DNA of 64,000 bases from Chlorokybus atmophyticus (lineage: Eukaryota > Plantae > Mesostigma and Chlorokybus algae): positions 262,702-326,701 of the forward strand of contig RHPI01002069.1 of NCBI GenBank assembly GCA_009103225.1, given 5' to 3'. Made by a program: the position numbers and the translations under genes. Shown in pieces: positions 1 to 64,000 of the stretch (positions within the stretch are counted from its first letter, which is position 1; each line of letters begins with the position of its first letter). The notes under the pieces are model-generated. The model did no database searches. It worked only from the letters and a program-made list of their open reading frames with translations, and was not told the origin of the DNA.

Positions 1-1230
1 GCACGACAAGCGTCCTCCATCCGGGTAAGAGAGTCCCTCATCTGTGACACGTAAATAAGATTATTGGCACTGGCGTCTGATGCTTGCGTGCGTGTGTAGG
101 TGCGTGCATGTGTGTACATGCATTACGCACGCTTGGCTATTATATTGTTTTATTGAAAACAAGTGATCATAACACTGTTTGTTACGATTACATGCGCACC
201 TGACAAGTTAATCGGTACGAGAGGAAACCAACCTTTCGCTAGAACTTGACTTACCTACACTGTGCATAGTGTTAGTCCTTCTCAAGGAAGAACGCTGTTA
301 CGTGCGTGTGCCTGCGATTATATGTATGTGTCATATATTCACTGTTCATAAAAACGGCACAAATACTTGTGCCGTTTTAACTTTTTTTTTTTTCCCCACT
401 TGGTAAGTCATGCTTGATATGAACCATAACAAGTATCTTTCAATGTTTGGTCAATGCTTCGTACCGCCATTAATATATTGTTAACGGTTTGCAAGATGTC
501 CCCGCATTCTTCAAATGTCGCTCATTAGCAAATGGGTTGCTCATACGTTGGCAACCTGGTAGCTTAGCGCGCAAACAGCTCTTTTGCCTGCTTTAGTGAA
601 CTCAATTAACATCATGATAAGAACATTCAGCATATTGTTAACCAAGTATGATGTTTACATTCGTGTCAGTGATCGCACCATAATGGTATGGATTGTTATG
701 AAACCACGGTATTCTTGCAATTGAAGTGATGTGTAAAGCTTGCGGGATGGTAACTTACTCGTTGTATTAATTAATGTTGTATGGAGCCCCTACTGAGCTC
801 TGCAAGTCTGTGTTGGAGCATGCAGGGGTCATTGACACGACCAAAGAGCGCTCCAAGGAATTCATTGCTATGTGCTTTTCGGTTGATGATATTTGTGTCA
901 CGTTCAAACCAAAACTAGCCACATGGCGATAGGAAGGTAGGCACAATTAACACAACAAGCGCTCCTAGAAGAAAACGCCGACGGTTTAGAGCTTGCACAT
1001 TGTCTCTGCATGCTACATACAATGACCCTGTTGCATTGCCTGGCAACCATCAGAAATGGCCACGAGGTCCAAATTGTATGCACATATGTGTCCATATGCA
1101 AATGCAACATCAATCGAGTCTTGCATGACACAGACATTTCTTGTACACGTTGCCAACCAACACACCATGCTGCAACCTACACATCTCGTGCACACCACAT
1201 CCCATTATTCAACACAGCACCTTGCTGTTG

Positions 1231-4200
1231 TCACTCGCACGTCTCATCACTGGTGCCATCACCCAACACCTGCAAGCTACATCCCCTTCCTTCTCTGGCC
1301 ATCACAACCACATTGCGCAGGTGCGTGCGCGCCTCCTTTGGCGCAAACGTGACCCACACTTGCACGCTCGCACCCGCCGCGAGCACGCCACTCGACGGCT
1401 CGAGCGTGAACGCGCTCGGGTTGGCATTGCTAGCATTGCCGCCATTGACGGTCCCCGTGCTCATGTTGGACCTAATGGACCTGTTGGACTTGTGGCTCCT
1501 GTGACTGGATGCGTTGGAGCGCATCGAGCGCATGGACATCTTGGAACCGGATCGGGCGGATCCGGAATGGCCCTGAGCAGGGTCGAAGTCGGGACCCGCG
1601 GCGGGAGCAACACGCCAGTCTGCAGGCACGCTTCCCGTGTTGGAGAGCGCAAAGTGCATTGTGTGAGGGGCTGAGGTGTGTACCCGCCCAAAGTTGAGCA
1701 GCGAGGGGGACAATGCGAGTCCAGGGTGCAGCACGTCCGCTATCAGTGGGACAACCTGAAAGAAGACAGCATCATTAGTATTACACACGTGCGCGTATGC
1801 GCACACATGCGCACGCGCATACGCACACACACAGCTGCATGCATGGCAACACACGTACTCACGCTCACATGCGCACATGCACACGCGCGCACACACACCA
1901 TCCCACACAGCTCAATGTAGTCACTCAGGACACAAGCGCTCACTTGTGTTGTGCCATTCCAGAACGTGACGACAAGCTTTCCAGCATGGTTCGAGTCCTG
2001 TATATCCGCGCCGCGTGTGTGTACAGGCGGGGTGAATCTCACGCCCACGCTCACGCTCTCGCGCGGCGGCAGCGTGAAGTGCCGATCGTGGTCCTGCGCC
2101 GCGCCCTGCGGGACCGAAGCCGTCGCGTCGGCCACTTCCCAACCCTCGCCCTCCGCGCGCACCTCGAAGGTCACCGCGCATGAGCACGCGTTGGTCAATG
2201 TCGTGCTCGATAGCGTGTACACATTGGGTGAGGCAGAGTCTATGTGTTGGGAAGGAGAGGGAGAAGCGCCAGCCTTGTAGACCACGCGCACGCGCCTGTG
2301 ATCGGACATAAGGCTGCAAGAGGGCAAAAAGTTAACAACTCGCATTGAGGTCAAGACTTGTGTGAACATGTCGATCTCACCTTGGTGACACAGTGTTGGC
2401 GTTGAGTTGGATTTCAACTGGTTGCATGCGTCTGCGCGGGGCTGCGGCGTGCGGGTGGAAGTTGCCGGCAAGTATGCACCTCACTTCCTCGTTGTCATCC
2501 ACCCACAACGCCGTGCGAACCATCTCCTCCTCCTCAACCCTTCTGCCTCTCCGCGCACCATCCACGCTCTGCTCCCCCCTCAACACCGCCCTCCACACGC
2601 CCTCCAATCCCGCCCGAAACTCCAGCGTGCAAGTTGCTTTCCCCCTTCCCGGCACAACCTGACAAGCAGTCGCTCATGTTGGGGTTTGCAACTTGTTGGT
2701 GTATGTGATACATCACATACACACTCTCTTACCAGTTCTTGCGGATTGACAGTGAAGGGTGCATTAGGTCCAACCATGATGCCGCCATCCTCAAGCTCCA
2801 CGTGCACGCGGTTGTCCTCCCCGTTAACGTGTAGACCCACCCGCACGCCTTTGGCGCCCTCCGTGTCATCGATGACGAGCCAACGTATTCGCATATCAAA
2901 GGCCGAGGCGTTCGTGAGCACCAAGCGCTTGGGTGCAGGTGGACCCGCCGTGCACACGGTGCCCCACACCACGGGCTTGAGTTGTACGTGAGTGTTTTTG
3001 TCGTTTGCTCCTCCGCCTTCATCAGTCCATGTGTACACGCTGCGGCCATCGCATTCGGCATGCAAGGGTGAGCCTGCCACGCCCGTACGTAAGGCGATGT
3101 CTGCGGGAGGCAGCGACCCAACGTGGCAGGTCAACGTGTCAGTGTACTCGCCGCACATCGTGGCAAAGGCCGACAACTCGCAGGTCCACACGCCCCACGG
3201 CGGGAGGACAAGACTGTTGATGGGGTGAGGAAGGAGTCGAACTGCCAACCCGCGCTCCATTGCAACCTGTAACACGCACACATTCAGTGACTTGTACAGC
3301 ATGCGTAGTCCACGATGGGGAAACAGATTAGTTCACTGTACCTGTGATCTATCTGATGCTTCGATTAGGCGGGATTTTATGATGTTTTTTCCCAGTTCAG
3401 ATCTAAACTTTTGCAGTGAGTCCTTTTCAGCTGCAGGTAATACGAGTGTGCGTGTATGTTGGCCAACTCTACTGTTAGTCTCATACGCGTTGTCTTCACT
3501 TTCAAGGCGGCCTTCCTCAAACTGTCTCAATCGCAGTTGTATTGGCGCAGGTGTGGCAGATAGGTTCCTTATGGACAAGAAGCGTGCGTGGCGTGTGGCT
3601 ATTGCGCACGCAGGGCCAAAGTCCACACGTACACCCGCGGCGGAGTTGTTGGCTTGAGCCGCGAGGACGTCGAGGTCGAGCTCCTCCGCGCGTGCATCGG
3701 TGGCGTCCCCATTGTTGTCGAGGATGGGTGGAGGTGCCTCTTGCGAGTGTGCGTGTATGTGGTACGATACGCTCAACCCGACTATAACGGGTGAACGGAT
3801 GATGAAGCCGATGGGGGAGAGCATCCCCGCCACCTCGCAACACGCCACGCACTCGAGCGAACCCGTCAAGCGCGGGGTGACCTCCACTTGGAGCACATAT
3901 GTACACGCCGGTGCCAACATGCCTTCCATTGGAGTCAACTTCACCTCGCAAGCGAGAGGGTCCGCACCCAACACGCGCCACACGTAGCGCGCGGGGAGCA
4001 TCGTAACGTTTGCGACCGTCACCTCGCGCGTGACGGTCACGCCAACGTAACTGGTGCCGATGTCGACTATGTTGGTACTCGCTCGCACACGCGGGTGCGC
4101 CGCATCACCCGTGACGTCCACATACTGCATGGAACCACTCGAGACGTGTACACCCACCACTGCACGCATAGCTCCGGGCTTGTCCGGTTGATACAACGCT

Positions 4201-7200
4201 CGCACACGTACACATTCACGCGGGCCGAGCACCCCACTATCCGGCTTGAACACCACCGGCATGTGATCCTTCTCAACAACAACACTCCACTCAGCCTCCA
4301 CATCCGACGTGTTGTGCACATTCACCTCCCTCTCGCACTCATCCCCAACCTCAACAAGACCAAAGTCTACTCCCGCTTCGAGAACTCGCACGGCGGGTCC
4401 ACGTACATCCGCTTCAACAAGGAGGGTGAGGGACTCTCCGTTGGCCACATGTATATGCAACACCTCGCGCACGGGACCGGGTGAACCCGACGCCAACACG
4501 CGAAGCAGGATGGAGTGAGTAGTGTTGGGTGAGAGAGTGCCGGAAGGTGGGTCGAAGGAGAGAAGGTGGGAAGAGAGGGTGGTGATGGCAGGGGAGGAGT
4601 AGTGAAGTGGTGCGGGGGTGCAGTTCTGATGGAAGATCAAGAGGGTGAGAGCGTGTTTGTGCGTGGGTGAGTGTGCGAGTGCGTGTGGGTGTGCGTGTGG
4701 GTATGTCCATCTACCTCAAGGGTTACAGAGCGTGTGTATGCGCCTGCTTTGAGCATGGTGCCGGGAAATGACGCAATGGGAGGCGCGAGACGTGCAAGGC
4801 AGCTGGCTCCAGCTCCCTCCATGTGAAGCCTCGCCACCGTCACCTCACCTGTGTCACACAGTCACCAACTTCATGCCATGCTGAAGTTGTCAACATCAAA
4901 ACTAAGAAAGGGTCACTGTGCGTGTACCTGCGGTGGTGCCATAGCCCACGGCAGTTGTGTCCACAACAAGAGCAGCCTCGCACGCGTATGAGCGCACGCC
5001 CGCGGGTGCAAAACTCGCCTCGAAGTCCGCCTCGCTGTTCGCCTCCAGCACGCCCTCCGCAGGGGAGACCTCAAACACCTGCACGTTGTTGTGTATCAAT
5101 GCTTCGTCATCATCACCCAGTAGTAGATTGTTGCAGCGATGGTGAACAATCAGCTACCTGCTCTGTATCGTTTTGTTCTGTCAGTACCCACTTGAAGGGG
5201 ATTGACAGCGGCGTGGAGTTGAAAATGGTGAGGGTCGTGTGGGTCTGCGCACCGGGGTTGGTCTCACCCATCCATAGAGGTGTTCTCCCTGTTGTTGTTG
5301 TTGTCGTCGTTGTTGTTGGAGGTGAGGTTGGGGGTGGCGGCGGGTAGCTGTCAACCGCCACTAAGTCCACCAGCAGCAAGGCGCCCTCGCCATGCAGCTC
5401 GTGCTTGTACACTTGCCTGAGGCAGGGGTTTGGTCAATGTAAGAGTGACTCACATATGCACCTGCGTATAACCTGACAATCAGTCTTACCCATTGTCGCA
5501 CGCAAGCCAAAGCCGCTCGCAATGCTCTCCTTCTTCCACGGGCGCAAACTCCACCCTCACCTCCGCGCTCTCACCCGTACCCAACCTTAACTCCCTCCTA
5601 TCCAACCTAAAAGCTCCGACAACAATATCTCCCTCCCCTTCCCCGTCCCCCTTCCCCTCCTCCTCTTCATCCCACACAACATCCCCACATGGCTCTTCCA
5701 CCAACACCCGGAATCGCCCACTCCCACCCTCATTAGTCACACTTAAGCACATGTCCACAGCGAGACCCGCGAGACACCGTCCGAGTCGTATCACGGCGGG
5801 TAAACTTAGTTGTGGCGGCGTGCGCGTCGCTTCAAGCGGGACAACGCAACGCGCCAACTCCGTTATGAGTGTGAACGAGTCCGCAAAGTCACGCAACGAG
5901 TCCGGCCGAAACTCCACAACAACTTGGCAGGTCATACCCGGCGCGAGGAGTGATGTGGATGTTGTTGTGTTGGTGTGGTAAGGCGGGAAGCGCACGGCCG
6001 CGATGGTGAAGTGGGTTGCTCCAATAGGAGGTAATAGTCTCACTCTTCGGGCCAACGTGCTGGCGTTGCGTATGAACACAACTTGGGCGTACACGCGGTT
6101 GGACTCGTAGTTGGTGAACGTGACGTGCGCGGGGCTCAACACGAAGGCGGGGTCGCCGGATAGGGTGCCAGGTGGGAGAGTGTGACCGTGCGGGTGGGTG
6201 TCGCTCTCAGTGTGGGTGTCGCGCATTGGGTGGAGAGTCTGTATGCGGAGTGAGTGTTGAGGGTGAGGGCGAGGGTGAGGGTCTGTGAGTTTGATATTAG
6301 AGTATGGGTACCTTTGTGGAGAGGTTGCAGCGGGGGTTGCGAAGGAAATGAAGCCGCTCGTGCATGCGCCGCAGGATTGTCTGCTCCTGAGGTTCAAACA
6401 TACAACACGACTTGAGTACAAGGCTTTCGGTTTGCTTAAGGCCGAGCCGACTCGCTCTGTGCGTGCGTGCGCGTGCGCTCGCGTCTTGTTATTGTGTCCA
6501 CATCTACAACTCGAACCCCTTACCAGCTGCCACTGCGTAGCACTCATCTTCTGCGCCCACTTCTTCCCTCCCCCAAACCGTTCATCACCCCCTTTCCCCC
6601 CCTCCCCCCCCTCCGCCTCCTCCTCCCCCTCTCCCTCTCCCTCACGCCTATGCTTAGACACCTCCTTCTCCCTCCTCTTCCTCCTCCCCTCCGCCGCCGC
6701 CTCCCTCCTCACGTCCGCGTTCCTCGTCGCCCTCATGTACGCGTACGTGTTCTCGCGCAGGAACTCCAGCGTGCGGGGGGGAGCCGTGCTGCGATCGACG
6801 GCGCGGGAGTGGGCGGACAGCAGGGAGGAGGCGTCCACGAGGGGAGGGAGGGAGAGGGGAGGGGGGGAGTGTGGGTGTTGGGAATGGAGGGTCTGGCGGA
6901 GGGAGGAGGGGGGAGGGGGGAGGTGCGCCGCGCGGTGAGCTGGGGTGAAGGCTGCGGAAGGGTGTGGTTGGGTTGAGTGTGGTTCTGAGTGCACGTGAAG
7001 TGTCTGTGTGTTGCGTGCGCAGATGCACGTGAACACACGCATACAGAGACATCCATGTTTGCATCTGCGTACACAATTACACACCAACAGACACCAAGCC
7101 ACCTACGCCTGCGTGAATACACACACAGATGCACGCATGTACACGAACACACACATGCACGTGCATGTCCACAGACATGTCCATATGCAGTTTCATACAT

Positions 7201-7999
7201 GAAGGCCCAAACACCAACAGCCACATGCTTAAACACATCCACATCATTCATACCGTAGTCCTGTGCGGCCCTCGCCGCCTCCTGTCTCTGCGCCGCCCTC
7301 GCCGCCGCCGCCACGATCCGGCTCCGCGCGTCCGCCCACGCCGCGACGGCTGCCTCGCGCTCGCGCTCCACCGACGCAACCCGCTGCGCCAGGGCATTGT
7401 CCACCTCATCCACCTCATTAGTCCCCTTGTACTCCTCGTTGGTGGGGCGGGTGGGGGGAGGGGGGAAGAGAGGGGCGAGGAGGTCGGCAATGCTGTGGGG
7501 GGAGGAGGAGGAGGTTGTGGACGAGGGGAGGTCCATTGCTGTGGTTGTGTAGATGTCGTGGGTATCCTTGGGAGTTGACAATCTGTTGCCGGGACTAGGC
7601 AGTTGCTCTACTGCCACATTGTTGCAGGAATGTGAGCGCTGCCCTGCTACCGACGCATTGATGGCTGTACATTATCGCCCAGCATCACCCTAACACCGGT
7701 TATGCCTTTGCCTTTGCCAATGACACTGCATTCTGTCGTTGCTGAACTTGGTAAAGGTAGTTAGCTGTTAACTTTGGCCATCACTCCGGCCTGGCCTGGC
7801 CCGGCCAGGCGCGCCGTCCATCACTGCCACACCTCAACACATCAGACCATCCCGCAGTCCCGTGGACTCTCAGCCCCTGATTCTTCTCCCCAGTTCCCAC
7901 TATCTCCGCTCCTCCGGTCACCGTGGTTTGGAACTGCTCCTCCTCCTCCTCCTCCTCCGCCGCCGCCTCTAGTGCTCCAAGCCCACGGCAAGCTGCCAC
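1231..7999 (-). CDS. DLEC1: DLEC1/CFAP81-like flagellar protein with multiple ASH/Ig-like domains (multi-exon; 5' end approximate)
   Basis: Exon peptide PAFVLSPAHVTFTNYESNRVYAQVVFIRNASTLARRVRLLPP...LLAPGMTCQVVVEFRPDSLRDFADSF...PLEATRTPPQLSLP...GRCLAG matches the first DLEC1 ASH domain as I recall it. Repeated P-x-SG-x-L-x-P Ig/ASH motifs occur in ORFs 1231-1908, 1743-2471, 2580-3302, 3333-4640 and 4902-5099. The C-terminus REGRGCSLQVLGDGTSDETCE* resembles the DLEC1 end. Introns are GT-AG and CA/GT-rich. The true ATG was not resolved (about 7.6-8.3 kb). Confidence 0.85.
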
Positions 8000-8587
8000 G
8001 TCAGCCCTACCACCAGGCCATGGGAGAGGCGGGCCGATCCCTCGTCACGTGACTCCGCCAAACACCGGAAGTCACGGGGGAGCGTCACGCGTTACTCTGC
8101 GCTCCCGCAGCATCACAACGCCACGCGTGACGCCCCACGCCCATCTGGCCGGCCCGTCATGGCGGCGGCGGCGGCGGCGTGCGGGAGGGTGCCGCCGCCG
8201 TGGTCGGTGCACAGGAGGACCAGTGGACAGTCTAGTATGAGGCAGCAGCGATGGGCGCAGCAGGAGAGGGCGGCTGCTTTTGCTGCATGGCATACGCCAC
8301 TCCGCACATTCCAACTCCGCTGTGCTGGTGTGACATTGACAACACAACATCTTCAAACTCTTGAATTGTTTACAAAACTTGGACACATGACTGTTGACGC
8401 GAGCATGCAAAGTACGCTACTTCCTGCACAGCTTTCCGACTGCTACCGGTGCATGGCTTGCTGATGACCACATCAAAGGGTGGTGCACGCAAGCTTTGAT
8501 AGTCATTGCACAACGTCTGGCATAGTGTATTACAGCGACTCGCACATACAACTTGCTCCCTACCTCTTACCTCTCAGCAATCACGCA

Positions 8588-10718
8588 ATGAAATCTCCGA
8601 GTTCTGGGATTGGGCGTTGCATGCGAGCCGTGCAGTACTACAACCGTGCAAATGCATGCTCGCCGTCCCGTACCCTTGCTCCATTGTGTCCAAATGCTAT
8701 TGCCACTGCTCAGTCACACCTGCGCTACATCGCTAAGTTGAGCACCACCAACTCACCAACACACTCGCCCACAGGCCCACACCGTCAAACCCACAACCAC
8801 CCGCACCCTCACTCTCACCACCTTCACCGACGCCGCAGAACACTCGTACGCACACACGCCTCCTCCTCCTTCTCCCAGCCTCACACCACCCCCACTCCCA
8901 ACACCAACCAGTCCTCCCTCCTCACCCCCTTCACCCGCTTCCTCTCCTCCAACTTCCTCCCATTGGCACTGCTATCTGCGTTGGGTGTGGGTTGGTCTGC
9001 TCCATCCGCAGGGCAAGCTGTCGCGGCTCGCGGTGGTCAGCAGGCCGCCACCGCGGGCATCTTCCTCATCTCGGGGATGTGTCTCGCTGCGGGGGAGATG
9101 AGGACGCGGGTGGTGAAGGAGTGGAGGGCGTGGGGGTATTGCGTGATCATGGTGCTGGTTGCTACGCCAATCTTAGCATTGGCGGCGCTCAGACTGCCGA
9201 TTGAACCGAAGGAGTTGGCCACAGGTGGGTGGGGTGGGTGGGTGACACAACTTGTGGTGAAGTGATGGGGTGCATGAGTGTTGGGTTGGTTGTCAGGTTT
9301 GGCGCTTTTCTGTTGTATGCCTACGGCGCTGTCGACGGGAGTCTCACTCACGCAGGTACGTGGGCGCATGCGCTTGGTAGGGTGTGTTGGGTAGTGGTGT
9401 TGGGTGTGTGGTTGGGTAAGCAGTGTGTAACGCATGCATGCAGGCTGTGGGCGGTAACACTCCTCTGGCGCTCGCGGTCACAGTTGGGACAAACATCCTC
9501 GGCTGCGCAACAGTGAGTCACACGCACGTGCACATGCTGCACATACGGTGTTGTTGGTATCGTTGTGTGTATCAGTTTGATTGTGATAGGTGCCGTGGGT
9601 GTTGGCGGGTGTGCTTGGGCGCGGGATGGGCGTGACGCTTGACCCCACGCCACTCCTGCGCAACCTCGTCTACTTTACCCTCCTCCCACTCCTCACCGGC
9701 ATGGTACATAGCACCCACACATCAACACCATGTTCGTCACCTTGTGTGTTGCTCACGGTTGTGTGAGCAGTTGTTGCGCGCGACAATGCAAGGTGAGTGC
9801 CAGCATCATCACGGCATGAAGATGAGTGGACAAGGGCTAAATTGACGATGATGGAAGCCAACATGGAGCGGGGAACCGTTACGTAGGTGTTGAGCGCGCA
9901 GTCCAAGCGCACCGCAAGAAGTTTTCGCTGGCCAGCACTATTCTCCTAGTCATGGCAAGTGCTTGCTGTTGACACTGACACATCCCACCCACCCACACCC
10001 ACACCCACACCCACACTCACCCACCCACACCCACCCACTCACCCACCCTGTCCCTCAGGTCCCTTGGCAGCAAGTCTCCCTCTCCTCCCGCGCCCTCTCC
10101 TCCCGTCTCTCCCCCGCATCGTTGTTGTCCTGTGCAGCGGCCGGCCTCGCCGTCCACGTCGCCTATCTCGCCCTGAACGCGCTGATGATCAACGTACCTG
10201 GCGTGGTTCACGTCGAGGGGGAGGACGCGAGAGGCACACGACGTGCCGTTCTGCTCGTCGCTAGCCAGGTGAGAGAGAGTAGGGTGGAGTGGGGTACTTT
10301 GACATATGATACTGAAAGTGTGTGTGTGTGTGTGTGTGTAGAAAACGCTGGCGATTGCGGCTGCGGTGGTGCCGAGGTTGCCGGCGGCGGCGGGGGAGCC
10401 GGGGCTGCTGATTGTGCCGTGCATGGCCGCGCATCTTATGCAGGTATTGCGTAAATGGGTAGTGGGCATGCCAGTGTGTGCATATGTATGTAGCGGTAAT
10501 GACTACTACACTGGCGTGCACACATCTTCTTGCGCATGCATATCAGCGTGTGTATGCTTCTGTATGTATACGCTCGTGGAAATCTGCTGCAATATGTCTT
10601 TTTCCTAAGTTCGTCTTGGTATGCACAGATCCTTGTGGACTCTGCGATTGTTGCCAAATGGATCAGGCAGGATGAGCAGGAGCGACTGGAAAGGAGTGGG
10701 GTACTTGCCACATCATAG
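8588..10718 (+). CDS. BASS4: Plastid sodium/metabolite (bile acid:Na+ symporter-like, SBF-like) cotransporter, BASS4-type
   Basis: Spliced peptides NFLPLALLSALGVG...GIFLISG...LPIEPKELATG, GGNTPLALAVTVGTNILG, RAVLLVASQ|KTLAIAAAVV...GEPGLLIVPCMAAHLMQ|ILVDSAIVAKW follow the BASS4 motif order. The N-terminal region is Ser/Thr/Arg-rich and transit-like. The start could be 8588 or a later ATG. Confidence 0.85.
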
Positions 10719-11526
10719 CTGATTGCTTGAAACCTTGTATCTCTACGCAAACATCTGACAACGGTACCAGACAGTGTTCCAATTATTTGCGGTTGTTGCA
10801 CAGCTGCCTAATTGTACTGGCCACACAAGGTTTTGCTCACGCTGTCTGTCAACCCCTGCTGTCATAGTATGGCATCAATAATGCAGTATACTTGGACAGC
10901 GTTTGCGAGTGTCATCACACAGCTGCCAATTCATTGCGGCAGCTGTGTTTGCTCCTGGCCTGAAGTAGGCAAGGTTCTGGGCAGCGTACCTTAAGTTAGT
11001 GGGATTGCCAACTCCACTTTAAGCACAGGTATGCATAGAGAGAGCGGACAGATTCGTGGCCTTTGAACTCCTGGCAGAGAGACATGGCGGCTGCAGCATG
11101 GCTGTCTTCTGTGAGCGGTGCTATGTCCTCACGGTTCCACATTTGTAGAGTTTGGAGAATATTGGCCTGTAGGCCGCTGAGGGAAAGTAACGAGTAAGCA
11201 TCCGCTGTTGAGTGCTGGGTGCAACGGTGACATCCAAATGTCCCAAAGTATGATAAGACCAGCCAACTGGGATGATGCAGCTGTTCAGGGAAAACGACCA
11301 ATCGCATGAAGCAGTGCCGAAGCAAGCGCAGCAGGCATAGCTGGTGAAGAATGATGACAACAACCCATGCAATACAGATTACACAATTCCATGCATTATG
11401 TTATTGTGGAGGCGATGCACAACAGAGCATTGTCACCGCTTGCCGCGTATGCACACAAAGTGCAATGTGGGGTGGCATATGCAAGTGTACACGCGCAACA
11501 AGCGCAAAAACGTAGAAACAGTATAT

Positions 11527-11700
11527 AATATAGCATGCAAGGATTGTGGCATGCATGAGAATGTAGCAAACATGCATGCAATCCGCACTCTACACCATCG
11601 CACTCTTATATTCACCACCGGGATGTCCAAGTTCACTACTTATCTACCTTCACTACTGCCCGTACCCCATGCAATGCACATGCATGCACGTGTAATTACC
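11527..11700. repeat. Copy of a dispersed repeat (CACCACCGGG core at 11613); its left part is shared with 50681-50760
   Basis: AATATAGCATGCAAGGATTGTGGCATGCATGAGA (11527-11560) matches AATATAGGATGCAAGGATTGTGGCATGCATGAGA (50681-50714) at 33/34 positions. The CACCACCGGG core is shared with 32152, 33171 and 53636(-). Confidence 0.6.
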
Positions 11701-12098
11701 TGTACAACACGACCAGTATCCGCATTGAACAGTTTGGTGGTGGTGGTCAGTTCAGCAAGAACATATACCTTGCATATACTCATACCAGCTTATCCTCTGA
11801 GTACAGTAGCCGCTTACGCAGCAAAGTCGCAGAGCACATCAGATACTTGCCCACCAATACAACTGCATGAACATGGAGCGCCTGACCTGTACTCGCAGTA
11901 TTGACAAGTTACACAAATTCCCTGTCCTGCACACCTCAAGTCCCTGTGCAGGACAGGGAAACTTTGAACTTCCAGCCAAGTGACACCCCAGCTCAGAAAA
12001 GTCTGGGAGGGTTGGTGCCAACAATCAAAGACAAAAATGGCTTACTACCACCTATATACACGCAGGCACGACCACGTACACAACGCTACGCAACCCAA

Positions 12099-13578
12099 CT
12101 ACAGGCTTCCCTCCAGCTGCAGGAGGCGATCCTGCAGGGTAGCTCCTCGTGGCCGCGCCTCAGGGAGCTCTCTGCGCGCATTGCTGTAGGTATTCTCGCC
12201 ATGTAGCTCCTTCTTCATGCGTGCAATCTCATCATCAACCTCCGAAGCACCCTCGAGTGCAGCGAATCGCGATGCAAGGCCATCAGTGATCATCCCGCTA
12301 GACTCGAAGGCTGCCTCCGCCTCGGCCTCGAGCGCAAGGACCTTCTCCTCCATCTGCTGGAATGCTGCCACCGCGGAGCTGCTGCCGATGCCAGCCAGCA
12401 TCTCGTTCACCTGCTTGGTGGTCTTTGCGGCCTGCGCGCGTGCAGCAAGCTGCGAGGACTTCCCGCGTGCATCCGCCACGCGCGCCTCGAGCGAAGCCGC
12501 TGCTGAGGATAGCTGGCTTGCCGCCCGAGCTTGGGCATCGTATTGTGCCCGGAGCGATGTTGCTGTAGTTGCCACTGCCTGTCAAACAAGACAAGGAAGG
12601 AACAAGTGTGAGCTGCTGTAAAACAATGCACACAGCAATAGGTACGCTGGCAGCTGGCAACTAACGAGTCAACATCAACACATGTCAATCAAGCAAAAAC
12701 TGCAACTAAACTGAGTGTGGAGCTGTTGAAGGTGACCAACAGAGGTCATGCACCTTTTTCCTGCGGAGAGCTTCGCGAGCCAGTTCTTCATCGCCATTGC
12801 GTAGTGCCAGCTCAGCGCGGCGCTGCCAGTCCTCCACGGTGTTGTCGGCCTGCTTGAGGCGTCCCTCCATCATGCGTTGAGCGGCGAGCACCTGGGCTGA
12901 GGCGCTGCGCACGCGGGCGAGGTCGGCTGTCATGTCAGCGGCCGCCTGCTGTATAACAGCTTCAGGGTCCTCCACGGACGTCACCGACTGGTTGACGAAG
13001 GAGCGGATGATGCGTGCGACGCGGTCGAAGATGTTAGCTTCAACTGTGAAACGCGCTGGCTGCTTCGTAGCCTGCAGCTGCCAGCTTGTAGGCTTGGTGC
13101 TGATTGAAAGCTTTATGCCTGTGTGATTCACCACAAGTGAGTCAATGATGACTGCATAACCACATTGACGCCTAGCATCACAAACAGTTGTGACGCTGAC
13201 TACTAGTTACTGAGTAAGACAATCAGCAAGTGTGCATGCAACCTGTACCATAGCTTGCAGCATGCATGCAAGCCAACATGCAATGCGGAAGCAAGGTTCA
13301 ACTCTACTCTGCACAGCAAACTGCTCGTCCAATTAGCAGCATGCATGCTGTATGCTTCAAAGCATGCACTACCAGTGGCTAAGACCCAACATGCAAACAC
13401 TAGCTTCCAGAATCACCAAACAAGACGCACCCGTGAGGAAGCCATTGTTCAGGCGGGGAGAAGGAGATGCAGCCGCCTGGAAGCCGTTGGCGGAGCTCGG
13501 CTGGCTGGTTGAGCTCAGGCTTGAGCTGCTAGAACGCAGCTGCAGCGCTACTGAAGACGCCGTCGCCACCGCCGCCAT
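12099..13578 (-). CDS. VIPP1: VIPP1-like / PspA-IM30 (ESCRT-III-like) plastid membrane-remodelling protein, divergent
   Basis: Transit peptide MAAVATASSVALQLRSSSSS... starts at ATG 13578. Core NIFDRVARIIRSF...EDPE...QVLAAQ...WQRRAELALRNGDEELAREALRRKK, then ARAQAAKTTKQVNEML...AFQQMEEKVLALEAEAEA...VDDEIARMKKEL. Confidence 0.88.
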
Positions 13579-13974
13579 ATTGACAGAAACAGAACTCCCG
13601 CACACCAAGCACAGCAGACAATAACAAAGCAGCCTCCTGCAGAAAGCTGGACGACGCTCCTCCCGGTCCCGGCGGCGGCGGCGAACAACAAGCTGAGAGC
13701 TGAGAACAAAGCTGAAGTTTGAGCCTATCTATAGCGCAAGAGCGTTGTGACGTTGTTGGCAACAACGCTGCCTGCCGCGCCTCTGTGCGAAGCAGCAGAC
13801 ACCGCCAACAACAACGCTGTCAACAACGCGAAAAAGCGAGAAAGCGCTGCTGATGTCAGCTGCTACGCTTTCCAGCGTGGGCAGAGCCACCGCCGTTGGA
13901 TTGAGACGCGTCTGCCGTGGCTGCATAGCTGACATGCACGTCACATTTGCCCGCTGACGACGTTTTATAATATA

Positions 13975-14368
13975 CCGTATTTGCCCGGATAGAAGCCCCC
14001 CCTTTTTACAGAAGCCCCCCACCCCTTTTAATGAAGGGGGCTTGTATTCGGGGGGGGCTTCTATTGGGAAGGGGGGGCTTCTACTCGGCGCAAGTTACGC
14101 TGTCAACTGGCTGAGTCGCGCGCGATAAGCGTAATCCGACACTTGACGCGCAGGACAGCGTCATTCACGCGCGTCAAGCGTAACCCAGACAGCACAATGC
14201 GGGCATTGAGTCATGGGGGGGCTTGTAAACGGTCGGGGGGGCTTGTAAGTGTGTACACCCCCCCCACCCTTTTTTGCCAGGGGGGCTTGTATNNNNNNNN
14301 NNNNNNNNNNNNNNNNNNNNNNNNNNNNNNNNNNNNNNNNGGGGGGGCTTCTATCCGGGCAAATACGG
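13975..14368. mobile_element. MITE, Tc1/mariner-type (CCGTATTT terminal inverted repeats, TA target duplication)
   Basis: TA|CCGTATTTGCCCGGATAGAAGCCCCCCC (13973-14002) is the exact reverse complement of GGGGGGGCTTCTATCCGGGCAAATACGG|TA (14341-14370). There are several internal GGGGGGCTT(C/G)TA subterminal motifs and no ORF. The element contains a 48-N gap. Confidence 0.8.
14293..14340. other. Assembly gap (48 N)
   Basis: Run of N characters inside the MITE. Confidence 1.
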
Positions 14369-17300
14369 TAGGTGCTTTGTTAACTCAAGATTGCTACCCA
14401 CGTGAATCGTGCTGACTTCAGGCCCTTTGACCTGTTAATTATTAAAGGCCTTTCTCTTGCCAACTAAATACCGACTACCGGTACGTAAAACGCAAAGTTT
14501 AAGTTTACAACATGCCACATGTTACATATACGACATGTATGATACATGGTGAAGGCCTCGAGTGTAAAAATTGTGTTTGCTTGTTCATGCTAGCTTGATC
14601 AAAAATGCATACATGTTGTGTGTTTGAACACTGATCATATGTGTGTGACTTAAGATGACTACAATGTATATGACAATGTATACGACCGCATTGGACAGTA
14701 CATTCTTTGATTAATAATGTGAGTCAATTCAAGAGACGCCACAATATTAACACGGGCCACAACACATGCAGCAAAGAGGAAAGGTAACACCAGCAAAGCA
14801 ATTCAATATGTGTTCAATAACAAAATAGAGCATGACGCAAGTGGTACTGCAACAGCTTTTGTAACGACTCCACGTCGATGCGCTTCAACTGCAATTTATC
14901 GTCCAATGTGGGGCTATCGCTTGCAGTGTAATACATAACGACCACGCGCTTGACCACCCTAGCTCGCGTGAGATTTTCCCTAGACCCTTTAATTCTTTTA
15001 TATCGTGCAAGTTTTATTGGATGTTATGTTATCATTAAACCATCAACTCGGTCATCAGCCAGACGAGGCTACTCCTACAGCTACTGCAATTCACACACGC
15101 TATTACAAGAGACATGGAAGTCCCTGCAAGCAGATTTTATAGGTAGGTCAAGTGATTGATCCACTAAGTTTGTTAGCTATTAATGAGATCGTTCCTACAC
15201 AAGCTATTTGATTTATAGCCAATGGTCAAATTATTGAAGGTCCCTTGGTTCGCACATCATTGCGGCACAAGGGTCATTCATAATTTAAAGTTGCACCACA
15301 TGGATGAAAATCGTCATATTTGCTCACAACCTTTGAATGCGGCGTGCGTTACTGATGGCATGCGGCATGTGGCGTATAAGCGCTTGACTCAAGCGGCGTA
15401 CAATACGCCGCTGTGCGGGGCTGCAAGGGACGACTTGCCATAGCCGGATTTGTAATGGGGCGCGACCGTCAACGAAGAGTGATGGTGGACAAGTTCACAG
15501 ACTGGACTGCCGAGGTAGAATGTCGGACGCTCAAAGTCAATGCACTTATGCTGACTACTTGAAAAAGCCAAGGGAAGTATGATGGATATTCTTGCGTCGC
15601 GAGTCAAGACTCTTGACTCGCGATGCAAGGAGCATCCAACATAAGCTGAAGCAGGTCGACCACGCCGTGACGTGATATTGATGGAAACCATCTACTGTGA
15701 GGTGCAAGATAATCAACGCGACGTTCAAGCTATGCAGTTGGAGCTGCAGCATACACACAACACATCTATTTTTTTCCGCTCAACACGCGTGCATCCATTG
15801 TGTTTTCACATGTGTTCTGGCCAGTCAACGCATAAGAAGTTGCTCCACTAGAGCAACAACGTGAGTGCTTCTGAGTCAGAAGAACCCAACAGTTTAGGTG
15901 TCACATGAGAGCAAGCATTGCGGAAGTTTTATGGCTATCTAGTACCGGTAAGTGCAGCTGAACATCGCTAGCTGCACTCTTTAATAATACTACCGCCTTG
16001 GAATCCACAAATGAATTGATATTTGAGAACTGTTGCGTCACAATTGTGACAACCACTTTGCACAGAGTTTTATAAGTTGAGTGTACAAAAGGTCACATTA
16101 TCGTAACAAATGATAATGTCTTGTGCGTATGTCTGTCCTCATATCGGAGTTGAAGCTGCAACAATGTGCAATCCCTTTTGTGCGCATAGCCGTTGCTATG
16201 TGCTTCCGTGATCAACATGGCATTGTAATTACATTAAACGCAGAGTTTCTCCAGTGTAAACCATTGGAGCGAGCCGCATTTCAACAACATGCAATGCACA
16301 TTGGTTGAAATGCGTCGCGCTTGCATGACTAACACACGAGGCTTTGCAGTGTTTTTGTTTATAAGTTGTTAGCGTCCATTAATATATTACTAAAATATTC
16401 ATTATTTGTGGGTATTAATTATGTTCATGATGTGGGTATGTATTAAAGAATAACATGTAAGGTTATGAGTCATACGAGTCCACTGACAACTTTAACTGAG
16501 TATCAAGTTGCAATTATTTGATTTACATGTTATATTAATGTAAACCAACAAGTGCAAATGATAACATCGCATTATGTTAGCAGATGTTATCTTTTGCAAT
16601 ATCTGACTATCAAACATACAATACAATACCGTCAACATGGCATGTTGATGTTTACAATATCAATGTTAAGACTACTCATGTGGTTTGGTTAATTGCGCGC
16701 ATATGAGCCGTTTGTTGATTTTGCAAATGCAACAATTACTTAGCTATAAATTTGTATACCATTTGGTATTTTCACACAATCGATTCAAGGTAGTAAATGT
16801 AAGGTTTGTGTCAAAGCACTTAACTATGTCTTGCTACCAGCACGCCTTAGCAGACACACTTGTGTTCAATGCGGGCATGTCTTGTGCATAAGGTGCATTG
16901 GAGTGCATGATCATTGTGGTGCTGCGTGGCTATATATAGTGACAGAACTGGCAGTACATCTGTAAGCAAAGAGATGAAGTGCATTGGTACAGCAAGCACG
17001 CACGGAATAACATTCAGAACTAGGAGGGAGCCTAGACCAGCGCTTGGCTACCAACGCTAGACCATGTTAGAACGGGACGCTAGCACAGCAGGAGCAAGCA
17101 TGCAAGAGGGGTAGGGACGCAAGGTTGCAAGAGGAGCAGAGGGAGCAACCACCTGCGCAGAGCCGTGGTCGTGAGTCTGTATCTTAACCATTGCTACTTT
17201 GAAGGAGTTGTCCGCCTGGCACCGCTGCTGCGCAATGCGTCTTCGGCTGTGATGTGTGTGCGGATAAGCATGTTGGCAGCACTGACGGCCAACACTTGCG

Positions 17301-18305
17301 TGTCATGATAATAGAGGGGTGTGTCTGCGCTCCATCATTGCTGTATGGTGTGATGTATGCTGTGATGGTATCATGCTCAGCACTACTACACTGAGTGTAG
17401 TACTAGGCTACACGCAATCATTTGCACGGTCTTGCCTTGGTTATGCCAATGTTTTTGGATATGATGACATTGCGCTGTGCCCGGAAGGGAGGAGAGAAGA
17501 CCAAAGACGGGAGTGGGGTGGTGAAGCGAGAGAGATGGGGCTGAGAGCCTGACTGCCGTTGTGACTGCCGCTACTGTGCTGCCGACACACTAACTGGAGA
17601 GCGATGTTTACAGGTATCTACAACTGCGTGAGCATGCATGTGTTGGCGTTCATTGCCATTGCGCTGTACATTTATGTCCGCATGCGTCAGTCAGTCCGTC
17701 ACTCAGTTTTGCCTATGCATGACTTATAGGGTAGTCAAGTCATAAGATTAGCGGTAGAAAGTAGGCGGGATGAAAGTTCGCTTGACTCAGTGTTGGTGGG
17801 CATGTGTACAAGAGATAGCATGCTTGATTAGAGGCATGCATGGTTTCAGGCACATGCAGTGTCGTGCATAGTATGGCACACAGCACATCAAGTCTCCTGC
17901 CAACACTTTGCTTACTCACCACCGGTTGTGAAAGACGAGGATAACATGCACTACTACACATGATGCAAATACGGCGCCTTCCTACGTACAAGCATAACAA
18001 CACCAAGCGAGCAGCTGCCCAAACTTACTGTCACAATAGTTACTCACGGGACTCATAGCCACTGTCTCAGCAACTGATCCACATGCACTACCAACTCGTA
18101 ACCCTGTCCTGTACAAGATTCTATGCTGAGCGGTGTCAGTGGACTGGTCCTATAACTACAAGGTTGACATTATTCAATATGCCTACGTGGCCAAACTGTG
18201 AAAATGCCACAGTTGCTACCTCATCTAAATATAATGCACAGCAATTTACAACGTGAGTGTCTACTAACCCTGAACGCGCGCATGTACACGGATTGCAACC
18301 ACACG

Positions 18306-21300
18306 TCACAAACCAGAGTGCTCAGGTGAAAGGTGCTCTAAGCGTGCAGAGGGGCTCTGATCTCTCTTGCCACTGTTTTCCTCCCTGGCCCATTCCTCAG
18401 CGGACCTGAGCTCAGCATGCACACGCTTGAGCTCCTGGTCGCAGACCTTCATCAACTGATCTGCCAAGGGAGGGATGTCGGGGTGTCTCGAGTCGTTGTA
18501 CTTGTGCGCGTTCTTCACGATCTGCTTGACATGCTTCCTGAAACGAGAGCCGCTGGAGTACACCTGCTTGCGCACATTCGCCTGGATGGTCTCCAGGTCC
18601 ATGGGCTTGGTGACAATGCTGTAGTAGTCTGGTACTGCCGCAGGCACGGGCAGGTGAAACAGCAGAGAATACGGGCTCTTGATCATCCTGATGAGAACCC
18701 GATCAAGTATGCGGGAGACAGCCTCCTTTCCAGTTGCCGGGGGTTGTTCGCGCTCTTCTTCAGCCTCAGCATCCCCCGTGTCCACCTCCCAAGCAGCCAG
18801 CTGGCTCCTTGCTTTGGCGAGCTCTGCATCTACCATCTCCAGCAGCTGATCGGCCAGAGGCGGTATGCCAGGGTTACGCCCGTCGTTGTACTCATGCGCA
18901 TTGTCCACAAGCTGCTTTACATCACGCCGGAACGCTTTCTGGTTTTGGTAATGTTGTTTGTCTGCATTCGCTTTAATCTTTGTCAACCACACGGGCCTGC
19001 CAAAGGCCACAAAGTGTAAACAGCGCATGTACATACGTACAATTAACGACGACAAGGGTGAACGCAGCAACACAGTGCACAACCACCATTTGTTCAAGGA
19101 GAAGCAGTGCACATATGCATGGGGCAATAAAGAACAGCTTGCAGAGCATATTTTATCAGCATACCTCCTGATCAGCAAATGGTAGTCAGTAGCCTCCTCC
19201 TTGCTGACAGGATTCCGAAAGATTTCATACATTCCAACTCGCAGCAACTTTTCGATAATGCTGCGGAACAAGCCGGACAACTTGACGAGGTTGCCTGCGG
19301 AGGTGGAGGGCGGCTGCGAGGAGATGTCATGCAGTTGCTGTGATTGAGACCAGGGCTGCTGAGACTGAGACCGCGATCGCTGATGCGACTGCGACCGGCC
19401 TGGCAGTGATTCGGAGACTGTTGATGCGGCTGGCGGTGCTAGGGTTGTCTGTGATGAGGGCGGGCGCTCTTGCTTGATCTTGAATACGCGTTGAGGTGGC
19501 GGCTGTGGTTGAGAACTTTCCGGCCGGGGCGGGAGTGAGCGCCGCTTTACTGGCGGTGGCTCAACCACCGCACCTTCATCCTCAACCTCCGCAAGCTCAG
19601 CATCAATGCGTTCGAGCTGATGGTCGCAAAACTCAAGCATCCTGTCTGCCATGTGCGCAACATCCGGGTTGCTCTCATCATTGTAGGCATGCGCATTGTC
19701 AACAATAAGCTTGACATCTGCTCTGAATTGATGCCGATTTGCATACTTGTTCTCCCGATTTCGACGCCTAAAACACAGATGGCGGCGTTAGAAAATCTCC
19801 AAGTAACATGACCAGGTACACACCAAAAGTACCTGACAGTGGCCAAATCCATGGGTCTTGCAATGCGCTGCCGGTAGTCGGGAAATTCCTTGTCTTTGAC
19901 AGGCATCCGGAAGTAGTAGGAGCTTTCGTGGTCTCGCATCGCAGCTACGACACTATCAAGCAACATGACAAGCTTCTCCCTCTGCTTCTGTCGTGGCTGG
20001 GTAACATCGTCATCACCTTCAGGCTCAACCTGCGGCATTCAGTCTCAATGCATGAATGACTGCTGCTGTGGGCTTGCAACCAAATGCAACCCGCAGTATC
20101 ATCACCAGCCGCTGTAGTGAGCAAAGCCCCTTACTGTTATTCTTGACCTGACACGCTGCACGCTAAAAATAGCAATTACCTTGGTCAATTCCTGATCCCG
20201 CTGTGCCAGCTCAGCATCACAAAGCTCAAGAAGCCTGTCAGCTAACGGGAGCACCCCAGGATTCCTCTTTTCATTGTAGGTGTAAGCATTGTCGCGTATC
20301 AACTTGACATCAGCTCTAAAATCGGATCTTAGGGTGTACTTGAACTGCCGCACCTGATGTCATTCACAGATGATGTGTGAGCTGCACTGATGCCGGCTTG
20401 TGTAAAAATGGCGAGAGCTCATGCTCCATCAAGCAAGCAATCAACACCTTTTCCTTCATTGTCGACAAATCCATGGGATGTCGAATGATGCTGAAGTAGT
20501 CTGGCAGCTCCTTCCGCAGAACTGGAGTGCGGAAGAATACAGAGCAGTCGCTGCCGAAAAGCGCATTGATCACTGGCTCCAGTACATTGGCTAAGCCCAC
20601 GACATCACCACCATTGCGCTTGCGAGCTCTCTTGGCCTTGTTCATGCTGCTTGGGCTTTGCAGGCTTTGGCTGTCATCTGCACTCAAGAAAACGTACTGA
20701 TGAGTCCGCAGCAACTGCTGCAATTGCAAACTGCATACCACTGCAGCACACTGATACTAACCAGAGTCGTCCTCTCTCTCCCTAACTCTCTTCTTCTTGG
20801 AGCCATTCATAAAAGATGGCAGCGAAGTTGCGCCAACCTTTACTTTCAACTTAACTTCTGGACCAGCTTGAGTAGGTGTGCTAAGACCTGGAAGCAGCAC
20901 ATCTCACACATCCAGCTTACGATGTTGTGCCAAGGCAGCCACATGCAAGCAGGCGTCAAAGTAGCATCATACCTGATCGCTTGGCTGTGAGCGTGAACTT
21001 TGTGCCATCCACCTTCACAAGTTCATCTGCATCCATGCCCTTCAGTGGGCAGATACCGTCTGTGCGAATATGTCCTTGCTGCACAGTGTTGCCCCACAAG
21101 ATAATTAGTTTCTACGCACAACTGATTCAGGAGCACTGGCAGTACAGCTTGACCATGCATCTCACCTGTCCACAAGCGCCACATATGACCACAGCTGGGG
21201 GTTTTCCATTCATGGTTGCTTTCAAAAACACCTGCAGAGAAACGACAACTCAGATGCACAGGTACAGTTCAGTGAGTACACAATTGTAAGCAGGCGAGAA

Positions 21301-24300
21301 GCTCTTAGCACATCAGGCTCACTTTCTTTGCACTGGCCACAGCTTTCGCAGGTTTGTTGGTCGCCTTTGGAGAGGTGACTGCTGCCCCGCCTCTTTTCTT
21401 TTCAAGTATCTTTGCAACCTGTGAACATTCAACCAAGCCTGCTAGTGTCATACCTGGTTGCACGCTCAATGCTCCACACCAACACAAATCAACAGCAGTA
21501 CCTCTTCGGGGTCAGTAACAAACTCAACCCTCTCGGTAACCGTTCCATCAGGGTTTTTCCTTTTTATAATTCGCTTGATGCGTGTAACCTTCTTGCTTGG
21601 CCTTGGGATTGAGGGTGGTGTCGCAGGGGGTTTGCTCTTTTCGCGATCCTTTTGCCTGTCGTCCTGCAGCATCTTGCGCAATTCCGCTGCATGCTTGATT
21701 TCATCCGCCATATCATCCTCGGGCTCCTCCTGAGGCTTCTTCTTTTTCTTTGCAACATGGAGCCTGAGAGAACAGTCTTGTCACCATAAAAGCATGCAGC
21801 ACATGCGCCTTTGAGCTGAGTGTATAGAAAGCGCAACAGCCAATACCCTTCTGTCGCCTTCGGCTTTGCTTCCTCGTCACTGGCTGCGAGTAAGTCCTCC
21901 AGATCTTTGTCAAAGTCACCAAACTCAGCGTCCATGTCACTGAAGCTGTCCTTGTCACCACTTTCAACCATGAAGGATGACAGCACCTATCACATGATCA
22001 ACGTGTGTATACACACACAGCCACGGCAAGCACAATGGCTAGGCCAAGCGTCCCTGGTTGCTGTCACTTACCTGCGCTTGCTTGTCAAAGATTGCTTGAC
22101 AATGCTCTCGGTTGTGCTGTTGATTGTGCACAATAGAAGCAGAACTCCTGTTTCCGCGTGCATACTTGCTGAGTGCCGCAGCGCCAGTGAACTCGCCTGC
22201 CAATCAACCCCTAACAATCACACACTGCAAGTGCACAATCAACAGGAAATGCCAGATGCACCTACGTGTAAGACCTTGAATGCGTGCAATACCTGTAGCA
22301 GCAGCGGCTGCTGCAGCTGCACCAGACATCTCCCGGACTAGCCCGATGCGCTGCCAGCGGGTGAGACCAGCAATGCGTTTCTCAGGTACTCCAAACTTCA
22401 ACAACACCTGCAAACAGCATGTGTCAACAGGCAGCACACCAGCTCTGCGTAGTAGTTACATCTGTTGCGTAACAGATCGCACCTCTCGGGCGGCATCCAT
22501 ACTCAGCCGACGCAAATCAGCGTCTGTACCCGTCACACTGCCACTTTCACGCAACAGTTTCTTAGCAGCAACTGGCAGCTTTGGACGCTTCGGGGGTGCA
22601 ACTTGCAAGTAACTAAAGCCGTGGCCGTGGCCTGAGGGGTCACCGCTCCCTGTGATCTGCATGGCCAATTTTCCCTGCAGCAGCACGAAGTTTGATACCA
22701 AGCAGACGACCAAGGAACAGTCAGATGGCAACAGATCATGAGCTGTGCAAATTACAAGTGTCTTTGCAGATGACAGCTACCTGCATTGCCGCCATGAAGT
22801 TGCTGGTGAGGTTCCATGATGACATCTGAAGCTCGTTATCTATCAATTCTGCCGCTGCTTTTAGGTCAGCAGGCTCGGCTGGCAGCTGGGGTATAGCATC
22901 GTTTATGCCAATATGTGACGTCAGCTTGTTTACGCCTGCAAACCAATGCAGTCGGTCAATTTCCTTGAACCAACATTATCGTCGTCTCCACTATGATGCA
23001 AGCTCAAATTGTAGGTCCTTCCAGGAGCCAAGGGCTGGCAGATGCCGCCATATCAATGTGTCACAATGTGCCAGACTTCATTGCAAGTACCAACGCCATT
23101 CATGATTCATTACCGTGCACCTGGAACAAGCACTGGCTTACCATATGCACGCAGGCGATCCACCCCGGTGAGCATGCTTTCATAAGCACAGACCATATCA
23201 GGTGACACCATCTTTCTGAGCTCTTCCTCACTGGGCAACTGGAAGCCGCGCTTGAGCACAAACTGTCTGTCTTCGTCGTAGTAATCAGCACAGTCCCTCA
23301 GGCGCTTCCTGATGGCCATCTCGTTCAAGGCAGGGAAATGGCGTTGCAAATCTCGCAGCTTGATGCCAACCACCTTGGATGCAGATTTCCGGTTCTGGAG
23401 TGATGCAGGAGCATTGACAGACAGATCGCGATGAACATGCAATACCTTTGGGTAGCTCAACATAATACAATAAAACTCACAACAAAGCAAACCTTCGCAC
23501 GGTCCTCCTCTTGTTGCTGTGATAGTGTACGAAACTCCCGGTATGCATGCACAAGCAGGTAGTTACTCACAAACAGCAAGGTACTTTTCCCGCCAGGAGG
23601 GAACACCTCCAAGTGAGGTTCTTGCTGCAAGTACATGCCCATGTAAGCAATGTACCGTAAGCAAGGTAACCACCACCAGAGTAGCGCCAATTACAACCCC
23701 CACCTGGCCTACAACATGTACACTGTTGATCTCGCGAAGAAGCCACTTGCCGCTGGATGTGCGCACTAGTAAGAAGTCCGTGACAGGAACTGTGTGTGCA
23801 AAGATCGGGGCATGATACATGTTGGTCTCTAGGCACGCCTGACTTTGCCCTGGTGCAACGTTTGCCAGAAACGGGGAATCTTCCTCAGGCGCCAAAGGAA
23901 TGACAGTTCCCACATCGCCTGCCAGGTTGGATGCGCCTGTGTCATTCGCACTGGTCTTGGAGTAATACGTGACATACTTAGCACCCATGCCAATGTTGCT
24001 GAGAAGTAGCGGATGTTCTTCGGAGTATTCCATCAGCCTGATGTGTCCTGGCGTCTTGCCGGACATGTCTGACAGTTTGCGAAAGGCTCCACCGCCCATG
24101 GAGGTTGGATGCTTGGGCTGCGTGTCGACACAGCCAATAACCTCATCCACAGCAGTGCTTGCAATACGATTGCTGTAACTACGCAGGAATAGCAGCTAGC
24201 AAGAGGTAGAAAGGTGCTGACACTAGAGTAGTGCACTCCTGTCAACTGTGCATGAATGGCATATGTAAGTCACAAATGCTGCTTCAATACATGTAAAAAG

Positions 24301-27300
24301 GTACCTTGCTGGGGTCAAACTGTGCTTGCGCTGCCTTAACAAGGAGCTGCACGCGTTCTGCCACAACATATAACGTGCTCCCTGGGGCGATGCTGAGGGC
24401 AGAAAGCGTCGCATCATCTGGCAACTGCTGGCCCATGTAGTACAAGTGAAGTGGCTTTGCACGTTTCAGCTCTTTCCACTTCTTCTTGATTTTTTGCTTG
24501 ACCATCGCAACGGTATCCGCAATTTTGCACTTGAGGTTGAGCGCCTTGTCCACAAGGCTTTTCAACTGCAAATAAGAGCAGTAAACAACAAGTCAAACAA
24601 CAGTTTACTGAAAACGATGATCAGCGCCAGCCAGAAGAAGTTTGATGCTCACCTTGAGTTGAACATCCTCGGAGCTTTTACCCTCTCGCTTGCTTGCCTT
24701 CTTGTGCGCATGCTTCTTCTTTGTCAACGGAACAACCAACACAGCCTTTGGCCGATGAAATCGAGATGGATTTTTCTGTGACCGAAGCTGTGCGCAGGTC
24801 GTTTTGAGTAGCAGTGCGGGCTTTGAGTGGAACACGCGTCGCATATCCATGCCCTTTTGCTTGGTTTTCACCTTCCGCACGACCTTGCCATAGTAGCGGT
24901 CATTGGAGATGTTCAACTGCGACTCAATGTTGGCCAGTGGCGCGGTCTTCGCCTCCTTGCGAGAAACCACTGTGATCGCCGATCTGGATCGTTCAGCCAG
25001 CATCCTGCCCTCTGGCGTATCTGCTGCCTCAAATACCATTGCAGGGTCACTTAGATCCCACAAAATCGGTTTTGGCAAACTTGATGTAGGGCTGCTGGCC
25101 ATACTGCCTTGCCAATCAACATGCTTGAGCCACTCTGCTGTCACATGTTGAGATTCATGGCGCAGTCTGCAATCTGCGTTGTTGAGGCCCTGCTGTGCGC
25201 TTTGTGGAGCGTCAGGTTGGGCTGCATTGCCCTGACCGCCGCTGGGCAATCGAGTCAGCGCACTTGAGTCAGCGAGATTGGTATGCAATCTCAGCAACTG
25301 CTCATGGAAGACGCGGCGCTCGTCTGGGCCACTGTCAACTGCAGTACGACTGAGCTCCTCGCAGACAGCGAGAGAAATGAGATTGTCACTGTTGTCAGCC
25401 AGCTGCTTCATACTGATGTCACCATCAGTCTCAGCAACCAGTTCCATGCTCGCATGCGTTGCTTCTGCAGTAAGCATATCATCCGTGCCGGTTGCAGCGC
25501 TCGTTTCCAGAACTTGCTGCAATCTTTGCTTGAAGTCCTTCTTCTTTGCTTTCTTGTCTTTCTTGTCTTTTTGCGCAACCACCTGAATGACTTCACCGTC
25601 CTCCAACTCCAACTCTTCAGGTTCGAGGATTGGAACACAGGCAGGCTTTTCGTCATCAGATATGATATTGTTCTCCCAATTGCTAAGACAGACTGCATTG
25701 AAGATTTCAAGTGGTACTTGCGCCATCAGAGCCCCTCCTTCAAATGGTCTGAGAGGCAGCGATGATGGCATTCGCTCCGAAAATGGACTTGCGCGATGCG
25801 CTGCACATCCAGTAATGCACTAAGTTTCCATCACATGCATATCGCCACACGTGCAGTCTGACACCAGCCTACATGCTATACCAGGGCAAGGGACATGGGC
25901 CGTAATTACAGATGTTTCAGAGTCTTCCTGCAACTGTTGACAAACCGCCTCAGGAGAGACTGAGGAGAGTAGCGCAGCATCGTCCTCAACATCAAGTTGA
26001 GGTGTGTCACGAGTTATGGCTGCGCACGCACAACTGCAATGTCAACATAGATGCAGCGTGCATACCTGTATTGATAACAGGTTGCCTTTCTAGATGGCCA
26101 TGTCTCCGTGTCAGATGTAGACACTCCCTGTGCTGTACTGCAGCAACTAACCTGGCAGGCGATGCTTCTTTTTCCTCCTGAAGGGCTTTGGCTGTACATG
26201 GAACAGCTCAGAAAACCTGAGCACGACGTTGTTTCCGTCTCGGTACAACTCGGGAAAGGGTTGCTCAAAGTCAAAGACGGGCTGTTTTCCCTTCTCAACC
26301 TTGGTTTCGTCAGCAGCTTCCAATTGCTCAAAAATGTCGCGCAGAGCCTAGCAAGGACCAGTCGTGAGCCACACCTTGATGGGAGACTCGACTACTCCTG
26401 GAAAACCCTTGACTGTACTGCGCTAGCAACCGGAGGTATTTGTTTGGAACAGTTGGCACCTGATCGTGACGGTCGGCATCATCCGCTTCCTTCTGTGGTG
26501 TCGCCGGTTCCGCTGCGTGCAGCAAGACTTGAGTTGAAGCTGCTTTAACAATGAAAAAGCACAAAGAACGCCATGTGTGCAGGTTTGTATGCTGACTGTA
26601 TACTTTGCCATCTTGCGCACCTGCCAGACCAGACTTTACACGCAGTTCATGAAGGACTTGATCTTCTTGTGTGTCATAATCATCCTCGTCAACGCCAACT
26701 ACTCGTGCTGATTGCAGTGCATTAGCGCTGAGTGCACTCTGTTGAAGGTACTGTTGCGGTACAATGGGTTGCTCTTCGGCAAGTTCGTTGATGTCTTCAT
26801 AATTGATGGCCTCCGCATCTTTCACGTCATAATCTGCAAGAACAGCAAGTTGTACATTTGGAGCTGCGACAGCAGCACACCTCTGCACTGCTTTGCCTTG
26901 GTACGCACTAGGACTTGTGTGAGCATTTGTGTGCGCGTGCAATGACACAGCTGCTGAAACCAATGGTGATGCCATGATAGCCGCACTACAATATGGGAAA
27001 CCATACATCCACTGCGTACCTTCTTCCTCAGCTTGGGGTGCAGGCTTGTCCCCTGACAAGTCCTGCAAGGGGTTGACAAAGCAAATGATGAGCCACAGCG
27101 AAGCACGTTGCACAACCTGCCCTGCACTGAGGTAACTCACCTGAATGGTGATGATGGACGAGCCGATCCTGGAAGACAGATCTGCGAGGTGCGCCTTGGC
27201 ATCCTATGAAACACACCACGCACATTAACAGCACGCTTCACCAACACACGGAGCAGGTAAACTTGACACAACGGAATGTTTGGGTGCAGGACTTGGGGTC

Positions 27301-27856
27301 GTATTCATCCTCAACTGATGATCTGTTTGTTCTCATGCAGCAAGCAGCCAACAGTCAGGTGATTTGTTGAAGGGTCAAGCGGCACATCATTGTCAAGTTA
27401 GCGGCTCAGCATCTTGACATGTTGTTCAAGTAACATTTGCTAGGTGACAGGTATACTTGTAGACCTAAATGTTGAGGCGATTTTATGTTGCAGTGGACTC
27501 CTAAGATTGCATTGCAATGCCGCCAGTACATGTTTAACAAGACTAAACCGATCATACAGTCATCTAGTTGCCTACGACCGTCAGGCTAGAAAGACAACAT
27601 GTCATGCTTCATTATCACGTAAACTATGATTGAAACACAGCCTAGCCTTGTATGCAGACAAGCAAACGGCGAGCACGATCTAACCCACCTCATCAAGGTA
27701 ATCTTCATCCAAGCGCAGCTTCTCATCGATGTTTCCGAAAAGAAAGCCGAACATGCCGGCGCCCTTCCCCTGCTGATCCTCCTCCTCATCTTCATCTTCA
27801 AACTCACCGTCGGCACGCTTGCGCCTGTCGTCATCATCGTCATCCTCCCAGAGCAT
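18306..27856 (-). CDS. TAF1: TFIID subunit 1 (TAF1/HAF-like): TBP-binding N-terminus, DUF3591 core with ubiquitin-like insert, zinc knuckle, four bromodomains
   Basis: N-terminus MLWEDDDD...GMFGFLFGNIDEKLRLDEDYLDE (ATG 27856). Core motifs LNISNDRYY, RFHRPK, GHIRLMEYSEEHPLLLSNIGMG, LETNMYHAPIF, DFLLVRT, EMAIRKRLRDCADY, VSPDMVCAYESM, LTRWQRIGLVREMS. Ub-like segment at 24284-24571; CGACGQ|QGHIRTDGICP knuckle. Four PDY...YN bromodomain repeats before the stop at 18306. Confidence 0.93.
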
Positions 27857-27977
27857 CTCTGCCTCGCTGGGGGCCCTCCTCCGACCCGGCAATCACCCCG
27901 TCGCCGCCCACATCGCCACCGCCGCTGCCGCCGCGATGGACACTGCCACTGTCATGCAGGCCAGCTTTGGCCCCTTT

Positions 27978-28005
27978 TAGGGTTTCAGTAGGCTGATTAG
28001 GGTTT
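27978..28005. promoter_or_regulatory. Two telo-boxes (AAACCCTA on - strand) upstream of TAF1
   Basis: TAGGGTTT at 27978-27985 and 27998-28005, 120-150 bp upstream of the TAF1 ATG, in the divergent TAF1/PTEN intergenic region. Confidence 0.55.
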
Positions 28006-28770
28006 GTTCACGTGAGATGGGAAGCTGCACACATAGGCGTAGGTAGCGTGTACTTGGCGTGGTGCCGGCCGCATCGGCGGGGAAGGAGGTCTTCAGCGCG
28101 TTGCCTTGCTTCACAATATTGCACACTTCAACCTGGGCCTTGCTCTCTGCTGCATCAGGCCACGTGGTGGAGCTGTGGTTGCACAGCGGCAGTTTTCTCA
28201 CCAAGCACTCCTGCGCTAAAAACTCAGCGTGGAACTGTGGGCATTGTAGCTTGCTGCCAGCTGGCTAGCAATCCAGTCCTGTGCTGCAAGGCTGTTTGAA
28301 GCGCTGATTTCAGCAACAGCGTTTATGGACGCACGACGGCGGATGCTGCAGCCTTGTGCATTGTGTCGCCATAACAGTTGACGACCTGAGCCTGGCGCTT
28401 AGGGCTTTGAGCGCTAGGATCAGCCATTGCAGCTCTTTCAAGGTGCGATTGTTGGAAGGTCACAGGATGTAACAGACGCAGTACACGTCGTCATTGCAAA
28501 TGCATTGCACGCTTGAAGTCGCAGTCGTTTCACAGCTTGATGTCATTGATCTGTTTAATGCGTAGCTGGTCTTCTACATGCCAATCGTTGTGCTTTGCGT
28601 TGTTGAGAGTCTTCTTAACAACCGCAAAGCGTCAGTCGTTTGCTGTGAGCAACAGCAGGTTGTCATCTTTATCAAGCAGACGACTACCAACCGTTTTCCA
28701 CGGTGGTTTCTGATCAGTGCCACTTAGTCGGCGCTCTGACGTTGGATACTTGGCAGATCGTCTCGCAATC

Positions 28771-31177
28771 ATGAGCTTCAATCGCTTTGCCACTGACTTG
28801 CGGCAAAAAGCCAGAAAGCTGGTTTGGCAGAATAAGCGTCGCCATCAGGTATACCACCTTACTTGACGTGGAGTGTTTTGCATGCATCAACAGGAGCAGC
28901 ACTTGCTTTGCTGTGCAATACGTCTTACCCCCCTGTGTCGCCTTGCACTGCAATACAAGCACATGCAGCGCATTTGCTGCTCGCTGACCCGCTGTCATGG
29001 CAGGAAAGTGGCTTTGATCTGGATCTTACGTACATCACTGAGAACATCATTGCAATGGGCTATCCAGCTAGCCGATCTGGCCTTTTCAGCAGATTTGAGG
29101 TAGTTGCTGGGAGTTTGTTGTGTGCACGGCTTTTTACACAGGTGTTGCCGTTTGTAGCATGACTTACAGTTGCCATGTACAGGGCCTGTACCATAACGAT
29201 ATGAGTCATGTGCTGCAGTTCTTGGAAACACACCACAAGGTATGCCATGCCGTGCGAAGGCGTACGATCTGGCTGGCTGCATTGTTGGTTAAGCTTCTGT
29301 TGTGGTATGTTGGTGCATGAAATAATTGCTAAGGTTGGTTTCAATTCTCAGGATTGTTTCAAGGTATACAACTTGTGTTCTGAGCGCGCTTATGACGCGG
29401 ACAGCTTTGATGGATTGGTGAGTACTGGAGGACATGTTATTGTACAGGGATGGGATCTGTGCATGCTGATTGCAGTTGGCCCATACTGCTGCACTGACTT
29501 TGCGGTGTTCAAGTCCAGCCATACTTTTTGTCCAGACGCAGTATTGGTCGCATGATGCCAGCAGCAACACCACTTGCACAGCATTTCCCATGCAGCCTGT
29601 TGCCAGCCATCAACCAACCTGTGTGTTCTGCAGGTAGCAGCATTCCCTGTTGAGGATAACCAGTGCGCCCCATTGCAACTGTTAGTGGCATTTTGCGAGA
29701 GTGCCAAAGCATGGCTGAGGCGCGGCATGAACAACGTTGTCATTGTACACTGTGGAAGCGGCGTGCATCGTACTGGGCTTGCGATTTGCTGCCTTCTTTT
29801 GTACTTGCGGGTGAGAAGACCGTAAGTACAAGACATATTGGCAGTTGCGAATGAGGTCAACCACTGTCTGCGATCTGGACATGTCCTAAGTTTGTACAGT
29901 GTTGGTTGCACGTCTGTATGTTCGCACTTAGCTTTGTTCCAAGCAGCCTCTGCCCTCTGCTCTCTTGTTTGCTGCTTTCCACAACAACAAGCTTGTTTCC
30001 ATGGCAAGCAGCAAGCAGTCGGTAGCAGGACACAAGTGACATGTTATCTGCGCCTGGCAGTTTGCGAACACTGCAGACGCTGCAGTTGCACACTTCAGCA
30101 GAAAGCGTGTTGCGGATGGGAAGGGCGTGACATTGCCCAGCCATCGGCGATACATAGCATACTTTGAGGAGTGGCTGAAAGGTCCGCGACCATCTCCGCC
30201 ACCGACTCAACTGAAGCTGCGTCACGTGCGGTTGCGTGATGGTCCGCCATGGCTCCGCCCCATTGTGACCGTTTCATCGCACGCGGGCACCCTCTGGCAT
30301 GCCAAGAACACTTCCATTGTTCCTGGCTTTGCGTCATCTCTTTGGCGTCAAGGTGCCACAGAGAAAGTGTCTAGCCCTACAGCGAAAGGTGGCATGCGGG
30401 ACCTAAAGGTGTACGAGCTCGTGCCACGCATCACTGCAATCTTGGCAGGAGATTTCAAAGTCACCTTTCAAGATGAGTTTGGGGAGTTCTCGTGTTGGTT
30501 GAACACAGGCCATGTGTCACACAGCGTGATGCTGAAGGGCGGGGAACTGGACTTCTTTGGTCGTAGGCTACAAGCCGGCCGTGAGTTTGCCATTGAACTT
30601 GTTTTCAAGGACGCAACTACACCCGATAGCACACGCGCAAGTCAAGATGAGAATGCTTTGCAAGGTACAATCCCATCTTGTCATCACCTTGAGTAAATCA
30701 CGTCCGTGGATCAGCAGCACTCATCTCATCTCAAACATCATGTGAATGCCGATAGTGGCATGATAGCAGCAGGCAAGCTGCCCTTTGACAATTTTGTGCA
30801 CAGATCGCCCGCGTCAGGCACAATCTGCTGTGGAAACCTCTGCCCAAGGTTCTCCGCGCACAAGTGTTGCTCCTGTAGCAACCAAAGCAGCAGGGTCCGC
30901 GAGTGGTACGCAGTCTGAGGAAGATGCAATCTTTTCAGATGACAATGAAACACCACGTGCTTCAACGGAACAAGAAAAGCAGGGCACGCTCAGCAACGAG
31001 ACTGCAGAAGGTATCTCTGAGACTGCAGCCACGAGCCCGCTTCCAATGTCGGACGTGCAGAGTGAACCAGTGAAGGCAACCGCGCAGCCCCCTGATACTC
31101 AACCGTCAGCAGCCAATGGACAGTTTGCTGGCGCAGATCCTGGCGTGTTTGCTCTGGACTCCGACGAAGACGATTAA
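28771..31177 (+). CDS. PTEN: PTEN-like phosphatase with C2 domain and acidic tail; non-canonical P-loop HCGSGVHRTG
   Basis: Spliced reading MSFNRFATDLRQKARKLVWQNKRRHQ|ESGFDLDLTYITENIIAMGYP...GLYHNDM...FKVYNLCSERAYD...FPVEDNQCAPL...VIVHCGSGVHRTGLAICCLLLY...DGKGVTLPSHRRYIAYF, then a C2-like exon (30127-30664) and a final exon to the stop at 31177. Confidence 0.88.
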
Positions 31178-32089
31178 GCAATGGGTAGGCTGAGTATATG
31201 TGTGTGCGCGCATGGCATGTCAGTGCAGAGGTTTGTTTAGTGCAAGCATGTTGCACTCGCTTGTGGTGATGTAGCCAGTCGGTGTACTTGGCATGTTGCA
31301 GCTGCCACCATGAGTCTAATCCGTGGCCAAGCTTGGTCTTCCATGGCCCTATGTATGTAGTTGCCCGGCCAAGGTGCATGCATGCTGACATGCGGTCCTT
31401 CCCTGGCGCAGACTCACACTGGACAGTTGCATGTCATTGTGTGGTATTGTGTAAAGAAGTAAGCATCCACATGGGGGTCTTGCAGATACGCGGGCTTCTA
31501 TATAGCAAATAGCTGCACTGTTATTTGTCAAACATGACAGCATGTGCGCTATCAACCAGGCTGCGCATCATGTCAAGGGTCAAGCATTATTTGTACCATG
31601 GCCACCATCGACCTGCTGTACATGTGTACATGTAGTAGTGGTTTCTCTGGTGACAAGTGCACCTGTTGGCAATAGAGATGTGTTGGTAATTGGGTAGTGG
31701 GGTCTATACAGGCTCCCCGGCACTGGTGCACAAGGGATGGCATGCTATAGAGGGCGCATGCATGGTGTGGAGCGCAATGCACACAACACGGCATTGCATG
31801 CTCTGTACACAGACAGTTGCAACCAGTCTCACCAGCTGTGCTCGTCGGTGGTGCAGAGCCGGCGCCTTGCTCTGCCGCCCTGATTGATGTTTGGCGTTGG
31901 CAGCATTTTCGCGCGCAAGTGGGCGTCAACTCTGATGGAGCAGGTGTTATCCACGTCGCGGCAGCCACTGCCTGTGCGTTTGTGATGTGCTGTGTGCCGT
32001 GGGAGTGTAGAGTGATTGACAGTGTGGGGACTAAAGTGTACAAAAGATGGAGTGCTGATAAGACCGCATGCAAGGGGTCATAAGCATGA

Positions 32090-32240
32090 GACATGCATGT
32101 AGTCATGCACACGCCGCAAGTAAACAGTCAGCAGCAGTCACAGTGCTATTTCACCACCGGGCTAGGTACTTCTAACGCACTCAACTACCACTACTTGGCT
32201 ACCCCGCTAGTCATGCATGCATGCATGTATGTTCCATTAT
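32090..32240. repeat. Dispersed repeat copy (CACCACCGGGCTA core at 32152)
   Basis: The 13-mer core is identical to 33171 and to 53636 (reverse strand). CATGCATG-rich flanks; shared CCCC(G/A)(C/T)TAG(T/A)CA segment. Confidence 0.6.
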
Positions 32241-32380
32241 CACCTGCGGCACGGTTGTGGTTAGTGGTCAGCCTTGCAGCGTCCACGACAACAGCAGACT
32301 CAACGAACTCCCCCCTCTCTCCGCCTTGCCGCCGCCAGCTCACTTAACGCTCTACCATCACTCAACAGCCGCTTAGTCCT

Positions 32381-32388
32381 TAGGGTTT
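32381..32388. promoter_or_regulatory. Telo-box not associated with an identified coding gene
   Basis: TAGGGTTT at 32381, next to a GC-rich CCGCC patch at 32310-32340. Confidence 0.35.
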
Positions 32389-33109
32389 CACATGCATACG
32401 TCAGCATGACATCACACTAGCCAGCAGTCGCTGTGTACGCCAATCCCGATCACACGGGCAGGTGGATCTGCTCCCCGTGTACTTGACCACGTCCCTTGCT
32501 TGGTCTTGTGTTCCTTGTGAGGGAGTCACCGATGCATGCCATGATTACATGGCTCTGTGTCTGTTGGTAGCCAGCATGGGGCGCACTACAAATCCGCGTA
32601 CATTGGTACATAGTAGGTTTCTCAGCTACGTAGCAGCAGTAACATGTAATAGGGTATAATAGAGGGGCCACAAGCAAACAAGCAGACACACAACAACCAA
32701 AGCAATAGACCACCACAAGGCACATACAACTAGCTAGCTATGTGGCTGGACCTAGGTGCATGCAAGGCAGGCAGTGAGGCAGGCAGTAGGCAGGCAGTAG
32801 CAGCTATGATGGCCCTGCCAAACTACCTGCACTGTAATGTAATGAAATGCAACCCACTATTATTTGGGGTTGGTGACCATCAGATAGAAATGCACAGATG
32901 CAGCATTGACCATAGCCATGGACGATGTGCATGTTATTGCTATAAGCGTGTGCACAAAAGTTGCAAAGGGCAATTCCACATGCAAATCTGCTTGAACATG
33001 CAGTCTCACATGTGCGTGTCAACTGCATTGTGCACGGCTGTTTCAATGAGAGAGGGCCATTCTACACAAGCATGCCGAGTGTACAAGGTATGTGTGCTAT
33101 TAAGCACAC

Positions 33110-33240
33110 GCATGATATGCACACAATCACTCCAGCATTACATGAACACTAGTATACATCTCACCGCTGTCACCACCGGGCTAATCTACTGCACTTAACT
33201 ACCAGCTACCAGCCTTCCCCATTAGACATGCATGTACATA
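33110..33240. repeat. Dispersed repeat copy (CACCACCGGGCTA core at 33171)
   Basis: Same 13-mer core and downstream ACTACC...CCCCCATTAGACATGCATG segment as the 32152 copy. Confidence 0.6.
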
Positions 33241-33552
33241 GTGTGGTAGGATAGCCAGGTGGTGGAATATATGTGAGGGTGAGTGTGGACTGCTTGCTGT
33301 GCCAATGCATACGTGTGATGAATGACACTATGCATGGGCAGTGACGCAGCGCATTATACAGAGAATGCGCAACACGTATGTGTGTACATGCACACGTTTA
33401 TCATTACCTGCCCACACGGGCTGCTGTGTCAAGAGCCTCTAATTTTTTTACTCTCACAACCACGCACAGTTGACACAGTTGACATGTCCCGCTTTGGCTA
33501 TAAGAGACAGTAAACCCTCAAGACTGTTAAGATGGTGTGGTCGCCATGCGCG

Positions 33553-36500
33553 TTACCCTGTCAATATGGTTTTCCAATTGATGCTTAGCAACTGCGCGTG
33601 GGTCAGTGTTGTAGGGCAACATGATGGGGGGGGTGCCGATAAGTTTATTGAGAGCGCCGGTGCTTTTAGACGTGGGAAGGTGATAGGTTCTGGAAGCCCG
33701 CCTGAAGTAAACCAACACATCAGGGCACATGTAATGCTGCATGTTACATCATTGCAAGCGCGTCCTTGCGCACAGATACCAGGACAAGAAAGTACGGCAA
33801 CGGCCCATGCATGAGCAGAACACAACAGCAGTACTCTGCGACCATTCCAGACTGTACCCTCATGATAAAGGCTGGCACAGCGCGACCTGTTGTACCTGAC
33901 TCTCCGCTCGCGTTTCAGCTGAATGTCACCACACAGTTGACCAGCGCGGGCCCCTTTGGAGGTCAGATCCACTTCAAAATGGTAGGTTGGTTCACCAGCC
34001 AGATGGGACTCCACAAGGTCACGCAAAGGCAGCATGCCGCGTCCGCAGCAATCATCGTTCCTCGCAATATCATAATCCATGACCCTTATCAAGATGATGT
34101 CATACTGAAGCACATCCAGCTCTTGCGTCACCAACGCAAGCTTTGGAAGCGTCTGCCAAGCAGCTATGTTACTGATTGCAATTGGATATGCACACAACAT
34201 GAAACATGCTGTGGAGCAGTAACTGACCAAGTACTTGCCTTGGGATCCCAGACAGGGTTTAGACACTTGTAGATTGTGGGCGTTTGCTCTGGTATGACCA
34301 GCGCAGGACCTTGAAACACTGTGTAAGGATCTGAGGTTCCTTCAACGTCTTTGGCAAGCAAGCTGTAGCCCGAAAGCGACATGAACACTATGTGCCAGCA
34401 CTCCTCATCAATGGCCGGCTCTTTCGTGTCTCGGGGAGGGTCGACAATGGGAACCTCAAACGTGGCGCAGACAGGTTTATGGTCGCTTGTGACAACGAGT
34501 GGAGCTGCTCGGTATAGCAGCTGCTTGACTGGTAAGCTGGATACAGACTTCCACAAGATACGATCACACCATGCTGGCAGTCGTGAAGTCAGGTATCTGC
34601 AGCCGTGAGGGAAGTCATCCACCACCTCGTTGCGGTGCACCTGTAGGCGCATGACAGCGCAGTTGAAGCGCAATGACTACGCAGTCTTGAGGAGTTTGCA
34701 GCTCGAGACAACTTGCAAAAACAGCTTTCATGTTTGCGGCCATGCTGCTTACCAGAAGGCAGCACACACTGTGCAATCACAACAGACATGCCTCAAAATG
34801 CAAGGTTTTTAGCCCTTTATGATGCAGTTGCCGCAGTTCTGACCTTGAAAGTTGGTGCAAAGGTGATGTCGCCTTCCTTGAATCCAGAAAACACTTTTTT
34901 CAACTTGATGTCTCTGTGGAGCTCGTCATGAGCGAGCAATCCGCTAAAGCTTCCTTGGTTTATTTGCTCCAGAACCCTGTTGAATTCCTCAGTATTTGGA
35001 CTTTTAGCACTAGTCTTGCTTTCAAACGATTGTGCAGCCGGCAAGTCCAGGCGATAATTCAGATCGCCCATCCAAAACACATGGTGAAACTGAGTGAGCA
35101 GGTCCATGTCCTTCTGCCCAATGCTGATCTCACCAACAATCTCTGCCATGCAACCACATACCATGAGCCACCACCAAGGCTGCAGCACACTACCAGTCCA
35201 GGAGCATGCCAAGTCGCAAGGCTCAATGGAAGCAGTTGAGCAGTACAAGTGGAGTCTGCATTTTGCAGCTGCATTCCCACAGTCTGTTTCACCTCGAAAG
35301 TTGCTGTTGCGCATGGCGCATTGTCCAGCATGTGCTGCAAAATGCGAGTTAACAAAACAGAGCCAGGTGTCTCCAACCTGCAAACATATGAATCAAAACG
35401 GACATGGGACATAAGGTGGACTGAAGGTGTGCGAATGTGCATGCGTGGTGTGTACCTTGAACGCGACTGCCACGCCTCCTTTATTCGAGTACACATGGCC
35501 CACACCTGTCGCCTCAGTGCCGCACGTCAACCCACATATCCTGCCCTGCAGATGAACAACCTTACAGCATACTGCAACACCACTCACCACACATCAACTC
35601 CTCATCACCCTGCTTTTGCATGGCCCGCACAACTACCATACCTCGGCATCGTCACGGACAAAAGCCAATAATCGCATCTGGCCAAGTGACTGCGATGTCA
35701 GCAACCGATAGCGTGGTCCTAGGTGCTGCTTAAAGTGCTGTTGCCAATCTTCATCACAACTCGAGTATGGTGAGCGTGCTGAGTACTGACACTCTTGTGC
35801 ACCGACAACCACAATATGGTTTGATTCGTCCTGAGGGATCCAGCTAGAAAGGTCTGCAGGCTGTGCACAGAGTCCATTACTGCATGCTTCGACGCCAGAC
35901 TACTCGGCAATTGGTCAGCCACTTGCAGTAGACCAGGGCGAACGGCATTGCACGCTATAACAATCATTCTATACTTGTGCACATCACTCGCTTGAACAAC
36001 AACAAAAGACATTGCATCATGCCGACAGGTGTTGTGTTCGATCTGTGCTTGAAGTGGGAAACAATTGACAATCACACGCATGGCACAAGCAGTGCAAAAG
36101 AGCACTGCCTGCAAACAATGCAACGTACTGGAGGGGCGTTGCCAACGTTCCACGTGCCAATAAACACTTTAACATTGTGCTCGATGTCTACGCGCAACAG
36201 CGCAACCTCAATCTGGACCTGTCATATGCACCGAGCACAGAGTCAGAGCGCATAAAGCCAAAGCGTAGCAAACAGAGCAAATTATACCTCTCCTGCACGT
36301 TCCTTCTTGCCGGACTTGTTATACAGAGGGTACCATGCTGGTTCTAGGGCATGAGCTCCTGCAGTCCATGTAATTTATGCAGGAACGTCAAAACTTGTCT
36401 CAGTTGTGAGACGCAATGTGCAAGCTGTAAAGGTCAATTGCTGCGGCAATGACTGCACACACCGCTTCGCACAGCAAAACACATTTGCCTGCAATAAGAA

Positions 36501-36972
36501 ACACACCTTGTAGCAATCGCCGCACCGGTATTGACTCACAGCGCCCTAAAAATACTTTACGTATACGAATGTGTTTGCTGTACACCCTTAGCCCAACATC
36601 CACTGCCTGCTGCAAGGTCCAATCAGAATCAACACACTGCCAATAACACACTTATCAAGTTCGCACCTCGGATGGAGTAACTGGAAACTCAAACGCTTCA
36701 TGCCACACTGGAGAACTGGTGCCCCATTTCTGCAATGAGCTGCAAACATCAATTAATGCTGTAGGCATGTTGTACGGCATGCATGCAACCAACTGACTCA
36801 TGCATGCATGCGGCATAGCCATGTACCGTGCTGGTGGTCTGGTTGTCTGAGCCAATAAGCACTTTTACTTGGGGAGCAACTTCGCCAACACTAAGCTTAT
36901 ACTTCAACCCTCTGGCTTGTAACACATTGATGCGCAACCGCCAACTGCCACGTTTGCTTGCGGCAGGAGAGG
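33553..36972 (-). CDS. SHIP-like inositol polyphosphate 5-phosphatase with N- and C-terminal C2 domains (both termini approximate; 5' exons may extend to ~38 kb)
   Basis: N-terminal C2: LRINVLQARGL...SPVWHEAFEFPV...VFLGRCESIP. IPPc motifs: VFIGTWNVGNAPP, HIVVVGAQEC, NKGGVAVAF, LCFVNSHFAAH, HHVFWMGDLNYRLD, EGDITFAPTFK, PAWCDRILWKS, TSDHKPVCATF. C-terminal C2: AKDVEGTSDPY...KCLNPVWD...IRVMDYD...DDCCGRG. Confidence 0.88.
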
Positions 36973-38167
36973 CTGAAAATGATGATGATGGAGTGGAGCC
37001 CTGAAATAAAGTCGTGAACAGTTGTTAGTCGTGCACATGCATGTGACATTGGTGCGGTCACAGTGATAGTAGTAGATGTGAACACAGTGCAAGCTTACAC
37101 GACACAACAATTGTCAGTGAGATTGCACAAGTAACAACGCTGCCAAAGGCACACAAAGGCCATGGAGATTGCGCAGTGGCTAACTACCATGCAACCTTGC
37201 AAACAGATGCTGCGAGCACGCAACTACAACGGACTTCTGAGATTAATGTACAAACATGCAATCGAGCACAACCGTCAGGCAACGGGCATTAAGTCAGTGG
37301 CAAGATTCAGTGCTACAACTTGCTTCCAACCAGCATCAACCCGCACGCTGCTTGACCTGGCAACCGACTGTACCAAACTAGCTGCTACCTGTCCGCTTCC
37401 CAGCGAATGCTCCTCCGACGCTGAAGCACCGACCATCACACCGCAACAGCGGCACTCACAGCGGCTAACGCTCCATCAATGCTAGCTGCTGTCCAACCGG
37501 GACCACCTGCTGCAGCTGCACCGCTTCAAAACCAGCTTCTTAGCTTCAACCCGCGAGCCTCGTTCCTCCAAGCAGGTTACCAAGAACAAACCTGTCTCTT
37601 CAGTCCTTTGGCTACTGCATATCAGCTTTTAGAAAGCCACCACGCCACCAAGACTGCTCCCGTCGACCAGCAGCAGGTTGCAATGAGAGATTGCTGTGCA
37701 TGACGGGCCTCTGTCTCTTCCCCAAACTCGTCTCCTCCCTGCTCGTTTTCGTCCGCCACGACCACCGCCACCACAACAGCCGGAGCAAGCAGCGTAGCTT
37801 CCACGTGTCAAGCAGCTGCTTGCCTGCATGTTGCTTGCTTTCGCGACTTGCCTTTTTCAAGTGCAGCGTTGCAGCACCGACGCGGTGCACCAACGCTGGT
37901 GCCTGAATTCCCTTCTGGTCTGCTGTAGCTCGGCACGGCAGCAGCGTCAGAGGTGCCGTTGTTGCTGCAGCAGACAGAGCGTTTTCGTTACGTCGCCTCA
38001 GCTCGGCTGTCACGTACTCTCACTGCTCACTCCCCACATAACCCACAGGACCGGACTGATTCACTAATACATTGATTCATTAGTTCATAGCTCCCGATGC
38101 AGCGCGCTGGTTGGATTCGTCACTGACTCACTCGCCCTGTCGCCTACCGAGTTTACGCCAGTAGCCA

Positions 38168-38175
38168 AAACCCTA
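38168..38175. promoter_or_regulatory. Telo-box AAACCCTA between the 5-phosphatase and the DJ-1 fusion gene
   Basis: Exact AAACCCTA in a divergent intergenic region. Confidence 0.45.
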
Positions 38176-38961
38176 ACCCGACCGGCTCATGCGTTAATAA
38201 GGCCTCCTGGTTACCTGGTTCGTTCGCAATAAGATTCCCCAGCGTACCCCAGCGCTACCGTCTGTACTAGCATATGACGTGCGTTATGTGGGTAGCTTCA
38301 AAGCTCACGTCACGTCGCCATTTTTATCTGAGGCACTGTTATGGTGCTTGCAGGCTGGCTGGTGGTTGACGGCAAGACGGAGGGAGTCAGCGGCAGGAGG
38401 GTTGTCGTCGTTGGCGGTGGTGGCGCCGGGTGAGGCCTTGGTCAACTGGTCGTTGACAGCGTTGCCGATTGCTGCTCTGTGAAGGCTGCTCATCTGCCCG
38501 TGCCGGTATGATGATGGCATGCTGGTGGTGGTGTGCATGGTGACGTCGCTTGTGCAGAAAAGGACGTGTGGGTGCAGCGTTGCCTTGTAACTTTGCCCGC
38601 GAGCTTGCAGCGATTTGTTCTTGGCAAGACTGTCAAGCTGTGGCCAGTGTTGTACACAGACAAATGTGACTTGACCTTGTCTGCAGCTTGGCTTCCGCAC
38701 GTAGGTTGCGCATCAGCGTAGGAGGGCTAGGCTACTATTCTTGTGTGCCATGTTGCGGCAGAGGAAGTGTGGTCCACAGTTGCATTGTGCAGCAGCAATA
38801 GCTGTATGCCTTTCCCAGTCTTTGTTGTTTTTGCTAGCTGCAGCATCCCTATTAATGACAATGCCATCGCTGTGCAAAGTGGTTCTTGTCAACATTGCTT
38901 TATCGTAGCATCGCCTATACACTCACATACTTCGGCACAACATCTCTACACTGCAGGCAAC

Positions 38962-41511
38962 ATGGCATCCACAGCGGTCGCAGCAAAGACGCTCACAGTG
39001 GCTGGTCAGGCTGTCACCAGCCAGCAGTCAGCAGCAGTCAGCCGCTCAGCGCCCTCCCAGGCATCCCGCAGTGATGTGCGCCAGGCATTGTCTGCGCGTG
39101 CGATGGGCGCTTCGAAGTCACAATTCTCTGGAAGCTGGCTGCAGACCAAGAGCCGCCCTGCAAAGGCACAGTGGGCCGCCACCCACATTGTCTCCGCTGC
39201 TGTCGAGGCTTATCCCCAGGGTGAGGTCGACAAGGCGCTCGAGTACTTGGAGAGGATGAGAACATTCCCCAAGTAAGTTATATGAGTTTCACAGGCGACC
39301 ATTGCATGCATGTGTGGCACTGGAGTTACCCTTGTTGACATGCATATCAGTGGTGTTACGACGCGCATTGCCTGATTGTCTTTCCTGTGGTCTGCGCAGC
39401 AACTATTACTCGCCCATTACACTGAATCTTGGAAGGGTGTTCTCGAATACAAACAAGTCCATCCCTGCCAGCCTGGGCAGCAAGGACTTCAGTGTCGACT
39501 TCTCTACCCTCTCGGTAAGTTCTCGGTAAGAGATGTTTTTGCTGTCCTGTAAATTGAATGTTTTCACTTGCTTGCTTGAACATATATAGGCATGCAGCTT
39601 CTTAGTGTCACAGGGCGATACCATCATTAAGCAGTATGACAAAAAGTATCTTTCATGGGATCTTGCACTCATGATGCCATGTTCGTGACAGACGGAGAAG
39701 GCCCCACCACTGATCATTGAGGATGCGCTTCGCATTGAGGGCATCCGCATCTACAGGAAAACCCAGCGCGATGTGTCTTTGCCTCAGATCCGCCAGTCAT
39801 ATGGCAACCCCAACCTTGTTGAGCAGGTAAGTAGTCTGTTGCAATTCCCCACCAAGAGATTGAAAAATTGCTTGCTTACTAGCATTGCTTTGCTTACATC
39901 CTACACGTTATCAGTTGTGTCGCAAAGCTGATTGTGGCATGCACTTGCAGGAAAACAAGATCTGGTGGCTGACACATTGCCAGGCGCTCCGGGACGGTGA
40001 CAAGGCAAACAAGGTGCTTGTGATCGATGGCATTGAGGAGGAGTACAGCGGTTTGACGGTAGGTGCACATCACATTGCATTTAACCGAAAGTGTTTGTAA
40101 ACATTATCAGGCAGGGCACTAAGCTAGTGTGCAGAACATGGGCTTGCATTGCTTGACATTGGCTCTTATCGCCTTGCTGGCAGGTGCTCTTCAACGAATA
40201 CCGTGACGAGCTAATGTACTTCACCAAGGACTCTTTGTATGACACTGCTGAAGGCGGACAGATCTCCGCCACCCCAGATGCTGAGGGTCTGAAGGGCTAC
40301 TGGTAAGCCAACCGCATGTATGTATCCATCCTATCCACTGTCCATGACTGGTTGTGATGTATCATCCATGTCTCAAGTCCACCAGCTGGTCATGAAGGAA
40401 CTCTGTAGTGCCTGCAAGCAATGGTCTATTGTTCCCAAGGCACAGTGCAAGTGTTGCACTGCTAATGCATGCTTCTGTGCGATTAGGTTTGGGCGCCAGA
40501 AGGGAAACACTTACGAGTCCAGCTGGTGGGCTATGCTTGCCAACCCCCGTGTCAGGATGACATGGCCACGTGTTACCTTCAGCGGCGAGGATGTGTCCTT
40601 TGACTGGGTAAGTGCCTAGTTGTTGCAGAGAGTCGACTTATGAAGGTGTATGGTCTTACCATCCGCTTCAACAGGTTTGCTTCGACATCAACACCAATGA
40701 GATGACGGCGTATGGTGATGTGGTCTGGATCCGTACTGGTGACCGCGGCGCGTGCTACAAGAAGTACGAGCACCTGTACTTCCTTCGTGACGTGTACAAG
40801 ACCTTCTTCGACAACTACTTCAAGGATGGAGCCTCAAGTGGCAGCAGCAAGGGAGCCTTCGTTCCGGACAACAAGGGCATTGTAAAAGCTGTCGGCGAGC
40901 GCAAGGGCAAAATTGCCTGCCTCATTGAAGAGCACTTCGACCCCTTTGAGTTCCGCTCTTACAACGAGTACTACCCCAAGAACGGCTATGACATGGAGTA
41001 CCTGACATACCTGTGGGGTGCCGACAGCGTGCGCTACACGTCCAACCCAACAGACGGTAAGATTGAGGAGGACGTGACGGTGACCAAGTGCGTGACCAAG
41101 GTGAAGCCCAAGGACTACGCTGGCATCCTGGTCATCGGCGCGTACGCCATGGACCGCCTGCGCTACCAGAGCAAGGTGTGGAAGGGCAAGAAGAACGATG
41201 CGCCCGGTGTGGAGTTTGTCCGCCAGACCATGCGCGACAATGTGCCCATTGGCAACATCTGCCACTCTATCTGGATCTTCTGCGCCGCGCCTGAGCTGCT
41301 CAAGGGCAAGAAGGTCACTTGCGCGCACAACCTCGTGTGTGATGTTGAGGGTGCTGGCGCGGAGATTGTTTACGAGGGTGAGGGCACGGCCGAGCTCGTC
41401 ATTGACGGCAATCTCATCTGCGGTAAGCATCCCGGCATGGTCGAGGACTTCAACGTCGCCTTCATTGGTGAGGTGGAGAAGGCGCATGTGCGCACCCCTG
41501 TCACTGTCTAA
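38962..41511 (+). CDS. Predicted plastid-targeted fusion: uncharacterised NTF2/SnoaL-like domain + DJ-1/PfpI (class I GATase-like) domain, 581 aa, 7 exons
   Basis: GT-AG exons 38962-39272, 39400-39514, 39692-39826, 39951-40058, 40184-40302, 40487-40607 and 40675-41511 join in frame (1746 nt). The Ala/Ser-rich transit peptide lacks acidic residues apart from one Asp. The C-terminal domain carries KIACLIEEHFDPFEF...DYAGILVIGAYAMDRLR...IGNICHSIW...LLKGKKVTC...VIDGNLICGKHP, which is the DJ-1/PfpI pattern. Confidence 0.85.
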
Positions 41512-42569
41512 GTTCCTGCCGCGCGTATGGTATGGTATGACCCTCAATCCCCGTAATATATCCACGGTGCTGCGAGCTGTGAGCGCAGTTTGGGCAGGCA
41601 GGGCTGGTCTCTGCTGATATATGTCATTAGGTGCCTGACTTTGCACTGTTAGCTTTTTGGAGGCATTTGTGTAAGTAGTGGATGTGTACAGTTGACGCTG
41701 TGGGCAGCCTCTACATATTGATTAAACACTCTGCTGTGATGGACCTGAATACCACATCAATGGTCCCACTTCTTTCCATGCATGACTATGATTGGGCTCG
41801 TAATGCCGCGCGAAGCTTGGTTGCTGGTTTGCAGTGTAGCAAATGTGAACAGCAAAAGTCGCTGCGTGGCATCCTTCCTAAACAAGCTGTGCAATTGTCA
41901 ATGTCCTAAGGTCGTGAATTGACAAGTGCGGTTGCAATTGCAACCAACAACGCTCTACAGTTATGCGGAGTGCTGGCACCCACAGAAGAATTGTTGGATG
42001 CCTTTCTTTCAGCAACACGGTCACACAAGCATACGCACGCCGCATTGTATGTACAGTATATACTAGCGTCCTTGCCTATCACAGCACAAACATAATGCTA
42101 GCAATACCAGCCGTTCGTGCTCTCCGACGACATCGCCAGCACCGCATCCTCCTCCGCCAATGGAGCCGTCGCGTGCACTCCCGTCCAGCCCGGCTCGGCC
42201 GCCACGACAGCAGCTCCCCACTCCAGCAATGCGAGGCTCTGTACGCGTTGCAGTGCGCACAAGATGCGCTGCCTGTACAGGGCCAGGAAACCCGCCCGCC
42301 GGTTGTGCAACAAGAGCCAAGGCAAATCAGCAGCCTTACAAGGGACTGTACGTGTCGGCACTCAGCATGCGTGCTCAAGCATGCAGCGCTAAGTTGATCA
42401 GCACCTCAAGTGTGATGCACTGAGTCTTAAGCACAACGAGTGAAGGATAACAACACTTGACTAGCCAGTGAAACTTCGAACATGTCTACCAGCAATCTAC
42501 CAACAAGCCACTTTGCATCTAGAAGCAGTAACTACCTACACTTGACAGGTGACACCACCCAGCTTAGCC

Positions 42570-43596
42570 CTACTGATTGCCTGCAGGTGGCGTGCCAGCA
42601 GCCCTGTCGTCGTTGTTCTTGTAGTCGTCCCAGCCTCGGACCCACTCGCGTCCAGGCGGAGCGCGCGCAGAAGTGGTGGCGTGGGCGCGTAGGTGTGAGC
42701 CGACATGGTCCCGCAGCGCTGCAAAGGCCTCATTGTTCACAAGACGGGGGTCGGGCTCCGCCTGCCCCGTGAGCATACGCCACAGGTCAGGGTTCTCCTC
42801 GCCAAGCAGCTCCTCGTAAGCGTCCAGCGCAGATGCAGACATCCCGGAAGCATGGTCAGCAGCCCAACGACCCATCACCAGGTCCAGCTCAAGCAAACCA
42901 CGCTGCCTGTGGTTTTGTATGTCAGCGACAATCGGTGACTGATGTGTGCTACGTGACCATATACAATTGTAACCTTGCATGTATGCGTATACGTGTGTTT
43001 GTGCGTGGATGTGCACGAGCGTGCTTGTATGTACATGTGTGCGCTCACGCTTAAGTGTGTGTGCGCGTGTGTGTGGCAGGATGTTATGCTTTTCTGCCTT
43101 TTCGCAACATGCATAATGAGTTCAGTGAGCAGCGACTGAATACCTCTGTGGAAATGGCACCTGCACCTAAATGCTGTGATGGAAGCTTGAATTACGAGTG
43201 TAGACACACGCAACCAGGATGATACTGGTGATGCTCACCGGCTGCGGTAAAGCAGGCGAGATATCCTCCGCTCGCGGGCCGACTTCTCCTCGCTGCAGCT
43301 GGCTTCAGCGGCAAAGCTGCACATGCAACACGCAGATGCACTTCTTCATCACCTCATCAACTTGATCATTGCATTCGACAAGTCATCTAGTCAGTAGCAT
43401 ATGTCTCTGCTAGACTAGCATAGCGCCATGGGCATGAATCTCATTCTTACCCACCCCTTCCCCTTTCATACCTTCGGCGGCCGGACGTCGACGCCGCGGA
43501 AAGCACTGACGCTGATGGTAGCGGCAATGAGTTAAGAGATGACAACGAGCACCGCAGCGCCCTGGCGCATGCCCTCCCCCCCACCGCCGCCGCCAT
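42570..43596 (-). CDS. SDHAF2: Succinate dehydrogenase assembly factor 2 (Sdh5/SdhE flavinylation factor)
   Basis: Three exons give a mitochondrial-type presequence MAAAVGGRACARALRCSL..., then RLLYRSRQRGLLELDLVMGRW...YEELLGEENPDLWRMLTGQ. Confidence 0.9.
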
Positions 43597-43834
43597 GTTG
43601 GCCACCGCTTCGCCACGTCAATACAAGCTGCAACAAGCTGCGTGTCATCAGCGTCACAGATGAGAAATCACGCTTCAAGTGAACATCAAGCAGCTGGTGG
43701 ATATACAGCAGGGCTCTGGTATCCGGCTGGTTACTCTGCAAAGCGGATGTCAACAATTCGGCGGCGGCGGCGGCGGCGGTGCTGAGGGGTAGGAGCAGAG
43801 AAGTTGGGCTTGGGTGCGTGCGTGCGTGCGTGAC

Positions 43835-45053
43835 ATGCGGCCTCTGGAGGAGGCAGAGGCGAAGGCGGTATTCGAGAAGCTGCACAAGTACCTGGGCAAC
43901 AATGTGCGGCGGCTGGTTGAGCGCAAGGACGAGCCGCACTGCCTGAGGCTGCACAAGCAGCGGGTGTACTATGTCAAAGAGGTATAATTTCATCTGTGGG
44001 AGTAAAATTCAATTTGTCGTATTGATCCACAGGGAGAGAGCGGATGACTGCGTGCAGCTGCCTTGTATGTTTCTGTAAGCATTGTTTACGACCTGCCATG
44101 TTCCTAACAAAATGACATGCAACAACACAATTAGTGTAGCGTGATCGGTGTTGTGATTGGTGGCTGTCGTGATTGATGCCGTTTTTACATGTTTTCATGG
44201 CATAGTGCTTCGATTCCTGCCATAGCAAGCATTGGTAGACAGTTGCACCCACACGCGCACACAACAGATATATGCTATGTTTGTTTTCTTCATCATTCAA
44301 TCTATGCGCGTGCTCTTCACCACGATTGAGGGTGTGCAGTCGTTGATGCGGAGGGCGACAAACGTTGCGCGCGACCATCTCGTTGCACTTGGGACTTGCA
44401 TCGGCAAGTTTACGAAAAGCGGGAAGTTCCGCCTTACCGTCACCGCGCTCAATGTCCTTGCCCAACACGCCACCCACAAGGTTGTTGTCGTCGCTGTTGT
44501 CGTTGTTGTTGTTGTTGTTGTTGTTGTTAGCAGTAACTTGAGACACACATGGATACGTGGCTCTGATGTCATGTGATCATGCTCTTGCGCACAGGTTTGG
44601 GTGAAGCCCTCGGCCGAGATGTCCTTTCTTTACGGCAACCACGTGCTCAAGTCCGGCTTGGGCCGCATCACTGAGAACACTCCCGCCTATCAGGTGAGAG
44701 GCGTGCAGCGTGCAGCAGCAATCATCACTTTCATGAGCACCAGCAACAAAGCAGTGGTTTGTGAGGGCTGTTCATGACACCCCTCCAAACGCATTGGCTT
44801 GTGCGCACAGGGTGTTGTGGTGTACTCGATGTCCGACATTCCCCTCGGTTTTGGCATTGCTGCAAAATCCACTCAGGATTGCAGGAAGCTTGACCCCAAC
44901 GGCATCGTCGCGCTGCATCAAGCCGACGTCGGTCAGTTATAGTGCTGTTGGTTTGCAGTTGAATGCGATTGCCTGTTGCTGTGCAGACTCTCAACTTTGT
45001 GTGTTGACATGTTTGTTACAGGGGAATACTTGAGGATGGAGGACGACTTGTAG
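43835..45053 (+). CDS. NIP7: 60S ribosome biogenesis protein NIP7
   Basis: [21 protein letters not shown]...[10 protein letters not shown]...[24 protein letters not shown]...[30 protein letters not shown]...[15 protein letters not shown]...[15 protein letters not shown]. Confidence 0.95.
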
Positions 45054-46602
45054 TCGCTCAGTTTGTAGTCTAATAGCTGCTAGTAGTATGTTTCTTTCTT
45101 GCAGTATTGTTATGTGGGTTGTAGCTGTAGGCCTAGACATTGTTGGCCTGTGCTGGCGCTTCACTTGTGTGGACACACCGTCAAACGTGAACGGCTGTTA
45201 TACAGGGCTTGAAGGTGTTATTGTGCAGGTGCAAATTGTGTTTCTGGTATATGATGTATGACGACACAATATGAGCAGTGTGTAGTACAAATCTAGCACG
45301 GTTGTAATACCTCATGAGTCCCTCATGCATGATACAAACTGTTTGGCACTGTATGGTCCCTCTGGGTTGTGTGGGTGCGTGCTTGTGTGGGTACGTGTGT
45401 GCACGCACTGGCGTGCGCCAGCCCTTTCCATAAGGCATCTGTTGCTACACGTACACTTTTGAAGGTTGTTGCGATCTCTGCACCACACCATACCAATGGC
45501 AACTACAACAATGAACGGGCTGCACTGCACATCATGACCGACCGCACTGCACAGCACAACAAACCGCAATGCATGCACATGTGACAAGCTGGAAACCTAG
45601 GCAGCTCCCGCACAGAACCATGCATCAACGCTCTACAAGAGGCAGGCAGTCCAGCGTCACCTGCTGCGTGCCCTGCTGTCGTCGTCAGTCCGTCAATGCC
45701 ACCCTGCCGTCGCTGCTTGCACTCAGTTGCATTAGGCTTCTACCCAGCCCTCTGGTGTATAGATATATACTTGGCTGCTTGCTGGCTGGCTTGGTTTGGT
45801 TTGAGTGTAACAATGCATCCGCATGATGGCGTATGTGTGGCAGCTAATTAGATAGATACGTATTCATGTGAAACGAGGTGTGAAGTAGTAGTATATCAGA
45901 AGTCAAACAGTGTGTGCTCGCGAGGTGCACACATTGCAAGCGCGCACAGCACCAGCACACGTGCAAAGTCATGCTCGTAGTTGCCTCTGATGCAGCAAGG
46001 ACCCGTAGCTCCGTGCGCCATGCAAGTCGATCATGTCTATACAAGGGCGGCCCTATCAGAGGCAATCTGAGAGTGTTGAACGGTACATCCATCAAACGGT
46101 GCTCATGCTGGCCAGCGCCGCAGCCAATAAGGCCATAAGCTCCTTGCTGTCACAATGTCTCGAACCACTTGTGCGCTTTGTGCAACCACCAATAGCATCC
46201 CTTCTGCCGCATCTGCTGAGAGTCCTCACAGCTTGCCTCGCACTGCCACAGACCCAATCCCTTTAGCGCTTGTCTCCGGGCACCGACCTCCGCAATCATG
46301 GGTTCTGATGTGGCCTGAGTGGTGTTGCAACTGCTACTGTAAAGCTGTGCTGATGCTTCCCCTCAGTTGCTGTTGGCATGCGTCCAGGTCATGCCCAATT
46401 AAGCATTGACATGCGCCTACATGGGGTGGAGGCAGCAGGCATTGTCACTTTGGCAATGGTGATGGCCAGGCCACAATCGCGCAGTTACTCGGCATTGTGC
46501 TCTTGCAACGCGTCGCGACACGAGATTATTTTTTCCAGGGTTTGTTTGCAGCCACCGTCATGCCTCGCATGCAGTGCATTCATTGCTTGGGGCGGCACTG
46601 CA

Positions 46603-47395
46603 TCAGCCGGGTGCTGAAATCGGCGCAGCAGTGCAGTTGGTCAACTGTTCTCTCAGCGACGCAATGTGCTGTATCAACCGCTGGTTTCTAAGCATTGCTT
46701 CCTGCACCTCCTGCAAACAGTGGAAATCGAGTCTAAACTAGATCTTCTGAACAGGAGAGGCAGGAAAGGCAACTGATCAAGCGAACAACTTACTTCCCAC
46801 TTAGCAGACTCGCAATGCTGGTTGCTCAACATGTCGGCCACCTTCGCCTGCTGCGGACTTGCTTGCTCAACTGCGTACCCAGATATTGCAAGAGGTTGCA
46901 GTTGGTTTGCAGGATGTACTATTTCAAGTTGTTCAGATAGCATGTGACTGGTACAGCTGGCACAACATGCAGCTTTCACACAGCCAGCATTTAGTTGTGA
47001 CAATAACGCTTTCGAGTTCCTCGCAGACATTCACGCCAACGTCCGTCTCTGTGTGGGTTGCGGACCACCTTCCTTGGCTAAGACAAGCTAGGCTAATAAA
47101 TCGCCCTCTAGCTGTGAACTGGCTGTCAAACCCAAGAAGTTCACACTGTGAATTGCTTGAGTTCAACAGCCAATTCACAAGAAAACAGTGACGGACTTGG
47201 TTCCTTCTTCACTGCGTAATGATACCCATGTGCATGCATGATGACACAGCACCACGACCACCATGATAGACACCGAGGTAAAGGAAACCCACTTGCTGTG
47301 GCGGCGGGCTGCAGCTGGCGGACTGTGCGCACTTCCGACTGCGACGTGAGGAACAGCACCAGCAGCACAAGCGCCAGCGCCATCCCCCGAGACAT
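46603..47395 (-). CDS. Small N-terminal-anchored coiled-coil protein of unknown function (paralogue A); internal exons uncertain
   Basis: Exon 1 gives MSRGMALALVLLVLFLTSQSEVR (ATG 47395). The last exon, after a CAG acceptor, gives EVQEAMLRNQRLIQHIASLREQLTNCTAAPISAPG*. Confidence 0.6.
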
Positions 47396-48316
47396 GAGCT
47401 CCCTTCTCCCCCAACAGCCAATACAACCCCCTGACTTTCGGCAGTTCGCTGTATACAACTACCCCTTGCTGGACGCCAGTTTATGCTACTCTCTCTCTCT
47501 CTCCCCTCCCCGAACCTTCCTCCCGCACACCGACAACCCTGCCAGCGCCGCTACCAGCGCCGACAACGGCGAGGACGTCGCTAGCAACGACAACGCCAAG
47601 AGTGTCCTCGGGAAAAACCATCGAGGCTTAAGCCTGCCTAACTCGATTTGAGAGGGAGCGCGCAAGCGTTTGTTACTTCCTGAATTTGTGGCGGGTTTAT
47701 TGGGATATACATGATAATTGCTAGCGCTTCTGTTTCATAGAACGTTTTCCTGCGTAATTGCAGGGGCTGGATAAACGCGTGGCGGCAGCGGCGGCGGTGG
47801 CGACGGCGGCGGCGGGGTCAAGCTTTCTGTGCATGGTTGGTTTGTTGCTGTCTCTCAGTGATTGATCCACACATACGCTGTTCTGGCAGTGGCAGGAGGC
47901 CTTTAAGAAAGGTGGGCGGCAGGCAAGGTTGTTACGCAGCAAAGCGGGGTTGCCTGGCTGCCTCTCTGTAGTCGAAGGGGTTGTGGTTTGGGCGTTTGAC
48001 AGCGTTACCTTATGCCGGTGAGCCTGTAACAGGCAACGGTACAAAGCAGTGCGCATTGCGCCAGCAGCGGCGTGTGGTGATGTTGACAGCTCCCAAGCAC
48101 CCGTGCTGGTGCTAGGAGTTCTGCGTTGCTGAACAGCTGCGCTTGACTTAACTAGCTGCATTGCTTTTGGTTCTTTGTAGCAAACGACATCAGACTAGCT
48201 TGGACTTCAAACGGCCTGATTTTTTTTAGCTCGACAGTAACACACAGCTGGCTTTCAGCTCAGCTTGTGTCTTGGTGATTGTGACGCCTGTGAGGCCTCA
48301 TCATTAATCAGCAGCC

Positions 48317-49340
48317 ATGTCGAGGGCGCTGCAGCTGGGCGTCGTGCTGGTGCTGCTCTTCATGACGATGCAAAGTGAGCTGCGGCCGCCCGTGCACAGG
48401 GAGGCGGTTTACCAACAGCAGGACCAGCTTGGTGACCAGCAGCAGCAGCAGCAGCAGCAGCTGGTGTCTCGCCTTACACCGCCCTCCGCCGTTCTGCCGC
48501 ATTCCAAGTTCGCAGTGGCCGTGGCTGCAAGGGCGCAGAAGCTCGACAGACTGGAGGTGAACACGGGCAAATGCTCTCCATTCTACGCATGCGCGTGCGT
48601 GTGATGTCATTCACAATCTCTCTGCTGCTTGCACATGCGTGCTCCCGCTCAGCGGCTGCGAGTATCACTGCATCGTCATTCTTCACGCGGTAGTAAGAGA
48701 AATACGCAAAGAACAAGACCTTAGATGCAGATGGCGCCTTGGCTGTTGCTTCAAAGCTCGGGTGCTGGCCTGATAACAGTCCATACGTTATAGTACTCTG
48801 CTGTTTTCGCATGTTATTCCACTCGGTCCACAGACAGGATATCAAACCCACCGCTATGCACTATGCCGCAATGCTGAACAGTCTTGCTATGCATCTTGCC
48901 TCAGTATTATGGGGAGGGTTTGCGTTTTGGCCAGGAATGGCATCATGCTCTGTGTTCACACAGGCATAAGTGTCTGCATTGCAAACTTGGCGTGGAGTTT
49001 TCTTTGATACTGATGATGTTGGCAGGCACGTGCAAAGCACTGCGAAGGTGTGAAGCAGGAGTTGCTGACGGGTCTAGTGGAGGAGACAGTTCAGCTGGAA
49101 GCTGAGGTGCGCGCGCTTGAGCGGCAGCTGGCGTCATGTGGAATTTTAGTATTGAGCTACCTCCCGCCACCGCAAGCCATGCAGCCGATGAACACTTCTG
49201 TCAATCTAACAACAACAACCATGACAGCGATGCCAACAACAACGACAACACCAACGGACGCACAGCAAGCGGCCAAGCAGCAAGGCCGTGTTCAGGAGCT
49301 CTTTGTGGATGGTGTCCAAAGCCAGGAGTTCGATGACTGA
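48317..49340 (+). CDS. Small N-terminal-anchored coiled-coil protein of unknown function (paralogue B)
   Basis: Exon 1 gives MSRALQLGVVLVLLFMTMQSELR...polyQ...AQKLDRLE. A later exon gives QELLTGLVEETVQLEAEVRALERQLASC... with a Thr-rich tail. Confidence 0.65.
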
Positions 49341-51340
49341 GCAATTGCACGACCGGCGGATGCATGGCAAACGGTCTAACTCCCGGGTTGAGTTCTCATT
49401 ACGTTCAGAATCAGTTACGGGTGAGACTTGCGGCTGTATCGTGATGGGTGGTCGGGCCAATCATATGACATCATGTGGCGTGATCTAGCATATTGCTTAG
49501 CATAAAGATTGCAACGGTTGTGAACCCACGTTGTTGTAGTATTGACATGTCTTGCTTGTGGTGTCCTGCGCAGGCTCAAGATGGCAATGACGCCGTGTGC
49601 GCCTTCACTTGCTGAAGTCCTGCAGTCATGCTGAAGACAAGTTGTGTGGGGCTGACCGCAGTACACTGCGTGGAGGATGCAATCAACAGCTATGCTGCTG
49701 TTAGCACTGCAATGTCCAGGCTTTGCTCCCTCAGTCCGCCCCACCTCATTGCCCCTCGCCAAACCTCATCGTCGTCAACAAGGTCATGCTTGGCGCGATG
49801 CTTGCACATTGGGTCCACCAGCAGTGCTTGCAAACAACCAGTGGGGTACCAATTTTCACTGTGTGCCAAGGTGTATCGGCGTTATCAAATCTGGCATTGT
49901 GCGGCCGCGCATAACTGCCCAGGTAAACCCAGCAGGACAAGTAGTAGTCCACAGCATAACAACGAATAGTTGTGTAGAAGACCTTGGCGATGATGTGGTT
50001 CTTGTCATTCACCAGCATTGGAGTGGGCGCATGTTTAACCGGACACAGTTGGCAGGCAGTTTATGTGACTGGTCGCGTTGTGACTGTGAGGACCATGTGA
50101 CTTTAAACTTTGTTGGGCAAGAGTACAATCTGTTCGGCGGCACACCATGCATACTGGCACAGCAGCATACCCCTTTTGTACAGTACCTTGCAGTACTGCC
50201 TGCAAACAAGTAGCATCTCAATCATGCAGTGATTGGTTGACTTTGTTGTCTAGCAGTATCCAGTGTCAAAACTGGATACGTTCTCCATGTGCCTAGCCAC
50301 AATGCCTCGTGCGTAGACGGCACCATAATGGCAGGTGGATGTTCCCTCTATCTCCTTGTTGAATCAAAAACTCTAACACCACAGGTGTCTAATAGACAGC
50401 ATCATGACATAACGCAATGCAAAGGTTTTCGCCAGCAATGTCCACACCATATGTTGTTGCAGATAGCAAGTCTGATGGTGCTTCATATAGTAGATTTGCG
50501 GGCCTCTCGCAATGAGTACTCCTATCACTGTACTACAGACACATCTGTGCACACAATGTGTGGTTTGTTCCGTTGTCGCATTGGCTTGATATTTCCCAAC
50601 ACTTAGTGGAGTCTTTCAACAACTGCACATGGAACTAAGCACTATGGCCGCAAGTTCACAATGCACTAACAAGTGTACAAAATATAGGATGCAAGGATTG
50701 TGGCATGCATGAGAGTGTCACAGTCACGCAAACAATCAGCACACTACACCATGACTCGTAAAGTGCAAGTGCTACATTGCACATTTCATACAAGAAGTGG
50801 TTGTGAGACACAGCAGGGTACAAAGCAAACACGGCACATCTACATCATAGCGCTAGCTGCTGGCTGCGCATACACCACACATCCAGCTTGTTGAGCGAAG
50901 GATTATTAATTGCCCCCAAGCGCCGGGGATCAATGAGTCCACAGACTACATCTCAACCTCGACATGATGTGCCTTCAAGTAAGGTTTATGACCATTTGCA
51001 TCTTATTCCACTTCACTGCCTCATTCAAGCACCGTAGTCAAATCAGCCGGCCTTCCAACATGCAACGCACATAATTCATGTGGAACACCTTGCAACCATC
51101 ACACAAAGCACACATGCAACTCTCATACACAGTTGGTGCTGATATAGGCATGCATTAGTACACAAAATTAGCCGCATTTCCATGCATTCAACTTGTACTT
51201 CAGTTCAGCTCCATGCAAAAAAAACCTTAACGGCCAACGACCGGCGTCAGCCGTTCGATAAGTACATGCAAGAAAGGCTCATAGCGCCAGCTGTTGCGTA
51301 AGGCAAGTGCATTAGCAGTACAAGTTTTGTTTGCCAAACG

Positions 51341-61690: not shown

Positions 61691-64000
61691 GTGCTGGTGG
61701 AAGTCTCCAAGCTTGACACAAGATTCGCAAAGGCTGATACCAAAGCAGTTGGAGGGAAGGGGGAGCCTGTAGTCAATGTACGCAAGTGGCAGACAATCAG
61801 TACTGCAATGCTGGAGGATGAACTGTTTAGAGCCCCGCCTGAGGTCGTTGAAGGTGCTCCAGGCGAAATTGATCAAGATAGACAGGAGAACTGGCGTCGA
61901 CTGCAGGCAGATGCTGATGAGCACTATGAAGCGCTTCTTGCACAGCTCTTGCATGCTCAAGGGTTGGACAACACGCATTGGCAAGCGACTGTTAGCCAGC
62001 TGGCGCGAAAGGCAGTTGCTGCTGTGCGGTGTGACGTAACTGCGTCCAATGACGGTGCTATGGACCCGAGTATATACGTGCGAGTCAAGGTCATTGCATC
62101 TGGTGATCGTGAGGACAGGTAAGCATTCACCACAACAACTGCTCCGCTTTGCATGCCGTGCTCATGTGGTGTTGATGCATGAATGTGCACAGTTGTGCGG
62201 TTCGAGGAGTTGTGTGTCGAAAGAATGTTGCACATCGCCGCATGAGAACAAAGATTGAACATCCCAAGGTCATGTTGCTTGGTGGTGCTTTGGAGTATAG
62301 GCAACCAACAGATCAGCGTTTAGCGACCATGGACACGCTTCTCGAGCAGGTAGTGTATCATGGAGTCAGCGCTAGTCACTTTGTGGCTGTCAAAGGAAGA
62401 GATCTGACAGCTGCATGAATTGCAGGAACAAGCACATTTAGAAGGTGTGGTAGCGACCATCGCAGAGCAACATCCAGACGTTTTGTTGGTGGAAAAGGCT
62501 GTGTCGCGCTTTGCGCAGGAAAGCCTGCTTGAAAAGGGAGTCTCCCTGGTGCGCGCATGTAACCATTTCGTGCATCGCTAGTGCTCACTTGAATTGAGCA
62601 GTTTCCTTGGCAGCTTGCGCAGAGAGCTAATCCAGGTCAACCGTATATTGGGCAGGTGTTGAATGTCAAACCTGTCCTCATGGAACGCCTGGCGCGCTGC
62701 ACAGGAGCAAAGCTTGTTGATGCAGTGGAGAATGTTGGATCTGCACAGCTGGGCACCTGTGAAGAGTTTCGGGTGGAGCACTTTTATGAACCGCGCGAAT
62801 CTGGAGCAGACGTCGCTGATCCAGAGGCAGCTGCCAACATGACCGGGAGCAACAAGACATTGATGTTTTTTGACGGCTGCCCTGTTTCACTGGGCTGCAC
62901 AATCATACTACGAGGAGGAACAGAACAGGAGCTGAAGATGGTCAAGGAGGTCATGGAGTTTGCTGTGTATGCTGCCTACCACCTGCAGTTGGAATTGGCG
63001 TTCTTATCCGATGAACAAGCGGCCCTTCCAGCAGAGCGCCAGCTGTCCAGCGGGTGGACTCCACCTGCTTGTATCATATCTATATCCCCTCATATCACGT
63101 ACTGGGATGAGGGTGGTCAGGCCATCCCATCTTCTACTGCTCAGCAGGTCCATCCCTAGTTGTGTCTGTTATCCTTGCCACCACTGAGTTGATGTAGCTT
63201 ATCAACCAGGCAACCATGCTGTAGCTAATGATTGGCGGTTGCAGGTCTCTTCACACTCCCATGCTCAAACACCTGAGCACCCAGTACAGCCTGAAATGTC
63301 CCCAGCGGAGCATCAGAGTATCTTGGTTTCTGTTTCATGCAGATGGCCTGTGAAGCGGATACTTTGCAAGCCACCCATTTTGCAATGCATCACTTTCTAT
63401 GGTTCGAATGATATGCCTCTTGGAGCCTTCATCACCAACGTACTGTTTCAAAAGGTGCATTGGCCATTTGGTTGTGCACGCATGAGCATCCCCGATGCTG
63501 TCAGCTCTAACCTGGTTTCGTTTGCAGGAGCGCAAATGCCAGCATGAGCGCTGTGGCATGGATGGTCCATCACATGTGCGCACGTACACGCATGCGCATG
63601 GACGCCTTACCGTCAGTGTGCACACAATGCCCAGTTTGTCTGTACTTCCCTTGGATTCCAATGGCACCTTGTGGATGTGGCACTGCTGCAGAGCTTGCAT
63701 GGCGAAGCACACAAGTGATGATCCCTTGGCGTTCGCTCGGTGCGTAAGGATGTCTTCTGCAACTTGGTCACTGTCATTTGGGAAGTTTCTGGAGCTCTCC
63801 TTCTCAGAACACTACACGGTCTCAGCCCTGGAGAGCTGCAATCACTCCTTGCACAGAGATCACCTGAGGTTCTTCGGCCGTGGAGACATGGTTGCTTGCT
63901 TTGAATATGACTCCGTTGTGCCTCTACGTGTGCACATGCCAGCAACTGCGATGGAGCTGTTTGCTCCAGCACGTATGGACTGGCTTCAAGCTGAAGCAAC
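61691..64000 (+). CDS. FAB1: FAB1/PIKfyve phosphatidylinositol-3-phosphate 5-kinase, 5' part (runs off the window)
   Basis: CCT/Cpn60-like domain: MDPSIYVRVKVIASG, GVVCRKNVAHRRMRTKIEHPKVMLLGGALEY, PDVLLVEKAVSRFAQESLL, NVKPVLMERLARCTGA, KTLMFFDGCPVSLGCTIILRG, KEVMEFAVYAAYHLQLE. Then HQSILVS, FYGSNDMPLG, MSSATWSLSFGKFLELSF, HRDHLRFFG. The start was not resolved. Confidence 0.9.

What the first reader, a model, noticed from the sequence alone, without database searches (positions are those of the whole stretch)
38962..41511. Plastid-targeted two-domain fusion enzyme: NTF2/SnoaL-like domain joined to a bacterial-type DJ-1/PfpI domain
Seen in sequence: seven GT-AG exons splice in frame to 581 aa. 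The product has a ~80-aa Ala/Ser-rich transit-like leader. It is followed by an aromatic-rich domain (ENKIWWLTHCQALRDGD...EYRDELMYF...SWWAMLANPRVRMTWPRVTFSGEDVSFDWVCFD...GDVVWIRTGDRGACYKKYEHLYFLRDVY), a Gly/Ser linker and a DJ-1/PfpI domain. All six introns fall in the leader and first domain. The domain junction and the whole DJ-1 domain sit in one 837-bp intron-free exon rich in C/G-ending codons. Established: DJ-1/PfpI enzymes use a Glu plus a nucleophile-elbow Cys (glyoxalase III/deglycase-type chemistry). Both appear present (FDPFEF; NICHS). Canonical plant DJ-1 proteins are single or tandem DJ-1 domains, not this architecture. Inference: the LIEEHFD...IGAYAMDRLRY subtype looks like a bacterial subfamily, and the first domain has an NTF2/SnoaL-like strand pattern. 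This may be two neighbouring bacterial genes acquired laterally, fused and retargeted to the plastid as one pathway step, such as carbonyl detoxification or specialised metabolism.
Basis: partly seen in the sequence, partly recalled or inferred. Interest (0 to 1): 0.78.

Follow-up and report, generated by a model that had tools for sequence, protein, structure and literature searches.

The report
Algal NTF2-like plus DJ-1 fusion enzyme
A real, expressed gene of the early-branching green alga Chlorokybus joins into one targeted protein two enzyme-like parts whose ancestors are separate neighbouring genes in cyanobacteria, which links two uncharacterised families to one still unknown pathway.

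Summary
Seven GT-AG coding exons (38962-41511, +) give 581 aa. This is identical to the public Chlorokybus atmophyticus model Chrsp17S02687. Transcript contigs from two studies remove exactly the six predicted introns and reveal one more intron in the 5' UTR.

The last exon carries a DJ-1/PfpI domain with Glu395, Cys499 and His500. It is about 60% identical to 200-aa cyanobacterial proteins.

The first domain has no Pfam or PDB sequence match. Its AlphaFold model has an NTF2/SnoaL-like core. It is homologous along its whole length to a highly conserved 188-aa cyanobacterial "hypothetical protein".

In cyanobacteria the 188-aa gene and the DJ-1 gene are operon neighbours. A DJ-1 gene lies downstream on the same strand within 200 bp in 16 of 80 genomes, and within 7 kb in 52 of 80.

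Mesostigma viride has a full-length 581-aa ortholog, so the fusion predates the split of the two algae. A second Chlorokybus protein joins the same N-domain to SnoaL_2 repeats that are also found in the cyanobacterial cluster.

Later lateral transfer cannot be separated from endosymbiotic transfer. Plastid targeting and the chemistry remain inferred. The scan noted this same stretch once before (s1-174288).

The parts
38393..38505 (+). Non-coding 5' leader exon. The 5' end is a minimum estimate.
   Evidence: Contigs of X1 and X2 carry 102-113 further letters upstream of the start-codon exon. Their last 30 letters lie at 38471-38500. The donor is G|GTATGA at 38505/38506. There is no ATG in the supported leader, and an in-frame stop lies 19 codons upstream of the ATG.
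38506..38956 (+). 5' UTR intron (GT..AG, 451 nt)
   Evidence: The aligner's single mismatch at 38955 disappears when the joint is placed at 38505|38957.
38962..39207 (+). Targeting-type leader, residues 1-82
   Evidence: Composition is 20 Ala, 15 Ser, 6 Thr and only 2 acidic residues. The leader is absent from cyanobacterial homologs and from leaderless paralogs P0353 and P0394. In the about 3% divergent relative X4 it shows 7 changed versus 3 silent codons.
39208..40830 (+). First domain, residues 83-355. It is homologous along its length to the 188-aa cyanobacterial family. It is interrupted by the six coding introns 39273-39399, 39515-39691, 39827-39950, 40059-40183, 40303-40486 and 40608-40674.
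   Evidence: tblastn of the Nostoc 188-aa protein hits exons 4-7 in order. Alignment A2 gives 42-46% identity with 20 columns invariant over all 44 rows. Introns are confirmed by RNA contigs.
39803..40803 (+). NTF2/SnoaL-like core, residues about 180-346
   Evidence: The AlphaFold2 model has pLDDT 86.3 and pTM 0.85. The Foldseek PDB top 50 are almost all SnoaL, NTF2 or ketosteroid isomerase type (E from 2e-4, probability 1.0). VIA Z is 9-10.6 over model residues 101-267.
40831..40890 (+). Gly/Ser-rich linker, residues 356-375. It lies inside the 837-bp last exon.
   Evidence: The linker is similar in the Mesostigma ortholog. RNA contig 40755-41765 crosses it without interruption.
40891..41508 (+). 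DJ-1/PfpI domain, residues 376-581, of cyanobacterial type
   Evidence: Pfam PF01965 scores 60.7 bits against a cut-off of 26.6. The best PDB matches are SAV1875 and YhbO. Identity to about 200-aa cyanobacterial proteins is 56-67%.
40948..40950 (+). Glu395, the conserved DJ-1-superfamily Glu in FDPFEF
   Evidence: It aligns with the Glu of the IEY motif of SAV1875 in the HMMER alignment. It is nearly invariant in the family alignment A3, as E34 of P0086.
41260..41265 (+). Cys499-His500, the nucleophile-elbow ICH motif
   Evidence: It aligns with the ICHG motif of SAV1875. In A3 the Cys is nearly invariant and the His is invariant.
41509..41767 (+). Stop codon (41509-41511) and 3' UTR, a minimum extent
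   Evidence: RNA contigs run to 41765 and 41767.

Best explanation
This is one expressed nuclear gene of Chlorokybus that makes a single 581-aa protein. The protein has three parts:
1. An Ala/Ser-rich N-terminal targeting leader, most likely for the plastid.
2. An enzyme-type domain with an NTF2/SnoaL-like core. It belongs to a very conserved, uncharacterised, mainly cyanobacterial family.
3. A DJ-1/PfpI domain of cyanobacterial type with an intact Glu-Cys-His site.

The two catalytic parts descend from genes that lie side by side in cyanobacterial operons. They reached the alga from a cyanobacterium. They were joined into one reading frame before Chlorokybus and Mesostigma diverged.

Inferred mechanism: the two domains carry out consecutive steps on one small molecule. 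The NTF2-like pocket would do acid-base chemistry such as isomerisation, hydration or cyclisation. The DJ-1 cysteine would then attack a carbonyl or amide-type intermediate. The recurrent partners are CMD/AhpD-like, VOC/glyoxalase, EthD and SnoaL_2 genes in cyanobacteria, and a haem peroxidase fusion in Mesostigma. These point to handling of reactive carbonyl or peroxide-derived electrophiles. That chemistry is a guess.
For: - Gene model and splicing.
- Eukaryotic setting: the flanking genes are Sdh5, an inositol-phosphatase-like gene with a C2 domain, and PTEN2-C2.
- DJ-1 domain and active-site residues.
- NTF2-like fold.
- Homology of the first domain to the Nostoc 188-aa protein, whose gene ends 24 bp upstream of the DJ-1 gene.
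- Adjacency statistics over 80 genomes, 73 of them Cyanobacteriota.
- The bacterial DJ-1 genes closest to the eukaryotic clade include P0006, which lies 12 bp from a 188-aa family gene.
- Eukaryotic DJ-1 copies form one clade (100/99), the fused copies are sisters (98/93), and both sit inside the cyanobacterial-type clade (97/93).
- Full-length Mesostigma ortholog, 68% identical over both domains and the linker.
- A second cluster-derived fusion in Chlorokybus joins the N-domain to four SnoaL_2 repeats. These are 36-40% identical to the SnoaL_2 domain of the gene that follows the NTF2-like gene in Dolichospermum.
- The first domain has 36 invariant positions in the 28-row alignment A6 of algal and cyanobacterial members. 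In a relative's transcript the domain shows mostly silent changes.
Against: - No single contig spans the whole mRNA. Two contigs overlap by 28 nt inside exon 7.
- No targeting predictor was available, so plastid versus mitochondrion is open.
- No enzymatic evidence exists for either family.
- The protein scores below the curated cut-offs of the PfpI/YhbO and glyoxalase III NCBIfam models, so known activities cannot simply be transferred.
- 28 of 80 cyanobacterial loci have no DJ-1 gene within 7 kb downstream, so the coupling is frequent but not obligatory.
- Physical contact between the domains could not be tested.
Confidence: 0.72

Rival explanations
1. Origin by a later lateral transfer of a cyanobacterial gene cluster into the common ancestor of Mesostigma and Chlorokybus, with onward spread to a diatom, rather than by endosymbiotic transfer from the plastid ancestor. 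This competes only on origin, not on what the protein is.
For: Distribution is narrow. The word search with the eukaryotic N-domain found only 11 proteins among 5.8 billion. They come from Mesostigma, Chlorokybus, one diatom and one unidentified eukaryotic metagenome contig. The eukaryotic DJ-1 clade is sister to a specific pair of bacterial sequences, at 97/91 support, rather than to all cyanobacteria. At least two cluster components are present in Chlorokybus.
Against: The branch between eukaryotic and cyanobacterial N-domains is long, and four eukaryote-specific insertions indicate great age. The word search has length and sensitivity limits. The taxonomy of P0001 and P0400, which have a leader plus DJ-1 only, is unknown. 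Differential loss after endosymbiotic transfer would give the same pattern.
Confidence: 0.45
2. The NTF2-like domain is not a catalyst. It would be a ligand-binding, regulatory or oligomerisation module attached to an autonomous DJ-1-type deglycase or glyoxalase.
For: Many NTF2-like proteins only bind ligands. The structural neighbours include designed binders and NTF2 itself. In these algae the same domain is joined to unrelated partners: DJ-1, a haem peroxidase and SnoaL_2 repeats. Mesostigma also keeps a DJ-1-only copy.
Against: Conservation is extreme, at 74-91% identity across cyanobacterial orders, with many invariant polar residues (Glu, Asp, Arg, Lys, His, Tyr, Cys). That pattern is typical of an active site. 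Stand-alone copies with their own leader exist.
Confidence: 0.2
3. The pair belongs to a specialised-metabolite tailoring pathway of polyketide or aromatic type rather than to stress detoxification.
For: The cyanobacterial cluster is rich in cofactor-free tailoring-type domains: EthD, ABM, SnoaL_2, VOC, CMD, enoyl-CoA hydratase and SDR. The best structural neighbours include SnoaL-type polyketide enzymes.
Against: No core synthase (PKS, NRPS or terpene) was seen in the flanks inspected. The cluster is very widespread and very conserved for a specialised product. It sits next to partner-switching regulators (STAS, SpoIIE, RsbW-like), which are typical of stress control.
Confidence: 0.25
4. The 581-aa model merges two separate genes or transcripts.
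For: The RNA evidence is two contigs, not one. The 3' contig has higher nominal depth.
Against: The reading frame is open from 40612 to 41511 with no stop between the domains. The 3' contig starts inside the first domain and crosses the linker. The contig break lies in a stretch that is identical at the protein level in N-domain paralogs (CYKKYEHLY). That offers a plausible but untested reason for an assembly-graph branch there. The DJ-1 part has no leader or start codon of its own at the junction. Mesostigma has the same 581-aa architecture.
Confidence: 0.03

Closest known systems
YhbO / PfpI / SAV1875 class of the DJ-1/PfpI superfamily (PDB 1oi4, 1g2i, 4y0n)
   Same: Same fold family by sequence (E 2.6e-12 to 4e-5). 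The nucleophile-elbow Cys is followed by His, and the conserved Glu is present.
   Different: The score is below the curated subfamily cut-offs: TIGR01382 gives 65.5 against 139, and deglycase PfpI gives 41 against 330. The domain carries a family-specific insertion around RYQ..KGKKN and extra invariant motifs, VTCAHN and GKHPG. It is fused behind an NTF2-like domain and a targeting leader.
Plant DJ-1 homologs such as Arabidopsis DJ-1D (PDB 3uk7, 4ofw)
   Same: Both are members of the DJ-1/PfpI superfamily in the green lineage. The match covers only the C-terminal part of the domain (query residues 176-271, E about 1e-8).
   Different: The plant proteins are tandem DJ-1 domains of a different subfamily. 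The protein here is a single domain. Its nearest relatives are cyanobacterial 200-aa proteins at about 60% identity.
NTF2-like superfamily enzymes: SnoaL-type cyclases, ketosteroid isomerase, limonene epoxide hydrolase
   Same: Cone-shaped alpha+beta core. VIA Z is 9-10.6 and whole target domains are covered.
   Different: There is no sequence-level match to any Pfam or PDB NTF2 or SnoaL family. The domain has a confidently modelled extra part of about 100 residues at its N-terminus and eukaryote-specific insertions. Catalytic residues are not assigned.
Cyanobacterial 188-aa 'hypothetical protein' family (for example Nostoc sp. PCC 7107, L001:5411-5977; ESM Atlas cluster 'putative SnoaL-like protein', 1400 members)
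   Same: Homologous over its full length to the first domain, at 42-46% identity with 20 columns invariant over all 44 rows. It is encoded beside the DJ-1 gene.
   Different: It is a stand-alone protein, or is fused to EthD domains in Dolichospermum. It lacks the four insertions and the N-terminal helix of the algal form, and it has no leader.
Other fusions of this DJ-1 subfamily
   Same: These fusions tie the DJ-1 domain to its operon neighbours. An AGE-like (GlcNAc 2-epimerase-type) domain plus DJ-1 forms proteins of about 870 aa (P0244, of unnamed origin, and Physarum P0254). An RsbW-like kinase domain plus DJ-1 forms P0243.
   Different: The partners differ. None carries the NTF2-like domain or a targeting leader.

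Membership tests
DJ-1/PfpI superfamily (Pfam PF01965) | Profile score above the gathering threshold | tested here: met
   60.7 bits for exon 7 and 58.3 bits for P0392, against a cut-off of 26.6.
DJ-1/PfpI superfamily | Nucleophile-elbow cysteine | tested here: met
   Cys499 in NICHS aligns with the Cys of ICHG in SAV1875. It is nearly invariant in A3.
DJ-1/PfpI superfamily | Conserved glutamate after strand 1 that contacts the cysteine | tested here: met
   Glu395 (FDPFEF) aligns with the Glu of the IEY motif of SAV1875. It is at least 90% conserved in A3. Contact with the cysteine itself was not tested.
PfpI/YhbO subfamily (TIGR01382; NF040823 deglycase PfpI) | Score above the curated cut-off | tested here: not met
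   65.5 against 139.05, and 41.4 against 330. The Cys-His pair typical of this class is present, so the domain resembles the class without being a member by the curated models.
DJ-1-type glyoxalase III (TIGR01383) | Score above the curated cut-off | tested here: not met
   12.1 against 131.25.
NTF2-like superfamily | Cone-like alpha+beta fold | tested here: met
   Model pLDDT is 86.3. Foldseek probability is 1.0 with SnoaL, NTF2 and ketosteroid isomerase hits. VIA Z reaches 10.6 over 113-126 aligned residues.
SnoaL / SnoaL_2 / NTF2 Pfam families | Sequence profile match | tested here: not met
   No Pfam hit for any N-domain exon at E<=1, none for P0392 at E<=0.01, and none for the Nostoc 188-aa protein at E<=10. 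No credible PDB sequence hit with a family profile: best E 0.28, to unrelated proteins.
SnoaL-type or ketosteroid-isomerase-type enzymes | Known catalytic residues in the pocket | not tested
   Model coordinates could not be inspected. Only the list of invariant polar residues is available.
Chloroplast transit peptide | N-terminal extension that is rich in Ala, Ser and Thr, poor in acidic residues, and absent from prokaryotic homologs | tested here: inconclusive
   Composition and absence from homologs fit. No predictor or localisation data were available, so mitochondrial or dual targeting is not excluded.
Rosetta-stone fusion of operon neighbours | The two parts exist as separate adjacent genes on the same strand in the donor lineage | tested here: met
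   The spacer is 24 bp in Nostoc PCC 7107. Of 80 loci, 16 have DJ-1 within 200 bp, 31 within 1 kb and 52 within 7 kb downstream. The spacer is 12 bp, in the opposite order, in L088.

The most novel reading that the evidence does not exclude
Several genes of a cyanobacterial stress or tailoring cluster (NTF2-like, DJ-1, SnoaL_2 and possibly others) entered the ancestor of the earliest-diverging streptophyte algae together. There they were re-assorted around the NTF2-like domain as a hub into several targeted multi-domain enzymes: with DJ-1, with four SnoaL_2 repeats, and with a haem peroxidase. If so, the NTF2-like domain defines a new enzyme family that hands a reactive intermediate to interchangeable downstream domains. 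The algal fusions would then reveal the wiring of a widespread, unstudied cyanobacterial pathway.
Probability: 0.35. Interest if true: 0.72.

Novelty: new variant of a known kind. Interest (0 to 1): 0.6.

Why it matters
The 188-aa NTF2-like family is among the more conserved cyanobacterial "hypothetical proteins". It shows 74-91% identity across orders and occurs in 307 species genomes. It has no Pfam family, no structure, and no paper in the searched library. This DJ-1/PfpI subfamily is equally unstudied.

A natural fusion of the two, conserved in two algal classes and matching their operon adjacency, is strong genomic evidence that they act together. It gives a concrete experimental handle: one polypeptide to express, one cysteine to mutate, and a cyanobacterial operon to knock out.

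It also documents an operon-to-fusion transition after transfer from a cyanobacterium. It adds a clade-restricted marker for the Mesostigma plus Chlorokybus lineage.

Tried and rejected
- Complex prediction of the Nostoc 188-aa protein with its DJ-1 neighbour was not folded. One alignment held eukaryotic rows beside microbial ones. The job was counted, so there is no verdict.
- Folding the whole mature fusion (alignment A6) left the DJ-1 half below pLDDT 50, because only two rows covered it (pTM 0.57). This says nothing about domain contacts.
- Mixed alignments A4 and A5 put parts of the DJ-1-only rows onto the first domain, so they were discarded.
- The ESM Atlas search by features gave no usable hit.
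- Profile and sequence searches of the first domain against Pfam, NCBIfam and PDB sequences gave nothing credible.
- Literature searches for the domain combination, the cluster, or Chlorokybus with DJ-1 found nothing. One search was malformed.
- The Chlorokybus/Mesostigma genome paper does not mention these families.
- The organisms behind P0001/P0400 and P0395/P0397 could not be named.
- The idea that the last exon has a foreign codon bias was dropped: GC3 is 0.78 against 0.67-0.75.
- The joined exon sequence was never sent to a search tool. Exons were searched by reference. After the identical database protein P0392 was used instead.
Full report
**Observation**

Twelve in-frame models came out. 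One has 581 aa, with exons 38962-39272, 39400-39514, 39692-39826, 39951-40058, 40184-40302, 40487-40607 and 40675-41511. Five donors are GTAAG and one is GTAGG. The last exon is 837 bp.

I joined the exons only inside local scripts, to check frame and length. A later word search returned a database protein, P0392 (jgi/Chlat1/2088/Chrsp17S02687, Chlorokybus atmophyticus), that is identical to the spliced translation over all 581 residues. From then on I used P0392 as the reference. The window is therefore Chlorokybus nuclear DNA, and the gene model is already in the public annotation. There only the DJ-1 domain is recognised.

**Transcript evidence**

Runs X1 (2013) and X2 (2021), from two studies of the same coded organism, each hold a contig that skips exactly the six predicted introns. 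Each also holds a second contig covering 40755-41765.

The two contigs overlap by 28 nt inside exon 7. The break falls in a stretch (CYKKYEHLY) that is identical at the protein level in N-domain paralogs. That offers a plausible but untested reason for an assembly-graph branch. The 3' contig starts inside the first domain and crosses the linker into the DJ-1 domain and the 3' UTR.

The 5' contig carries 102-113 further letters. They map to 38471-38500 and upstream. This defines a non-coding leader exon ending at 38505 and a canonical intron at 38506-38956. An in-frame stop lies 19 codons upstream of the ATG, and no upstream ATG occurs in the supported leader.

A roughly 3% divergent relative (run X4) shows four of the same exon joints over exons 1-5, the exon 2/3 joint offset by one base. 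Its listed differences affect 7 changed and 3 silent codons in the leader, against 1 changed and 4 silent in the first domain. That fits a fast-evolving targeting peptide in front of a constrained domain.

The flanking genes are ordinary eukaryotic ones: Sdh5, an inositol-phosphatase-like gene with a C2 domain, and PTEN2-C2. Contamination is excluded.

**C-terminal domain**

- Exon 7 matches Pfam DJ-1_PfpI (E 1.9e-16).
- Among solved structures it matches SAV1875 and YhbO best.
- Cys499-His500 aligns with the ICH nucleophile elbow, and Glu395 with the conserved superfamily glutamate.
- It stays below the curated cut-offs of the PfpI/YhbO and glyoxalase III NCBIfam models. It is therefore a distinct subfamily.
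- The word search shows 56-67% identity to hundreds of about 200-aa proteins. All the named ones are cyanobacterial: Nostoc, Calothrix, Synechocystis, Planktothrix and Picosynechococcus.
- Mesostigma (P0002) and an unidentified transcriptome (P0001) carry a leader plus this DJ-1 domain only.
- In a careful tree the five eukaryotic sequences form one clade (100/99). The two fused copies are sisters (98/93). The clade sits inside the cyanobacterial-type group (97/93), next to P0003 and P0006 (97/91) (quick version).

**First domain**

No exon of the first domain and no full-length homolog matches Pfam, NCBIfam or PDB sequences.

The key result came from gene context. In Nostoc sp. PCC 7107 the gene that ends 24 bp upstream of the DJ-1 gene encodes a 188-aa protein. 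tblastn places this protein on window exons 4, 5, 6 and 7, in order. A 44-sequence alignment shows homology over the whole 188 residues at 42-46% identity. Twenty columns are invariant over all 44 rows. The algal proteins carry four insertions and an extra N-terminal helix. In a 28-row subset (A6) 36 positions are invariant.

The 188-aa family is extremely conserved, at 74-91% identity among the 120 best hits. All are annotated as hypothetical.

An AlphaFold2 model of residues 80-358 is confident (pLDDT 86.3, pTM 0.85). Foldseek against the PDB returns almost only SnoaL, NTF2 and ketosteroid isomerase structures. VIA-align gives Z of 9-10.6 over model residues 101-267, covering whole target domains. 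The ESM Atlas search by shape finds two cyanobacterial clusters: a 1400-member cluster named "putative SnoaL-like protein", and an EthD-fused form. The NTF2-like inference therefore holds for residues about 180-346. The roughly 100 residues in front are modelled confidently but were not searched on their own.

**Adjacency in the donor lineage**

A scan of one genome per species found 307 genomes with the 188-aa family. Of the 80 best, 73 are Cyanobacteriota.

A DJ-1 homolog lies downstream on the same strand as follows:

| Distance to DJ-1 gene | Loci out of 80 |
|---|---|
| within 200 bp | 16 |
| more than 200 bp, up to 1 kb | 15 |
| 1-7 kb | 21 |
| none within the flank | 28 |

In at least two genomes the order is reversed, with 12 bp and 33 bp spacers. 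One of them, L088, encodes P0006, a member of the bacterial pair that branches next to the eukaryotic DJ-1 clade.

Recurrent companions are CMD/AhpD-like, EthD or ABM, VOC/glyoxalase and SnoaL_2 genes, an AGE-like 606-aa protein, and STAS, SpoIIE and RsbW-like partner-switching regulators.

In Dolichospermum the cluster is condensed into a few genes:
- CMD
- two EthD domains plus the NTF2-like domain (518 aa)
- CMD, EthD, VOC and two SnoaL_2 domains (997 aa)
- DJ-1
- the AGE-like protein
- STAS

**Distribution in eukaryotes**

The exhaustive search with exon 7, and a word search with the Mesostigma stand-alone N-domain protein, found these forms of the algal domain:
- alone with a leader (Mesostigma Mv01578, Chlorokybus Chrsp194S02997)
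- leaderless (Chrsp3S05645, Mv16629)
- with a signal-peptide-like start (the diatom Cyclophora tenuis, and an unidentified eukaryotic metagenome contig)
- fused to a haem peroxidase (Mv12193)
- fused to four SnoaL_2 repeats (Chlorokybus Chrsp24S03849)
- fused to DJ-1 (this gene and Mesostigma Mv10629)

Isoform Mv10629-RA.2 is 581 aa and 68% identical over both domains and the linker. [quoted passage not shown] The fusion therefore predates their split.

The SnoaL_2 repeats of Chrsp24S03849 are 36-40% identical to the SnoaL_2 domain of the Dolichospermum 997-aa cluster protein. At least two different fusion partners of the algal N-domain therefore trace to the same cyanobacterial cluster.

All eukaryotic N-domains form one clade (support 100) on a long branch from the cyanobacteria.

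**How it probably works**

Shown:
- one mRNA and one open reading frame
- an intact DJ-1 catalytic constellation
- an NTF2-like pocket domain under strong constraint
- descent of both parts from operon neighbours

Inferred:
- The leader directs the protein to the plastid. This rests on composition only.
- The two domains act on the same small molecule in consecutive steps. The NTF2-like part would supply acid-base catalysis, and the DJ-1 cysteine would attack a carbonyl or amide-type intermediate.

The companions (AhpD-like, VOC/glyoxalase and peroxidase domains, and stress-type regulators) make reactive carbonyl or peroxide-derived electrophiles my preferred substrate class. A tailoring role for an unknown metabolite is nearly as likely.

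**Origin**

Endosymbiotic transfer followed by wide loss, and a later lateral transfer into the Mesostigma/Chlorokybus ancestor, fit the data about equally.

Six introns lie in the first 909 coding nt and none in the last 837 nt. This imbalance hints that the DJ-1 part was added as an intron-free piece to an already intron-rich N-domain gene, rather than by simple read-through of a transferred operon. I could not test this.

**Comparison and novelty**

The parts belong to known superfamilies. Fusions of operon neighbours after transfer to eukaryotes are a known kind of event. New here are the architecture (NTF2-like plus DJ-1), the recognition of the first domain, and the functional link it creates between two uncharacterised, widespread cyanobacterial families. 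No paper in the searched library mentions it. I rate it a new variant of a known kind, with interest 0.6.

**Not obtained**

- A test of physical contact between the domains
- A targeting prediction
- The identity of some eukaryotic sources
- Any biochemical evidence

Noticed in passing
L077:5387-13732 (Dolichospermum sp. UHCC 0259): The cluster is condensed into multi-domain proteins: CMD; two EthD domains plus the NTF2-like domain (518 aa); CMD, EthD, VOC and two SnoaL_2 domains (997 aa); then DJ-1, an AGE-like 606-aa protein and STAS. This is an uncharacterised but widespread cyanobacterial gene cluster.
   Followed up: partly
L001:4164-5351 versus L001:5411-5977 (Nostoc sp. PCC 7107): The 395-aa NHL/beta-propeller protein ends in what looks by eye like a PEP-CTERM anchor. 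It begins with a near copy of the first 20 or so residues of the neighbouring 188-aa protein (the ..Y.YKELA..YSR.GLV motif). This may be a duplicated 5' end or a shared N-terminal signal.
   Followed up: no
P0282 (Mesostigma Mv12193, 574 aa) and P0274 (Chlorokybus Chrsp24S03849, 1163 aa): The same algal N-domain is fused to a haem peroxidase (PF00141) in Mesostigma and to four SnoaL_2 repeats in Chlorokybus. It behaves as a hub domain with interchangeable C-terminal partners.
   Followed up: partly
P0244 (870 aa), P0254 (Physarum polycephalum transcript, 872 aa) and P0243 (360 aa): There are other fusions of this DJ-1 subfamily. One joins it to the AGE-like (GlcNAc 2-epimerase-type) neighbour, including a copy in a slime-mould transcriptome. 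Another joins it to an RsbW-like HATPase_c_2 kinase domain.
   Followed up: partly
window 38305-38700 (-) and 40834-41646 (-): Long antisense ORFs of 131 aa and 270 aa overlap the 5' leader exon and the DJ-1 exon. The 131-aa ORF has no Pfam hit. Both look like by-products of GC-rich coding sequence.
   Followed up: partly
window 30127-30696 (+), 33553-35383 (-) and 42570-43016 (-): The neighbouring genes are a PTEN2-type C2 domain, an inositol-polyphosphate-phosphatase-like gene (Exo_endo_phos2) with a C2 domain, and an Sdh5/SDHAF2 flavinator. This is ordinary nuclear context.
   Followed up: partly
window 39513-39692, run X4: In the roughly 3% divergent relative's contig the exon 2/3 joint is offset by one base and carries one extra A. 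This is probably a sequence difference at the splice site in a cryptic sister species.
   Followed up: no
L086:4001-5080 (ENA metagenome contig, 341 kb): An intron-free copy of the algal-type N-domain with a signal-peptide-like start lies on a gene-poor contig that appears eukaryotic but is of unknown organism. A second paralog (P0397) lies on the same contig.
   Followed up: no
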